From: Eubacterium sp. | GTDB taxonomy: Bacteria > Bacillota > Clostridia > Oscillospirales > Acutalibacteraceae | NCBI GenBank assembly: GCA_022511185.1 | Contig: JAFLSA010000001.1 | Span: 1 to 62,828, forward strand | Reading direction: 5' to 3' | Length of the DNA stretch: 62,828 nucleotides | Position numbers and translations under genes: made by a program | Shown: piece after piece, positions 1 through 62,828 of the stretch | How the letters are laid out: the number at the start of each line of letters is the position of its first letter | How positions within the stretch are numbered: position 1 is the stretch's first letter | Notes under the pieces: model-generated | Database searches by the model: none | What the model was told of the DNA's origin: nothing | Seen by the model: only the letters and a program-made list of their open reading frames with translations

Positions 1-50
1 ATGTTTTCAAGCTGTTTTTCAATTATTCTGAATACTTCACTGATTTCCAT
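1..50 (-). CDS. 5' end of a gene running off the window edge (MEISEVFRIIEKQLEN...), product unknown
   Basis: ATG at 50 preceded by AGGAG on the minus strand (alternative in-frame ATG at 77); upstream GTGACA-17-TATAAT promoter at 156-128. Confidence 0.55.
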   Translation of the reverse strand, partial: MEISEVFRIIEKQLEN

Positions 51-127
51 ATCTGAACTCCTGTTTTCGTTTTTCATAACTGCTTAGTAATAATTGTATA
101 TTACACCTAATATATATAATCTAATGT

Positions 128-156
128 ATTATAACACTCATATAAGCATTTGTCAC
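128..156 (-). promoter_or_regulatory. sigma-A promoter
   Basis: GTGACA-N17-TATAAT on the minus strand. Confidence 0.6.
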
Positions 157-189
157 TAATTTTTATTTTTTATTTATAATTTAATTATG

Positions 190-218
190 TTGATTATTGT
201 AAATTGTTATGATACAAT
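190..218 (+). promoter_or_regulatory. sigma-A promoter of the ddl operon
   Basis: TTGATT-N17-TACAAT with TG extension. Confidence 0.55.
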
Positions 219-250
219 ATTATGAATAATTGTTTGGAGAATAGTAACCT

Positions 251-1321
251 ATGAATAATAAATTAACGCTTGGGGTCATTTTCGGAGGCGTATCCTCCGA
301 GCATGATATAAGCTGTATTTCAGCCAAAGGTATTATATCAAATCTGGACTACAGTAAATATAACATTGTGCTTATAGGTATTACCAAAGACGGCCGCTGG
401 TTTCTTTATAATGATAACATTGACCTTTTGCCCGAGGATAAATGGATATATTCAAAAAGTCTTGTACCTGCTTTCATCTCACCTGATGCATCTGTTCGCG
501 GAATTATCACGTCAAAGGGTGAGGTTATAAAGCTTGACGTTGTTTTCCCTGTCCTTCACGGCAAAAACGGTGAGGACGGAACGGTACAGGGCCTTCTTCA
601 GCTTGCGCAGATTCCGTTTGTCGGCTGTGATTCAACCTCATCAGGCGTATGTATGGATAAGGCTGTTGCAAACGCAGTGGCAGACGCATTTGAAATTCCG
701 CAGGCTAAATGGTGTGCAATCACGCAGTATGAATATAATGAAAATCCCGATGAATTTCTTGAAAGTGCAATTCAAAAGCTCGGCCTGCCGATTTTTGTCA
801 AGCCTGCAAATGCCGGATCTTCGGTAGGTATATCAAAGGCTCATAACAAAGAAGGGCTTGCGAACGCAATGGAAATTGCTTTTAAAGAGGACAAAAAGGC
901 TGTGCTCGAGCAGTTCATTGACGGTTTTGAGGTTGAGTGCGCCGTAATGGGAAATAATAAGCCTGTTACAGGAGAGGTCGGTCAGATAGTCGCTGCCGCA
1001 GAATTTTACGACTTTGATGCGAAATATAACAATCCTCAGTCGCAGTTACATATCCCTGCTGAGATCCCGCAGGAAAAGAGAGACGAGGTCAAGGCGCTTG
1101 CAGTCAAGGCTTATAAGGCGCTCGGCTGTGAGGGAATGTCAAGAGTTGATTTCTTTGTTACAAAAGACGACGGCAGAGTTTTGCTCAATGAGATAAATAC
1201 GATTCCCGGTCAAACACCTATCAGTATGTACCCTAAGCTTTTTGAGGCTGTGGGCGTTTCATATAAAGAGCTTATTGACAGACTTATCAACCTTGCTCTT
1301 GAAAGAGGAGGCAAAATCTGA
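251..1321 (+). CDS. ddl: D-alanine--D-alanine ligase
   Basis: GGxSSEHDIS, FPVLHGKNGEDG, KPANAGSSVG, YDFDAKY and NEINTIPG motifs. Confidence 0.96.
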   Translation: MNNKLTLGVIFGGVSSEHDISCISAKGIISNLDYSKYNIVLIGITKDGRWFLYNDNIDLLPEDKWIYSKSLVPAFISPDASVRGIITSKGEVIKLDVVFPVLHGKNGEDGTVQGLLQLAQIPFVGCDSTSSGVCMDKAVANAVADAFEIPQAKWCAITQYEYNENPDEFLESAIQKLGLPIFVKPANAGSSVGISKAHNKEGLANAMEIAFKEDKKAVLEQFIDGFEVECAVMGNNKPVTGEVGQIVAAAEFYDFDAKYNNPQSQLHIPAEIPQEKRDEVKALAVKAYKALGCEGMSRVDFFVTKDDGRVLLNEINTIPGQTPISMYPKLFEAVGVSYKELIDRLINLALERGGKI

Positions 1322-2142
1322 TGGATAAAAGACCCATTGGTGTTTTTGACTCAGGTCTGGGCGGACTGTCGGCAGTCAAGGCTATGCTTAAATATCTGCC
1401 CAATGAGGACATCGTTTACTTTGGCGACACAGGCAGAGTTCCATACGGCACACGAAGTGAAAAGACAATTGAGCTTTATGCAAAAGAGGATATTGCCTTT
1501 TTGGAAAAATTCGGCTGTAAGCTGATAATGGCGGCGTGCGGTACTGTTTCATCAGTCGCAAAAAACGCAATCGCAGACGTTAAAGAGCCGTTTGTGGAGG
1601 TAGTTACCCCTGCATCTAAAGCAGCAGTCAAGGCAACAAGGAATAATAAAATCGGCGTAATGGGAACGTCTGCAACAATAAACAGCGGCTCATACGTTAA
1701 GGCAATAAAAGCACTTAATCCTGAAATAGCAGTCAGCGGTGTTTCCTGCCCTATGCTTGTTTCACTCGTTGAAAATGACTGGATTGACAGCGACGACAAA
1801 ATTGCCGTTGAAATTATCAAGCGTTACATTGCACCGCTCATCGAAAATGAGGTTGACACAATCATTCTCGGCTGTACTCATTTCCCCCACCTTGCACCGA
1901 TTATTTCAAAGGTAGCAGGCGATAACGTAACTCTAATTGACACGGGATATGAGGCAGTTATGGAGGCAAAAGCGATCTTAAAGAAAAATGAGCTTTTAAA
2001 TGACCCTTCACATAACGGCGAGGCAAGCTATTACATATCTGATAAAACTCAGAATTTTTCAGACATAGCGCACACACTATTAGGAATGGATATTTCAGAC
2101 AGGGCAAACTTTGTTGACTTAAATAATTTTAAACCCGTCTGA
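1321..2142 (+). CDS. murI: glutamate racemase
   Basis: FDSGLGGLS, YFGDTGRVPYG and ILGCTHFP motifs; both catalytic Cys present. Confidence 0.96.
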   Translation: MDKRPIGVFDSGLGGLSAVKAMLKYLPNEDIVYFGDTGRVPYGTRSEKTIELYAKEDIAFLEKFGCKLIMAACGTVSSVAKNAIADVKEPFVEVVTPASKAAVKATRNNKIGVMGTSATINSGSYVKAIKALNPEIAVSGVSCPMLVSLVENDWIDSDDKIAVEIIKRYIAPLIENEVDTIILGCTHFPHLAPIISKVAGDNVTLIDTGYEAVMEAKAILKKNELLNDPSHNGEASYYISDKTQNFSDIAHTLLGMDISDRANFVDLNNFKPV

Positions 2143-2152
2143 TGCTTAGGTT

Positions 2153-2581
2153 ATGAACAAAATACTTTTAGAAATAAAGGGTATTCAGCGCATTGATACT
2201 CAAAGGGACAAAATGGAGCTTACAACCGCCGGCACCTTTGAGGAGACGGCTGAAGCCTACGTAATAAATTATACTGAGGAGCAGGAGCCTCCGACACCGC
2301 CGATTGACGTCTGTGTTAAAATCAGCAAGGATGAAAAGGCTGTTGAAATGACACGCACAGGCGCATTCAATTCCTGCCTGATAATTGAAAAGTCAAAGCG
2401 AAATCTCTGCCATTACGGCACAGAATTCGGCGACATATTAATGGGCATATCAGGCCATACCATTGAGGGAGAATGCACTGACGAAAAGGGCAGCTTTATC
2501 TTTACGTATGATATTGATATGAACGGTGCACTCGTTTCAAGAAACGAGGTCAGAATAAACTTCAGAAGTAATCAGGAGTAA
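2153..2581 (+). CDS. DUF1934 (YwiB-like) beta-barrel protein
   Basis: 142 aa beta-rich protein with HYGTEFG motif, in the usual position upstream of argS. Confidence 0.75.
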   Translation: MNKILLEIKGIQRIDTQRDKMELTTAGTFEETAEAYVINYTEEQEPPTPPIDVCVKISKDEKAVEMTRTGAFNSCLIIEKSKRNLCHYGTEFGDILMGISGHTIEGECTDEKGSFIFTYDIDMNGALVSRNEVRINFRSNQE

Positions 2582-2585
2582 AAGA

Positions 2586-4274
2586 ATGTCAAAAATAGTT
2601 AAGGAAACAGAAAATATATTAAAAGAAAAAATAACGAATGCAATTCTTTCTGCCGTTGATGCCGGCGAGCTTTCACAGGGTGAAATCCCTCAGTTCATTA
2701 TTGAAAGACCGTCAAACAAGGCAAACGGCGACTATTCATCAAATGCCGCAATGGCAGGCGCAAAGGCCTTTAAAAAAGCGCCGAGAATGATTGCGCAGAG
2801 CATTGCAGACCACATTGATTTAAGCGGTACGCTTTTTGAAAGAGTTGAAATTGCAGGTCCGGGATTTTTAAATTTCTTCCTCTCACAGGAGTATTACAGC
2901 GAAATACTCAAGGACGTTTTTGCCTGCGGTGAGGACTACGGCAAGTCTGATTACGGCGAGGGCAAAAAGGTGCTTGTTGAATTTGTATCAGCTAATCCGA
3001 CAGGTCCTATGCACATAGGAAACGCAAGAGGCGGTGCAATCGGTGACTGCCTTGCATCAGTTCTTGACTGGGCAGGCTTTGACGTAAGCCGTGAGTTTTA
3101 TGTAAATGATGCAGGCAATCAGGTTGAAAAATTTGCAACCTCTCTTGAAGTGAGATATCTTCAGCATTTCAAGGACGATATTGAAATGCCGGAGGATGCA
3201 TACCACGGCGCAGATATCACAGAACACGCCGAAAATTTCATCAGTGAATATGGTGATAAGTACGTTGAAGCACCGTCTGAGGAAAGAAGAAAGGCGCTCG
3301 TAGACTTTGCACTTCCTAAAAACATTGCAGGTCTTGAAAGAGACCTTGGCAGATACAGAATCACTTACGATAAATGGTTCAGGGAATCAACGCTCCATAA
3401 CGACGGATCTGTTGAAAAAGTCATTGAGGTGCTTAAGGACAAGGGTGTTACCTACGAACAGGACGGCGCTTTATGGTTCAAAGCATCAGAATTTGGCAAT
3501 GATAAAGATATAGTGCTTATCCGTGCAAACGGACTGCCGACATATATCGTCCCCGATATTGCATATCATTATAATAAGCTCGTTACACGCGGCTACGATA
3601 AGGCAATCGACGTTTTAGGTGCAGACCATCACGGATATGTTCCGAGAATGAAGGCGGCTTTGACTGCACTCGGACTTGATGCAGACAGACTTGATGCCGT
3701 AATTATGCAGATGGTAAGGCTTGTACGTGACGGCGAGACTATCAAGCTCTCAAAGCGTTCGGGCAAGGCTATCACGCTTAACACACTTATTGACGAGGTT
3801 CCGCTCGATGCCGCAAGATTTTTCTTTAATCTTCGTGAGCCGAACTCTCACTTTGATTTTGATTTAGAGCTTGCCGCTAAGCAGTCAAGCGAAAATCCTG
3901 TTTATTACGTTCAGTATGCTCACGCCCGTATATGCTCTATTATTAAAAAGGCTCAGGAGCAGAACGTTGAACTGAGAACTCCTGCTGACGACGAGCTTCT
4001 GTTACTTTGCAGTGATGAAGAAAAGGAGCTTATCCGCCACCTTTCATCACTTACGGGAGAAATTGTTTCATCAGCAAAAGCATACGACCCTGCAAAAATT
4101 ACTCACTACGTTGTTGAGCTTGCGACACTCTTCCACAAATTTTATAATGCTCAAAGAGTAATGTGTGATGATGAGGGCTTGATGCAGGCAAGGCTTTACC
4201 TCTGCCGTGCAGTAAAGGACACGATAAGAAATATATTAACTATGCTTAAAATTACCACTCCTGAGGTAATGTAA
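2586..4274 (+). CDS. argS: arginine--tRNA ligase
   Basis: VEFVSANPTGPMHIGN (HIGH), KLSKRSG and YYVQYAHARICSI motifs. Confidence 0.97.
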   Translation: MSKIVKETENILKEKITNAILSAVDAGELSQGEIPQFIIERPSNKANGDYSSNAAMAGAKAFKKAPRMIAQSIADHIDLSGTLFERVEIAGPGFLNFFLSQEYYSEILKDVFACGEDYGKSDYGEGKKVLVEFVSANPTGPMHIGNARGGAIGDCLASVLDWAGFDVSREFYVNDAGNQVEKFATSLEVRYLQHFKDDIEMPEDAYHGADITEHAENFISEYGDKYVEAPSEERRKALVDFALPKNIAGLERDLGRYRITYDKWFRESTLHNDGSVEKVIEVLKDKGVTYEQDGALWFKASEFGNDKDIVLIRANGLPTYIVPDIAYHYNKLVTRGYDKAIDVLGADHHGYVPRMKAALTALGLDADRLDAVIMQMVRLVRDGETIKLSKRSGKAITLNTLIDEVPLDAARFFFNLREPNSHFDFDLELAAKQSSENPVYYVQYAHARICSIIKKAQEQNVELRTPADDELLLLCSDEEKELIRHLSSLTGEIVSSAKAYDPAKITHYVVELATLFHKFYNAQRVMCDDEGLMQARLYLCRAVKDTIRNILTMLKITTPEVM

Positions 4275-4308
4275 GTTGACGGTAGCCGCCAACTTAGAAA
4301 GGAAAAAA

Positions 4309-5727
4309 ATGGCACAAATCAAGAGCAAGGTACTTCACAAGGTCGGAGACAGACTGTTTAAGTACATCTATAAAGACCCAAAAAAGAATATGCTAAAGCT
4401 CATTAAAATAGGCAAGGCCGTTACGGGCAATATGTACCCTGAAAGCACGTTTACAAAGCCTATTGAAATTATTTCTGACGAAAGCAACATATGGAATCAA
4501 TATCTTTTCAGAGGTATTGAGGACGTTGATGCTGACTTTCTGCGCAGGGCTGCACTTACTTTTGGTATTGATTTGGGCTTAATAGGCACCTCCACACTCA
4601 GGAAAAGACGTGACGAGGAGCATTGCAATATCCCCTGGGTTATACTTATGGACCCGACTTCTGCCTGCAATCTCAAATGCAAAGGCTGCTGGGCAGCAGA
4701 ATACGGTTATAAATCAAATCTTTCACTTGACGATATGCGCAAGGTTGTAAGAGAAGGCAAGGCGCTCGGCACGCATTTCTTTATGTTCACAGGCGGTGAA
4801 CCGCTTATCAAAAAAGATGAGGTTCTTACACTCGCAAGAGAGAACAGCGACTGTCTGTTCCTTTCATTTACAAACGGCACACTTGTTGACGATAAGTTCT
4901 GCGAGGATATGAAGGCCTGCGGTAACCTTGCACTTGCCATTTCAATTGAGGGCAGTGAGGAAACGAATGACGCAAGACGTGGCGACGGCGCATATCAGAA
5001 GACGATTGACGCTATGAAGATGCTGAAAAAGCATAAGTGCCTTTTCGGTACGTCTGTCTGCTACACAAGCCAGAACTATGAGGCTGTTACCTCAGATGAA
5101 TTTTACGATTTAATGATTGAAAACGGTGCAAAATATGCGTGGTACTTCCATTATATGCCGGTTGGCAGTAATGCAGATACAAGCCTGCTTTTAACACCTG
5201 AGCAGAGGGAGCACGTTTACCGCTCTATCCGTGAAAAGAGAGATGCAAAAAAAGGCAAGCCGATTTTTACCGTCGATTTTCAACATGATGCAGAATTTGT
5301 AGGCGGCTGTATCGCAGGCGGAAGAAACTATTTTCACATCAACTCTGAGGGTGATGTTGAGCCGTGCGTATTTATACATTATTCAGATTGTAATATCAGG
5401 GAAAAGAGCGTTCTTGAATGCTTAAAGTCACCACTCTTTAAGGAATATTACAAGGGTCAGCCGTTTAATAACAATATGCTTCGCCCTTGCCCTATGCTTG
5501 AAAATCCGCAGGCACTCAGGAATATTGTTAAAAAATCAGGTGCAAAATCAACTAACCTGATGAAAGCAGAAAGCGTCGACGAGCTTTGCTCAAAGTGTGA
5601 CGATTATGCGAAAACCTGGGCACCGAAGGCAAAGGAAATCTGGGAGGAGCAGGAACGCTTCAAACCGTTCACGCAGTATTACCGTGACACCCCCGAGGGT
5701 ATAGCGGAGCTTAGTAAAAAAGACTGA
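4309..5727 (+). CDS. radical SAM/SPASM-domain protein
   Basis: CNLKCKGC (CxxxCxxC), FTGGEP, C-terminal CIAGG...EPCVF; ATG at 4309 after AAAGGA preferred over TTG at 4276. Confidence 0.88.
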   Translation: MAQIKSKVLHKVGDRLFKYIYKDPKKNMLKLIKIGKAVTGNMYPESTFTKPIEIISDESNIWNQYLFRGIEDVDADFLRRAALTFGIDLGLIGTSTLRKRRDEEHCNIPWVILMDPTSACNLKCKGCWAAEYGYKSNLSLDDMRKVVREGKALGTHFFMFTGGEPLIKKDEVLTLARENSDCLFLSFTNGTLVDDKFCEDMKACGNLALAISIEGSEETNDARRGDGAYQKTIDAMKMLKKHKCLFGTSVCYTSQNYEAVTSDEFYDLMIENGAKYAWYFHYMPVGSNADTSLLLTPEQREHVYRSIREKRDAKKGKPIFTVDFQHDAEFVGGCIAGGRNYFHINSEGDVEPCVFIHYSDCNIREKSVLECLKSPLFKEYYKGQPFNNNMLRPCPMLENPQALRNIVKKSGAKSTNLMKAESVDELCSKCDDYAKTWAPKAKEIWEEQERFKPFTQYYRDTPEGIAELSKKD

Positions 5728-5729
5728 TT

Positions 5730-6446
5730 ATGAAATACAAATATAAAATTGCATACGGAAATATTGTTAAACGCATATTGTATTATATAGTGAGATTCAT
5801 AATGAATCTCACTATTGCGTATTTATTTACCTTTCTTCCGATTTTCTTTATCCCATCAATTACTCAGTCAAAAATAGTATTTATAATTTTAACTATTATT
5901 GTAATAGCTGCAAATATAGCAATGCTTATAATCGGCTTTACTCCAAGAAGCATTGTGCTTGAAGAAGACGGAATAAAAATTAACGGCTATATATTTTGGG
6001 GAGTAAAATATATGGCCTATATAAACATATCATATAAGCGTAAAATACCGTATTGTGATATTACAGACATTGAATGGTTAGTAGATTTTTGTGATGTTTA
6101 CAATAAATATTATAGGAAATTAGCACTATTAACATCGCTTGGGTGTGACTATGATAATACTCTACTGATACGGACAACTAAGCATAATTATATTTTCTCT
6201 GTCAAAAATTCCGAAGATTTTTATGATAGAATAATGCAATCTGTAGACAGAATTAAATTTCTGAAAGAGCTTAAAATTGATGATTTAATTGTCAGTCACA
6301 ATCAGGAATATGGCGATTTAAAATTCCGCTGGAAATCGTCAAACGAGCTTGACTCTGTTTACTATATTGACAACAGCGGTAATGAAATAACGATAGCACA
6401 ATTTGAATATGACCAAAACGGTATAAGGCATATAAGTAATATTTAA
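5730..6446 (+). CDS. hypothetical membrane protein (two N-terminal TM segments, possible bacterial PH-like domain), AT-rich
   Basis: 238 aa ORF; hydrophobic residues ~15-70; visibly more AT-rich than its neighbours. Confidence 0.65.
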   Translation: MKYKYKIAYGNIVKRILYYIVRFIMNLTIAYLFTFLPIFFIPSITQSKIVFIILTIIVIAANIAMLIIGFTPRSIVLEEDGIKINGYIFWGVKYMAYINISYKRKIPYCDITDIEWLVDFCDVYNKYYRKLALLTSLGCDYDNTLLIRTTKHNYIFSVKNSEDFYDRIMQSVDRIKFLKELKIDDLIVSHNQEYGDLKFRWKSSNELDSVYYIDNSGNEITIAQFEYDQNGIRHISNI

Positions 6447-6474
6447 AGGCAGTACGTTAATCCGTACTGCCTTT
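6445..6474. terminator. hairpin at a convergent gene junction
   Basis: AAAGGCAGTACG-ttaatc-CGTACTGCCTTT, 12-bp stem. Confidence 0.65.
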
Positions 6475-7530
6475 ATCTTTGTCAAGTGTTATGTTATTTT
6501 TCTTTGCTATATCATACGCCATAAGTTGAATGGTTACTGCGCTTAGGACAGGATTGAAAAGAGGTATCGTGTCATCATAGGTGATTGAGAGTTCATCTGA
6601 ATCTTCAATATTTTTCGGAATTATTTTAATGCAGTCACCAACTGTTTTTACAAGCACATCATAAAAATTTTCATTAGATGCAAAGCCTATTATATTCTCC
6701 ATTTTTGATTTTGAAAGGTGGAGCTCTCCCACAGGAACGGCACGGACATCCTTATCAAAGGCGAAAGACAAGGCATATGTGCCGTAAATAGCAGTTGCAA
6801 AATCAACGTTTGCCCCGACAAGCAGTAAATTTTCACTGTTGATTTTATCAGCCAGCTGTCTGATTACATACTCCTGTTCGAGAACGTGTTTGATTTTTTC
6901 ACTGAGGGACTCCAGCATTTTCGTTGCTATTTTGATATAAAGCTCTGTTATTATCTGATTTTTTTCCCCAAAATAAAGGGCAAGCATAGAAAGAGCAATA
7001 TATCTCAGCGTATAGCCGGAAGTCGATATTGCACCTTTTTCATTTAAATCAAGGCTCACTGCAAGGCTGTTTTCAGGCGCAAAATTTAAAATTCTGATTA
7101 TACTTGCAGATCTTTCCTTGATTCTTTTCAAGGCTTGCCTGTACTGCTCATTATTTCTATTGTCGCTTACAATTATCACAAGGGTGTTTTTATCCAGAAT
7201 AGGGTTGGAAAAATTAAATTCCGAAAGCAAAATCGGTATACAAGGAATATCAACAAGCACTTCAAAATTATACGCCCCTGCGAGAACACAGCCGTAATCC
7301 GCACCGCTTCCTACAATATACACTCTCCTGATTTTCTCAATTTTTATCCTGAAAAAATCAAAATTAATTTTGCCTGCTGTAATATATTTTTCTAAAAATA
7401 TATTAACAAGCTCAGGCTGTGTGAAGATTTCCTTACGCATAAAATCAGGAAAGCTGCCCTTGTCCGCAACGGGTAATGTTGGTGTAGCTTTCTTTTTTCT
7501 TTTAATAAAAATTTTTGAATTCCTTTTCAT
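6457..7530 (-). CDS. degenerate GlmS-like double-SIS-domain protein (no glutaminase domain)
   Basis: DKGSFPDFMRKEIFTQP resembles the GlmS linker (KGxYxHFMxKEIxEQP); SEF and GEL segments; QLMAYDIA; lacks the C-terminal PRNLAKSVTVE. Confidence 0.72.
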   Translation of the reverse strand: MKRNSKIFIKRKKKATPTLPVADKGSFPDFMRKEIFTQPELVNIFLEKYITAGKINFDFFRIKIEKIRRVYIVGSGADYGCVLAGAYNFEVLVDIPCIPILLSEFNFSNPILDKNTLVIIVSDNRNNEQYRQALKRIKERSASIIRILNFAPENSLAVSLDLNEKGAISTSGYTLRYIALSMLALYFGEKNQIITELYIKIATKMLESLSEKIKHVLEQEYVIRQLADKINSENLLLVGANVDFATAIYGTYALSFAFDKDVRAVPVGELHLSKSKMENIIGFASNENFYDVLVKTVGDCIKIIPKNIEDSDELSITYDDTIPLFNPVLSAVTIQLMAYDIAKKNNITLDKDKGSTD

Positions 7531-7536
7531 ATTTTA

Positions 7537-9588
7537 TCACTTAATCAACTTTGCAACGATTACGGACATATCGTCCCTGTGCCTTGCATCAGTGTGAGCG
7601 ACGGCAAAATCGAGTATTTCCTGTGCCCTGTCGTTAGGACTGTCACTGTCATCATAGCGCAAAAATTCGTCGAGCAGATCTTCACCTATATCGGTAATTC
7701 CGTCACTCATCATAATGATTTCATCGCCGACGCCTAGCACGGTCGTACGCTTTGCAAATTCAATTCCCCTGAGTATTCCCGCCGGCATTGAAGAAAGCTC
7801 GCATTTCGTAAACGAGTTGTTTTTCACAACGTATGACCTCGGTGCGCCTGCCTTGTAAAACTCGCATTTGCCCGTGAATAAATCAACACAGGCGCAGTCA
7901 AGAGTTGCCAGACTTTCCTCACTGCTTTTAACAAGAAGTGCGCTGTTTACAACCTTAAGCGAAGAGTCAAAGCCAAAGCCTGCCGAAAGGAGCTTTGAAA
8001 GCAGACCTGCACCCATTGCACCGTCAAGCGCCGCTCGTCCGCCCTTGCCCATTCCGTCGCTGATAATGAATATCATATGACCTCTTGAATCGTTGATTAC
8101 CTTAACCGTGTCACCGCAAAGCTTACCCTCAGCGCAGTACTGAGCAAAGCCAAAGCTCATTTTAAAATTCGGTCTTTCAATAACACTGATCATAAGATTT
8201 GTACCTGAAAGGTTTGTCCTGATTTTTTCAAAATCACGTCCACAGATTTTTTCAATCTCATTTTTAATTCTCGGACTGTCAAGTCCCCTTGTCTTTGAGC
8301 TTGCTAAAATCTCAATGCGCATACGGTCAAACTTGTCAACGATAACCGAAATATTTTCAGGATAAATATCATATTCACCAAGCATTCGCCTTATCTTACC
8401 GGCAGATTTAAAATCAAAAATCTCAGCATCGTCAAATTCAAATGCCAGGTCGCCCAGCATATCGGAAATTGAAAAAAACTGGTCAGCGGCAACCATTCTC
8501 AGCTCGCTTTCCATCGGCTCAATTTTTCCAAGCTCGTTTATCCTTTCACGCACATCACGCACGCTTTCACTTACCTGAGCAAGCGCAGACGATGCAAACC
8601 GAAGCCTTACAACAAGGCTTTGACGTAAACTGCCGTCAGGTGCAATGTCTGCTCCGCTTTCAAAATAATCCGATATTTTTTCAGTCAGCACCTCAGGCAA
8701 AAGAATCATAATTACAGATGCAATTACAGCTTCTATCACACAGCAGACGGAAAATGCACCCATATTTGCCGCCGCGGCAAAAAACACCATTGAAAGCGAA
8801 AAGCTTATTCCTATACCAAGACTCGATATTGTTGTAAAAAGTCCTGCAACTAAAGCTGAAAATGCGTAAGCTCCTAAGAGAAACATACTGTTTTCCCTGC
8901 TGATACCAAGCGCAAAGCCGAGACAAAGCGCAATTATCAGTCCCATGCTTTGTGAGGCAAAGCGTACCGTAATCAGTATTGCTAAAATTGCAATTATTCT
9001 TGCAGGTGAAACGCCTTTAATTTGAATAAAGGAAAGACCTGCAAGCAGAGCGGAAACGGAAACTAATAAGCAAGTAGTGTCGGCAACAGGAAGAGCCTTA
9101 TATTTAAGCCTTTTTAAATTGCAATGCACAGCCCTGAAGAAGAAAAATGATGCACCGGCAGCCAACACTGACTCGCCGAAGGTCAGTGCATAAGCACCTA
9201 TAACATCGCCGTCTTTGATATTCATAACAATGCCTGTGGAAAGCACTGACAAAAATGATACGAGCATCGGCAGATAAATCTCTTTTCTCGCATTAAAAAG
9301 ATTTATTGCAAGCGTGCCGAGTGCGGCAATAATAACTGCGCTGAAATAACGAACGGCATCCATACTGTCGCAAAAAACTATGTAGCCTATCCCTGCACCG
9401 ACGGCTGAAAACAAGAAATTCTTTTTGCTTGAAACTGTAATGAGCGAAATTGCAAACGGACAGCTCCCTCCGACAACCGACGAAAAGCTCAGTACAAAGG
9501 ACAGCAAAAACCACACACCGCGCTTTGCAAATTCCGTGAGCATAAATTTGTACGAATTTTTGACTTTTAACTTCTCTTTAACCTGCAT
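7537..9588 (-). CDS. spoIIE: stage II sporulation protein E (PP2C phosphatase)
   Basis: ~10 N-terminal TM helices; C-terminal CGD, ISDGMGKG, ATLD, KAGA, MSDG and DDMSV PP2C motifs. Confidence 0.88.
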   Translation of the reverse strand: MQVKEKLKVKNSYKFMLTEFAKRGVWFLLSFVLSFSSVVGGSCPFAISLITVSSKKNFLFSAVGAGIGYIVFCDSMDAVRYFSAVIIAALGTLAINLFNARKEIYLPMLVSFLSVLSTGIVMNIKDGDVIGAYALTFGESVLAAGASFFFFRAVHCNLKRLKYKALPVADTTCLLVSVSALLAGLSFIQIKGVSPARIIAILAILITVRFASQSMGLIIALCLGFALGISRENSMFLLGAYAFSALVAGLFTTISSLGIGISFSLSMVFFAAAANMGAFSVCCVIEAVIASVIMILLPEVLTEKISDYFESGADIAPDGSLRQSLVVRLRFASSALAQVSESVRDVRERINELGKIEPMESELRMVAADQFFSISDMLGDLAFEFDDAEIFDFKSAGKIRRMLGEYDIYPENISVIVDKFDRMRIEILASSKTRGLDSPRIKNEIEKICGRDFEKIRTNLSGTNLMISVIERPNFKMSFGFAQYCAEGKLCGDTVKVINDSRGHMIFIISDGMGKGGRAALDGAMGAGLLSKLLSAGFGFDSSLKVVNSALLVKSSEESLATLDCACVDLFTGKCEFYKAGAPRSYVVKNNSFTKCELSSMPAGILRGIEFAKRTTVLGVGDEIIMMSDGITDIGEDLLDEFLRYDDSDSPNDRAQEILDFAVAHTDARHRDDMSVIVAKLIK

Positions 9589-9660
9589 TATTTACACTTC
9601 CACAACCACACCCCTTTACCACGCAAAACATTATATTTTAAATCAAACGCAAAAATTGTA

Positions 9661-9691
9661 AAAAAATAACAGGCTATAAAAAATAGCCTGT
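9661..9691 (-). terminator. rho-independent terminator
   Basis: ACAGGCTAT/ATAGCCTGT stem with a T-run on the minus strand. Confidence 0.65.
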
Positions 9692-9711
9692 ACAAGTTCA
9701 AAAAACATATT

Positions 9712-10392
9712 TTATTTACTTTTCTTTTTTCTGTTTCTTAAAACTATCATAAATATCATACCCGCAAGTCCGCCGACGGCATTCATCATCATATCAGTCA
9801 TAGTGTCAACCAAACCGAGATAGCCGTATTCATTATTATACTTTGCCAAATCAAACATTGCTGTTTCCTCTCCTGCTTTTGCAAGCTGGAGGTTTGTGCC
9901 GTGGAGCGTGTCCATTAAAAATTCATAAAACTCCCAGCCGACAGCGATTGAAAGTGCAAACATCAGCGCAAAAATTGCGGCAAGCGTTGCGGCGCACTGG
10001 CCTTTTTTTCTCTGAATAATGCAGGCAAAGTCATAGCCGAAAACAGCACACACCACACCCGACAGCATGTGCATCATATTATCAAACCATGAAATTTTGT
10101 CAAAAAGTCCGAAATATGAGCCGATAACGATACCTACAAATATAATAAGATTCAGCATTGTCTGGCTGAGCGGCGGCACCTCTTCAATAAAGCTGCCGTT
10201 GCCGAAAACCTGAAACATATCCCAAAGATGAGTGAAAATAAAACAGAATACGCTTTCAAAGCCCATTACCACGTCGCCTGTTACGAAAGAGTATACTGCG
10301 CAGATAATCATTGAAATACGCACGATTATCCAAAAAATAAGCTGTGCCTTCGGTATCTGATTAATAGGGTCCTTTTTAATTTTATATGCCAC
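9712..10392 (-). CDS. integral membrane protein (DUF2238/YjdF-like)
   Basis: multiple TM segments; WFDNMMH, WEFYEF and DTMTDM motifs; GTG start after GGAGG. Confidence 0.7.
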   Translation of the reverse strand: MAYKIKKDPINQIPKAQLIFWIIVRISMIICAVYSFVTGDVVMGFESVFCFIFTHLWDMFQVFGNGSFIEEVPPLSQTMLNLIIFVGIVIGSYFGLFDKISWFDNMMHMLSGVVCAVFGYDFACIIQRKKGQCAATLAAIFALMFALSIAVGWEFYEFLMDTLHGTNLQLAKAGEETAMFDLAKYNNEYGYLGLVDTMTDMMMNAVGGLAGMIFMIVLRNRKKKSK

Positions 10393-10585
10393 TCTTCCAC
10401 CTCCATAGATGAAATACCTATTTATTTTATCATAGATATCCGAAAAGTCAAATTATAAAATAAAAATAAACTATTTTAAATTATGTGGAAATATAAATTT
10501 CGTTTTGCTATAATCGTTGAGATAAAATATATTGGATATTATATCCAATATCGTGTGTTTTATAAAATTGACGGGGGAATAATCT

Positions 10586-12268
10586 ATGATAGAGTATACC
10601 ACAAAATATGACGTTAAAAAAACAATGTATGAAAAATTTGCCGACTCTGCCGCGCAAAATGCGGACTCGCCTTGTTTTTATTACTATAACAACACTATCA
10701 GTTGGAAAAAGGCTGAAGAAATGGTTGACCTTTGTGCAGCCGCACTCGTTGCAAACGGCGTAAGAAAGGGCGACAGAGTTGTCATCTGTGCACCGAATAT
10801 GCCCCAGTGTATTACGGCAATTTATGCCGTTAATAAAATCGGTGCAATTGCGGCTATGCTTCATCCTCTTTCAGTTAAGTCTGAGGCTGAGTACACAGTT
10901 AATCTCGTTGGTGCGAAATTTGCATTTTGCTTTGACGTTTCAGAAAAATCATTCCAGGGTATGAAAAATCTTACTCTTGTGCGCTGCAAAACAGCAGGCT
11001 ATTTCCCCAAGACCCCTTACGGCTTTATTGCAAATCAGGTTTATAAGAAAAAGATCAAGGGCAAGACTGCTCCTGCTACTGAGGTCAAGAAAAATATCGA
11101 GTGGACTGAATTTCTTAAAGAAGGAAAGAAATTTCTTGACAGTGGCAACACAGTTGAGATTGCTTCAGAGCCTCTTGCGGTTGCGTCAATTATGATGACA
11201 GGTGGTACAACAGGTAATCCAAAGGGCGTTCAGCTTACTAACGAGGCTATAAACAACCTTTCATACGAGCTTGTTGACGTTGTTGAGACTGTTCTTGATA
11301 TGAAAACCGATGCTAAGACAGACACAATGCTCACGGCGCTTCCTGTATTCCACGGCTTCGGCTTTGCACTTTGTATGCACGTTTCAATCTGCACAGGTAT
11401 GCCTCAGGCATTATTCCCACAGTTTGATGCAAAAATGTGTTCTGACGCAATTAAAAAATACGGTATCAATTATATATTCGGTGTGCCTGATTTCTTTGAA
11501 AAGGTTTATAAGGCAGGCTACCTCAAGGGAATTGATATGTCAAATATGAAGCTTATCGGCTCAGGCGGTGACGTTGTTCCATATTCACTTACTGAAAAAA
11601 TGGATAGACTTCTTAATGACAACGGTGCAAAATGCCACTTTGTATCAGGCTACGGTCTTACTGAGTGCGTTACCGTTTGCTCCTTTACCGACCCAAGACG
11701 TGAGGCACCGCAGGGCTGTATCGGTATCCCTTGCTACAACATTCAGGCAATGACGGTTAAACCGGGAACTACCGAAGAAGTCAAGGGTGAGGACGGCGAG
11801 CTTTGTATTTACGGTCCAACACTTATGGAGGGTTATTATCACGACCCTGAAGAAACGTCAAAGGTACTCGTTCAGCACGATGACGGCAAGGTTTGGCTTC
11901 ACACAGGTGATATGTGCTTTATCGAGGAAGCTACGGGCGATATCTACTACCGCCAGAGACTTAAGAGAGTTTATAAGATAAGCGGTTATCTCGTTTATCC
12001 TTCCTTCATTGAAGAGGCATACAGAGCAATGGCAGAGATTTATGACTGCTGTGTAATCGGCACAGGTGAAGAGGGTAAAACTCAGCTTAAGCTCTACGTC
12101 GTTAAAAACAAGAAGTATGATACCGATGATGAAGAGGAGCTTACAAAGAAGATTATCGACTTTGGTCTGCAGAACCTTTCAAAGTGGTCTGTGCCTAAGG
12201 AGATTGCTTATATCGACGAGCTTCCGAGAACAAAAATCGGAAAGGTTGACTTTAAGGTACTTAAATAA
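10586..12268 (+). CDS. long-chain acyl-CoA synthetase (AMP-binding enzyme)
   Basis: MTGGTTGNPKG, GYGLTE, WLHTGD and LPRTKIGK adenylation motifs. Confidence 0.9.
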   Translation: MIEYTTKYDVKKTMYEKFADSAAQNADSPCFYYYNNTISWKKAEEMVDLCAAALVANGVRKGDRVVICAPNMPQCITAIYAVNKIGAIAAMLHPLSVKSEAEYTVNLVGAKFAFCFDVSEKSFQGMKNLTLVRCKTAGYFPKTPYGFIANQVYKKKIKGKTAPATEVKKNIEWTEFLKEGKKFLDSGNTVEIASEPLAVASIMMTGGTTGNPKGVQLTNEAINNLSYELVDVVETVLDMKTDAKTDTMLTALPVFHGFGFALCMHVSICTGMPQALFPQFDAKMCSDAIKKYGINYIFGVPDFFEKVYKAGYLKGIDMSNMKLIGSGGDVVPYSLTEKMDRLLNDNGAKCHFVSGYGLTECVTVCSFTDPRREAPQGCIGIPCYNIQAMTVKPGTTEEVKGEDGELCIYGPTLMEGYYHDPEETSKVLVQHDDGKVWLHTGDMCFIEEATGDIYYRQRLKRVYKISGYLVYPSFIEEAYRAMAEIYDCCVIGTGEEGKTQLKLYVVKNKKYDTDDEEELTKKIIDFGLQNLSKWSVPKEIAYIDELPRTKIGKVDFKVLK

Positions 12269-12274
12269 TAAATT

Positions 12275-12302
12275 AAACGGAGGGCAACGCTCTCCGTTTT
12301 TT
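12275..12302 (+). terminator. rho-independent terminator
   Basis: AAACGGAGGGC-aac-GCTCTCCGTTT followed by Ts. Confidence 0.75.
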
Positions 12303-12350
12303 ATGTATTTTAATATTGCAAATTAATGTGTATTCAGGTAAAATCAAATT

Positions 12351-14435
12351 ATGAAAAACATATTATTTTATAACAAAAAGGCGAAGCATTTTGAGGAAGC
12401 GTTGCCCATTGGCAACGGACGTATCGGAGGTCTTGTATTCGGCAATCTTAAAAAGGAGAGGATTGCATTAAACGAGGACACACTCTGGTCAGGTTATCCA
12501 AAGAACCTTAACAAAAAGGGTGCTTATAAATACCTTGATGATGCGAGAAAAGCCATTTTTGAAAAGGATTATAAAAAAGCAAAGGACATAATGAACAGGG
12601 ATATGCACGGCTGCTGGTCCGACTCATATCTCCCCTTCGGTGATTTAATTATCGAATATAAAAATGCACCGAAAAGCAACTACAAAAGAAGCCTTGACAT
12701 CTCAACAGGTGTTGTAACGGTCGAGGCAACAGGCTTTAAAGAAACTGTTTTTGTGTCGCACCCTGCACAGCTTATGGTGATTAACATTCACTGTGATTTT
12801 GGTGTCAGCTTTAAGGTTAAGCTTGGCAGTCAGCTTGAGCACACCACCGAGTGCGCCCAGGACAGCCTTGTTATGACAGGCAAAGCACCTGAGATATGTA
12901 TGCCCCCTTATTATAACAAGGGCGAAAGCATTGTACAGGGAAGCAGAGGTATGACCTTCTGCGGTGCAGTTAAGGTGCTTGGCAATGCTGTATTTGAGAA
13001 AAACTATATTGAGGTAAAAAATCAGCAGGACGTTACCCTGCTTGTTTCACTCGCGACCTCATTTGTTGACTTTAAATCAATGCCGACGGCTGATTCAAAG
13101 GGAAAAGCTTTTTCATATTTTGAAAATATAAAATCATTCGATAAGCTTTTATCTGAGCACAAGGCAGATTTTTCAGTATTGTTTAACAGGGTTGAGTTTG
13201 AGCTTGAAGGCTCACGTGATGACCTGCCGACAGACAAGCGTATTAAGATGATGAACAAAAGCGGTGACGATAACGGACTTATCGCACTTCTTTTCCAGTA
13301 CGGCAGATACCTTACGATTTCAGCTTCAAGAGAAGGCACAACTGCAATGAATCTTCAGGGCATCTGGAACACGCATATGCGACCGCCGTGGTCCTCAAAT
13401 TACACAACGAATATCAACGTTCAGATGAACTATTGGTGTACGGATACCGCTAATCTGTCGGAGTGCTTTGAGCCGTATTTTGAATTTGCAAAAAAACTAA
13501 GCGTAAACGGTGCCCAAACGGCGAAGGAATACTATAACTGCTCAGGCTTTTGCGCCCACCATAACAGCGACATCTGGGGTATGACCTGGCCTGCAGGCTT
13601 CCCTGACGGCAACGGCGACGCATCTCAGTACGCACCGTGGTGCACAAGTGCGCCGTGGATACTTAATCAGCTTTACGAGCATTATCTCTACACACTTGAC
13701 GAAGATTACAAGGCTGAGCTTATACCACTGTTCAAGGGCTGTCTTGATTTTTACAGGGATTTTCTTATTGAAAAAGACGGCGAGCTTGTTACCTGCCCGT
13801 CAATCAGTCCTGAAAATAATTACAGGGATAACGGCGTTTCACTTGCGCTGACGTATATGCCGTCAATGGACAGGGAAATACTGTTTGATTTCTTTGAAAT
13901 TTGCAGAGAGCTTGGCTTTGACACTCCGACTATTGAACAGGTTAAGCCTGCATCAGACGGCAGAATACCCGAATGGGCAGAGGAATTTGATGAAACTGAT
14001 ATTCATCACAGGCACGTAAGTCACCTTTACTGCATTTATCCGTCACACTTTATACAGAGTGATGAGCTTAACAAGGCGGCTGAAAAGTCACTTGAAAAGC
14101 GCGGCTTCGGCGGTACAGGCTGGTCGCTTGGGTGGAAGGTCTGCCTTTGGGCAAGGCTAAAAAATGCTGATAATGCACTGAGGCTTATTAAGCAACAGCT
14201 GACATTTATTAACCCAAGTACTAAAACGAGCCTGAAGGGTGGCGGCTCTTATCCGAATCTCTTTGATGCGCATCCCCCATTTCAGATTGACGGAAACTTT
14301 GCAGTAACTGCCGGCATTGCAGAAATGCTGAAAAATGAGTCACTTCCAAAGGAATGGTCAGGCAGAGTTAAGGGTATCAAAGCCTATGGCTCAAAAGAAA
14401 TTTCATATTCCTTTAAAAACGGTAAAAGGATATAA
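12351..14435 (+). CDS. GH95 alpha-L-fucosidase-like glycoside hydrolase
   Basis: EALPIGNGRIG, LNEDTLWSG, FQYGRYL, NLQGIWN, NINVQMNYW, HRHVSHLY and HPPFQIDGNF motifs. Confidence 0.9.
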   Translation: MKNILFYNKKAKHFEEALPIGNGRIGGLVFGNLKKERIALNEDTLWSGYPKNLNKKGAYKYLDDARKAIFEKDYKKAKDIMNRDMHGCWSDSYLPFGDLIIEYKNAPKSNYKRSLDISTGVVTVEATGFKETVFVSHPAQLMVINIHCDFGVSFKVKLGSQLEHTTECAQDSLVMTGKAPEICMPPYYNKGESIVQGSRGMTFCGAVKVLGNAVFEKNYIEVKNQQDVTLLVSLATSFVDFKSMPTADSKGKAFSYFENIKSFDKLLSEHKADFSVLFNRVEFELEGSRDDLPTDKRIKMMNKSGDDNGLIALLFQYGRYLTISASREGTTAMNLQGIWNTHMRPPWSSNYTTNINVQMNYWCTDTANLSECFEPYFEFAKKLSVNGAQTAKEYYNCSGFCAHHNSDIWGMTWPAGFPDGNGDASQYAPWCTSAPWILNQLYEHYLYTLDEDYKAELIPLFKGCLDFYRDFLIEKDGELVTCPSISPENNYRDNGVSLALTYMPSMDREILFDFFEICRELGFDTPTIEQVKPASDGRIPEWAEEFDETDIHHRHVSHLYCIYPSHFIQSDELNKAAEKSLEKRGFGGTGWSLGWKVCLWARLKNADNALRLIKQQLTFINPSTKTSLKGGGSYPNLFDAHPPFQIDGNFAVTAGIAEMLKNESLPKEWSGRVKGIKAYGSKEISYSFKNGKRI

Positions 14436-14439
14436 AAAA

Positions 14440-14464
14440 TACGGACGACCAATGGTCGTCCGTA
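14440..14464. terminator. terminator hairpin between convergent genes
   Basis: TACGGACGACC-aat-GGTCGTCCGTA. Confidence 0.7.
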
Positions 14465-14472
14465 AATGTTTA

Positions 14473-15309
14473 TTATAAATGATAAATAATATCGTCACTC
14501 TTCCAGTTGAAGAACAGGATGCCGATAACAAGCGTTACGATTGAAACTACAAGCGCATATAAAAACATTTTACCGCTCATTATCTGACCGTATAATACAC
14601 ACTGCCTGAAAAGCTCAATCATCGAGTAAAGCGGATTGATTTTGATTAAGGTTACAACCCAGTCTCTTTTAATCGTACTAAGATGATAAATTATCGGAAC
14701 CATATAGAAAAGAAGCTGACACAAAACGTCCCAGATATACTCAATGTCCCTGAAATAAACGCTGACAACAGAAAGAATCAATCCAACGCCTGTACTGAAT
14801 ATCAGCATAAGCAGCATAGGCACCCAGCAAAGAAGCACATAACCGCTCAGCTTAAGATCTGCACCACCGCTGATTCCCGTAAGCTTAAAGAATATCCAGA
14901 CACACACAAGACATATCAAAGATATCGCAAAGGTCACAAAATTACTTAAAATGGATGACAGCGGATACATATATTTAGGCACGTAGACCTTTTTGATAAT
15001 TGCCTGATTTTTTCTGAATGACCTTAAAGCCTGTTTAGACGAGCTTGTAAAAAAGCTGAAAAGCAGTCTTCCTGTAAAAAGATAAACAGGATAGCAGACA
15101 ATTAAATCACTTTTCTTGCCAAGCAATCCGCCGAATACGACAGACAAAACTATCATATTTAAAAGCGGCTGTAAAAAGCTCCATATGATACCGAGCCATG
15201 AGCTGCGGTATTTGAGTTTAATATCTTTAATTGTAAGCTCTTTTAACAGATTTTTGTATTTTTTAAATATCTCAACATCGTGGTCAAGAGCTTGATTTTT
15301 TATTTTCAC
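14473..15309 (-). CDS. ABC-2 type polysaccharide/teichoic acid export permease (Wzm/TagG-like)
   Basis: DIKLKYRSSWLGIIWSFLQPL, IKKVYVPK, FRDIEY and NPLYSMIELFR motifs. Confidence 0.88.
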   Translation of the reverse strand: MKIKNQALDHDVEIFKKYKNLLKELTIKDIKLKYRSSWLGIIWSFLQPLLNMIVLSVVFGGLLGKKSDLIVCYPVYLFTGRLLFSFFTSSSKQALRSFRKNQAIIKKVYVPKYMYPLSSILSNFVTFAISLICLVCVWIFFKLTGISGGADLKLSGYVLLCWVPMLLMLIFSTGVGLILSVVSVYFRDIEYIWDVLCQLLFYMVPIIYHLSTIKRDWVVTLIKINPLYSMIELFRQCVLYGQIMSGKMFLYALVVSIVTLVIGILFFNWKSDDIIYHL

Positions 15310-15380
15310 AAAAGCACCTCTTTTGCATTAAACAAATAATAACTCAAGCATTATATCACATATAATATTATTTTTCAACT

Positions 15381-15869
15381 TTATCTGAATATATCTGCTA
15401 TTTCAAGTGCTGTTTTCCTCGCCGACATATTGCCGTCAATCACATAATCTGCGGCGCTTAAATACTTGGACTTGCGCTCGTCATAAAGGCTTTTTGCCTT
15501 TTCCCTGTCCTGAAAAAGAGGTCGAGTTTTTGAATTTCCGATACGTTCGCATATAACGTCAAAATCAGCGTCAAGGAAAACAATTCTTCCGTTTTGCTTT
15601 AATGCGTCAACATTTCTTTGAAAGGTGAGCGCTCCGCCGCCTGTGGACACAACGCAGTTTTTCATATCCGAAATGCTCTTACAACACTTAAACTCCAAGT
15701 CACGAAAATAATCCTCACCGTGAACGGTAAATATAGCCTTAATGGCTATCCCCTGCTCACGCTCAATCATCTCGTCCGTATCAATAAATTTTCTGCCCAT
15801 AATTTTGGCAAGCTCCATACCGACAGTAGTTTTTCCGCTTCCCATAAATCCGCAAAGAATAATGTTCAT
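15381..15869 (-). CDS. aroK: shikimate kinase
   Basis: GFMGSGKTT P-loop, DTD, STGGG and RPL motifs. Confidence 0.93.
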   Translation of the reverse strand: MNIILCGFMGSGKTTVGMELAKIMGRKFIDTDEMIEREQGIAIKAIFTVHGEDYFRDLEFKCCKSISDMKNCVVSTGGGALTFQRNVDALKQNGRIVFLDADFDVICERIGNSKTRPLFQDREKAKSLYDERKSKYLSAADYVIDGNMSARKTALEIADIFR

Positions 15870-16696
15870 TATTTTTCCATTTCTCTTTCTGTAATTTCGA
15901 TAACGCTCTTAACCTGCTCCATAGTGAATTTTACACCAAGCCAGATTTCCTGTGCAACAGCCGCCTGCCACACGAGCATCGGCAGACCGTTTGAATATTT
16001 TGCACCGCACTCTTTTGCATATTTCAAAAGCAAGGTTTCCATCGGGTTATATATTGCATCAAAGACAGCCTTGCAGCTTTGCACCTTTTCTTTTGGCAAA
16101 ACACACGCATCAACGTTTGGAAACATACCGACAGGCGTGCCGTTAATTAAAACGTCGTATTCCCCCGAAACCTCATCAAGAGTAATGACATCAACGGTTT
16201 TATTAAGCTTGTCAGCAACTTCTTTTTTAATCTGATTTGCCGCATCAACGTCTGCATCACGCACTGCGATTGTAAGCTCTGCGCCTGCAATCACGCTTTC
16301 AAACGCAAACATTCTTGAAACACCGCCGCTTCCGCAAAGAAGCACGTTACCTTTAAGCTCAATGCCTGCCATTTCAAGCGCACGCAGAAAACCGAAGCAG
16401 TCAGTGTTGTAGCCTGTTAAAATGCCGTTCTTGTTATCAACAGTATTAACTGCGCCGAAAAGCTCTGCCCTTTCGGAAAGCTTATCAAGAAAAGGAATAA
16501 TCGCTGTCTTATGAGGAATAGTTACATTGAAGCCTTTAAAATTTTTAAGCACATCTATCCCCTGTGAAAAGCTGTCAGGGCTGATTTCCCTAAGTTCATA
16601 TGATGCATCAAAGCCGTTGATTTTAAAAAGCTCTCTATGTATAACAGGCGACATTGAATGACCGAGAGGGAAGCCTGTAAGTGCAAATTTTTCCAT
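15869..16696 (-). CDS. aroE: shikimate dehydrogenase
   Basis: HSMSPVIH, GFNVTIPHK, AVNT, GYNTD and GLPMLVWQA motifs; ATG at 16696 after GAGG. Confidence 0.93.
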   Translation of the reverse strand: MEKFALTGFPLGHSMSPVIHRELFKINGFDASYELREISPDSFSQGIDVLKNFKGFNVTIPHKTAIIPFLDKLSERAELFGAVNTVDNKNGILTGYNTDCFGFLRALEMAGIELKGNVLLCGSGGVSRMFAFESVIAGAELTIAVRDADVDAANQIKKEVADKLNKTVDVITLDEVSGEYDVLINGTPVGMFPNVDACVLPKEKVQSCKAVFDAIYNPMETLLLKYAKECGAKYSNGLPMLVWQAAVAQEIWLGVKFTMEQVKSVIEITEREMEK

Positions 16697-16805
16697 TTGT
16701 TTTACCTCTGTTAAAAAAATTATTGACAATTCAATAGGAATTATATAATATGATAATAACATAACAAATCAACATTAACAACTACTTTTTGGGGTGAAAG
16801 TCATT

Positions 16806-17033
16806 ATGGTATTTGAAAAAATCAAAGCTATCCTTTCAGAACAGCTTGATATCGACGAGGAAAATATTACTGCTGACAGCCTTATTGTCGAGGATTTAGG
16901 TGCTGACAGTCTTGATGCTATAGACATTGTTATGTCTGTTGAGGACGAGTTCGGTATCGAGGTTCCTGATGAAATCGTTGAGAAAATGGAAAGCGTCGGC
17001 GATATAATTACCTTTGTAGAAAATAATATATAA
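16806..17033 (+). CDS. acpP: acyl carrier protein
   Basis: DLGADSLD phosphopantetheine motif; acidic 75 aa protein. Confidence 0.95.
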   Translation: MVFEKIKAILSEQLDIDEENITADSLIVEDLGADSLDAIDIVMSVEDEFGIEVPDEIVEKMESVGDIITFVENNI

Positions 17034-17092
17034 TATTTGTGTATAATTAACTCTTACACATCATTGACTTTGAAATATAAATAAAGTAAAAT

Positions 17093-17119
17093 AAAAGCAG
17101 GTATATATTACCTGCTTTT
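17093..17119 (+). terminator. hairpin after acpP, adjacent to a TTGACT-17-TAAAAT promoter (17064-17092) for glpK
   Basis: AAAAGCAGGTA-tatat-TACCTGCTTTT. Confidence 0.6.
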
Positions 17120-17178
17120 ACTATTTTAGACATTAAGCTGACTGTTATTATCAGCAGTTTTTGAGAGGGGTAAATCAT

Positions 17179-18681
17179 ATGTCTGAAAAATATATTATGG
17201 CTCTCGATCAGGGAACAACGTCCTCACGAGCTATTATATTTAATAAGAAAGGTGAAATCGTTGCCAAAGCGCAAAACGAATTCACTCAGTATTATCCTGA
17301 AAGCGGCTGGGTCGAGCACGATCCTATGGAAATTTTATTTTCACAGATAAGCGCAATCCTGTCTTGCCTCAGGCTTGAAAAGGTTGATCCAAAAGATATT
17401 GCAGGCATAGGCATAACGAATCAGAGGGAAACTACTATAGTCTGGGATAAGGAAACAGGTAAGCCTGTCTGCAACGCTATCGTATGGCAATGCCGCAGAA
17501 CTGCACAGTACTGCGAAGAATTGAAGGCAGAGGGTCTTGGCGATTATATTAAAGAAACAACAGGTCTTTTGATTGACGCATATTTCAGCGCAACGAAAAT
17601 CAAGTGGATTCTTGATAACGTTGAAGGCGCAAGAGAAAGAGCAGAAAAGGGACAGCTCCTTTTCGGTACTGTTGACACGTGGCTTATATGGAATTTAACA
17701 CACGGTAAGGTTCACGTAACAGATTATTCAAACGCTTGCAGGACAATGCTCTTTGACATTGATAAGCTTTGCTGGGATCCGTTTCTCTGTGAAAAACTCG
17801 GCATACCTATGAGTATGCTGCCTGAGGTTAAGCCGTCAAGCTGTATTTACGGTGAGGTTGCGACAATCACAGGCATTGAGGATATCGCAGGCGTTCCGAT
17901 TGCAGGTGCAATCGGCGACCAGCCGGGCGCATTATTCGGTCAGGGCTGCTTTAACGAGGGTCAGGCAAAGAACACCTACGGCACCGGCTGCTTCCTCCTG
18001 ATGAACACAGGCGACAAGAGAGTCAGCTCACGTTCAAACCTTCTCTCAGGTATTGCGTGGGGTATCGGTGATAAAGTTACGTATGCACTTGAAGGCTCAG
18101 CCTTCAATGCAGGCTCGGTTATCAAATGGCTTCGTGATGAGGTTGAGCTTATTCACTCAGCTCCCGAATGTGACGAGCTTGCCGCAGAGGTTGAGGACTC
18201 AAACGGTCTTTACTTCGTTCCTGCGTTTACAGGTCTCGGTGCTCCGTACTGGGATATGTATGCAAGAGGAATAATGATAGGTCTCACACGCGGTATTAAC
18301 AGAAAGCATATCTGCCGTGCCGTACTTGAGAGCATTACATATCAGATGACTGATTTGCTTGAAGCAATGATGAGTGATTCCGATATTATTCTTAAGGATC
18401 TGAGAGTTGACGGCGGTGCTTCGGTATCAGACATTATGATGCAGATTCAGGCTGATATGACAGGCACTACCGTAAACAGACCTAAAAATATTGAGACGAC
18501 TGCTTTGGGCGCTGCCTACTGCGCAGGCCTTGCAACAGGCGTCTGGGAAAGCATGGAGGAAATTGAGGCAAACCGTCAGGTTGACAAGATATTCATTCCT
18601 TCAATGGAGACTACATTAAGAAATAAAAAATATTCTGACTGGAGGCGTGCGGTTGAACGCTCACGCAACTGGGAAAGATAA
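17179..18681 (+). CDS. glpK: glycerol kinase
   Basis: [29 protein letters not shown] and [12 protein letters not shown] motifs. Confidence 0.95.
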
Positions 18682-18701
18682 AAATAAAAAGGAGTTTTAT
18701 T

Positions 18702-19811
18702 ATGGGTAAAGTAATATGTCCTTGGGATTTGATCACAAACTTTGTAACCGATGCATTTATCGGCTACGGCGTTCCTGAGGAAGATGCAAAAATCTGCACA
18801 GACGTTTTGCTTGAGTCTGACAGGCGTGGTATTGAAAGTCACGGCTGCAACAGATTTAAACCGATTTATCTTGACAGAATCAAGGCAGGTATCCAAAATC
18901 CTGTAACTGATTTTGAAATCATCAGAGAGACCCCTACAACAGCAGTTGTTGACGGCCATGACGGTATGGGTCAGGTTATCGGTCACAAGGCTATGCAAAT
19001 GGCAATCGACAAGGCTAAGCAGTACGGTATGGGTATGGTTGCAGTGCGCAATTCCTGCCACTACGGCATCGCAGGCTACTATGCAACTATGGCTACCAAG
19101 CAGGGTTGTATCGGAATGACAGGAACAAACGCAAGACCGTCAGTTGCACCGACCTTCGGTGTTGACGGTATGTTTGGTACAAACCCGCTCACAATCGGCA
19201 TACCGACTGATGAGGATTTTGATTTTGTCATCGACTGTGCTACGTCAATCACACAAAACGGTAAAATCGAGTATTACGAGAGAATCGGTGAGGATGTTCA
19301 TCCCGGAACTATAATCGGCAGAGACGGCAAGCAGATTGAGGGTGACTCAGGCGTTGCTCTTAAAAAGATTCGTCAGGGCGAAGCCGCTCTCACTACTCTC
19401 GGCGGTATCGGCGAAGCTCTCGGTGGATACAAGGGCTACGGTTATGCAATGGTTATCGAGCTTCTTTCTGCAATTCTTCAGGATGGAAGCTACGGCAAGG
19501 ACCTTGACGGAAAAGACGAAAACGGAAATATCAGACCGTACCGTCTCGGTCATTTCTTCATTGCTATTGACACCGACCATTTTCTCGGCGAAGAGCTTAC
19601 GAGAAAAAAGGCAGGCGAAATTCTCCGCTCAGTCCGCAATTCCACAAAAGCACCCGGCTGTGACAGAATTTATACAGCAGGTGAAAAGGAATGGGATATC
19701 TGGCAGGAGAGAAAGGACAGCGGAGTACCTATCAACGAGTCTGTTCAAAAGGAAATTCTTGCAGTTCGTGACGAGCTTGGTTTAACACAGTATAAATTCC
19801 CTTGGGAGTAA
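18702..19811 (+). CDS. Ldh_2 family (malate/L-lactate dehydrogenase-like) oxidoreductase
   Basis: DRRGIESHG, VRNSCHYG, GTNP and GGYKGYG motifs. Confidence 0.88.
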   Translation: MGKVICPWDLITNFVTDAFIGYGVPEEDAKICTDVLLESDRRGIESHGCNRFKPIYLDRIKAGIQNPVTDFEIIRETPTTAVVDGHDGMGQVIGHKAMQMAIDKAKQYGMGMVAVRNSCHYGIAGYYATMATKQGCIGMTGTNARPSVAPTFGVDGMFGTNPLTIGIPTDEDFDFVIDCATSITQNGKIEYYERIGEDVHPGTIIGRDGKQIEGDSGVALKKIRQGEAALTTLGGIGEALGGYKGYGYAMVIELLSAILQDGSYGKDLDGKDENGNIRPYRLGHFFIAIDTDHFLGEELTRKKAGEILRSVRNSTKAPGCDRIYTAGEKEWDIWQERKDSGVPINESVQKEILAVRDELGLTQYKFPWE

Positions 19812-19858
19812 GTTGTCGGCAGTCAACTTAAATATAAAATTAGCAGAGGTATCAGAAA

Positions 19859-21031
19859 ATGGATTATCGCAAAGAATCATTAAAATTACACGGCGAATGG
19901 AAGGGCAAGATTGAGGTAATTGCCAGAGCTAAGGTAAATAACAAGGAAGCACTTTCACTCGCATATACTCCGGGTGTTGCTGAGCCGTGTCTCGCAATTC
20001 AGGAGGATTATAAAAAAAGCTGGGAGCTTACACGCCGTTGGAATATGGTTGCCGTTATCACAGACGGTACTGCCGTACTCGGTCTCGGTGACATCGGCCC
20101 TGAGGCAGGTATGCCTGTAATGGAGGGCAAATGCGTTCTCTTTAAGGAATTCGGCGACGTCGATGCATTTCCGCTTTGTGTCCGCACAAAGGACGTTGAC
20201 GAATTTGTTGAAACTGTTTACAACATCAGCGGCTCCTTCGGCGGTATAAATCTTGAGGATATTGCCGCTCCACGCTGCTTTGAGATTGAGGAAAAGCTTA
20301 AGGAAAGATGTGATATTCCTATTTTCCACGATGATCAGCACGGAACAGCCGTTGTCGTTTCCGCTGCGCTTATCAACGCAACAAAGCTGACTGGCAAGGC
20401 ACTCTCAGACTGCAAGGCTGTTATCAACGGCTCCGGTGCTGCAGGTATTGCTATTGCAAAGCTGCTTATGACGCTCGGTCTGCGTGACGTTATTCTTTGC
20501 GACAGAACAGGCGCTATCTATGAGGGCAGAGAAAAGCTTAATGCTTCAAAAGAAGCTATCGCAAAGGTAACGAACAGAGAAATGACAAAGGGCTCACTTG
20601 TTGATGCTGTTAAGGGAACTGATATCTTTATCGGTGTATCTGCTCCGGGTGTACTCACACAGGATATGATTAAGACAATGAATGAAGATCCTATCGTTCT
20701 TGCTATGGCGAATCCTACACCTGAAATTATGCCTGACGAGGCAAAGGCGGCAGGCACTAAAATTGTAGGAACAGGTCGTTCTGATTTTCCGAATCAGATC
20801 AACAACGTTGTTGCATTCCCCGGTATCTTCCGTGGCGCATTAGATGTAAGGGCAAGTGCTATTACGGAAAATATGAAGATAGCCGCAGCTTATGCGATTG
20901 CATCACTTGTTGATGACGATAAGCTCACACCTGACTATATTCTGCCGTATGCATTCGACGAAAGAATTAAGGACACCGTTGCTAAGGCAGTTGCCGATGC
21001 TGCTATCAAAGACGGCGTGGCAAGAATATAA
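19859..21031 (+). CDS. NAD(P)-dependent malic enzyme
   Basis: LAYTPGVA, DGTAVLGLG, PVMEGK, INLEDI, FHDDQHGTA and NQINN motifs. Confidence 0.94.
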   Translation: MDYRKESLKLHGEWKGKIEVIARAKVNNKEALSLAYTPGVAEPCLAIQEDYKKSWELTRRWNMVAVITDGTAVLGLGDIGPEAGMPVMEGKCVLFKEFGDVDAFPLCVRTKDVDEFVETVYNISGSFGGINLEDIAAPRCFEIEEKLKERCDIPIFHDDQHGTAVVVSAALINATKLTGKALSDCKAVINGSGAAGIAIAKLLMTLGLRDVILCDRTGAIYEGREKLNASKEAIAKVTNREMTKGSLVDAVKGTDIFIGVSAPGVLTQDMIKTMNEDPIVLAMANPTPEIMPDEAKAAGTKIVGTGRSDFPNQINNVVAFPGIFRGALDVRASAITENMKIAAAYAIASLVDDDKLTPDYILPYAFDERIKDTVAKAVADAAIKDGVARI

Positions 21032-21050
21032 CACAAAAATATGAATTTAT

Positions 21051-21080
21051 ATACGGGAGGATATTATCCTCCCGTATTTT
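21051..21080 (+). terminator. rho-independent terminator
   Basis: ATACGGGAGGAT/ATCCTCCCGTAT followed by Ts. Confidence 0.8.
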
Positions 21081-21155
21081 GTTTTGTCCAATAATAGACA
21101 GTAGTTGTTTATTTAACGGTTTTTTGTCAAGACTTTTTACAAAATTTTGTTTAAA

Positions 21156-21182
21156 TGTTACAAATGTAACAAAAAGGTTACA
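21156..21182. promoter_or_regulatory. candidate WalR-type box upstream of the CHAP gene
   Basis: minus strand TGTAAC-N5-TGTTAC (21182-21166) matches TGTWAH-N5-TGTWAH; overlapping palindrome TGTTACA-AA-TGTAACA. Confidence 0.5.
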
Positions 21183-21322
21183 AAATCATTGGTGACCATT
21201 GCCATAGATTACGAAGTATTTTTTATGATAAAATTCAACAGTACCCAAGCAAATAGCCTTGTTTTTTCAAACAAACCAAATCCAAACACGGTTTAAGAGG
21301 GCTATTTCACTTAGGAGGATTT

Positions 21323-21967
21323 ATGAAAAAGCTAATTAAAAACAGCGTTATCACCGTTTTGTTGACTTTTATCATTTTAACAGCTTTCCCTGCAACAGTA
21401 TTTGCACAGGACTTTGAGCCGAGGCTTACCGCTCCGCAGGGGGAACCGTACTACACTCGTGAGCTTAACGCCTACTCACAAACAGGCTACGGTATGCCAA
21501 ACTGCGTTGCATATGCTTTTGGCAGAATATATGAGCTAAACGGCGAAAGACCGCTTCTTGACCACGGCAGTGCAGGAAACTGGTGGTTCATCAATAAATC
21601 AAATGATTACTATGATTACGGCAGTGAGCCTAAGCTTGGCGCAGTTGCCTACTGGTCAAATCACGTTGCAGTCGTTGAGGATATTGCTGAGGACGGCGCA
21701 ATAACCATTTCTGAATCACATTGGGGCGGAAAATACTTTAACACTAAGGTTTATTACAATATGTCCTCCCACTACGGCCAGCATTTCTACGGCTATATTT
21801 ACGCATATAACGAGCCTGAAGAGGAGGAAGAAGTAGTACAGGGAGCGTATAAAATGGAGGAGCAGTATTTTGCACCGCAGGAAAAGACCTGTTTCACCGC
21901 CCTTGAATTTTCACAAAGCAACAACACAATTATGAATCCAAAAATAAATTCCTTATTAAATAAATAA
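21323..21967 (+). CDS. secreted CHAP-domain peptidoglycan hydrolase
   Basis: signal peptide ending VFA; catalytic NCVAYA...G.AGNW and HVAVVE; ISESHW. Confidence 0.88.
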   Translation: MKKLIKNSVITVLLTFIILTAFPATVFAQDFEPRLTAPQGEPYYTRELNAYSQTGYGMPNCVAYAFGRIYELNGERPLLDHGSAGNWWFINKSNDYYDYGSEPKLGAVAYWSNHVAVVEDIAEDGAITISESHWGGKYFNTKVYYNMSSHYGQHFYGYIYAYNEPEEEEEVVQGAYKMEEQYFAPQEKTCFTALEFSQSNNTIMNPKINSLLNK

Positions 21968-21986
21968 TATACATTATATATTGATG

Positions 21987-22015
21987 TGCAGTGTCTGCTA
22001 TGGCACTGCATTTTT
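21987..22015 (+). terminator. rho-independent terminator
   Basis: TGCAGTGTC/GGCACTGCA followed by TTTTT. Confidence 0.65.
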
Positions 22016-22058
22016 CATTTGCAAAAAATGAATTTTTTACAATTTTAGGAAAAAACTA

Positions 22059-22087
22059 TTGACAAATCAAAAAAATGGATATACTAT
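22059..22087 (+). promoter_or_regulatory. sigma-A promoter of the hrcA operon
   Basis: TTGACA-N17-TACTAT. Confidence 0.75.
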
Positions 22088-22097
22088 TATAGCAGAG

Positions 22098-22124
22098 TTA
22101 GCACTCGCGTATTGAGAGTGCTAA
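22098..22124. promoter_or_regulatory. CIRCE element (HrcA operator)
   Basis: perfect TTAGCACTC-N9-GAGTGCTAA. Confidence 0.97.
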
Positions 22125-22156
22125 CAGACAAGCAACACAGAAGAGGTGTGGAAAGG

Positions 22157-23188
22157 ATGATAAGCGAAAGACGTCTGGCAATACTCAATCTGATAATTGA
22201 GCATTACCTGTTAACAGGCGAGCCTATGGGCTCAAAAACCTTATGTCAGCTCCTTCCCTACTCCGTTTCCAGCGCCACTATCAGAAATGAAATGGCATAC
22301 CTCTCAGAGCTTGGATACCTTGAACAAAGGCACACAAGCGGCGGACGTGTTCCAAGCAAGGCATCATACAGATATTACGTTGACAGCCTTATGGTGCCAA
22401 GGGATATTTCAAATTACGATAAGCAAAAGATAAGTGAAGCACTTTCAGTCAATTCAGGTGACCCTGAACGCTTGCTCGCAGATGCCGCAAGGCTTCTTGC
22501 TCAGTACACGCACTGCATCGGCTTTTGCTGTGCGATTGAAGATCCGCTCGACTGCATACAGGGCGTTGATTTAATACCGGCAGGAAATTCAAAAGCAATG
22601 CTCGTCATGCTCACCGTCGGCAGTAAAATCAAATCATCGCTTATCAACATATCCTGCCCTATTGACGATGAATTCAGATTTTTATTTTACGAGGTAATGA
22701 ACAGGCTCTTTATCGGAACACCTTTAACGGAGGTTAATCTTGCTCTTGTTCAGCGGTCTGTTTTAATCGCAAGGGAAAGAGTATTTGACCTGCTGCCGGT
22801 GCTGACATCATTATGCTCGCTTTGCAGTGAGGCTTCACAAAGTAAGCTGATCCTTGAAAATGAAACAAATCTTCTTTCTCACGACGAACTTGGAAGTGAC
22901 GTTTACAAAGTCCTCTCATTTCTTGCTGATAAAGAAAAGATGATTGAATTTTCAAAGCTGTTTGCAAACACGAACATAAACAGAACGATTTTTATTGGCG
23001 ACGAAAATCCGCTGTTTGAAATGAAAAACACATCAACAATTATTTCAAAATTCACATACGGCAACAATCAGACTGCTACACTCGGAATAATCGGCTCAAT
23101 GCGAATTGATTACAAGCGAATTATTCCCTGTGTGGAATATATATTTAATACAGTAGATAGTCTTCTCTCAAAAGGAGGTACGAAATGA
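22157..23188 (+). CDS. hrcA: heat-inducible transcription repressor HrcA
   Basis: EPMGSK, SSATIRNEM, HTSGGRVPS and YRYYVD motifs; CIRCE upstream; followed by grpE-dnaK-dnaJ. Confidence 0.95.
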   Translation: MISERRLAILNLIIEHYLLTGEPMGSKTLCQLLPYSVSSATIRNEMAYLSELGYLEQRHTSGGRVPSKASYRYYVDSLMVPRDISNYDKQKISEALSVNSGDPERLLADAARLLAQYTHCIGFCCAIEDPLDCIQGVDLIPAGNSKAMLVMLTVGSKIKSSLINISCPIDDEFRFLFYEVMNRLFIGTPLTEVNLALVQRSVLIARERVFDLLPVLTSLCSLCSEASQSKLILENETNLLSHDELGSDVYKVLSFLADKEKMIEFSKLFANTNINRTIFIGDENPLFEMKNTSTIISKFTYGNNQTATLGIIGSMRIDYKRIIPCVEYIFNTVDSLLSKGGTK

Positions 23189-23691
23189 GCAAAAAAAAAC
23201 CAGAAACAGAAAAGGAAACAACGGAAGAGCTTGAAAAAGGGGAAAAAGCAAAAGAAGTAAATCCCCTTGAAAAAGAGCTTGCAGATACGAAGGAACAGCT
23301 TTTAAGAGTTACTGCTGAATACGCCAACTTCCGCAAGCGTTCCGAAAAGGAGAAAAACGAGAGCTTTGCCTTTGCAACTTCTAAAACGGTTTCAGAAATC
23401 CTGCCGGTTATTGACAATCTCGAAAGAGCGCTGTCAAATGAACAGGAGGATTATGAGGGACTGAAAAAGGGCGTGCAGATGACCTATGACGGTCTTATGG
23501 CGTCACTTGAAAAACTTGGTGTTACAGCCTTTGGTGAAAGCGGTGAGCAGTTTGACCCGAATCTCCACAACGCAGTAATGCACATTGAGGACGATACTTT
23601 AGAGGCAAACGTGATCACAGATGTTTTCCAAAAGGGCTATAAAATAAATGACAAGGTTGTCAGACCGGCAATGGTCAAAACAGCCAACTAA
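23185..23691 (+). CDS. grpE: nucleotide exchange factor GrpE
   Basis: AEYANFRKR, LPVIDNLERA, FDPNLHNAV and QKGY...RPAMV motifs. Confidence 0.96.
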   Translation: MSKKKPETEKETTEELEKGEKAKEVNPLEKELADTKEQLLRVTAEYANFRKRSEKEKNESFAFATSKTVSEILPVIDNLERALSNEQEDYEGLKKGVQMTYDGLMASLEKLGVTAFGESGEQFDPNLHNAVMHIEDDTLEANVITDVFQKGYKINDKVVRPAMVKTAN

Positions 23692-23720
23692 CATATTATA
23701 ATTAACAGGAGGACTTATTT

Positions 23721-25565
23721 ATGTCAAAAATTATCGGTATTGATTTAGGTACAACAAACAGCTGTGTAAGTGTTATCGAGGGCGGCGAAGCCGTAGTTAT
23801 CACAAACGCAGAGGGCGCAAGAACTACTCCGTCAGTCGTTGCTTTTTCAAAGGACGGCGAAAGAATGGTTGGTAACGTTGCAAAGCGTCAGGCTATCACA
23901 AACCCTGAAAAAACGATCTCTTCAATCAAGAGACATATGGGCTCTGATTACAAGGTAACTATCGACGGCAAGGCTTACACTCCACAGGAAATTTCTGCCA
24001 TCATTCTTCAGAAGCTTAAGGCTGATGCCGAGGCATATCTCGGCGAGACAGTAACCGAGGCAGTTATCACTGTTCCTGCATACTTTACAGACGCACAGCG
24101 TCAGGCAACAAAGGATGCAGGTAAGATTGCAGGCCTTGAGGTAAAAAGAATCATCAACGAGCCGACCGCTGCTGCACTTGCATTCGGTATCGACAAAGAG
24201 GACGATCAGAAGGTAATGGTATACGACCTTGGCGGCGGTACGTTCGACGTTTCAATCATTGAAATGGGCGACGGCGTACAGGAGGTACTTGCAACAGCAG
24301 GTAACAACCGTCTCGGCGGTGACGACTTTGATAAAAAGGTTATGGACTGGATTGTTGCTGAATTTAAGAGAGACAACGGCATTGACCTTTCAAACGACAA
24401 AATGGCTATGCAGAGAGTTAAGGAAGCTGCTGAAAAGGCAAAGATTGACCTTTCAGGTATGACAACCGCTCAGATTTCTCTCCCATTCATCACAGCAGAT
24501 GCAACAGGTCCTAAGCACCTTGAGCTTACACTTTCAAGAGCTAAGTTTAACGAAATGACGGCAGACCTTGTTGAAGCAACAATGGGACCTGTTCGTCAGG
24601 CTATGAGTGACTCAGGCCTTTCAATGAACGATATCGACAAGGTGCTTCTTGTTGGCGGTTCAACAAGAATCCCTGCTGTTCAGGAGGCTATTCAGAAATT
24701 CAGCGGCAAAGAACCGTTCAAGGGAATCAACCCTGACGAGTGCGTGGCTATGGGTGCTGCACTTCAGGGCGGTGTACTCGGCGGCGACGTTAAGGGTCTC
24801 CTTCTTCTTGACGTAACTCCGCTTTCACTCGGTATCGAAACAATGGGCGGTATCAACACCGTTATTATTGAGAGAAATACTACTATTCCGACAAAGAAGA
24901 GCCAGATTTTCTCAACCGCTGCTGACAATCAGACGTCAGTAGAGGTACACGTTCTTCAGGGAGAGAGAGAGTTTGCAAAGGATAACAAGACACTCGGTAT
25001 GTTCCACCTTGACGGTATTCTCCCTGCAAGACGCGGTGTGCCTCAAATCGAAGTAACGTTTGATATTGATGCAAACGGTATCGTACACGTTTCTGCAAAG
25101 GATCTCGGCACAGGCAAGGAACAGCACATCTCTATCACTGCATCTTCAAATATGAGCAAAGAGGATATTGACAAGGCTGTTAAAGAAGCTGAGCAGTTTG
25201 CTGAAGAGGATAAGAAAAAGAGAGAGGCAATCGACCTCAGAAACAGTGCAGACCAGATGGTATATGAGACAGAAAAGCTCCTTTCTGAAAACGGCGACAA
25301 ATTCTCTGCTGATGACAAGTCTGCTCTTCAGTCAAAGGTAGACACTCTCAAAGAAGCTCTCAAGGGTGAAAATCTTGATGCAATCAAGACCGCTCAGGAG
25401 GATTTACAAAACAAGTTCTACGAGGTTTCTCAGAAGCTTTATGAGGCAGCACAGGCTGCAGGCGTTGACCCGAATGCCGCTGGTGCAGGCTTTGATCCTT
25501 CACAGGCTGGCGGTGCAGATGCAGGCTATTCCGATACTGATTACACAGAGGTTGACGATAATTAA
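23721..25565 (+). CDS. dnaK: chaperone DnaK
   Basis: [23 protein letters not shown] and LVGGSTRIP motifs. Confidence 0.98.
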
Positions 25566-25588
25566 TAAATAATATATAATCATTCAGC

Positions 25589-25624
25589 TATAAGCACATA
25601 CAGGAAACCCTGTGTGTGCTTATA
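25589..25624 (+). terminator. strong intra-operon hairpin between dnaK and dnaJ (partial terminator or mRNA-stabilising element)
   Basis: TATAAGCACATACAGG-aaac-CCTGTGTGTGCTTATA; no long T-run. Confidence 0.55.
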
Positions 25625-25657
25625 TAAAGTTACATAAGTTATTAAGGGGGCAATTAA

Positions 25658-26800
25658 ATGCCTGAGGAAAAAAGAGATTATTACGAGGTTCTCGGCGTCA
25701 GCAAGGGCGCAAGCGAGGACGAGATAAAAAAAGCATATAGAAAAACCGCAAAGAAATACCACCCCGACCTTAACCCCGATAATCCCGAGGCTGAGGCAAA
25801 ATTCAAGGAATGTAATGAGGCTTACGAGGTTTTGTCCGACCCTCAGAAAAAAGCACGCTATGACCAGTTCGGCTTTGCAGGCGTTGACCCTAACTACGGT
25901 GCAGGTCAGGGCGGTGCAGGCTTTGGCGGCGGCTTTGGATTTGACGGCGATATTGATTTGGGCGACATTTTCTCCTCCTTCTTCGGAGGAGGCTTCGGCG
26001 GAGGCAGAAATCCGAATGCTCCGCAAAGGGGCCGTGATTTACAAACATCCGTGAGCCTTACGTTTGAGGAAGCTGCCAAGGGCTGCAAAAAGACTGTTGA
26101 AGTTATGCGCGTTGTGGACTGCAGCGAATGCGGCGGAACGGGAGCAGCAAAGGGCACGTCGCCCACAACCTGCCCTGAATGTAACGGCAGAGGCGTAGTC
26201 AATGCTCAGCAGAGAACTCCGTTTGGCGTTGTGACTACGCAGAGAACGTGTACTCGCTGTGGCGGCAGCGGAAAATTCATCAGTACACCGTGTCAGAAAT
26301 GCAGCGGCAAAGGAAAAGTACGCACCAAAAAGAAAATTGATATCAATATTCCTGCCGGTATTGACAATAATCAGGTTGTAAACGTCAGAGGACAAGGCAA
26401 CATAGGTTCTAACGGTGGCCCTTCCGGCGACCTGAAAGTTGTTATAAATATCAAAAAGCATCCGTACTTTACCCGTGACGGCTATGACGTCTGGGTTAAC
26501 AGACATATTTCTATCGTTCAGGCAACTCTCGGCGCAGAAATTCAGGTGCCTACTCTTGACGGTGACGTTAAGCTCAATGTACCTTCAGGCACTCAGCCGG
26601 GTGAGGTTTTCACGCTCAAAGGCAATAAGGGCATACAAAGGCTCAACAGCTTCGGCAAGGGTGAGGAATATGTAAGAATCGTGGTTGATATTCCAAAGAG
26701 CGTCACAGACGAGCAAAAAGAGCTTTTAAGACAATTTGACAAAAACTACATTCCGCCGAAAAATAAAGAAGGCTTTTTTGATAAATTCAAGAAAAAATAG
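25658..26800 (+). CDS. dnaJ: chaperone DnaJ
   Basis: J domain with HPD, G/F region and four CxxCxGxG repeats. Confidence 0.97.
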
Positions 26801-26804
26801 TTAA

Positions 26805-26833
26805 AGCAGGATTGAACAAAGTTCAATCCTGCT
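26805..26833. terminator. hairpin between convergent genes
   Basis: AGCAGGATTGAAC-aaa-GTTCAATCCTGCT. Confidence 0.7.
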
Positions 26834-26851
26834 GTTGTTAAGTTTCTGTTA

Positions 26852-27028
26852 TTATAAATCATCTGCATCCTGCACAGGCTGTTCAAGCTCGTCATAATAG
26901 TACATATCAGCCGGTATTCCCGTATAACTGCCGTCAACGTCACAGTTCACCATTTCAGGACTGATATAAGACGTCAGGTCAATAATGCGCTTTTTATTCT
27001 TATTTTTCTTATTATCCTTCTTTTTCAT
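26852..27028 (-). CDS. small hypothetical protein (58 aa)
   Basis: ATG at 27028 after AGGGGTG; basic N-terminus; C-terminal DxxGSYTG...PVQDADDL segment. Confidence 0.7.
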   Translation of the reverse strand: MKKKDNKKNKNKKRIIDLTSYISPEMVNCDVDGSYTGIPADMYYYDELEQPVQDADDL

Positions 27029-27073
27029 AAAAATCACCCCTGAATTATTTTGTACAGGGGTGTGTTTTTTTAT

Positions 27074-27697
27074 TTATAATTTTTCAACATCAATATGTGA
27101 TATTTTTTCCAAAAATTGTTTCGTGGTAATAATCTCGCCCATTTCAAGGTACTCGTCCATATTCATATTAAAATTATTAACGAATATCGGCACGTCATTA
27201 TATTCAATGTCAATATGAAGAACCTCAGCATCTGCCATAACCTTTTTTGCATCGCAGGTGTGAATATCGTAATGCCTTTTTACAACTGTTTCATTATCCC
27301 TGACATATTCAAGAGTGACGTTTCTGAGTGACTTTGAAACGGAAATATATTTTATCTCCTCTTTAGAAAGTGCCAGCGCCATAGGCATCTGAGCAACAGC
27401 CTTGCAGGCACCTGAGTTTACAAAAAACTCATTGATGAAAATTGATTCCAGCTTGCTTGTATCATCAGGCACAATTATTGCAAGAATATACTTATTCAGC
27501 TTTTTACCGTAAATACCCTTCATAAACTCCTTGAAGTAATACTGACCCTCGGCAATTTTTTCGGCAAATTCGTGATAAAAAGGAATATTCGGAGAGGGAT
27601 TAAGAGAGGGCATTGTAAAGGTTTTAAAATCATCGCTGTCCTTTGCCTTTACAAGAATATTGTTATTTGTAATTATCATCGGAACGGTTTTAGCCAT
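27074..27697 (-). CDS. hypothetical protein with remote MreB/actin-like segment
   Basis: 207 aa with GAGG RBS; IIVPDDTSKLE...SGA...PMALAL resembles the MreB VCVPSGITxVE...AGA...EEPMAAAIG region. Confidence 0.6.
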   Translation of the reverse strand: MAKTVPMIITNNNILVKAKDSDDFKTFTMPSLNPSPNIPFYHEFAEKIAEGQYYFKEFMKGIYGKKLNKYILAIIVPDDTSKLESIFINEFFVNSGACKAVAQMPMALALSKEEIKYISVSKSLRNVTLEYVRDNETVVKRHYDIHTCDAKKVMADAEVLHIDIEYNDVPIFVNNFNMNMDEYLEMGEIITTKQFLEKISHIDVEKL

Positions 27698-27850
27698 TGC
27701 GCCACCTCATAAGCAATATATCTATATTATTTTACTACATACTATGCCTTAAATCAATAAAATTTAAAATTTAAAAAAATATGATGAAATATAGGCTGAT
27801 ATATGGTACAATGTTATAGTGAAGCTAAGATATGAGAGGAGATTAACCGT

Positions 27851-29185
27851 ATGTCAGACCACAATGAAATTGACGACATATTAAATGAAATAAAAAGTAA
27901 AAAAGAATCTGAGAACAAAAAAGATTTTGAAATTAAAGATAAAACCGATAATTCTTTTTCATCCTTCGATTTTTCAGAAGCTGAAGAGCCGAAATTAACT
28001 TCTTCAGGCAAATCTCTTAACGATGATGACACCGACGATAAACCTGAAAACAACAAGAAAAAGATTATCATAATCGCTGTTGTCGCAATCCTTGTTATAG
28101 CGATTGTTGCAGGCATTGTCTTTGCAGTAACGAAAAGCAAAAACAAGGAGCCTGAAACAACAACCACAACAACTACTACCCAAACAACGACTGAAGTACC
28201 TGTTTTGATACTCAACCCACTTACAGGCGAAAGCGAATATAACGAGAACGCAGTTGGCAAAAGACCCGTTGCAGTCGTTGTTGAAAACGCCTATGCCGCA
28301 AGACCGCAATGGGGTATTGACGACAGCAAAAATTCACCTGACATAATCCTTGAGGGTGAGGTTGAAGGCGGAGAAACAAGAATGCTCTGGTTCTATGCCG
28401 ATTATACCTGTGTGCCTGATCAGATAGGCCCGATACGCAGTGCAAGGCCGCCTTTCATCAAATTTTCCGAGCTCTTTGATTCAATCTTTATTCACTGGGG
28501 TCAAAGCTCATCAAGGGACAATTATGTCGGCGCGGATACCGTTTTCAAAACAGATAACGTTGACCATATAAATCAGATGACCTATAGTGACAAATTGGGT
28601 CTGTTTGGTCGTGATAAATCAAGGGGTGTTTCCTCAGAGCATACAGGAGTACTTCACGGCAACAAGCTCGAGCAGGCCATTGAAAACGCTAAATTCCGAA
28701 CAGACGTTAATGAAAGCAGCTTTACAAATCTTGCCTTTAACGAAAAGGATAAGACTGTCTCAGGCGACAAATGCACGGCTTTTGCATTCACCTTTTCATC
28801 AAATACAAAAACGAGAGACTGGACATACAGCGAAGATGATAAAATGTATCATTGCACTGACTACTTGACAGACGTTGCAAGAAAGAATTTGCTTGTGCTT
28901 TACGACACAACAGAGTACGTCGCAAAAAGTAATTATAAAGGTTCGGGAAAATCTGAAATCTATTGTAATTACAAGCTTGCCGGCGGCAGCGGAAAGCTCG
29001 TAAGCTTAGGAGTGATTACAGACATTACATGGTCTGTTCAAAACGGTGTGCTCAAGGTTAAGGATTCAAACGGTAATGACGTAAGCCTTAACCCGGGTAA
29101 AACCTGGATTGGCTACGGCTCATCAAACAAAGGCGGAAAGGATAAAAACAATACCCCTGTCGAAAGCACATCAGCACAAAATTAA
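27851..29185 (+). CDS. DUF3048-domain membrane-anchored protein
   Basis: TM anchor, Thr-rich linker, NPLTG, RPVAVVVEN, ARPQWG, EGGETR, IGPIRSAR and LNPGKTWI motifs. Confidence 0.85.
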   Translation: MSDHNEIDDILNEIKSKKESENKKDFEIKDKTDNSFSSFDFSEAEEPKLTSSGKSLNDDDTDDKPENNKKKIIIIAVVAILVIAIVAGIVFAVTKSKNKEPETTTTTTTTQTTTEVPVLILNPLTGESEYNENAVGKRPVAVVVENAYAARPQWGIDDSKNSPDIILEGEVEGGETRMLWFYADYTCVPDQIGPIRSARPPFIKFSELFDSIFIHWGQSSSRDNYVGADTVFKTDNVDHINQMTYSDKLGLFGRDKSRGVSSEHTGVLHGNKLEQAIENAKFRTDVNESSFTNLAFNEKDKTVSGDKCTAFAFTFSSNTKTRDWTYSEDDKMYHCTDYLTDVARKNLLVLYDTTEYVAKSNYKGSGKSEIYCNYKLAGGSGKLVSLGVITDITWSVQNGVLKVKDSNGNDVSLNPGKTWIGYGSSNKGGKDKNNTPVESTSAQN

Positions 29186-29202
29186 TACATTTCAGCAACA
29201 AC

Positions 29203-29229
29203 AAAGCACCTGTGAAAACAGGTGCTTTT
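29203..29229. terminator. bidirectional terminator
   Basis: AAAGCACCTGT-gaaa-ACAGGTGCTTTT between convergent genes. Confidence 0.75.
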
Positions 29230-29239
29230 CTTGTTTATA

Positions 29240-30391
29240 TTATTTTAAATAATTCACTGTTTTAACTACGTTGCCGTTTTTAACATACACTCTCGGAACA
29301 CGGCGTGAAATACGGCAAGGAAGCTCGTAATTAAAGGAGTGTGCGAGCCCCGATACTTCCTCCATAGTCAGCACTGCATTACCGTCAGCACCGATAAGAG
29401 TGACCTCGTCCTCCATTTTTACATCAGGGATATCCGTAACGTCAACCATAAACTGATCCATACAAACTCTGCCGATAATGTTTGCATATCTGCCGTTTAT
29501 GATAACTCTTCCCTTATTTGTCAGGCATCTCGGGTATCCGTCGGCGTAACCCACAGGAATAGTGGCAACAACCGTTTTTTTCTCCGTTTTATATGTACCG
29601 CCGTAGGATATTTCCCTTCCGGCATCTAACGTTTTGATATGGCTTATATGCGTTTTCCACGCCAAAGCAGGCTTGATATCAAGGAGCGTCTTGTCAACCT
29701 CTTCAGACGGATAAAGTCCATAAAGAATAATGCCCGCACGCACCATATCAAGCATATCGCCAAGCACCATAATGCCTGCTGAATTATTAATATGCTTAAT
29801 CGGAACAGATATTCCCCTGTCACTAAGCATTGAAGCAAAAGAGTTAAAAAGTTCTTTCTGATTGATTGTCTTGGATAAATCCTTTTCATCAGCGGTGGCA
29901 AAATGAGAAAACAGACCCTCTGCCTTAATATTCGGCAGGGCGGTTATTTTTTTGCAGATATCTGCACTTTTCTCATCAACCTGAAAGCCGATTCTGCTCA
30001 TACCCGTATCAATGCAGAAGTGAAAAAATGCAGTCCTCCCCTGCCTGCCGGCCTCGTCAGATAACGCCTTTGCCGTATCATAGGAGAAAATAGGAATGCG
30101 AATATCATTTTTCACAACCTCATCATACTGCTGTGGTGACACGTAGCCGAGAACAAGGATAGGCTTTTTAAGTCCTGCGTGGGTAAGCTCCTGAGCCTCC
30201 TCAACGCACGCAACGCCGAAAAAGTCACATTTATCCTCAATGAGCCTGCCTATCTCAACAGCGCCGTGGCCGTAGGCATCAGCTTTTATGACTGCAAGAA
30301 GCTTTGAATTTGAGTCAAGCTTTTTCAGTATACTTTCAATATTGTATTCAACTATATCTAAATCGATTTTTGCATACGTTCTATGATACAT
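29240..30391 (-). CDS. alr: alanine racemase
   Basis: AVIKADAYGHG (PLP lysine), DTGMSRIG, SHFATAD, GYADG and GRVCMDQ motifs. Confidence 0.96.
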   Translation of the reverse strand: MYHRTYAKIDLDIVEYNIESILKKLDSNSKLLAVIKADAYGHGAVEIGRLIEDKCDFFGVACVEEAQELTHAGLKKPILVLGYVSPQQYDEVVKNDIRIPIFSYDTAKALSDEAGRQGRTAFFHFCIDTGMSRIGFQVDEKSADICKKITALPNIKAEGLFSHFATADEKDLSKTINQKELFNSFASMLSDRGISVPIKHINNSAGIMVLGDMLDMVRAGIILYGLYPSEEVDKTLLDIKPALAWKTHISHIKTLDAGREISYGGTYKTEKKTVVATIPVGYADGYPRCLTNKGRVIINGRYANIIGRVCMDQFMVDVTDIPDVKMEDEVTLIGADGNAVLTMEEVSGLAHSFNYELPCRISRRVPRVYVKNGNVVKTVNYLK

Positions 30392-30476
30392 TATTTCGCC
30401 TCTTAAAGTTCAGCTTATTTAAATATATTTTAATACCGAATATTAAAAAAGTAAAGATAAAAAACGCTTGTAAATG

Positions 30477-30570
30477 AAAAGAAGGCCGGAACATTATCCG
30501 ACCTTCCCCTCTCTGTTATTACAAACTATGGAGGACCATGATTTGAAGCGGTGCGGCCCGCCTCAAGTCT
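30477..30570 (-). ncRNA. putative small regulatory RNA (~95 nt)
   Basis: own TTGACA-17-TATAAT promoter; 5' hairpin UUGAGGCGG/CCGCUUCAA; single-stranded GUCCUCCAU; terminator GAAGGUCGGA/UCCGGCCUUC-UUUU; no plausible ORF. Confidence 0.7.
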
Positions 30571-30576
30571 AAGTGT

Positions 30577-30605
30577 ATTATAGTATATGTTGCATAATAT
30601 GTCAA
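30577..30605 (-). promoter_or_regulatory. consensus sigma-A promoter of the putative sRNA
   Basis: perfect TTGACA-N17-TATAAT on the minus strand. Confidence 0.85.
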
Positions 30606-30721
30606 TATCTTTGTTAATGTTTTTTATATAATTTCACAATTATTTGCGATAATATTCTCCTTTTAAAAAAATGAAATTATTTTTTACAGTGTCAATTTTT
30701 GGACTATGTATCTTTTTTCGA

Positions 30722-30750
30722 TTGACTTAGAACATTTGTTCGTATAATAT
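30722..30750 (+). promoter_or_regulatory. sigma-A promoter with a LexA (SOS/Cheo) box in the spacer
   Basis: TTGACT...TATAAT(AT) with aGAAC-attt-GTTCg (core 30730-30741). Confidence 0.78.
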
Positions 30751-30808
30751 ATGGTCATATACCAATGGAATTTTGCTAAGAAACATAAACGAAAGAAGGT
30801 ATAAACGT

Positions 30809-31024
30809 ATGACTATAGATGAACTTGCTAACGAGTATGAGATACAGTATAAAATTGTCTGTGCAAAAATGGACGGGCTTAAGCCGCTTTTGAGCATTTA
30901 CTCGGGAGAGGACCTTTTGCTCCTTAGAAAAAAACTTAAAATCTATTATGATATGGCGTGTGAATGTAAAAGAATTTCAAATCTTCTTTTGCATTATTAT
31001 GATGAGGAGGAGACGTATGATTGA
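30809..31024 (+). CDS. small hypothetical helical protein (71 aa)
   Basis: ATG at 30809 after GAAGGT; stop overlaps the start of the next gene. Confidence 0.72.
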   Translation: MTIDELANEYEIQYKIVCAKMDGLKPLLSIYSGEDLLLLRKKLKIYYDMACECKRISNLLLHYYDEEETYD

Positions 31025-31337
31025 TTTTGTTGAAGAATTTATGAGCCCTGTTGAAACTGAAGATAACGGCTTTGACGAGCAGAGAATACTGATAAAATCA
31101 ATATCAAAGGTCTTGCCCGTTATCATAAAAAACGAGCTTACACAAAGGCAGAATTTATGCCTGAGAATGTTTTACGTTCACGGTAAAAGTCAGGTGGAAA
31201 TTGCAAGAGAGCTAAGACTTTCCCAGCCGACTGTCAGCAGGCACATTTCAACAGCAAAGGCAATTGTAAACAAATGCCTTGCATACTGCTTTTACTCAGT
31301 CAAGCAGGCAAATGAACAGTGGCTGAAAATGGAATGA
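31017..31337 (+). CDS. stand-alone sigma-70 region 4-type HTH protein (106 aa)
   Basis: LTQRQNLCLRMFYVHGKSQVEIARELRLSQPTVSRHISTA; GAGGAGG RBS; no sigma region 2. Confidence 0.82.
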   Translation: MIDFVEEFMSPVETEDNGFDEQRILIKSISKVLPVIIKNELTQRQNLCLRMFYVHGKSQVEIARELRLSQPTVSRHISTAKAIVNKCLAYCFYSVKQANEQWLKME

Positions 31338-31458
31338 TCAGCCACCGTTCCGGTAGGCGCTGATTAATTACCGACTGATGCCTTAGCGCCTACTCTATAC
31401 CACAACTGATACAGCAATGGCTATTTTAAAGGAGTAATCCACCATTGCCAACAGCTGA

Positions 31459-31501
31459 AAACGCACCTCACAGATTATTCTATGAGGTGCGTTTGCTTTT
31501 T
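31459..31501. terminator. bidirectional terminator
   Basis: AAACGCACCTCA/TGAGGTGCGTTT 12-bp stem with T-runs on both strands. Confidence 0.75.
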
Positions 31502-31561
31502 GTTCAGGTTGAGCAAAGCAAATCAGACCCAAACCGTGTTCGGATTTGGTTTACTTTGCTC

Positions 31562-32323
31562 TTATAAACTAATTAAAACAGCCGCTATAAACAGTATAGC
31601 ATATAAGATAGGCTGATGTGCAATATAAACCCAAAGGCTGTTCCTGCCGACAAAGCTCAAAAACTTACTGTGCTTTTTATACATAGCTTCGGGAAGTTTT
31701 TCATCGACGGCGATTTTACCGACAAAAGAGCCGAAGAAGAACATAAATATCCACGGCAGAATCGGGAAATAATCGGCACTGTGAAAGCTCTTATTATGAA
31801 ACCCGAGCGGAGCAAGAAAATTGTACTGATAAATACCCTCTGGCAGATTGATAAGTCCAAAGCAGAGCTTACCGCCCTCAATACCGTAAAGAAATAAAAA
31901 CATAATCAGCGAAATAAGTGCGCCTATCCTGTAGTCAAGTTTCTTAATAAGCGGCATTAAAAGTCCCGTAATTATCATACATATACCAAGACAGTGCAAA
32001 ATTCCGAAATAAATCTCTGCGCCTGCAAAGCCGAGAAGCGGCATAATTAAGGCAGTCACAAGAGTAATAACCCCGCCGCAGACAAGAACGATTATTCCCC
32101 TCTTGACGCTATTCCTTGAAAGCCTTGAACACATACCCGATATGATGATAAACGCTGCCCAGAAAATCGGCTGAACAATACAAAGTGCATCAAAAACCTT
32201 ATATCCCCAGCCAAGTCCGAGAACGTCACCGACATCTAAAAATGCGTGATGAAAAATCATACATATAATCGCAAAGCCTCTGATTTCATCAAGCATATGA
32301 ATTCTTTTTTTATTTTCAATCAT
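31562..32323 (-). CDS. DUF1624 / heparan-alpha-glucosaminide N-acetyltransferase-like membrane protein
   Basis: RIHMLDEIRG, FGILHCLG, SADYFPILPW and GRNSLWVYIAHQP motifs. Confidence 0.82.
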   Translation of the reverse strand: MIENKKRIHMLDEIRGFAIICMIFHHAFLDVGDVLGLGWGYKVFDALCIVQPIFWAAFIIISGMCSRLSRNSVKRGIIVLVCGGVITLVTALIMPLLGFAGAEIYFGILHCLGICMIITGLLMPLIKKLDYRIGALISLIMFLFLYGIEGGKLCFGLINLPEGIYQYNFLAPLGFHNKSFHSADYFPILPWIFMFFFGSFVGKIAVDEKLPEAMYKKHSKFLSFVGRNSLWVYIAHQPILYAILFIAAVLISL

Positions 32324-32426
32324 CAGGTTATCACCTTCTTCTATATCTATGAATATTGTACCACAATTGTTTAATATTGTATATAACAAAAAAATATGAT
32401 ATAATTATTAGCCGAGGTGTTAATTT

Positions 32427-32816
32427 ATGAAAGAATTTACCGCAAAGCTTGAGGGAACTGCTGTTACAACGGTTGACCCTTCAAATACAGCAAAGGCTGT
32501 TAAGTCAGGAAGCCTTGACGTATTTGCTACACCTATGATGATTGCTCTTATGGAGGAGGCAACCTGTATCGCCTGTGCGCCTCTGCTTGACGAAGGCGAG
32601 ACGACGGTCGGCACCTGCGTATCCGTCACCCACGATAAAGCAAGCGGACTTGGTGAAGTAATCACAGCTTATGCAACTCTCGAAAATACCGACGGCAGAA
32701 GGCTGACATTTTCAGTGCAGGCAAAGGACGAAAACGATAACGTTATCGGTAAAGGATCAATTGAAAGATTTGTCGTCCTTGAAGACAAATTTATGAAAAG
32801 GGTAAACGGCGTATGA
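32427..32816 (+). CDS. FlK-like hotdog-fold thioesterase
   Basis: SGSLDVFATPMMIALMEEA and TTVG...VTH motifs. Confidence 0.85.
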   Translation: MKEFTAKLEGTAVTTVDPSNTAKAVKSGSLDVFATPMMIALMEEATCIACAPLLDEGETTVGTCVSVTHDKASGLGEVITAYATLENTDGRRLTFSVQAKDENDNVIGKGSIERFVVLEDKFMKRVNGV

Positions 32817-33988
32817 GATACAGTGCAGTAATTTTTGATTTTGACGGAACTATATGCGACACCGGTGAAGGTATACTCAAAAGTGCCGCATACGCTTTAG
32901 AGGCATTCGGCTATGAGGTGCCGGAGGATAATGAGCTTACCTGCTTTATCGGCCCTCCGCTTCTCATAACGTTTCAGGAAAAATTCGGTGCTGATCCTGC
33001 AAGAGCAGACGAGCTTGTGAGAAAATTCCGTGAGCGTTACACCAATAAAGGAATATTTGAAAGCAGGCTTTATGACGGCATAAAGGAGCTTTTGATTGCG
33101 CTTAAAAAGGATAATTTGAAAATAGGCATCGCATCGTCAAAGCCGCAGGATTATATTGAAACTCTGCTTGATCATTTTGGTATCAAATCATATTTTGACG
33201 TAATCTGCGGCGTGACCTTTACCGCCGATTGCGAGTCGAAAACAAGCATTATTGCAAGGTGTCAGAAGGAGCTTGAAATCCCCGGAAACAACTGCCTTAT
33301 GGTAGGCGACAAGAGCTATGACATTGAGGGAGCAAAGACAAATTTAATTGATTCTGTCGGTGTTTTGTGGGGCTACGGCACAAAGTTTGAGCATATCGAG
33401 GCAGGCGCAAAATTCATAGCCTGCAAGGTTGAAGATGTCGAATCCATTGCTCTCGGCTTTTACGAGCAGACCGAGGAGGTACAGGGTATCTTCAGCGGAA
33501 AAATAATAAACGTTCACGTAGACAACGTTACACTTGTTGACGGCACCGAGGCAGTCCGTGAGGTTGTTGACCACCCCGGCGGAGTTGCCGTTGTCGGTCT
33601 TACTGATAATAATGAAATTATTATGGTAAGGCAGTTCAGGTATCCGTACAAGGAAACGATTTACGAAATTCCTGCAGGCAAGCTTGAAAAGGGAGAAGAT
33701 CCCAAGGAAGCGGGAATTCGTGAATTCAAAGAGGAATGCGGTGCAACTGCCGAGAGCTTTGAATGGCTCGGCGAAATTTATCCTACACCCGGCTACTGCG
33801 GTGAAATAATACGTCTTTTCTATGCCAAAGGTTTGACCTTCGGCGATCAGGATTTAGACGATGATGAATATTTAGACGTAATTAAAATGCCGTTTAGCGA
33901 ATGTGTATCAAAAATAATGAACGGCGAAATCAAGGACGCAAAAACAATTATAGGTGTACTTAAATTAAAGGAATTATTAAATTTATGA
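32813..33988 (+). CDS. HAD phosphatase fused to a Nudix (ADP-ribose pyrophosphatase-like) hydrolase
   Basis: N-terminal DFDGT and MVGDKSYD; C-terminal VVDHPGG, RQFRYP and Nudix box GKLEKGEDPKEAGIREFKEECG. Confidence 0.85.
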   Translation: MRYSAVIFDFDGTICDTGEGILKSAAYALEAFGYEVPEDNELTCFIGPPLLITFQEKFGADPARADELVRKFRERYTNKGIFESRLYDGIKELLIALKKDNLKIGIASSKPQDYIETLLDHFGIKSYFDVICGVTFTADCESKTSIIARCQKELEIPGNNCLMVGDKSYDIEGAKTNLIDSVGVLWGYGTKFEHIEAGAKFIACKVEDVESIALGFYEQTEEVQGIFSGKIINVHVDNVTLVDGTEAVREVVDHPGGVAVVGLTDNNEIIMVRQFRYPYKETIYEIPAGKLEKGEDPKEAGIREFKEECGATAESFEWLGEIYPTPGYCGEIIRLFYAKGLTFGDQDLDDDEYLDVIKMPFSECVSKIMNGEIKDAKTIIGVLKLKELLNL

Positions 33989-35139
33989 CGGCTTATCTCG
34001 ACAATTCAGCAACAACAAAGCCCTGCAAAGAATGTGCAGATGCGGTGACAGAAATGCTCCTGAATAACTGGGGCAACCCCTCAAGCCTGCACAATCTCGG
34101 CATAAATGCAATGAAGGAGGTTATAACGGCAAGAACTGTTATAGCTGACTCACTCGGTGTCAGCCGTGAGGAAATCGTTTTTACCTCCGGCGGTACTGAG
34201 GCAAATAACCTTGCCATTTTCGGCGCAGTTAAGGCAAGAAAACGGCTCGGAGGCAGAATTGTCACCACAGCTATTGAACACGAAAGTGTGCTACAGTCGG
34301 CACAGGAGCTTGAAAAACAAGGCTTTGAAGTGATATATCTGAAGCCTGATAAAAACGGAAATATCACAAAAGAACAGCTTTTTGACGCTGTTGATAAAAA
34401 CACTATTCTTATCTCAATGATGTATATCAACAACGAGGTCGGCACGGTTATGCCCGTGGAATCTATCAAACGTGCCGTCAAAAAAGCTGGATCCCCTGCA
34501 CTTATTCACATCGACTGCGTGCAGGCTTACGGCAAAGTGAGCATAAATGCAAAAAAACTTGGTGCAGACCTGATAACAGTATCAGCGCACAAAATACACG
34601 GTCCTAAGGGAATCGGCGCTCTTTATGTAAACAAAGAGGCTAACCTCACCGATCAGAACTTTGCACAGATCTTTGGCGGAGAGCAAGAGAAAAAAATCCG
34701 TCCCGGAACGGAAAGCTCGCCGCTTATTGCAGGCTTCGGCGCTGCAGTAAAGGCCCTGCCTGCTATAAACGAGCAGAAAAAGTTGATAGCCGAGCTTAAC
34801 TGCTACGCAAGAGAACAGCTTGGAAAAATTGCCGGTCTGCGCTTTAATAATGACGAGAGCGCATCCCCTTACATCATTAATATATATATTCCCACGTTTA
34901 TGAGAAGCCAAACGATTTTGCAGGAGCTTTCATCAAACTACAGCGTTTACGTCAGCAACGGCTCAGCGTGTGCTAAGGGCAAAAAGAGCCACGTACTAAG
35001 TGCAATGGGTCTTGACGATGAAACACTTGACAAAAGCATAAGAATCAGCTTTTGTAGATACAACACAAAAGAAAACGTTGACCTTTTGGTCAGCGCATTA
35101 AAAGATTTAATTAACAAACACCCTTTGGAGAAGATATGA
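33985..35139 (+). CDS. cysteine desulfurase (IscS/NifZ-like)
   Basis: YLDNSATT, FTSGGTE, SAHKIHGPKG and SNGSAC motifs; adjacent to thiI. Confidence 0.92.
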   Translation: MTAYLDNSATTKPCKECADAVTEMLLNNWGNPSSLHNLGINAMKEVITARTVIADSLGVSREEIVFTSGGTEANNLAIFGAVKARKRLGGRIVTTAIEHESVLQSAQELEKQGFEVIYLKPDKNGNITKEQLFDAVDKNTILISMMYINNEVGTVMPVESIKRAVKKAGSPALIHIDCVQAYGKVSINAKKLGADLITVSAHKIHGPKGIGALYVNKEANLTDQNFAQIFGGEQEKKIRPGTESSPLIAGFGAAVKALPAINEQKKLIAELNCYAREQLGKIAGLRFNNDESASPYIINIYIPTFMRSQTILQELSSNYSVYVSNGSACAKGKKSHVLSAMGLDDETLDKSIRISFCRYNTKENVDLLVSALKDLINKHPLEKI

Positions 35140-36308
35140 AAGAAATTATACTTATAAAAAATGGTGAGCTTGCCCTCAAGGGACTTAACAGGAACACCTT
35201 TGAGGACATACTCATTAAGAATATGAAAAAGAAGCTTTCTGATTTAGGCAGCTTCGAATTTACAAAAAGCCAGTCAACTATTATGGTTGACCCTCTTGAC
35301 AGCGATATCGACCTTGACGATGCAGTTGACAGGCTGTCAAAGGTATTTGGTATCGCTGCCCTTTCACGTGCGTGTGTGTGTGAAAAGGATTTTGAGGTTA
35401 TCAAGAAAACTGCAGTAGAATATCTCGAGGAACAGCTTGAAGATGCAAAAACCTTTAAGGTTGAGGCAAAGCGCTCCGATAAAAAATTCCCTATGAAATC
35501 GCCTGAGATATGCAGGGAAACAGGTGGATATATCCTTTCAAAATTCCACAATCTCAAGGTTGACGTTCATAATCCTGACGTTATCGTTACCGTTGAGGTG
35601 CGTGACAAGTACGCCTTCGTGCGCGGCAACAACATAAAGGGTGCATGCGGTATGCCGACAGGCACAAGCGGCAGAGCAGGCATTTTGATAAGCGGTGGTA
35701 TTGACTCACCCGTTGCCGCATATATGATGGCAAAGAGGGGTATGGAGCTTTGTGCAATTCATTTTGCATCTCCCCCTTACACCTCAGAGCTTGCTGAAAT
35801 GAAGGTTATGGAGCTTCTCAAAAGGGTTGCAAAATATTCAGGCGTAATCACAACGTACGTTGTCCCCTTTACGGAGATACAGGAGGCGATACGTGATCTT
35901 TGCCCCGAGGAATATTTCACCATAATTATGAGAAGAATTATGATGATGATATCTGAAAAAATAGCACTCAGTCAGAATTGCAGTGCGCTTATCACAGGCG
36001 AAAGCGTGGGTCAGGTTGCAAGCCAGACAATATATGCTCTTGCCTGCACGGACTGTGCAGCTAATATGCCTGTTTTCAGACCGTGTATCGGTATGGATAA
36101 GCAGGAAATCATAGCGATATCGAGGAAAATTGACACCTTTGAAACCTCAATTCAGCCATATGAGGACTGCTGTACAGTGTTTACACCAAAGCACCCAAAG
36201 ACAAGACCTCAGCTTGAAGACGTTATCAAGGCTGAAAAAAATATTGAAAATCTTGATGAGCTTATGACAGATGCAATAAATAATGCTAAAAAGGTGATTA
36301 TCAGATAA
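35136..36308 (+). CDS. thiI: tRNA 4-thiouridine synthase ThiI
   Basis: GELALKG.NR, THUMP domain, SGGIDSPVA PP-loop, GQVASQT and EDCC motifs. Confidence 0.95.
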   Translation: MKEIILIKNGELALKGLNRNTFEDILIKNMKKKLSDLGSFEFTKSQSTIMVDPLDSDIDLDDAVDRLSKVFGIAALSRACVCEKDFEVIKKTAVEYLEEQLEDAKTFKVEAKRSDKKFPMKSPEICRETGGYILSKFHNLKVDVHNPDVIVTVEVRDKYAFVRGNNIKGACGMPTGTSGRAGILISGGIDSPVAAYMMAKRGMELCAIHFASPPYTSELAEMKVMELLKRVAKYSGVITTYVVPFTEIQEAIRDLCPEEYFTIIMRRIMMMISEKIALSQNCSALITGESVGQVASQTIYALACTDCAANMPVFRPCIGMDKQEIIAISRKIDTFETSIQPYEDCCTVFTPKHPKTRPQLEDVIKAEKNIENLDELMTDAINNAKKVIIR

Positions 36309-37429
36309 TGAGTGAGGAAAAAGACGATATTGAAAAAATCCTTTCTGATTACAAGGAGAGGCGGGATAATAGCGAGCGTGAGCCGATTTTACCATTAGAG
36401 CCGCCAAAACGCAGAGAGGACTACATTGATTTTTCAAAGCCTGATGAGGAAGAAGAATCAAATAAAAAACCTAAGAAGCCTAAAAAGACCCCTGAGGAGC
36501 TTGAAAAAATAAAGGCTCTGAAAAAGGAAAAAGCAGAAAAGACAAAAGAAAAAAGCAAAGCAATTTTAAAAAAGATTAAAAAGGGTTTGTTTAATAAAAG
36601 GAATCTGATTATCCTGATTTCACTCGCTGTGGTTGTGACAGGTATTTTCGGTATAAAATATGCCGTAGAGCAGTCAAAATCAGCTTATCTTAAGCCTTAT
36701 CAGCAAAAGTATCCTGACGCAGAATTTCAGGTGGGTATGCTTGAAAAGTATTGTGACAAATTCGGTCAGAATCCGAATACCGTCGGCTTTCTTGAAATAC
36801 CTGATATTGAATTAAGAACTGCCGTGAGCAGTGATAAAAACACTTTCCCAAATGCTCAAGGCTGTACGAAGGGTGCCGAGCAGTTTAACTATGTTGTGTA
36901 TCTTGATGACAACAGCCTTGAAAGCATCTATTCAAGCGCACAGGCGTATAATAACTCGAGCGGATATATGCTTTATTCCGATCTTTTTAATGAATACAGC
37001 TTTAAGGTTGTAGGTGCATTTTACACAAACACAAAGGCGGAGGACGACGGCGGATATATCTTCCCGTATAACGTTACGGAAAAAATGACTGTTGATTCTA
37101 TGGCGGACTTTATATCAAAGCTTGAAAGCAGATTTATCTACACAACAGGCGTCAACGTTACAAGGCAGGATACACTCCTTACAATTTCCTGCCCTACAGA
37201 TTACAGAGAGGACTTTCGTTTTGTCGTAGTCGGTGTCCTTAGAGATGATGCTGACAGCAAATGGACCGCAACAGAAAAAAGCAAGATTCATTACCAGCAG
37301 GTAATTTATGACGAAATGGGAATTGATAATCCATACAGGTTTGCCTCAAAATGGTATCCTGAAATAATCGTAACAGATAAAGAGGGAAACGAAAAAACGA
37401 TACAAAAAAGCATAGAGGATTATAAATGA
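36308..37429 (+). CDS. class B sortase-like membrane protein, probably degenerate
   Basis: TM anchor; NPNTVGFLEIP, YSFKVVGAF and DTLLTISC...RFVVVG match the SrtB layout, but there is no YGH histidine. Confidence 0.65.
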   Translation: MSEEKDDIEKILSDYKERRDNSEREPILPLEPPKRREDYIDFSKPDEEEESNKKPKKPKKTPEELEKIKALKKEKAEKTKEKSKAILKKIKKGLFNKRNLIILISLAVVVTGIFGIKYAVEQSKSAYLKPYQQKYPDAEFQVGMLEKYCDKFGQNPNTVGFLEIPDIELRTAVSSDKNTFPNAQGCTKGAEQFNYVVYLDDNSLESIYSSAQAYNNSSGYMLYSDLFNEYSFKVVGAFYTNTKAEDDGGYIFPYNVTEKMTVDSMADFISKLESRFIYTTGVNVTRQDTLLTISCPTDYREDFRFVVVGVLRDDADSKWTATEKSKIHYQQVIYDEMGIDNPYRFASKWYPEIIVTDKEGNEKTIQKSIEDYK

Positions 37430-37432
37430 GAA

Positions 37433-37460
37433 AAGCCGCTGAGCTAATGCTCAGCGGCTT
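37433..37460. terminator. terminator between convergent genes
   Basis: AAGCCGCTGAGC-taat-GCTCAGCGGCTT. Confidence 0.75.
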
Positions 37461-37479
37461 AAATGTTATATTTTATTTA

Positions 37480-38337
37480 TTAATCCTGAGTTGGCTTAAA
37501 ATCAAAGTTTGAAGCGTTGTAGCCAAAGTATTTTTCAACTATCGGAGTAAACTCGTCAGCGTCATTGTACTCAGCACTCTTAAGCTCATAAATAGCCTCG
37601 TTATATGCCTCTTCAATCCAATCCCACTTTTGAAAAGCATATACGTAGCTGATTGTGTCAAGCTCGCTGTCAAGCACCTTGAGGCCGTCAATACCTTCTG
37701 TGACGTTGAAGGTAAACTCGTCGATGATGATAACGTCAATCTTGCCTGCCTTTAAGTCAGCAATTGCACTTGCGGCATCAGCATAATCCTTAACGCTCTT
37801 CATACCGTCCTTAATAACTGCATTCTTATCAAGAGCTGTCATTGCCGTGTCTGAAACAACACCGGCATTCACGCCGCCAAGATCTGCATATGTGCTGATT
37901 TTGCTGTCATTAGTTGTTACAGCGATTACTCTGTTATCAATGATGTCCTTTGTAAAGGTATGGTCTTTATTAAATGAGCCTGTGTTCTTCTCAATTCCGC
38001 CGACCATTACGTATGCAATATAATCATTGCCATCCTCGTCGGTATATGCTGTATCCTCACCGATTCTATAATCCTCTTCAACCTGAACAAACTTATAATT
38101 TTTATAGTCATACTTAATGTTATTGAAAATCTTGCCCATAAGCTCAACGTCAAAGCCTGTAAGATTGCCGTCCTCGCCTGTGTAAATAAAAGGCGCTTTC
38201 TCAGCAGTATAGGCAATAAGCATAGTTTTGTCAGTAATTTCCTCAGCAATATTGTTTGATGATGAACAGCCTGCAAAGCAGAGCATAACAAATATTGCAG
38301 AAAGAAGAACCGCAACCACTTTTTTCATGTTTTTCAT
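37480..38337 (-). CDS. amino-acid ABC transporter substrate-binding lipoprotein (family 3)
   Basis: FAGC lipobox; APF.Y....G.LTGFDVEL; DLKAGKIDVIIID. Confidence 0.85.
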   Translation of the reverse strand: MKNMKKVVAVLLSAIFVMLCFAGCSSSNNIAEEITDKTMLIAYTAEKAPFIYTGEDGNLTGFDVELMGKIFNNIKYDYKNYKFVQVEEDYRIGEDTAYTDEDGNDYIAYVMVGGIEKNTGSFNKDHTFTKDIIDNRVIAVTTNDSKISTYADLGGVNAGVVSDTAMTALDKNAVIKDGMKSVKDYADAASAIADLKAGKIDVIIIDEFTFNVTEGIDGLKVLDSELDTISYVYAFQKWDWIEEAYNEAIYELKSAEYNDADEFTPIVEKYFGYNASNFDFKPTQD

Positions 38338-38487
38338 AATTATGTATCCTCCCTTTCGGATAGCTTACTTTTAATTTTATAATATAACAAACTTAAAGTC
38401 AATAGTAAATAAAACAACTTCCCCCTTGACAGTTTTAATAAATTGTCTTAATCTTATGTTATAATTGAAAAATCGGAGAGTTATGAT

Positions 38488-39036
38488 ATGAAAAAGGTTT
38501 TAGTATTAATTTTAACAATAGCATTTTGTTTTTTGTTTGCAGCCTGTTCAAATGATAATGCACAGGAGGAAACAACAGAGCCTACAACAACTACTACAAC
38601 CACAACAACTGAGCCTGTCGAAAAAACGACTGCTCAGCCAAGCGAAAACACAGCCAAAGGAAATGAGCTTAAAGAGGCTGTGCTTAATGCACTTGAAAAT
38701 CAGAACGGTGCTGAAATTTCAGGTGATTTAAAATACGGAAGCTTTACGTACAAATTCACCCGTGACCCTGAAATTATGTATGCTTACGAGCAAACAGAAG
38801 AATTTGAAACAAAGGCAAGAGATAACGCACAAAAGCTGATTGAGAGTATCGAAGTGTTTTACGGCGATGAAATCACCTTTGACAGAGAATATGCATATTC
38901 TATCGGCGGCGGTGATAACGGACTTGACAGTGTGCAGTATCAGTTCTTTTATCTGAACACTCAAAACCAGCAGATAAAAGTATTTGCAGACAGCGACGGA
39001 GTAATCAGCTTTGCCCAATGCCGCTTTACATGGTAA
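38488..39036 (+). CDS. hypothetical lipoprotein
   Basis: FAAC lipobox and Thr-rich linker. Confidence 0.75.
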   Translation: MKKVLVLILTIAFCFLFAACSNDNAQEETTEPTTTTTTTTTEPVEKTTAQPSENTAKGNELKEAVLNALENQNGAEISGDLKYGSFTYKFTRDPEIMYAYEQTEEFETKARDNAQKLIESIEVFYGDEITFDREYAYSIGGGDNGLDSVQYQFFYLNTQNQQIKVFADSDGVISFAQCRFTW

Positions 39037-39096
39037 TTGACAAAATTCAGTGTCGAGTGTAATATAATATCCTAATAAAAATAATGAGGCGAAAAA

Positions 39097-40299
39097 ATGT
39101 TGACTTTAGACAGAGTTTATAAGGCAAAGCGTGTTTTATCAGAGGTTGTAAGAGAAACGGATATGATTCTTGCAAAAAACCTTTGCCCTAATGCAGACGT
39201 GTATTTAAAAACAGAAAATTTACAGGTAACAGGTTCTTTCAAAGTAAGAGGCTCTTATTTTAAAATCAGCCAGCTTTCTGACGAGGAAAAGGCAAAGGGC
39301 GTTATCGCCTGCTCAGCAGGAAATCATGCGCAGGGCGTTGCACTTGCCGCAACGAAAAACGGAATCAAATCCCTTATCTGCCTGCCTGACGGCGCACCCA
39401 TCAGCAAGGTTGAGGCAACGAAGCGTTACGGCGCTGAGGTGTGTATGGTCAAGGGTGTATATGATGATGCATACAAAAAGGCTCTCGAGCTTAAAGAAGA
39501 AAAAGGATATTCCTTCATTCATCCGTTTGATGACCCTGATGTCATTGCAGGCCAGGGTACTATCGGGCTTGAAATTCTCGATCAGCTTCCCGACCTTGAT
39601 GCAGTAGTTATCCCTATCGGCGGCGGCGGACTTATTGCAGGCGTGGCATACACCATCAAGCAGATTAACCCGAACTGCAAGGTATACGGTGTTCAGGCAT
39701 CAGGTGCTCCTTCAATGGAAAAATCCATTTTCAACGGTGAGATTGAAACGCTTTCAAAGGTACAGACAATTGCTGACGGTATTGCAGTTAAAACACCCGG
39801 TGATTTGACCTTTGACTTGGTAAACAAATACGTTGACGGAATTTTCACAGTCAGCGATGACGAGATTGCACTTGCAATTTTAACGCTTATGGAGCAGGAA
39901 AAACTTGTTTCAGAGGGTGCAGGCGCAGTTGCAGTTGCCGCAGTTATGAACGGTAAAATTCCTGACATTGACGGCAAAAAGATATGCTGTCTTGTATCAG
40001 GCGGTAATATTGACGTTACAATTCTTTCACGTGTTATTGAACGAGGACTTAAAATGGAGGGCAGAACGGCAAATATCACGATTGCCCTTTCAGACAAGCC
40101 GGGACAGCTTATGGGTGTCAGCCAGATTATTGCACAGCTTGGCGCAAACGTTGTATCGGTTAATTACGACAGCACCGACCTTGATATGAACATCACCGAC
40201 TGTTATCTCAGAATCGGCGTTGAAACAAGAGATTATCAGCACATCGCTCAGGTTAAGCAGGCACTCAAGGATGCAGGCTTTGAGGTATGTGACAAGTAA
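39097..40299 (+). CDS. ilvA: threonine ammonia-lyase with a single ACT domain
   Basis: KTENLQVTGSFKVRG, SAGNHAQG, IGGGGLI and SGGNID motifs; C-terminal DKPGQL ACT domain. Confidence 0.92.
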   Translation: MLTLDRVYKAKRVLSEVVRETDMILAKNLCPNADVYLKTENLQVTGSFKVRGSYFKISQLSDEEKAKGVIACSAGNHAQGVALAATKNGIKSLICLPDGAPISKVEATKRYGAEVCMVKGVYDDAYKKALELKEEKGYSFIHPFDDPDVIAGQGTIGLEILDQLPDLDAVVIPIGGGGLIAGVAYTIKQINPNCKVYGVQASGAPSMEKSIFNGEIETLSKVQTIADGIAVKTPGDLTFDLVNKYVDGIFTVSDDEIALAILTLMEQEKLVSEGAGAVAVAAVMNGKIPDIDGKKICCLVSGGNIDVTILSRVIERGLKMEGRTANITIALSDKPGQLMGVSQIIAQLGANVVSVNYDSTDLDMNITDCYLRIGVETRDYQHIAQVKQALKDAGFEVCDK

Positions 40300-40324
40300 A
40301 ATATTATAGCAAGGAGTTTTTATA

Positions 40325-40696
40325 ATGGAATATGTAGCAACAAAAAATGCACCTGATGCAATCGGCCCTTACTCACAGGCAGTTAAGGCAAACGGACTTT
40401 TATTCACATCGGGTCAGATCGCAATCAACCCAAAGACAAATACGGTTGAGGCAAAGACGATTGAGGAGCAGACAACACAGGTTTGTGAAAACCTCAAAGC
40501 TGTTGTTGAAGCGGCAGGCACATCAATGGATAAGGTAATTAAGACTGTCTGCTTTTTGGCAGATATAAATGATTTTGCAAAGTTCAATGAAATCTACGGC
40601 ACATATTTTATCTCTAAGCCGGCACGCTCCTGTGTGGCAGTTAAGGATTTGCCAAAGGGAGTTCTTTGTGAAGTTGAGCTTATTGCAGAATTATAA
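40325..40696 (+). CDS. ridA: RidA family enamine/imine deaminase
   Basis: AIGPYSQA, SGQI, PARSCV and EVELIA motifs; next to threonine dehydratase. Confidence 0.92.
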   Translation: MEYVATKNAPDAIGPYSQAVKANGLLFTSGQIAINPKTNTVEAKTIEEQTTQVCENLKAVVEAAGTSMDKVIKTVCFLADINDFAKFNEIYGTYFISKPARSCVAVKDLPKGVLCEVELIAEL

Positions 40697-40725
40697 ATAT
40701 ACCTTTTCACTATTATCTCTTAACT

Positions 40726-40762
40726 AAAAAAGCCGAAACGGAAATCCCGTTTCGGCTTTTTT
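40726..40762. terminator. bidirectional terminator
   Basis: A6-GCCGAAACGG/CCGTTTCGGC-T6. Confidence 0.82.
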
Positions 40763-40770
40763 AATTTTTG

Positions 40771-42258
40771 TTATCCTTTTGATTCAATTAACTTACATTC
40801 AATCTCAAAGATTTCAATATCATTATTCTGAATTCTTGCAATAGTCAGTTTAACTGTATCACCCGGCTTTGAATCAGCAAGGATTGATGTCATAATGTCG
40901 GTTGACGTCATTGTCTTGCCATTAACCGCAATGATCATATCATATTTCTTGATATCTTTATTCGCAAGATCTGAGGACTGGTCAACACTGTCAATTACCA
41001 TTGCGCCATCAGCGTTTTCATAGCCTCTTTCAGCAAGCACCTTGATAATTGTGCTTGAGTTATTGAAGTTTGTAAGCTGGTTATACTGAATACCGAGCTT
41101 TGCTCTGCCTGCAACATAGCCGACTTTTATAAGGCTGTTTGCCGTTGCAACTGCCGTGGAGGAAGGAACGGAAAAGCCCATACCCTCATATTCGGTTGAT
41201 GCAATTTTTGATGAATTTATTCCGACTACCTGACCCTGCATATTAAAGAGCGCTCCGCCGCTGTTGCCGGGATTGATAGCCGCATCAGTCTGAATACACT
41301 CGTTATCATAGCCGATATTTGATGAAATCGGTCTTGCAAGTGCTGAAATATAACCGCTTGTTACGGAATTCATAAATTCAAGACCGCCGGGGCATCCGAT
41401 TGCTACAACCTGCTCACCTACTACAAGATTATCACTGTTTGCAAATTCAGCTATCTGAAGTCCTGTCTTGTCTATTGAAAGAACACCAATATCTGTCTGA
41501 GCGTCATAGGCTACCATAGCGGCATCAACTGTCGACCCGTCATTAAGCGTTACCGAAAAGCTGTCGCCGTCACTTATTACGTGCGCGCAGGTAAGAATAT
41601 ACGTTTTTCCGTTTTGCTCCGACATCAGAACGCCTGAGCCTTCACCTGATTTAGTTGGCCCGCTGCTTGAGTTACCGTTATACCCGTAATTATAGAAATA
41701 GTTATAAGCGTCCGTATACTGTGAATAAACAGTGATACCAACACACGAGTCCATAACCTTATCGGCAACGCCTGCAACCGTGTAATTATTATCCTTTTCC
41801 TTTAGCGGAACCTTCTCGCTATCGTGGGTCTGCACTGCATCATCAGTATTCTGTGACTGTGTTGTAGTTTCCCCATTACTGTCCTTTCCGGCAGTGCTAT
41901 CACCTACTAAACCTGCAACAGAAGCAGCCATTCCTACTCCGGCAATAACAAGACAGATAACGAGCACGATTACGATTATCTTTGCGGCATTGCTTTTCTT
42001 TGGCGGCTTTGTGCCGTTATTACCGTTAAAACTGCCGTAATTATCATTGTCTTGTGGCGGCTGATAGTAGCTGTTCAGCTGACTTTCAGGCTCCGGTGTT
42101 TCTCTGTAAGAGTACTGATATGTCGTGTTTTCTGCCTGTGGGGGTTCACTCGTCTGAGGCGGAGTATAATACGTGTCGCCTGTGCTTGGCTGATAATAAT
42201 CAGGGTGTGAGCCGTTCGTGCTGCCTGTGTCGAACCCTTTGTTTTCAAAATCATCCAT
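40771..42258 (-). CDS. htrA: HtrA/DegP-like membrane serine protease with PDZ domain
   Basis: GSGV, TCAHV, DIGVL and QTDAAINPGNSGG triad motifs; C-terminal PDZ. Confidence 0.9.
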   Translation of the reverse strand: MDDFENKGFDTGSTNGSHPDYYQPSTGDTYYTPPQTSEPPQAENTTYQYSYRETPEPESQLNSYYQPPQDNDNYGSFNGNNGTKPPKKSNAAKIIVIVLVICLVIAGVGMAASVAGLVGDSTAGKDSNGETTTQSQNTDDAVQTHDSEKVPLKEKDNNYTVAGVADKVMDSCVGITVYSQYTDAYNYFYNYGYNGNSSSGPTKSGEGSGVLMSEQNGKTYILTCAHVISDGDSFSVTLNDGSTVDAAMVAYDAQTDIGVLSIDKTGLQIAEFANSDNLVVGEQVVAIGCPGGLEFMNSVTSGYISALARPISSNIGYDNECIQTDAAINPGNSGGALFNMQGQVVGINSSKIASTEYEGMGFSVPSSTAVATANSLIKVGYVAGRAKLGIQYNQLTNFNNSSTIIKVLAERGYENADGAMVIDSVDQSSDLANKDIKKYDMIIAVNGKTMTSTDIMTSILADSKPGDTVKLTIARIQNNDIEIFEIECKLIESKG

Positions 42259-43772
42259 TATTTCCTTTTCTCCTTTTTATAGATTGGTCTGTATGTTTTA
42301 GGAAGTCTGAATATAAATTCTGCGGATTCTTCATCATCGCTTACAGCCCAGATACTTCCTCCGTGCATTTCAACCATCATTTTCACTATATAAAGTCCCA
42401 AACCTGCGCCCTTTGCGTCAAGGCTCCTTGACTTATCAACCTTATAAAATCTTTCAAACACCTTTGAAAGCTCTTGCTTATTTATGCCGATACCGCTGTT
42501 TTTAATATGCACCTCAACGGAATCGTTATTATCATTCATATTTACTTTGATATAACCGCCTTCATTTGTAAACTTAACGGCATTGTCAAATATATTGTAG
42601 ATAACCTGATAAATCATATCGGTATCTGCAACAATATAAGTCTGGTGCAGATCCTCAAGTCCCTGAATTTCAATATTCTTTTCCTCAATCTTTTGCTCAA
42701 AGGTGAGAAGAATATGAATAATCTGATCTGATATATCGTAGTTAGTCGGCTTCATTTCAAAGCTTCCCGACTCAATCTTGCTCATATTAAGCATAGCAAC
42801 AACCAAGCGAGAAAGACGGCGAATTTCGCCGCTGACAATATTAAGATAATAATCCGTTTTTTCTCTCGGTATCGTGCCGTCGAGTATTCCGTCAATAAAT
42901 CCGCCGATTGAGGTCATAGGAGTTCTCAGCTCGTGAGACACGTTTGATACAAAGCTTCGTCTTGACGACTCAAGCCTGTCAAGTGCATCAGCCATATCGT
43001 TAAACGCTGTGCCAAGCTGTGAAAGCTCGTCATTCCCCTTTACTTTAACCCTATAGGAAAAGTCACCTATTGCAAACTGCTTTGCCGCTTTGCTCATCTG
43101 CTGGAGCGGTTTAACGAAATTTCTCGTCAGATACCATATGCAGATAAACGCAATTAAAAGGCAAGCTAAAGCGCTGAATACAAATATCCGGAGCACCGTC
43201 ATCGTAAGCTCATTGACGTTAGTCTCAGCTGTTGCGATAACCGAGCCGATAATCTGATTGTTACTGTAAATAGGATAGCCGACAATGTATGAAAGCCTTC
43301 CGCTCACGCTTCCCTTTCCGACGTATCCGCCCTCGTAAACGCTTTTTAAAAGCACGTCGCCCACAGTAAATTCATTATGATATATGCAAACAGGAAGTTC
43401 TCCCATAAAAGGCATTACACCTGATTTTTCCTTGCACATAATTATATTGCCGCCAACGTCGCAAACGAACAAATCTGCATCGATGGAATTTGAAATAATA
43501 TTAAGCGTCCTGCATATCATTTCTTTTTCAACAGTATAATGATCGTTCATATCCTGAACGATAAGATTTTGCCTTACACTGTCAGCAATCGACTGTGCAT
43601 TTTCCTTTAAAAGCTTTGTATTCTCATTTTGCGTGTATGCATTAACAAGTATTATCAGGGAAGCACCGAGAATTGTCAGCACTATAAGGAAAATTGCTGC
43701 AAAAAGAATAAAATATTTTGCAAATATATTATTCTTCAGGTACTGCCCTTTGATAAATTGCTTTACAGACAT
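42258..43772 (-). CDS. two-component sensor histidine kinase (HAMP-HisKA-HATPase)
   Basis: SHELRTP, DNAVKF, FERFYKVDKSR and GLGL motifs. Confidence 0.94.
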   Translation of the reverse strand: MSVKQFIKGQYLKNNIFAKYFILFAAIFLIVLTILGASLIILVNAYTQNENTKLLKENAQSIADSVRQNLIVQDMNDHYTVEKEMICRTLNIISNSIDADLFVCDVGGNIIMCKEKSGVMPFMGELPVCIYHNEFTVGDVLLKSVYEGGYVGKGSVSGRLSYIVGYPIYSNNQIIGSVIATAETNVNELTMTVLRIFVFSALACLLIAFICIWYLTRNFVKPLQQMSKAAKQFAIGDFSYRVKVKGNDELSQLGTAFNDMADALDRLESSRRSFVSNVSHELRTPMTSIGGFIDGILDGTIPREKTDYYLNIVSGEIRRLSRLVVAMLNMSKIESGSFEMKPTNYDISDQIIHILLTFEQKIEEKNIEIQGLEDLHQTYIVADTDMIYQVIYNIFDNAVKFTNEGGYIKVNMNDNNDSVEVHIKNSGIGINKQELSKVFERFYKVDKSRSLDAKGAGLGLYIVKMMVEMHGGSIWAVSDDEESAEFIFRLPKTYRPIYKKEKRK

Positions 43773-43777
43773 CTGTC

Positions 43778-44473
43778 TTAATCCTTTGTTTCAAATTTAT
43801 AGCCGACACCCCAAACGGTCTTAAGTGACCATTTGTCAGAAACGCCCTCAAGCTTTTCACGCAGACGCTTTACGTGAACGTCTACGGTACGTGAATCGCC
43901 GTAATAATCAAAGCCCCATACCTCATCAAGAAGCTGGTCACGTGTATAAACACGGTTTGGATTTGATGCAAAGTGATAGATGAGCTCAAGCTCTTTTGGC
44001 GGTGTGTCAACTACAACACCTGCTACCTTCAGCTCGTAATTGATAATGTTTATTTCAAGATTATCGTAAACCACAATCTTTTTGCTGTTGTCATCAGCAG
44101 TTGTGTTGCCGTTTGTTCTTCTCAAAACAGCCTTCACTCTTGCCATAACCTCTTTTGCATCAAACGGCTTTGTAACATAGTCATCTGCGCCAAGCTCAAG
44201 ACCAAGCACCTTGTCAAAGGTTTCGCCCTTTGCGGTGAGCATAATGATAGGTGCATTTGACGATTTTCTGATTTCACGGCAAACCTGCCAGCCGTCCATT
44301 TTCGGAAGCATAATGTCAAGCAGAACAAGCTCAGGTGTCTTAGCCTGAAATGTGTTTACAGCCTCCTGTCCGTCATTTGCAACAAAAACGGTATAGCAGT
44401 CGTTTTCAAGATAAAGCTTAAGTAATTCGCAGATATTATGGTCATCATCAACAACAAGAATTTTTGTACTCAT
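43778..44473 (-). CDS. OmpR-family response regulator
   Basis: VVDDD, LLDIMLP, GADDYVTKPF, RTVDVHVKRLR and TVWGVGY motifs. Confidence 0.95.
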   Translation of the reverse strand: MSTKILVVDDDHNICELLKLYLENDCYTVFVANDGQEAVNTFQAKTPELVLLDIMLPKMDGWQVCREIRKSSNAPIIMLTAKGETFDKVLGLELGADDYVTKPFDAKEVMARVKAVLRRTNGNTTADDNSKKIVVYDNLEINIINYELKVAGVVVDTPPKELELIYHFASNPNRVYTRDQLLDEVWGFDYYGDSRTVDVHVKRLREKLEGVSDKWSLKTVWGVGYKFETKD

Positions 44474-44596
44474 TTTATGTTCTCCTTTTTAATTATCAAT
44501 CCTAATTTTAGCACCATAAATTGTTATTTTTTTGTTCTATCGGTAAACAAACTATAAAAATTTTTAACAATTTTTAAATGTAAAATTACCACAGTT

Positions 44597-45847
44597 TTAC
44601 CAGCTCTTGCCTCTTTTTTCACAGCTCTCAACGTAATCAACGAACTGCTTTGCGCATCTCGGTGACCTTCCGCCGCGGCGCGTTGCCCACTGCTCAGCCA
44701 TAAAGCAGAGGTGCTCCTCGTCAACATCAAGTCCTCTGTCAAGTGCAATTTTTATAACTATGTCAAAATATTCCGACTTGTTAGGATTAAGGAAGGTAAT
44801 CGTCAGTCCGAATCTGTCTGAAAGGCTCAACTGCTCCTGCATCGTGTCACTGCGGTTTACGTCATTTTCTCTGTCAGAGAAATTCTCTTTAATAAGATGC
44901 CGTCTGTTTGACGTTGCGTAAATAAGTATATTTGACGACTGCCTGCCCGACAGCGAGCCTTCAAGCGCAGCCTTAAGCTCACTAAATGACGAGTCATTTG
45001 AATCAAAGCTCAAATCGTCAATGTAAATAATAAATTTCATCGGTGAAGCCGCAAGCTGTTCACGAATCAGTCCAAGCTCGGCAACTGCACTCTTTGATAT
45101 CTCTATCATTCTCAGCCCTTGACTGTGGTATTCATTAAGCAGTGCGTGAACGGTCGAGCTTTTGCCTGTTCCCCTGTCGCCGTAAAGAAGAACGTTATTG
45201 GCAGGGTGACCTGCTATAAAGCTTTCCGTATTATCAATGACCTTTTGCCTTTGCACCTCATAGTTTTTCAAGTCTTTAAGAGTTATCAGATCGACTGAAG
45301 CAACAGGGCAAATCTCCTTATTCCTCCACGTAAATGCGATATGCTTTGCATATTTGCCGTAGCCGTTTACTTTATGGTAGGAAATCAGATCATCAAGCCG
45401 CTTGTCCCAGTTTTCGCTAAGCGGTGTCAGTGAATTGCCAATTTCCCACTGGGGAACGGTCTTTATCATTTCTCTTAAATCATTATCTCCGACAGCCTCT
45501 GAAATATCGTAGGCTGTCAATGACGAAAGCTGTTCTAGCTTCATAAGGTCATTTTCAACTGCATTAATAATTGATTCAGGCAAATCTCCAACCTTATCCG
45601 CACAAGCCGACTGAGTGAAAATATTGTCTGCAGTTAAGATACATTTTGAAATATATTCTTTTAGCGACTTATTCGCTGATACTATCTTGAAAAAACTGCT
45701 TTGCCTTTTTAAAACCTCTTCACTGCCAACACTGCAAAGCAAATCATAAAGTGCAGAAATTACAGGGTCAGTTTTAAAATCATAAATACAAAGCGTATCA
45801 ATATAATATTTTAATCTTGTAATTTTATTCACGGTATCACATCCCAA
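44597..45847 (-). CDS. DUF815 family AAA+ ATPase
   Basis: ANNVLLYGDRGTGKS, IDDLSF, YATSNRRHL, SLSDRFG and GRSPR motifs. Confidence 0.88.
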   Translation of the reverse strand: MGCDTVNKITRLKYYIDTLCIYDFKTDPVISALYDLLCSVGSEEVLKRQSSFFKIVSANKSLKEYISKCILTADNIFTQSACADKVGDLPESIINAVENDLMKLEQLSSLTAYDISEAVGDNDLREMIKTVPQWEIGNSLTPLSENWDKRLDDLISYHKVNGYGKYAKHIAFTWRNKEICPVASVDLITLKDLKNYEVQRQKVIDNTESFIAGHPANNVLLYGDRGTGKSSTVHALLNEYHSQGLRMIEISKSAVAELGLIREQLAASPMKFIIYIDDLSFDSNDSSFSELKAALEGSLSGRQSSNILIYATSNRRHLIKENFSDRENDVNRSDTMQEQLSLSDRFGLTITFLNPNKSEYFDIVIKIALDRGLDVDEEHLCFMAEQWATRRGGRSPRCAKQFVDYVESCEKRGKSW

Positions 45848-45892
45848 ATTAATTTTACTCTATTTGTTCACAATTTACAAGACAAAATATAC

Positions 45893-45921
45893 TTGACTAA
45901 TTATAATTAAAGGCATATAAT
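45893..45921 (+). promoter_or_regulatory. sigma-A promoter of ilvC
   Basis: TTGACT-N17-TATAAT. Confidence 0.75.
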
Positions 45922-45948
45922 AGTTTGCAACAACACATAATGTGCTAA

Positions 45949-46992
<1,044 letters not shown>

Positions 46993-47029
46993 GAATAGAT
47001 TTTATATACAAATTAAGCACGGTAAAGCT

Positions 47030-47295
47030 GAGGTTCCATAACGCAGTGTTGCTTAAAATCATCATCTTTTTAGCTATAATTTCGTTAAAAAACACCATAA
47101 GGCGACAGCCTTATGGTGTTTTTATGCCTTATTCTATCTAAAAATCTAATAATTTTAAGTGCTTCGCAGTTTCGTAGCAAAAGAAATTTGTCTGTAATAT
47201 AGTTGAAAAATGCAGCAAGACTTGCGTCTTGCGAGGCTTTTCGGCTGTATTACAGGTAATTTCTGCGAGAAACCAATACTTCGTTATGGAACCTC
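47030..47295. mobile_element. MITE-like non-autonomous element (266 bp)
   Basis: terminal IR GAGGTTCCATAACG/CGTTATGGAACCTC; AGCT on both flanks (47026-29, 47296-99); two long internal hairpins; lies in the loop of a terminator. Confidence 0.75.
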
Positions 47296-47405
47296 AGCTA
47301 AATTGCCGTGCTTTTTTATTTAAAAATAAATTAAGTATAAACTATGTTCTAAAGTCATTGTCATCATCAAAACAATATGATATATAGTACTTGTGAGGTG
47401 ATATT

Positions 47406-47825
47406 ATGGAAAGTAAAAAAATACGACCTTACCTAATTAGTATCAGTATATCTATTATTGTTTTGGATATTATTCTGGGTTACGAAGATGCAGGTTATTT
47501 TTTAAGAGAAATATACTGGTTCTTTTTAGTTCCTGTTTTACTAATTTTTAACTCCAAATATAATAACAAAATTCTGAATATCATTTTATTTATATACGAA
47601 ATATTTTTATTCGTATGTAATCTTTTGAATTTTATCATTTTCTTTTATGAAAGTACTTTGGCACAGTTTGGGGTTCAATGTGACCTTATTTTAGTGTTTT
47701 TGCCTTTGCCTGATTTCATCTACTATATGCTTGCGTTGTTTTTCCAACCATTAACTGTCAGTATTGCAGTCGCAATTGTTTTAGGAATAATAAAAATCAC
47801 AAAAAAATCGGCTCAGAAAAACTGA
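47406..47825 (+). CDS. hypothetical 4-TM membrane protein, AT-rich
   Basis: GAGGTG RBS; hydrophobic 139 aa ORF. Confidence 0.65.
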   Translation: MESKKIRPYLISISISIIVLDIILGYEDAGYFLREIYWFFLVPVLLIFNSKYNNKILNIILFIYEIFLFVCNLLNFIIFFYESTLAQFGVQCDLILVFLPLPDFIYYMLALFFQPLTVSIAVAIVLGIIKITKKSAQKN

Positions 47826-47834
47826 GCCGATTTT
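47804..47834. terminator. bidirectional terminator
   Basis: AAAATCGGCTCAG-aaaaa-CTGAGCCGATTTT. Confidence 0.75.
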
Positions 47835-47846
47835 AATTTTAGTTTA

Positions 47847-49049
47847 TTAGTCATTCGGAATGAATTTTCTGTGTACTGCGGATACTGCTCTGTCTGCGTC
47901 CTCTGCATCAATAATTACTGAAATCTTTATCTCAGAAGTTGAAATCATCTGGATATTGATATTTGTCTCATAGAGAGCCTCAAACATTTTTGATGCCGTA
48001 CCCGGATGTGACTCCATACCTGCGCCGACGATTGAAACCTTTGCAACCTCAGTATTGCAGACAATTCTGCAATCCTCAAGCATACCCTCTAAAAGCTCAA
48101 CGGCAAGAGGGCCGTTATCCTTGCTGACTGTGAACACGATATCCTTTGTGCCGTCTCTGCCAAAGGACTGAAGGATAATATCAACGTTGATATTCTTTGC
48201 AGAAAGCTTTGAGAAAATTTTGAAAGCGATACCCGGTGTATCCTGTAAATTTAAGATTGAAACAAGTGCAACGTCCTTATCCTTAGTTACACCGCGAATT
48301 AACATTTTTTCCATTTTTGCTGCCTCCTTAACGATTGTACCCGGTATTGGATTAAGTGATGAGAGAACCTCAAGCTCTACTCCGTATTTCTTTGCCATTT
48401 CAACTGAACGGTTGTTGAGCACCTGTGCGCCCAACGTTGCCAGCTCAAGCATTTCGTCATAAGTAATTTCCTTAAGCTTTTTAGCGTTTTCAACCTTTCT
48501 CGGGTCGGCTGTGTAAACACCCTCAACGTCGGTGAAAATCTGGCATTTATCCGCTTTGAGTGCCGCCGCAATTGCAACTGCAGATGTGTCAGAACCGCCT
48601 CTGCCTAAGGTTGTAATGTCATCATACCTGTTGATACCCTGAAAGCCTGCAACAACAACGATGTTGTGCTTTGCAATTTCAGCCTGCAATCTGTTAGGCT
48701 TGATGTTTTTAATTCTCGCCTGTGTGTAAATTGCATTTGTGTTAAAGCCTGCCTGCCAGCCTAAAAGACTGATAACAGGGAAACCGAGCTTTTCGATTGC
48801 CATTGCAAGAAGTGAAATTGAAATCTGCTCGCCTGCTGAAAGGAGCTGGTCCATCTCCCTCTTATGAGCGCTTGGATTGATTTCATTAGCCTTAGCAATC
48901 AAATCATCGGTAGTGTCGCCCTGAGCAGATACAACAACGATTACGTCATTACCCTGCTTGTAGGTATCTGTAACGATACGGGCAACGTTCATAACTCTCT
49001 CAGCATTTGCTACTGAAGAGCCGCCGAACTTCTGAACAATAAGTCCCAT
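47847..49049 (-). CDS. lysC: aspartate kinase
   Basis: VQKFGGSSV, TTLGRGGSDTSA and TDVEGVYTADP motifs; two ACT domains. Confidence 0.94.
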   Translation of the reverse strand: MGLIVQKFGGSSVANAERVMNVARIVTDTYKQGNDVIVVVSAQGDTTDDLIAKANEINPSAHKREMDQLLSAGEQISISLLAMAIEKLGFPVISLLGWQAGFNTNAIYTQARIKNIKPNRLQAEIAKHNIVVVAGFQGINRYDDITTLGRGGSDTSAVAIAAALKADKCQIFTDVEGVYTADPRKVENAKKLKEITYDEMLELATLGAQVLNNRSVEMAKKYGVELEVLSSLNPIPGTIVKEAAKMEKMLIRGVTKDKDVALVSILNLQDTPGIAFKIFSKLSAKNINVDIILQSFGRDGTKDIVFTVSKDNGPLAVELLEGMLEDCRIVCNTEVAKVSIVGAGMESHPGTASKMFEALYETNINIQMISTSEIKISVIIDAEDADRAVSAVHRKFIPND

Positions 49050-49081
49050 AGTTCAAGTCCTCCTTTATTGATTAATAGTTT

Positions 49082-50299
49082 TTAATAGTTTGTAACCTTA
49101 ATTATATTGATAACCTCGAGGTCTTTTAGCCTTTCGGTTAATTCATTTTCTGTCATAATGTCTGTAATAAATGCAACCTCGTCAGACGGCTGACCTTGTC
49201 TTGAAAGGAATTTAACGTCTGAGAAAGCACCATTCACCTGATTACAGCTTGCCTTTGCACGAACGTAAAACGGCATTTTAATTGTGCTTTTGTAATCTAC
49301 AACGTAGTCCTCTTCACCGTCACCCCAGCCGAAAATCTTTTTTCTGCCGGTGTGCTTTGCACAGTCAATAATATCTGCAACAACTGCGGAGGCGGTAGGT
49401 AATTTGCCTGCACCCGGACCGTAAAAGCACACGTCACCGACTGCATCCCCTCGAACAAGAACGGCGTTGAAAACATCTTTAACCGATGCAAGCTGTGAGC
49501 CGTTATATACGACCGCAGGGCTTACAAACGCTGCAATCTGATCATCATTGATATACTTTATCTGACCGAGAAGCTTTATAACACCGTCGGCAGAATTGAT
49601 ATACGAAACGTCTTCAAGGGTGATATTTGAAATGCCCTCAGTCTCGACCTGTGACGGATAAACGTGTTTACCAAAAGCAAGGGACGCAAGAATACAAACC
49701 TTACGGCACGCATCGTGACCCTCAACGTCTGCTGTCGGGTCCTTCTCGGCGTATCCCTTTTCCTGTGCGATTTTGAGTGCTTCCTCAAAGGACATACCCT
49801 TTTCAATCATCATTGTAAGGATAAAGTTCGTTGTGCCGTTAAGTATACCTGCTATACCCTCAATATGATTTGCCGCAAGGCACTGCGTAAGCGGTCTGAT
49901 AATCGGAATACCGCCGCCGACAGATGCCTCAATAAGATAATTCGTACCGCTCTCCTCTGCTGCCTTTAAAAGCTCAGGGCCTTTCTGTGCAACAAGCTCC
50001 TTATTTGACGTAACAACGCTTTTGCCTGCTTTTAAAAGTTTCATTGTGAAATCAAAGGCAGGGTTTACGCCGCCCATCGTTTCCGCAACAATTTTAATCT
50101 CAGGATCATTCAAAATATCGTTAAAATCCTTTGTGAACAAATCCTTGTGCACATCATCGGGAAAATCACGCAAATCGAGAATACGTGAAACCTCTAAAGC
50201 CTCGCCGCCTATTTTATCGGGAATACTATCGGCGTGAGTCTCAATAACCTCAACAACTCCGGAACCGACTGTTCCGTAACCCATAACTGCAACCTTCAT
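49082..50299 (-). CDS. hom: homoserine dehydrogenase
   Basis: GYGTVGSG, VVTSNK, EASVGGGIP, GILNGTTN and GAGKLPTASAV motifs. Confidence 0.95.
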   Translation of the reverse strand: MKVAVMGYGTVGSGVVEVIETHADSIPDKIGGEALEVSRILDLRDFPDDVHKDLFTKDFNDILNDPEIKIVAETMGGVNPAFDFTMKLLKAGKSVVTSNKELVAQKGPELLKAAEESGTNYLIEASVGGGIPIIRPLTQCLAANHIEGIAGILNGTTNFILTMMIEKGMSFEEALKIAQEKGYAEKDPTADVEGHDACRKVCILASLAFGKHVYPSQVETEGISNITLEDVSYINSADGVIKLLGQIKYINDDQIAAFVSPAVVYNGSQLASVKDVFNAVLVRGDAVGDVCFYGPGAGKLPTASAVVADIIDCAKHTGRKKIFGWGDGEEDYVVDYKSTIKMPFYVRAKASCNQVNGAFSDVKFLSRQGQPSDEVAFITDIMTENELTERLKDLEVINIIKVTNY

Positions 50300-50302
50300 A
50301 TA

Positions 50303-50737
50303 TTAACCTCCTAAATGAGCTGAGTTCACTCCGTTAATTTTTCTGATATTTTCAAGCATTTCCTGTGCACTTGACTTCATATCAGTCGCCCTGACAGTAA
50401 CGGACACGTCGGCAACTGAATTAACAGGCACGCTCTGGCTGACGGAAAGCACATTCGCGCCTGCTTTATAAAGCTCGTTCATCATTGCTGAAAGCACGCC
50501 TGCATTATCCTTAAGCTTAGCATTGATCGTCACCGTCTCGTCGTTGCTGTCGCCGTTATATTCAAAAATAGCATCCTTGTACTTATAATATGCACTTCTT
50601 GAAATTCCTGCCATTTTTGCCGCCTGTGAAGCAGAAGTCGCCTCACCTGAAGCAAGGTAATTCTTAGCCGCAATAACCTTTGAATAAACAGGTGGAAGTA
50701 TGCTTGAATTGACAAGATAATAATTAACTTTATCCAT
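50303..50737 (-). CDS. ACT-domain DNA-binding regulator (ThrR/PheB-like)
   Basis: LPPVYSKVIAAK...GISRSAYYKYKD HTH plus C-terminal ACT; first gene of the hom-lysC operon. Confidence 0.85.
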   Translation of the reverse strand: MDKVNYYLVNSSILPPVYSKVIAAKNYLASGEATSASQAAKMAGISRSAYYKYKDAIFEYNGDSNDETVTINAKLKDNAGVLSAMMNELYKAGANVLSVSQSVPVNSVADVSVTVRATDMKSSAQEMLENIRKINGVNSAHLGG

Positions 50738-50923
50738 TTGGTTGTCCTCCGTACGCGGACACTTGTTTTGCTGTGAAATACATTTTTAATATATTAGCAA
50801 AAAACCACTAAAGTATCAAGTCTTATTTAAAAAAATTTAACATATTTATTTTATTTTGCCCTTGATAAATGGTAATTCTTGAATTATTATAAAATAAAAG
50901 CAATTTTATAAGGAAGTAAAAAT

Positions 50924-52072
50924 ATGACAGATAAGGTAGAAAAAAGAAAAAGTGCTATAATAAACGTAGCATTTATCGCAATGATTTTAGGACTTGTCTA
51001 TGTATTCTTTAAATACTGCTTTGCGGTTGCGGCACCGTTTTTGCTTTCGTTTTTCTTTGCCGTATTACTGCAAAGACCGCTGAGATGGCTTGATAAAAAG
51101 ACAAAAAACAAGTGCCACACATTGTGGGCAATGCTGCTTGTCCTTGTTTCTTTACTAATAATTCTCGGCCCTGTAATCACAATAATTTCCCTTGCTGCAA
51201 AGGAAATCGGCGGCTTTATATCGTTTCTTACAGGACAGCTCAATGACCTGCCGTCCTTTCTTGCAACGCTCGAAAAGGAGCTTTTAGATTTTCTTGATTT
51301 TTTACCGGACGGTATTTACACCACTGTTTCTGACTCAATTTCTGATTTCTTCGGCAGAACAATTACTAATTTCGATTTAAGCTCACTTGGAATTGATATG
51401 AAGTCTGTCACTAACGGACTTACAGCGGGCCTTGGCGGAATTTTCAGCGTTGTTAAGAATATACCGTCAGCTTTGCTTGGAATCGTTATCGGAATTATTG
51501 CGTGGATATTCTTTACAAAGGATTATAATTTCATTGTCAACTTTATAAAATTACAGCTCCCAAAGGACAAAAAGAACATCCTGGTTGAGATAAAGCAGGT
51601 TTTTTCAAAAACTGTTTTAAAGATGGTAAGAGCATACTCAATTATTATGTTCATCACCTTCTGTGAGATTTTCCTTGGACTTTCAATACTGCGTCTCATA
51701 GGTGTATTTAACAGCGGATATGCCGTTATTATTGCTATCGGAATTGCGGTTTTTGATATTTTGCCTGTTGCCGGCTCAGGCGGTATTCTTATCCCGTGGG
51801 CTGTAATCAGCTTAGTGCTCGGCAACTATTCAATGGCAATCGGTCTTATTGTAATCTATGTGGTTATATCTGTAATCCGCCAGTACATTGAGCCTAAAAT
51901 TGTCGGCTCGTCACTCGGTGTTCATCCGTTAGTTACCCTTGCAGGTCTCTATTTCGGGCTTAAGCTCTTCGGATTCCTTGGTATGTTTATCGTGCCGATT
52001 ACAATAATGACAATCAAAGCGTTTAACGATACAGGCAGAATTCATTTATATAATTCACCTAACAGGAACTAA
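50924..52072 (+). CDS. ytvI: sporulation integral membrane protein YtvI (AI-2E family)
   Basis: PFLLSF...LQRP, FDILPVAGSG.ILIPW and RQYIEPKIVG..LGVHP motifs. Confidence 0.85.
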   Translation: MTDKVEKRKSAIINVAFIAMILGLVYVFFKYCFAVAAPFLLSFFFAVLLQRPLRWLDKKTKNKCHTLWAMLLVLVSLLIILGPVITIISLAAKEIGGFISFLTGQLNDLPSFLATLEKELLDFLDFLPDGIYTTVSDSISDFFGRTITNFDLSSLGIDMKSVTNGLTAGLGGIFSVVKNIPSALLGIVIGIIAWIFFTKDYNFIVNFIKLQLPKDKKNILVEIKQVFSKTVLKMVRAYSIIMFITFCEIFLGLSILRLIGVFNSGYAVIIAIGIAVFDILPVAGSGGILIPWAVISLVLGNYSMAIGLIVIYVVISVIRQYIEPKIVGSSLGVHPLVTLAGLYFGLKLFGFLGMFIVPITIMTIKAFNDTGRIHLYNSPNRN

Positions 52073-52089
52073 AACAGACTGATATAACG

Positions 52090-52120
52090 AAAGCAGGTAG
52101 TGAAAACTACCTGCTTTTTT
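52090..52120. terminator. bidirectional terminator
   Basis: AAAGCAGGTAGT-gaaa-ACTACCTGCTTTTTT. Confidence 0.78.
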
Positions 52121-52871
52121 ATACTTTCCCGATATAAGCAACACTCTTATTTGGCACGCATAATTTTCCGTCCGTGTTATACTTATCAAACAATTCTTCA
52201 AATAACGACATATACTCGTCATATCCTGCATCATTCGGCTTTAGTGAATACGAGCTTGACAGACAACGGTTAATGAATTTTTCTTTATCATAATATAGCG
52301 GATTGTCAAACTCTTTCAGCTCATAGCCTTTATCAAAAAATCTTTTTATACGCTCGTCATCATGGGCAATTCCGCCGTTAAATCCTCTGAATTTGGCACA
52401 ATACTTTTTATATATCTCAGCGCATTTTTGATTGATATCAGCAGATAAATTCCTCGTGTTCCAGATAAGCACAATTCTGCCGTCAGGCTTTAATATCCTT
52501 TTACACTCTTTTTTAAATGCGTCAACGTCAAACCAGTGAAACGCCTGTGCAACCGTTATGAAATCGGCTGAATTATCCTCTAAACAAGTATTATCAGCAG
52601 TACCTTTTACTGAATGGAAATTGTCGCAAGCTTTCAACTCAGCTTCAGCGATAATGCGCATATCATCATTTGGCTCAACGCAGTAAACAAGACTTTTTCT
52701 ATCTAATAACTGACTTGAAAATTTACCCGTACCCGAGCCTATATCAGCAATTGTAGACTTATCAGAAAAGCCGTAATCAGCATAAAGGCTGTCTATTAAG
52801 CTGTCAGCATATATCGGCCTGCCGATAGTGTAATTCTGCGCCAGCTCATTAAAAATTTTCGTACTGTCCAT
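52119..52871 (-). CDS. class I SAM-dependent methyltransferase
   Basis: ADIGSGTG, VEPN, AQAFHWF and RILKPDG motifs. Confidence 0.88.
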   Translation of the reverse strand: MDSTKIFNELAQNYTIGRPIYADSLIDSLYADYGFSDKSTIADIGSGTGKFSSQLLDRKSLVYCVEPNDDMRIIAEAELKACDNFHSVKGTADNTCLEDNSADFITVAQAFHWFDVDAFKKECKRILKPDGRIVLIWNTRNLSADINQKCAEIYKKYCAKFRGFNGGIAHDDERIKRFFDKGYELKEFDNPLYYDKEKFINRCLSSSYSLKPNDAGYDEYMSLFEELFDKYNTDGKLCVPNKSVAYIGKV

Positions 52872-52894
52872 ATTTTCCCTCCCTTTGTGATTAT

Positions 52895-52924
52895 AAAAAA
52901 AGCGTTGCTATCAGCAACGCTTTT
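52895..52924 (-). terminator. terminator of the iol operon
   Basis: AGCGTTGCT-atc-AGCAACGCT with a T-run on the minus strand. Confidence 0.72.
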
Positions 52925-52928
52925 AATA

Positions 52929-53828
52929 TTAAAGTCCTGTGTTTTCTGCGATGTATTTACGAGCCTTGACTGCGTATTCAAACGGATTTGCTTTAGCAGG
53001 GTCCTGCTCTGCTTCAACAACTACCCAGCCCTCGTAATTATTCTCAGCAAGGATATCGAATATCGGCTTGAAATCAACGTCGCCGTCACCCGGTACTGTG
53101 AACACGCCTGCTCTTACAGCATCAAGGAAGGACATATGCTCAGGCACTACCTGATTGTTATAAACGTCAAGTCTTACGTCCTTAAGGTGAACGTGCTTAA
53201 CCCTGTCAACGTATTTCTCAAGCACAGGAACAGGGTCGATACCTGCAAAGGTAAGATGACCTGAATCGAAAAGGAGATAAACAAGCCCGGGGTCGGTAAT
53301 CTCCATAAGCTTATCAATTTCCTCAACGGTCTGAACACCTGTGCCCATATGGTGATGTACAGTAAAGTACATACCCTTTGATTTTGCATAAGCACCCATT
53401 TCGTTAAAGCCTTTAGCAACAATTGCCCACTCTTCATCAGTGTAATAAGGCTTTTCGTCAAGGATTGATTTATCAAGGCAGCCCTGAATTGAATTGCCCT
53501 GCTCAGATGCGCCGATAACCTTTGCACCTAATTTGCAGAGCTTATCGCAATGAGCCTTGAACGCCTCGATTGTTTCCTCATAAGGCTTTGATGTTAAGAA
53601 TGATGAGAACCACGCATTACAAATCTGAAGTCCTCTGATATCAAGATACGGCTTTAAAACGTCAGGGTCAGACGGGTATTTATTACCGATTTCAGAGCCC
53701 TTAAAGCCTGCAAGTGCCATTTCGCTTACGCACTGCTCAAACGTATTTTCTGCACCTAAATCAGGCATATCATCATTTGTCCAGCCGATTGGCGCAATCG
53801 CAAGTTTTACTTTGTTTGGATCTAACAT
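52929..53828 (-). CDS. iolE: myo-inosose-2 dehydratase
   Basis: [32 protein letters not shown] and VEAEQDP motifs; ATG at 53828 after AGGAG. Confidence 0.94.
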
Positions 53829-53853
53829 ATTTTTTCTCCTTGTAGGTTTAGTT

Positions 53854-53975
53854 GAATCCCTCCACCGCTTCGCGGTCCCCCTCCCTTTGACAAGGGAGAC
53901 AATATATAATTTCACCTTTTTCGCCCTCCTTGTTAAAGGAGGGAGGGAGCTCGGAACGAGCGGAAGGGAGGATTC
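53854..53975. repeat. REP-like inverted doublet of short GC-rich hairpin units
   Basis: GAATCCCTCC-ACCGCttcGCGGT-..CTCCCTTtgacAAGGGAG, and an imperfect inverted copy ending GGAGGATTC. Confidence 0.65.
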
Positions 53976-53980
53976 CCTAT

Positions 53981-55834
53981 TTAATAGTCAAACGTCTTTG
54001 CAATATTTGCCTGCATATCTTCGTACGCTGCGGCAACTGTTTCTGATTCTGAAACCTCTGCAACGCCGACTCTCCACCAGGACTCAAAGCCCGGTGTCAT
54101 AGTCTTAGGAAGTACCTTTATGTCAAACAGGCATGATACTGTCTGCTTTTTCGCATCTTCGAGTGCAGCACGAAGCTCGTCTGAGGTACGGCAGGTATAG
54201 CCCTTTGCACCATAGCCTTCTGCAATCTTTGCAAAATCAGGGTCAATCTCAGCACCGTCAAGCATACCTGTTACAGGATTTCTTGCACGGAATACTGTAC
54301 CAAATGTATCAGTACCCTGATTATTCTGGAGATTTTCAATACAACCCCAGCCCATATTGTCAAAGAGACAGACGTTGATTTTAAGATTCTCCTGAAGCGC
54401 TGTATAAAGCTCGCTGTGGCCCATAAGGAATGAGCCGTCGCCGCAGAAGGTGTAAACCTCTGACTCAGGCTTTGCGAGTTTTGCACCCAGAGCACCGTTG
54501 ACCTCGTAGCCCATATTGGAATAGCCGTATTCCATATGATATGTGCCTCTGTCCTTAGGTCTGAAGAGCCTTTGCATATCGCCCGGGAGCGAGCCTGCAG
54601 AGCCGAGCGCAATAGCATCATCATCCATAAACTCATTGATTATACCGAGTGCAAGAGTCTGATTAAGTCCGCCCTCAAGCTCAGTTGAATAATACTCATC
54701 AACAATAGCATCCCATTCAGCCTTAGCATCAGCAATTTCGCCTGTATACGCTGACTTGTAGCCGTCACAGGACTCTATAAGTGCTGTAATCGTTTCCTTC
54801 GCATCAGCAATAATTGCCTCTGCATCCATTTTATACGCATCAAACGGACAGATGTTTATACCAAGCACCTTTCTGTTTTCATTGAAGAGCCACTTTGACG
54901 AAGTGGTGAAATCTGAAAAACGAGTACCGACACCGATAACAAGGTCAGCATCCTTTGCAATAACGTTAGCAGCCTTACCGCCCGTTACGCCGATACCGCC
55001 GAGATTAAGCGGATGCTTCCAGTCGATAACTCCCTTACCTGCCTGTGTTTCGCCGATAGGAATATTATATTTTTCAGCAAATTCCTGAAGCTCCTTCTCA
55101 GCCTCGCTGTATCTTACGCCGCCGCCGCAAACGATAATCGGCTTTTTAGCAGACTTGATAAGCTCAGTTGCTCTTTCAAGCTGTGATTTTGACACAGGAC
55201 GTCTGTCCGTATGCCATACACGCTTTGCAAGGAAATGATCAGGATAATCGTATGCCTCGCCCTCAACGTCCTGCGGCATTGCAAGGCAGACTGCGCCTGT
55301 GTCAGCAGGGTCTGTCAGAACACGCATAGCATTAAGGCAAGCCGTCATAAGCTGTTCAGGTCTGTTAATTCTGTCAAAATAGTGGCAAACGCCCTTAAAT
55401 GCGTCTGTTACCGTTCTGCCGTAGTTGTCGAAGAACTCAGCCTGCTGCAAAACAGGGTCAGGCTGACGGCAAGCAAAGGTGTCACCGGGAAGGACAAGAA
55501 GCGGAATTCTGTTAGCAGTTGCACAACCGCAGGCCGTTACCATATTCGTAGCACCGGGACCGATAGAAGAAACGCAAGGGATAATTGCTTTTCTATCCAT
55601 CTGCTTTGCATAAGCAATAGCGGCAAGAGCCATATTCTGCTCATTCTTGCCCTGATAAAATTTCAAGTTATGTCCGCCCTGCTCGAGAGCCTGACCGACA
55701 CCAACAACACAGCCGTGACCGAAGATACCGAAAATTCCGTTGACGAATTTTGTTTCTACTCCGTCACATTCTATGTACTGATTGTCAAGGAACTTAACAA
55801 GTGCCTGTGACATTGTAAGTCTTGTACGTTTCAT
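53981..55834 (-). CDS. iolD: 3D-(3,5/4)-trihydroxycyclohexane-1,2-dione acylhydrolase
   Basis: [36 protein letters not shown] and GDGSF TPP motifs. Confidence 0.95.
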
Positions 55835-55836
55835 AC

Positions 55837-56850
55837 TTATGCCTCAATTTCTGAAAGTTTAACCGGTCTGTTTTCCTTAACTGAAAGCTTTGCGGCAAGG
55901 CCGAGACGAAGAGCCTCCAAGCCATCATAAACAGTTGTCTTGGTATCCTTTCCGTTAAGAACACAGTCAATAAATTCTGTCATCTCATCTGTAAATGAGC
56001 CCATATATCTCTCAAGGAAGAAGTAAAGCGGCTTGTCTGTAACAGCGCCGTTCTCGTCGATAAACTCAACGTGGGTAGGAGTATCGTTTGCTGCACTTGC
56101 CTGACCCTTCTTGCCGAATACCTCAAGTCTCTGGTCATAGCCGTAAGCAGCCTTGCGGCAGTTGTCGATAACACCGATTGCGCCGTTCTTGAACTTAAGC
56201 GTAACAAGTGCTGTGTCAACGTCGCCAGCCTCGCCGATAGCAGGATCAACAGTTACTGCGGCGTTTGCATAAACCTCTTCAACCTCGCCGCCGATAAAGC
56301 GTGCCATATCAAAATCATGAACTGTCATATCAAGGAAGATACCGCCTGATACCTTAACGTATGAAATTGGAGGCGGCTCAGGGTCACGGGAAGTGATTTT
56401 GATCGTCTGAAGCTCACCTAATTTGCCCTCATTTGCAAGGCTCTTAATGCGTGCAAAGTTGTGGTCATAACGGCGGTTAAAGCCGATCTGAAGCTTAACA
56501 CCAGCCTCGTCAACAGCCTTGATAACTGCCTTGATTTTTTCGATAGTCAAATCAACAGGCTTTTCACAGAAGATGTGCTTGCCGGCCTTTGCAGCCTCAA
56601 TCGCAATGTCAGCGTGCGTGTCTGTTGAGGAACAGATAAGAACTGCCGTAATCTCAGGATTATTCAAAATCTCGTGATAATCCTCATAATAATTTGCAAT
56701 ACCAAGCTCTTCTGCAACCTTCTTTGCACCCTCTACATAAATATCAGAGATAGCAACAATTTCAGCCTGCGGGATATGGTATGTAATTGACTTTGCGTGT
56801 ACCTGACCGATACGGCCGGCACCTATGATGCCAACTTTAAGTTTTTCCAT
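55837..56850 (-). CDS. iolG: myo-inositol 2-dehydrogenase
   Basis: GAGRIG, CEKP, GFNRRYD, SGGIFLDMTVHDFD and YGYDQRLEV motifs; start at 56850 best fits RBS spacing (56856 is an alternative). Confidence 0.92.
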   Translation of the reverse strand: MEKLKVGIIGAGRIGQVHAKSITYHIPQAEIVAISDIYVEGAKKVAEELGIANYYEDYHEILNNPEITAVLICSSTDTHADIAIEAAKAGKHIFCEKPVDLTIEKIKAVIKAVDEAGVKLQIGFNRRYDHNFARIKSLANEGKLGELQTIKITSRDPEPPPISYVKVSGGIFLDMTVHDFDMARFIGGEVEEVYANAAVTVDPAIGEAGDVDTALVTLKFKNGAIGVIDNCRKAAYGYDQRLEVFGKKGQASAANDTPTHVEFIDENGAVTDKPLYFFLERYMGSFTDEMTEFIDCVLNGKDTKTTVYDGLEALRLGLAAKLSVKENRPVKLSEIEA

Positions 56851-56889
56851 ATGCATTACCTCTCAAAATAAAAATTTTTTGTCTTATAA

Positions 56890-56918
56890 ATGATAACATA
56901 ACAGAATATATAATTCAA
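56890..56918 (-). promoter_or_regulatory. sigma-A promoter of the iol operon
   Basis: TTGAAT-N17-TATCAT on the minus strand. Confidence 0.55.
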
Positions 56919-56966
56919 TAAGCTAAATAAACAAATGTAAATATTTTTTTATGATAAGCTGAGATA

Positions 56967-56995
56967 TTGCAATAAATTTAAAATATATGTATAAT
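56967..56995 (+). promoter_or_regulatory. sigma-A promoter
   Basis: TTGCAA-N17-TATAAT. Confidence 0.65.
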
Positions 56996-57065
56996 ATATA
57001 CACATTATAATTAAGAGAATGATTTGGCATTTATACATAGAAGGAATTTGAAAAGGAGTCATACT

Positions 57066-59411
57066 ATGCTACGACTTGAAAGCAGAGTGCTTCAGCGTGA
57101 ATTTAAGGTTTACGAGGAAAATCTCTATGCCTCACAGATAAGAAATACACTTTCAAAAATGGACCTGATACCTGACGGCAACAGCGTTGAATTTCTGTTT
57201 CATTTTACAGACGGCACTGAATTTACGTCAAAGGGTCTTAAGGTAACCAACTACAATCAGGAAAATGAAAAGCTGTCCTTCACCTTTGCCGAATGTGATG
57301 GCATTACAGTTACTATGTCACTATGGCCGGGTAAGGACGGAAATACGCTGAAAAAGCAGATTTCATTTACTCAGACAAGCGAAAAAATTATTGATTATAT
57401 CCTTTTGGAGCATATAGGTATCATCAATTCAAAAACGCATTTCTCTGTTCCTACTGATATTGAGGGTAATGAGCTCAACGGCATACACTCTTCACTCGGT
57501 CAGCCGTTTTATATTGACAGCCTTTTCTTCGGCTGTGAGCTGCCTGCTACCCTTAACTCAATAGTATACGGCATCGGTCAGGTGAAATATTATCTCGGTA
57601 AAAGCATCAGCGGAAAATTTGAGTGCCCCGTAACAGTTGTCGGCGGTGCAAAAAGCAACACAATGGTTGATGTGCAAAAGGCTTTCTTTAATTATATCGA
57701 CAGCATTGCCGTGCCGACTGACTTTCGCCTGCAATATAACAGCTGGTATGATCATATGCTTAATATTGATACGGATAATATTGAAAAGTCCTTTTTCGAG
57801 ATTGAAAAGCAGCTGTCTTCAAACGGTATTCCTCCGCTTGATGCGTATGTTATTGATGACGGTTGGAATGATTACAAAGCATCTTTTTGGAGCTTTAATA
57901 AGAAATTCCCTAATCAGCTTTTTGACGCCTCTACTATTACCGCACACTTTGGCTCAAGTCTTGGCCTGTGGCTCGGACCGAGGGGCGGTTATAACTTTCA
58001 GGATAAATTCGCAAAAAGGATTGAGAAAAACGGCAACGGTGCATATAATGCGCAGGCAAGAGATATTTGCATTGCTGATAAGGTTTATCAGAAAAACGTC
58101 CAAGATTTCATACTTAAAGCTACAAGAGATTTCGATTTAAGCTACTGGAAGTTTGACGGCTTTTGCCTTAATCCCTGCACAAATCCTAAGCACAACCATA
58201 TGGTCGGCGGTGAAAATGATATGTACTATTTCACCGAAATGTGGGAGGGCTGGATCCAGATTTTCAAAAATCTGCGACAGCAGAGGAAAAAGCAGGGCAA
58301 GGACATCTGGATAAATATGACCTGCTACGTTAATCCGTCACCGTGGTGGCTGCAATACGTGAACAGTATCTGGCTTCAGAACAGCTCGGACATTGACTTT
58401 GCGGAAAATGTCCCCCATCAGTCACGGCTTGACAGCGAGCTTACCTACCGTGATTCAAGGTATTATGAGGCGCTTTGCACAAGGGCGTGGCAGATACCAA
58501 ACAAATATATTTATAACCACGAGCCTATTTACGGCAACTGTGCTAAGGTGGATTATACCGATGAGGAATTTGAAAAATACCTCTATTTCAACGCTTGCAG
58601 AGGACAGGCGCTTAACGAGTTGCACCTAAGCTACAGCAAAATGAACAAGTCAAAATGGAGAACGCTTGCAACAGTTTTAAGGTGGCAGAAAAGCAACTTT
58701 GACATTCTGCAAAATATGGGCTTTATCGGCGGAAGGCCTGATGATAACAACGTTTACGGTTATTTCGGCTGGACTGAAAAGGGCGACGGCATAATTGCTC
58801 TGAGAAATCCGACTGACGAAAAAGCTCCGCTCACGCTCACCCTCAACAAGCTTATGGGCTGTCCTGAGGATTTAAAAGATGTTAAGAGGTACAACGTTTA
58901 TAACGAAAGCAGTAATGAAAACTTTGACAGTTATTCCTACGGCGATAAGATTGATCTAACCCTCAAGCCATTTGAGATAAAGATATTCCAGTTTGGAAAT
59001 GAGGACAGAAGGTACGATTATCTTAAAAACACAAATGAATTTACTATATCTTTCAAATACAACGGCGAGGAAAATATAGTAATAGCTGAAAATGACGATA
59101 TAAAAATTTGGGTAGAAAAAGGCCTTATCAATATAAATTGCGACGGCTGTGTTATCCGTTCGCAGAGCATTGTAAGCGGTAACAGCCATAAGATTACGAT
59201 AGTCAGAGAAAAGAACACAATGATAAAGCTTTATATTGACAAAAGCCTTGACTGCTCAGCCTACAGCACTGACGTAAAACCTGAAATTTCAACGGAATTC
59301 AAAAGCGATGCTGCGGACTTTTCAGTTAAAAACAAGGCTACCCCTTACGATGAAATTATAACTCTTAAAGAAATATTAAGTAATGTTGGCAAGAAGAGAA
59401 AGAAGAACTGA
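57066..59411 (+). CDS. clan-D (GH36-like) glycoside hydrolase, alpha-N-acetylgalactosaminidase-like, with C-terminal LamG-like segment
   Basis: QYNSWYD, VIDDGW, LGLWLGP.GG and YWKFDG nucleophile motifs; ATG at 57066 after AGGAG; no signal peptide. Confidence 0.72.
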   Translation: MLRLESRVLQREFKVYEENLYASQIRNTLSKMDLIPDGNSVEFLFHFTDGTEFTSKGLKVTNYNQENEKLSFTFAECDGITVTMSLWPGKDGNTLKKQISFTQTSEKIIDYILLEHIGIINSKTHFSVPTDIEGNELNGIHSSLGQPFYIDSLFFGCELPATLNSIVYGIGQVKYYLGKSISGKFECPVTVVGGAKSNTMVDVQKAFFNYIDSIAVPTDFRLQYNSWYDHMLNIDTDNIEKSFFEIEKQLSSNGIPPLDAYVIDDGWNDYKASFWSFNKKFPNQLFDASTITAHFGSSLGLWLGPRGGYNFQDKFAKRIEKNGNGAYNAQARDICIADKVYQKNVQDFILKATRDFDLSYWKFDGFCLNPCTNPKHNHMVGGENDMYYFTEMWEGWIQIFKNLRQQRKKQGKDIWINMTCYVNPSPWWLQYVNSIWLQNSSDIDFAENVPHQSRLDSELTYRDSRYYEALCTRAWQIPNKYIYNHEPIYGNCAKVDYTDEEFEKYLYFNACRGQALNELHLSYSKMNKSKWRTLATVLRWQKSNFDILQNMGFIGGRPDDNNVYGYFGWTEKGDGIIALRNPTDEKAPLTLTLNKLMGCPEDLKDVKRYNVYNESSNENFDSYSYGDKIDLTLKPFEIKIFQFGNEDRRYDYLKNTNEFTISFKYNGEENIVIAENDDIKIWVEKGLININCDGCVIRSQSIVSGNSHKITIVREKNTMIKLYIDKSLDCSAYSTDVKPEISTEFKSDAADFSVKNKATPYDEIITLKEILSNVGKKRKKN

Positions 59412-59413
59412 AG

Positions 59414-60178
59414 ATGAAATGTAAAAAATGCGGTTGCGACGTCTTAACAAAAGTCGACGATTGGTATAAGTGCGCAAACTGCGGTGCAATGATTTTTGAT
59501 ACTGAGATACATCCTGACGATGTTAAAAGCCCTACAAAAAAAATTGAGAAAATTGAAGATGATTTTCATATCGAAACTCAAAACGGCACACCGGTAAAAG
59601 AAAAAGATACAAAAGATGAACAAGATAAAAAAGACTCGAAAGAGGAAAAAAGTAAGCTTCGTGAGGCAATTGAATTTTGTATACCAATTGTCGCAGCAAT
59701 CATCCTTGCGATTCTCCTTAAATCATTTGTCTTTGCAAACGCTATTGTACCGACAGGCTCAATGCTTAACACCATTCAGGAAAAGGACAGAATTATAGCA
59801 AGCCGTCTTGCTTATATCAACAGTGACCCAGAGCGTTACGATATTATTATTTTTGCATATCCCGACGATGAAAGCCAGAACTACGTTAAAAGAGTTATCG
59901 GTCTGCCGGGCGAAACTGTTGAGATCGTAAACGGTATTGTTTACGTTACCAAAACAGACGGCGAAACAATCCAGCTTGACGACAGCTTTGTCACCAACTG
60001 TATACCTGAGGGCGACTTCGGTCCGTTCTATGTTCCTGAGGACAGCTATTTTATGCTGGGTGATAACAGAAATTCAAGCTGGGATTCACGCTACTGGAAA
60101 AACAAATACGTTCACAAGGATAAAATACTCGGTCAGGTCAAGTTCAGATATTTCCCTAATATAAGCAAAATCGAATGA
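59414..60178 (+). CDS. lepB: signal peptidase I with N-terminal zinc ribbon
   Basis: VPTGSM (Ser), YVKRVIGLPGE (Lys) and LGDNRNSSWDSR motifs; N-terminal CKKC...CANC. Confidence 0.9.
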   Translation: MKCKKCGCDVLTKVDDWYKCANCGAMIFDTEIHPDDVKSPTKKIEKIEDDFHIETQNGTPVKEKDTKDEQDKKDSKEEKSKLREAIEFCIPIVAAIILAILLKSFVFANAIVPTGSMLNTIQEKDRIIASRLAYINSDPERYDIIIFAYPDDESQNYVKRVIGLPGETVEIVNGIVYVTKTDGETIQLDDSFVTNCIPEGDFGPFYVPEDSYFMLGDNRNSSWDSRYWKNKYVHKDKILGQVKFRYFPNISKIE

Positions 60179-60208
60179 TTTTTTTAGTCGATGAATAGAG
60201 GTTTAATT

Positions 60209-61687
60209 ATGAAACAGAATAATTATGTCCCGAATAAAGAATGGATGGCTTACTGCATTGGCGGCTTAGGTCAGGGTATGGTTTATGCCATAATGAGCTC
60301 GTATATTTCAGATTTCTATCTGAACGTGCTTAAGGTTACACCGATATTTGTGCTTTTGCTTATGCTCATTGCAAGAATATGGGACGCAATCAATGACCCG
60401 ATTATGGGCTTTTTTGTAGACCACGCTAATCCTAAAAAGGGTAAAATGCTCCCATATATTCTTTACACCCCTATCCCTGTGGCAATACTCACAATGCTTT
60501 TGTTCTATGCGCCAAACATCAGCGACACAAATAAAATGATTTATGCCGCAGTTACATACGTGTTATGGGGTATGATTTATACGGCATCAGACGTTCCGTT
60601 CTGGAGCCTGCCTAACATTATGACACCTAATGCAGACGAGCGTGGCTCAATCATTTCAAAAGCAAAAACCGCAAACAGTGTCGGCTCTGCCGTGCCAATG
60701 GCAATCTTTATGGTGCTCGGCTTCATTTTGCCAAAACTTGACCTTGCAGGCACTCAGCTTGAGCAGACTAAATATACAATTATGGCGCTTGTAAGCTCAA
60801 TTATCGGTAACATATTATTTATCCGAGTTTACTTTAAGGCAAATGAGCGGGTAAAATTGCCGCCTCCTCCAAAGAAGGATAAGAACCAGCCGTCATCACT
60901 TAAACTTATCTTAACCTGCAAACCGCTTATGCTCACTGCATTAATGGGTATTCTTTCAGCAGCAAGATATATGTATCAGGCTGGTGCAGTACACGTTGCA
61001 AGATACTCATTTTACATAGGCAAGGACTTAACAGGCCTATCAGGCTCAGAGCTTGAAAACGCTTTACAGTCAAACATTTCAACTGTATCTACAGTATTTT
61101 CAGTGTGTGCCGCTGTGGGTATGATGGGTGCAATGCTTGCAGTGACACCTCTTATTAAAAAATTCAGCTACAAGCAAATCATCATCGTTACATCTATAAT
61201 CGGTGCAATCGGAAGTTTTGCTATGTGGTTTATAGGCTATGACAATTTCTGGGCTTGTATGCCTTGTCTTGTTCTTTCAATTATCCCATGCGGTGCAATC
61301 AACGTATGCGCGTCTGCTATGATAGGCGACTGCCTTGATTATATGGAATGGAAAACAGGCACTCGTCTGACAGGTATGGGATCAGCTATCCAAAGCTTCG
61401 TAAACAAATTCGGTAATGCAATCAGTACGTCATTCATCATTTTGATGTACATTATCGTTGACCTTGACGTATCCTCTATCAATGCATCGGTAACGGCTAA
61501 TCCGCTTGATATGAGCGAAACTGTAAGAACAGGAATGTTCAGCATTGTATCACTTATCCCTGCAATGTCGCTGCTTCTTTGCATCGTTCCTTTATTCTTC
61601 TACAAGCTGACAGGCGAGTACAAAGAAAAAATGGAAAAGGAGCTTGCCGAGCAGAGAGCAGAAAGAGGCATAACAGTCGGTAAATGA
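60209..61687 (+). CDS. glycoside-pentoside-hexuronide (GPH/MelB-like) MFS symporter
   Basis: ARIWDAINDPIMG, DVPFWSL and DCLDYMEWKTG.R motifs; ~12 TM. Confidence 0.9.
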   Translation: MKQNNYVPNKEWMAYCIGGLGQGMVYAIMSSYISDFYLNVLKVTPIFVLLLMLIARIWDAINDPIMGFFVDHANPKKGKMLPYILYTPIPVAILTMLLFYAPNISDTNKMIYAAVTYVLWGMIYTASDVPFWSLPNIMTPNADERGSIISKAKTANSVGSAVPMAIFMVLGFILPKLDLAGTQLEQTKYTIMALVSSIIGNILFIRVYFKANERVKLPPPPKKDKNQPSSLKLILTCKPLMLTALMGILSAARYMYQAGAVHVARYSFYIGKDLTGLSGSELENALQSNISTVSTVFSVCAAVGMMGAMLAVTPLIKKFSYKQIIIVTSIIGAIGSFAMWFIGYDNFWACMPCLVLSIIPCGAINVCASAMIGDCLDYMEWKTGTRLTGMGSAIQSFVNKFGNAISTSFIILMYIIVDLDVSSINASVTANPLDMSETVRTGMFSIVSLIPAMSLLLCIVPLFFYKLTGEYKEKMEKELAEQRAERGITVGK

Positions 61688-61698
61688 GGTGACTTAAT

Positions 61699-62643
61699 AT
61701 GAATAAAAAATTACTTGCCATAGGTGCTGCTGCGGTCGGTCTTGTTTGTGAGGTTGCAATTCACGGATATATGGACGTTATGGCAAAGGAAAAGAAAATT
61801 AAATCCGTAATAGGATATTTCGGCACAAAAGCAAGCGATAAAAGCATGGAGGATATGACGGCTTTTACCCAAAAGAAGCTGGAATGGATTAATAAACAGG
61901 ATACAGAAAATATTTCAATAACGTCACGGCGCGGCGACACTCTTAAGGGATATTTAACTCTTAACAAAAACGAGAGTAAGGTTTTTGTATTTTTTGCCCA
62001 TGGCTACCGTGCAGATCATAACGGCGACCCTGCAAACTTTATGCAGTATTATATTGAAAAGGGATATAACTTCCTGTCAGTTGACCATGTTGCACAAGGT
62101 GAAAGCAGTGGTAACTATCTCGGTTTTGATTATTTTGAGAGTGTTGACAGCCTTGACTGGCTTGATTATCTTATCAGCAGATTTGGTGAGGATATTAAAA
62201 TTATCATTCACGGTGTTTCAATGGGCGGCGCAACCGTGTGTAAAATGGTTGAAAGCGTGCCAAATCAGGTACGGCTTGCCATTGCCGACTGCCCTTACAC
62301 AAGCGCACTTGAGGAGTTTGACAACACCGCAAAAGGTGTCGGTGTTAAGCACACAAAGGGACTTCTTAAAATCTTTAATGCGATGAACAAGGTCTTTGCA
62401 GGCTTTGACCTTAACGATACAGATGTGCGAAGTTCCGTTAAAAATTCCAAAGTGCCTATGCTGTTCGTTCACGGCACGGCGGACACCTTTGTTCCTACAA
62501 AAATGGGAGTTGAGCTTTATGATATCTGCGAAAATGATAAGGAGCTTTTCCTTGTGGAAAACGCAACACACGCACAAAGCATAAGATTTGACGAGCAAGG
62601 CTATCATCAAAGACTTGATGATTTTATAGAAAAATATTTATAG
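61699..62643 (+). CDS. alpha/beta hydrolase
   Basis: AHGY, HGVSMGG nucleophile elbow, HGTADTFVP and catalytic His. Confidence 0.88.
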   Translation: MNKKLLAIGAAAVGLVCEVAIHGYMDVMAKEKKIKSVIGYFGTKASDKSMEDMTAFTQKKLEWINKQDTENISITSRRGDTLKGYLTLNKNESKVFVFFAHGYRADHNGDPANFMQYYIEKGYNFLSVDHVAQGESSGNYLGFDYFESVDSLDWLDYLISRFGEDIKIIIHGVSMGGATVCKMVESVPNQVRLAIADCPYTSALEEFDNTAKGVGVKHTKGLLKIFNAMNKVFAGFDLNDTDVRSSVKNSKVPMLFVHGTADTFVPTKMGVELYDICENDKELFLVENATHAQSIRFDEQGYHQRLDDFIEKYL

Positions 62644-62655
62644 GGAGAGATAAAT

Positions 62656-62828
62656 ATGCCATTTATTGAAGTAAAAACAAATCAGAACATAGCTGATAAA
62701 ACAATTATTAAAGCAGAACTTGGAAATGCAATAACTGCTATCCCGGGCAAAAGCGAAGGTTGGCTTATGGTTGAAATCAGCGACAAGCTCGATATGTATT
62801 TCAAGGGCAGTGACGAGCCCTGCGCAAT
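62656..62828 (+). CDS. MIF/phenylpyruvate tautomerase family protein (runs off the window edge)
   Basis: MPFIEVKTN...AIPGKSEGWLMV...MYFKG.DEPCA; N-terminal catalytic Pro; GGAG RBS. Confidence 0.8.
   Translation, partial: MPFIEVKTNQNIADKTIIKAELGNAITAIPGKSEGWLMVEISDKLDMYFKGSDEPCA

Follow-up and report, generated by a model that had tools for sequence, protein, structure and literature searches.

A conserved predicted small RNA of gut clostridia with an anti-Shine-Dalgarno middle, and amtB-glnK as its best-supported predicted target

The window, as the whole stretch of DNA analyzed here is called, comprises 62,828 nucleotides of a Eubacterium sp. contig (JAFLSA010000001.1), and we take Eubacterium_R as the genus and Acutalibacteraceae as the family label of the host group. 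On the minus strand, positions 30570 to 30473 are predicted to form a stand-alone gene for a non-coding RNA of about 98 nt (Table 1). The perfect TTGACA-17-TATAAT promoter expected on this strand was present (30605 to 30577) and was the sole 12/12 match out of 24 promoter-like sites in a scan of positions 28500 to 32500. The 9-bp GC-rich 5' hairpin (P1) lies at 30566 to 30543 as originally quoted, as do the intrinsic terminator, with its stem at 30506 to 30481, and the U tail; a simple terminator scan did not report this terminator. The promoter spacer (30583 to 30599) is kept across the genus in a ATTGTGCAA-like form, which suggests a repressor site overlapping the promoter, and the AT-rich stretch above the -35 hexamer may be an UP-like element or the site of some regulator.

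Table 1. Features of the predicted RNA gene, its flanks, and other loci of the window referred to in the text
Feature	Position	Strand	Evidence and remarks
Predicted ~98-nt non-coding RNA	30473..30570	-	Ends inferred from promoter and terminator; kept in 34/36 genus genomes
-35 hexamer TTGACA	30600..30605	-	97-98% per-position identity in 96 homologous promoters preselected by the same pattern
-10 hexamer TATAAT	30577..30582	-	17-nt spacer to -35; promoter scan and homologue alignment
AT-rich upstream element, partly conserved in genus	30612..30639	-	Position profile of 96 promoters
5' hairpin P1 with near-invariant CCGCA loop	30543..30566	-	9 bp including one G-U; loop common to the second form
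Conserved middle: anti-SD GUCCUCC, then AUAG and 5-bp mini-hairpin	30512..30537	-	Predicted target-pairing region
Purine tract	30504..30511	-	Predicted pairing with 3' tail; alternative partner, anti-SD
Intrinsic terminator (hairpin 30506-30481) and U/C tail	30472..30506	-	Covariation and fold
alr	29240..30391	-	Downstream neighbor, outside the RNA unit; Pfam; first downstream gene in 19/77 loci
Presumed LexA-type box GAAC-N4-GTTC	30730..30741	.	Divergent promoter; in the flank, outside the RNA
Divergent operon: small unknown ORF and sigma70-region-4 HTH protein	30773..31337	+	Pfam; syntenic in 79/80 loci
OmpR-family regulator, sensor kinase, HtrA operon	40771..44473	-	Candidate activator of the second form; regulator at 43778-44473
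lysC leader	49049..49095	-	Weak candidate second target; co-fold rank 5/1738

Folding of the 98-nt strand gave -44.7 kcal/mol (z = -5.4), and 0 of 200 shuffled sequences were equally stable. The C-rich stretch between the stems had been described as unpaired; it is there, but its complete exposure did not hold up, as the predicted fold covers the seed with a weak 4-bp hairpin and forms another of 5 bp at 30525 to 30512, leaving UCCUCC 0.67 unpaired with an opening cost of 2.9 kcal/mol. The terminator stem is predicted to lengthen through pairing of the purine tract (30511 to 30504) with the U/C tail. Opening of the anti-Shine-Dalgarno (anti-SD) sequence is predicted to cost 3.0 kcal/mol with the 3' tail versus 6.0 kcal/mol without it, the purine tract then refolding on the seed.

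Of the 36 genus genomes, BLAST found the element in 22, and a covariance model (R1) recovered the window-form RNA in 12 of the other 14, giving 34/36 in total; the two genomes without a match are 62% and 73% complete. Conservation of stems and seed among homologues had been named beforehand as a test. In 23 aligned copies, changes on both sides were seen in 9/10 pairs of P1 and 8/9 pairs of the terminator stem, so that two stems of this conserved, structured RNA covary, and the middle was kept. The 5-bp middle hairpin was invariant in the same copies and, because it never varies, its structure is neither backed nor contradicted by covariation. All 12 copies recovered solely by the model have the same 28-nt middle and differ in the purine tract. 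Searching species representatives for the exact pattern of the middle gave 101 stretches, most of them labeled Eubacterium sp. or uncultured Clostridia, with Eubacterium coprostanoligenes ATCC 51222 among them; since the pattern itself was the selection criterion, part of the invariance in this set is built in. Covariation between the purine tract and the tail is seen at one position (position 6: G-C 55, A-U 26, G-U 8, A-C 1; n = 90), and two G remain opposite U. One 1-nt indel together with a loop change divides the genus into subgroups.

The first gene of the divergent operon encodes a product of about 71 to 83 aa without a Pfam family. We take GAAC-N4-GTTC at 30730 to 30741 to be a LexA-type motif; a box of this kind lies within 450 nt of the RNA in 74/80 window-form loci, and the boxed two-gene operon is probably an SOS-induced module conserved in the genus. 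A second sigma70-region-4-like ORF was seen downstream of the RNA in some genomes (L033, L035, L060), and a T-box leader lies 3' of one homologue (L131:1743-1977).

A secondary match of R1 (L586) corresponds to the antisense of the leader of amtB, an ammonium transporter fused to P-II. This leader contains a 16-nt exact complement of the RNA middle, pairing continues towards the SD region, and the duplex of -45.9 kcal/mol beats all 1736 background leaders, which are those of the window genome as called by a simple gene finder. The 16-mer complement, with at most 2 mismatches, lies at most some 50 nt upstream of the amt start in 11 of the 22 amt-bearing genomes with that RNA variant (3 exact, 3 with 1 mismatch, 5 with 2 mismatches); other matches to the 16-mer number about 4 per genome, and none of 15 examined lay at a start codon. 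Five of the other 11 amt leaders were examined, of which three pair strongly (13, 1, and 5 of 868 background leaders as good) and two weakly (267 and 117 of 868). For five of the ten amt leaders in the window's subgroup, the background leaders that pair equally well number 6, 29, 4, 9, and 0 of 1736, and these five track the RNA loop variant, GTCATTA occurring with UAAUGAC and TTATTAC with GUAAUAA. The genomes are related, so these amt counts cannot be treated as independent observations.

The pairing region seems to reach beyond the anti-SD, extending over about 25 nt through AUAGUUUGU..ACAGA, and is only partly exposed. Predicted duplexes overlie the amt SD or border on it in four genomes (G011, G015, G006, G009). 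The site in the window genome is split, ranking 6/1736 by duplex energy and 247/1738 by co-folding with self-structure; because this leader is predicted to fold over its own SD, the size of an effect there, and even its direction, is uncertain. The trans-acting role by pairing with ribosome binding sites (RBS) that had been proposed is thereby backed by comparative evidence, namely, a conserved complement in the amt translation-initiation region that is weaker in the window's own genome, and amtB-glnK is the best-supported predicted target. Several amt leaders (G000 C181 above 8052; L586, L705, L708) also have, before a terminator, short hairpins whose hexaloops are of the A..G type, resembling ANTAR substrates (PMC3369931). 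The site for the RNA sits between this hexaloop-linked terminator and the start codon.

Other candidate targets fared less well. The original prediction pointed to the RBS of a "DUF2238-like" gene (10400 to 10408) through a 9-nt complement. The match is present, at chance level: the genome contains 21 occurrences of the 9-mer, and the gene, not supported as a target, ranked 200/1736 by duplex energy and 1085/1738 by co-folding. The label itself was not borne out by any Pfam family at E 1e-5 or NCBIfam family at 1e-3. A perfect complement of at least 9 nt across CCUCC was present in 6 of 1749 called leaders. The top helix in a single-genome scan (-19.1 kcal/mol) fell within the range of 12 shuffled-flank controls (-16.3 to -24.9 kcal/mol), making such a scan uninformative alone. 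By co-folding in the window genome, lysC, gpmI, and gdhA ranked 5, 8, and 16 of 1738; lysC offers its SD together with an 11-nt complement at 49085 to 49095, in the final codons of hom. We rejected gpmI, whose pairing is patchy over 23 genomes despite a 14-nt match in the window genome, and a degenerate seed pattern, whose counts in 26 genomes were little above those of a reversed control.

R1 also matched 12 other genera, weakly. A second form of the RNA in the family has the same hairpin loop, two C-rich boxes, and a terminator, with CAU located 7 nt before the first box in many copies. A second model (R2) matched 78 of 150 family genomes, one genome per genus (58 of these matches were inspected; the weakest are questionable, and one belongs to the first form). 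R2 was built on a wrong automatic P1 structure and scores mainly sequence and terminator; beyond families f1 and f10, the R2 matches inspected were terminators, one of them ambiguous, and alignment A4 was left out because it contained false matches. In a sample of the order, true second-form copies were present in 7/9 family genomes and in one genome of a second family; both matches outside the order in a sample of the class were terminators, and a phage collection gave no match for the second form. Second-form loci (n = 75) adjoin lexA in 41 cases and a spoIIQ-like gene in 32. The two forms share no neighbor gene, and both stand back-to-back with a LexA-boxed promoter (29/30 and 16/17). From the loop, the layout, and the cross-matches, the two forms are likely, though not proven, to be homologous.

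The C-rich boxes of the second form are predicted to be fully exposed, with a median of 0.98 unpaired (n = 39) versus 0.65 for the window form (n = 23), and they stay single-stranded even in copies with hairpins inserted around them. Two copies of the second form lie 2 kb apart on one contig (L148, L149), each with a hairpin inserted between the C-rich boxes. Another copy (L343:1501-1611, minus strand) has kept its middle and has the 5' hairpin loop replaced by a C-rich loop. No conserved target of the second form emerged from a search for SD complements in 10 genomes or from tests of lysC and amt leaders. The sole widely recurring complement in that search, at rplW, is explained by the coding end of the preceding gene; an SD+GAAC motif in 5/7 lysC leaders recurred in 0/4 fresh genomes; and amt pairing reached the top 5% in only 2/7 genomes. 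None of the predicted targets explains the conservation of the near-invariant P1 loop. A separate RNA-like element of about 90 nt, possibly another small RNA (sRNA), was seen in three genomes of the genus (L583, L584, L585; 1501-1589) and consists of a GCAA-loop hairpin, a pyrimidine-rich anti-SD-like stretch, and a terminator.

Second-form promoters are without a -35 hexamer; TTHAYA-type hexamers stand above their -10 at distances of 26, 37, and 48 nt in 47, 38, and 14 of 61 cases. This tandem box is common to the second-form promoters and the promoter of the regulator-kinase-htrA operon. With a matrix trained on the RNA promoters, the upstream region of the regulator scored 6.5 to 20.6 in 20/20 second-form genomes, against a maximum of 4.2 over 179 other upstream regions; the box alone reached at least 0 in 14/20 regulator upstream regions versus 1/88 controls with a -10. 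The second form is likely activated by the response regulator of this operon. A whole-genome scan of one genome (G181) ranked the regulator promoter 34th, behind the RNA, which is a training sequence, and an ABC transporter; the top box there lies above a 997-aa ABC ATPase-permease fusion (L620), which is consistent with an envelope-stress regulon. In two genera, a gene for a predicted membrane peptide of 32 to 40 aa stands behind the same tandem box and -10 (matched strand, about 1570-1700 of L558 and L562) and is likely a further regulon member. PhoB was rejected as the regulator, as four pstS promoters with similar hexamers scored only -4.9 to 3.7, and motifs for Rex, CodY, and TnrA, compared by eye, gave no clear fit to the promoters. 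A pstS-family match was present in 4/4 second-form genomes and absent from a 91% complete genome (G000). The second form's box is absent from the window form, whose median score did not exceed -8.5 at any offset (n = 100).

The original prediction could not assign the RNA to a family, and an Infernal-type check agreed: Rfam 15 gave 0 matches in the window at the gathering threshold, the best reaching 20.4 bits at the E-value level. In 15 homologous loci, Rfam likewise gave no match overlapping the RNA, and the second form gave only terminator-level matches. Full-text searches with five motif strings returned unrelated papers only, and topic searches of the open-access literature turned up, among the papers listed, no description of this RNA or of any trans-acting sRNA in these gut clostridia. 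The RNA was not found in the supplementary tables of PMC8040213, whose alignment files may hold an earlier unnamed prediction of part of it. Two motifs of that work, by Fremin and Bhatt (HMP2_1000 and HMP2_1945), are short Oscillibacter motifs and were ruled out by taxon and length. The RNA has its own promoter and terminator, no conserved ORF, and a conserved target complement, as do trans-acting C-rich sRNAs, and it apparently represents an undescribed sRNA family of a known kind, comparable to the csRNAs, RsaE, and LhrC.

The csRNAs of Streptococcus consist of two stem-loops with an unpaired anti-SD/anti-AUG region between them and are under CiaRH, an OmpR-family system also controlling htrA (PMC3091779, in part). 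Both forms have the two stem-loops with an anti-SD between, exposed fully in the second form and partly in the window form, and the second form adds CAU, 7 nt, and CCUCCU, as well as a tandem-hexamer activator box. That box, however, reads TTHAYA-N5-TTHAYA, unlike the NTTAAG-N5-WTTAAG of CiaR, and in most cases lies 20 nt above the -10; the RNA here is mostly single copy without an Rfam csRNA match, and in the window form a consensus -35 is present and the tandem box absent. RsaE/RoxS of Staphylococcus and Bacillus pair C-rich regions with G-rich SDs, have ResD/SrrA as activator, and act on metabolic targets (PMC4409812, in part). The present family resembles them in its C-rich regions matching G-rich SDs, its candidate OmpR-family activator, and its predicted metabolic targets but differs in taxon and gene context, has no Rfam RsaE match even at E 10, and is without the duplicated C-rich 10-mer, as far as that source describes it, in alignments of both forms (A1, A3). 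Listeria LhrC1-5, under LisRK, have two stem-loops, C-rich seeds, envelope-stress control, and membrane or surface protein mRNAs as targets (PMC4132741, in part). These traits recur here, at least as predictions; the differences are one full-length copy per genome in nearly all genomes, CCUCC versus three UCCC motifs (no UCCC occurs in the window RNA), no Rfam match, and a nitrogen transporter as predicted target. FsrA of Bacillus subtilis is also a small C-rich sRNA, but its Rfam match was at chance level and far below threshold (10.4 bits versus 80), and the promoter alignment gives no sign of Fur control.

Taken together, the window RNA likely acts in trans, with its middle placed over the RBS of mRNAs and amtB-glnK as the best-supported of its predicted targets; the original reading as an independent structured RNA of the RBS-pairing class is supported, and its DUF2238-like target is not. 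The sigma-A consensus promoter at 30605 to 30577 would drive transcription of the short RNA, which the 5' and 3' hairpins would protect. UCCUCC would nucleate on a GGAGG SD, and the next 15 to 20 nt (AUAGUUUGU..ACAGA) would extend the duplex upstream onto the leader, blocking ribosome loading on amtB-glnK and lowering ammonium uptake. A few other mRNAs are probably blocked likewise. Expression, pairing in the cell, and repression are suggested by analogy with the csRNAs, RsaE/RoxS, and LhrC.

A role in cis, as leader or riboswitch of alr or some other gene downstream, would agree with alr following on the same strand here and in 19/77 loci, and with the predicted re-pairing of the tail-less purine tract with the anti-SD. 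We nevertheless regard it as highly improbable: of 77 loci, 49 have the first downstream ORF on the same strand and 28 have it convergent, the remaining downstream genes are varied and unrelated, no Rfam leader matches, and alr has the promoter-like site that had been described (30455 to 30427, a 9/12 match). A downstream gene that varies and is often convergent marks the window RNA as a stand-alone gene, as the original prediction had allowed. Still less credit is due to a small peptide gene, or to an antitoxin of a neighboring type I toxin; the expected 6-codon ORF is indeed present within the RNA in the window genome, but its start codon is absent in most homologues, a 1-nt indel divides the genus, and no conserved small ORF overlaps the RNA on the other strand among homologous loci.

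Of somewhat greater weight, though unlikely, is that the RNA acts mainly by binding protein through the P1 loop, as a decoy or scaffold, the C-rich middle being secondary. CCGCA is the one sequence common to both forms and has no mRNA partner identified, and the second form is without a conserved target; against this, the L343 copy has another loop and a retained middle, amt leaders track variants of the middle, and the second form's C-rich boxes stay single-stranded despite inserted hairpins. Slightly more plausible, and still improbable, is that the amt leader is a sponge for the RNA or is activated by it, the main repressed targets being other mRNAs, with lysC, gdhA, leuS, and gpmI as candidates. 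The self-hidden SD predicted for the window genome's amt leader and the high co-fold ranks of lysC, gpmI, and gdhA fit such an arrangement, but the duplex that covers or abuts the SD in the four genomes named above, the patchiness of gpmI pairing, and top single-genome scores that lie within the shuffled-flank controls argue against it.

A more far-reaching proposal, which we put forward as doubtful, is that the RNA descends from an ancient sRNA of the whole family that was rewired in a single genus: the 5' hairpin would have been kept, a consensus promoter and a new 25-nt middle co-evolving with amtB-glnK would have replaced the activator-dependent promoter and the two C-rich boxes, and a purine switch between the 3' tail and the anti-SD would gate the RNA. 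As speculation, release or trimming of the 3' end would then switch the window RNA on or off.

The widespread family, the predicted target with its compensatory changes, and the candidate regulator of the second form make these proposals directly testable in a cultured commensal; the group of gut clostridia concerned includes the cholesterol reducer E. coprostanoligenes (L069). If true, the RBS-pairing role would extend post-transcriptional control in gut Firmicutes to ammonium uptake, and the family would be a natural example of an sRNA in which input and seed have both changed.
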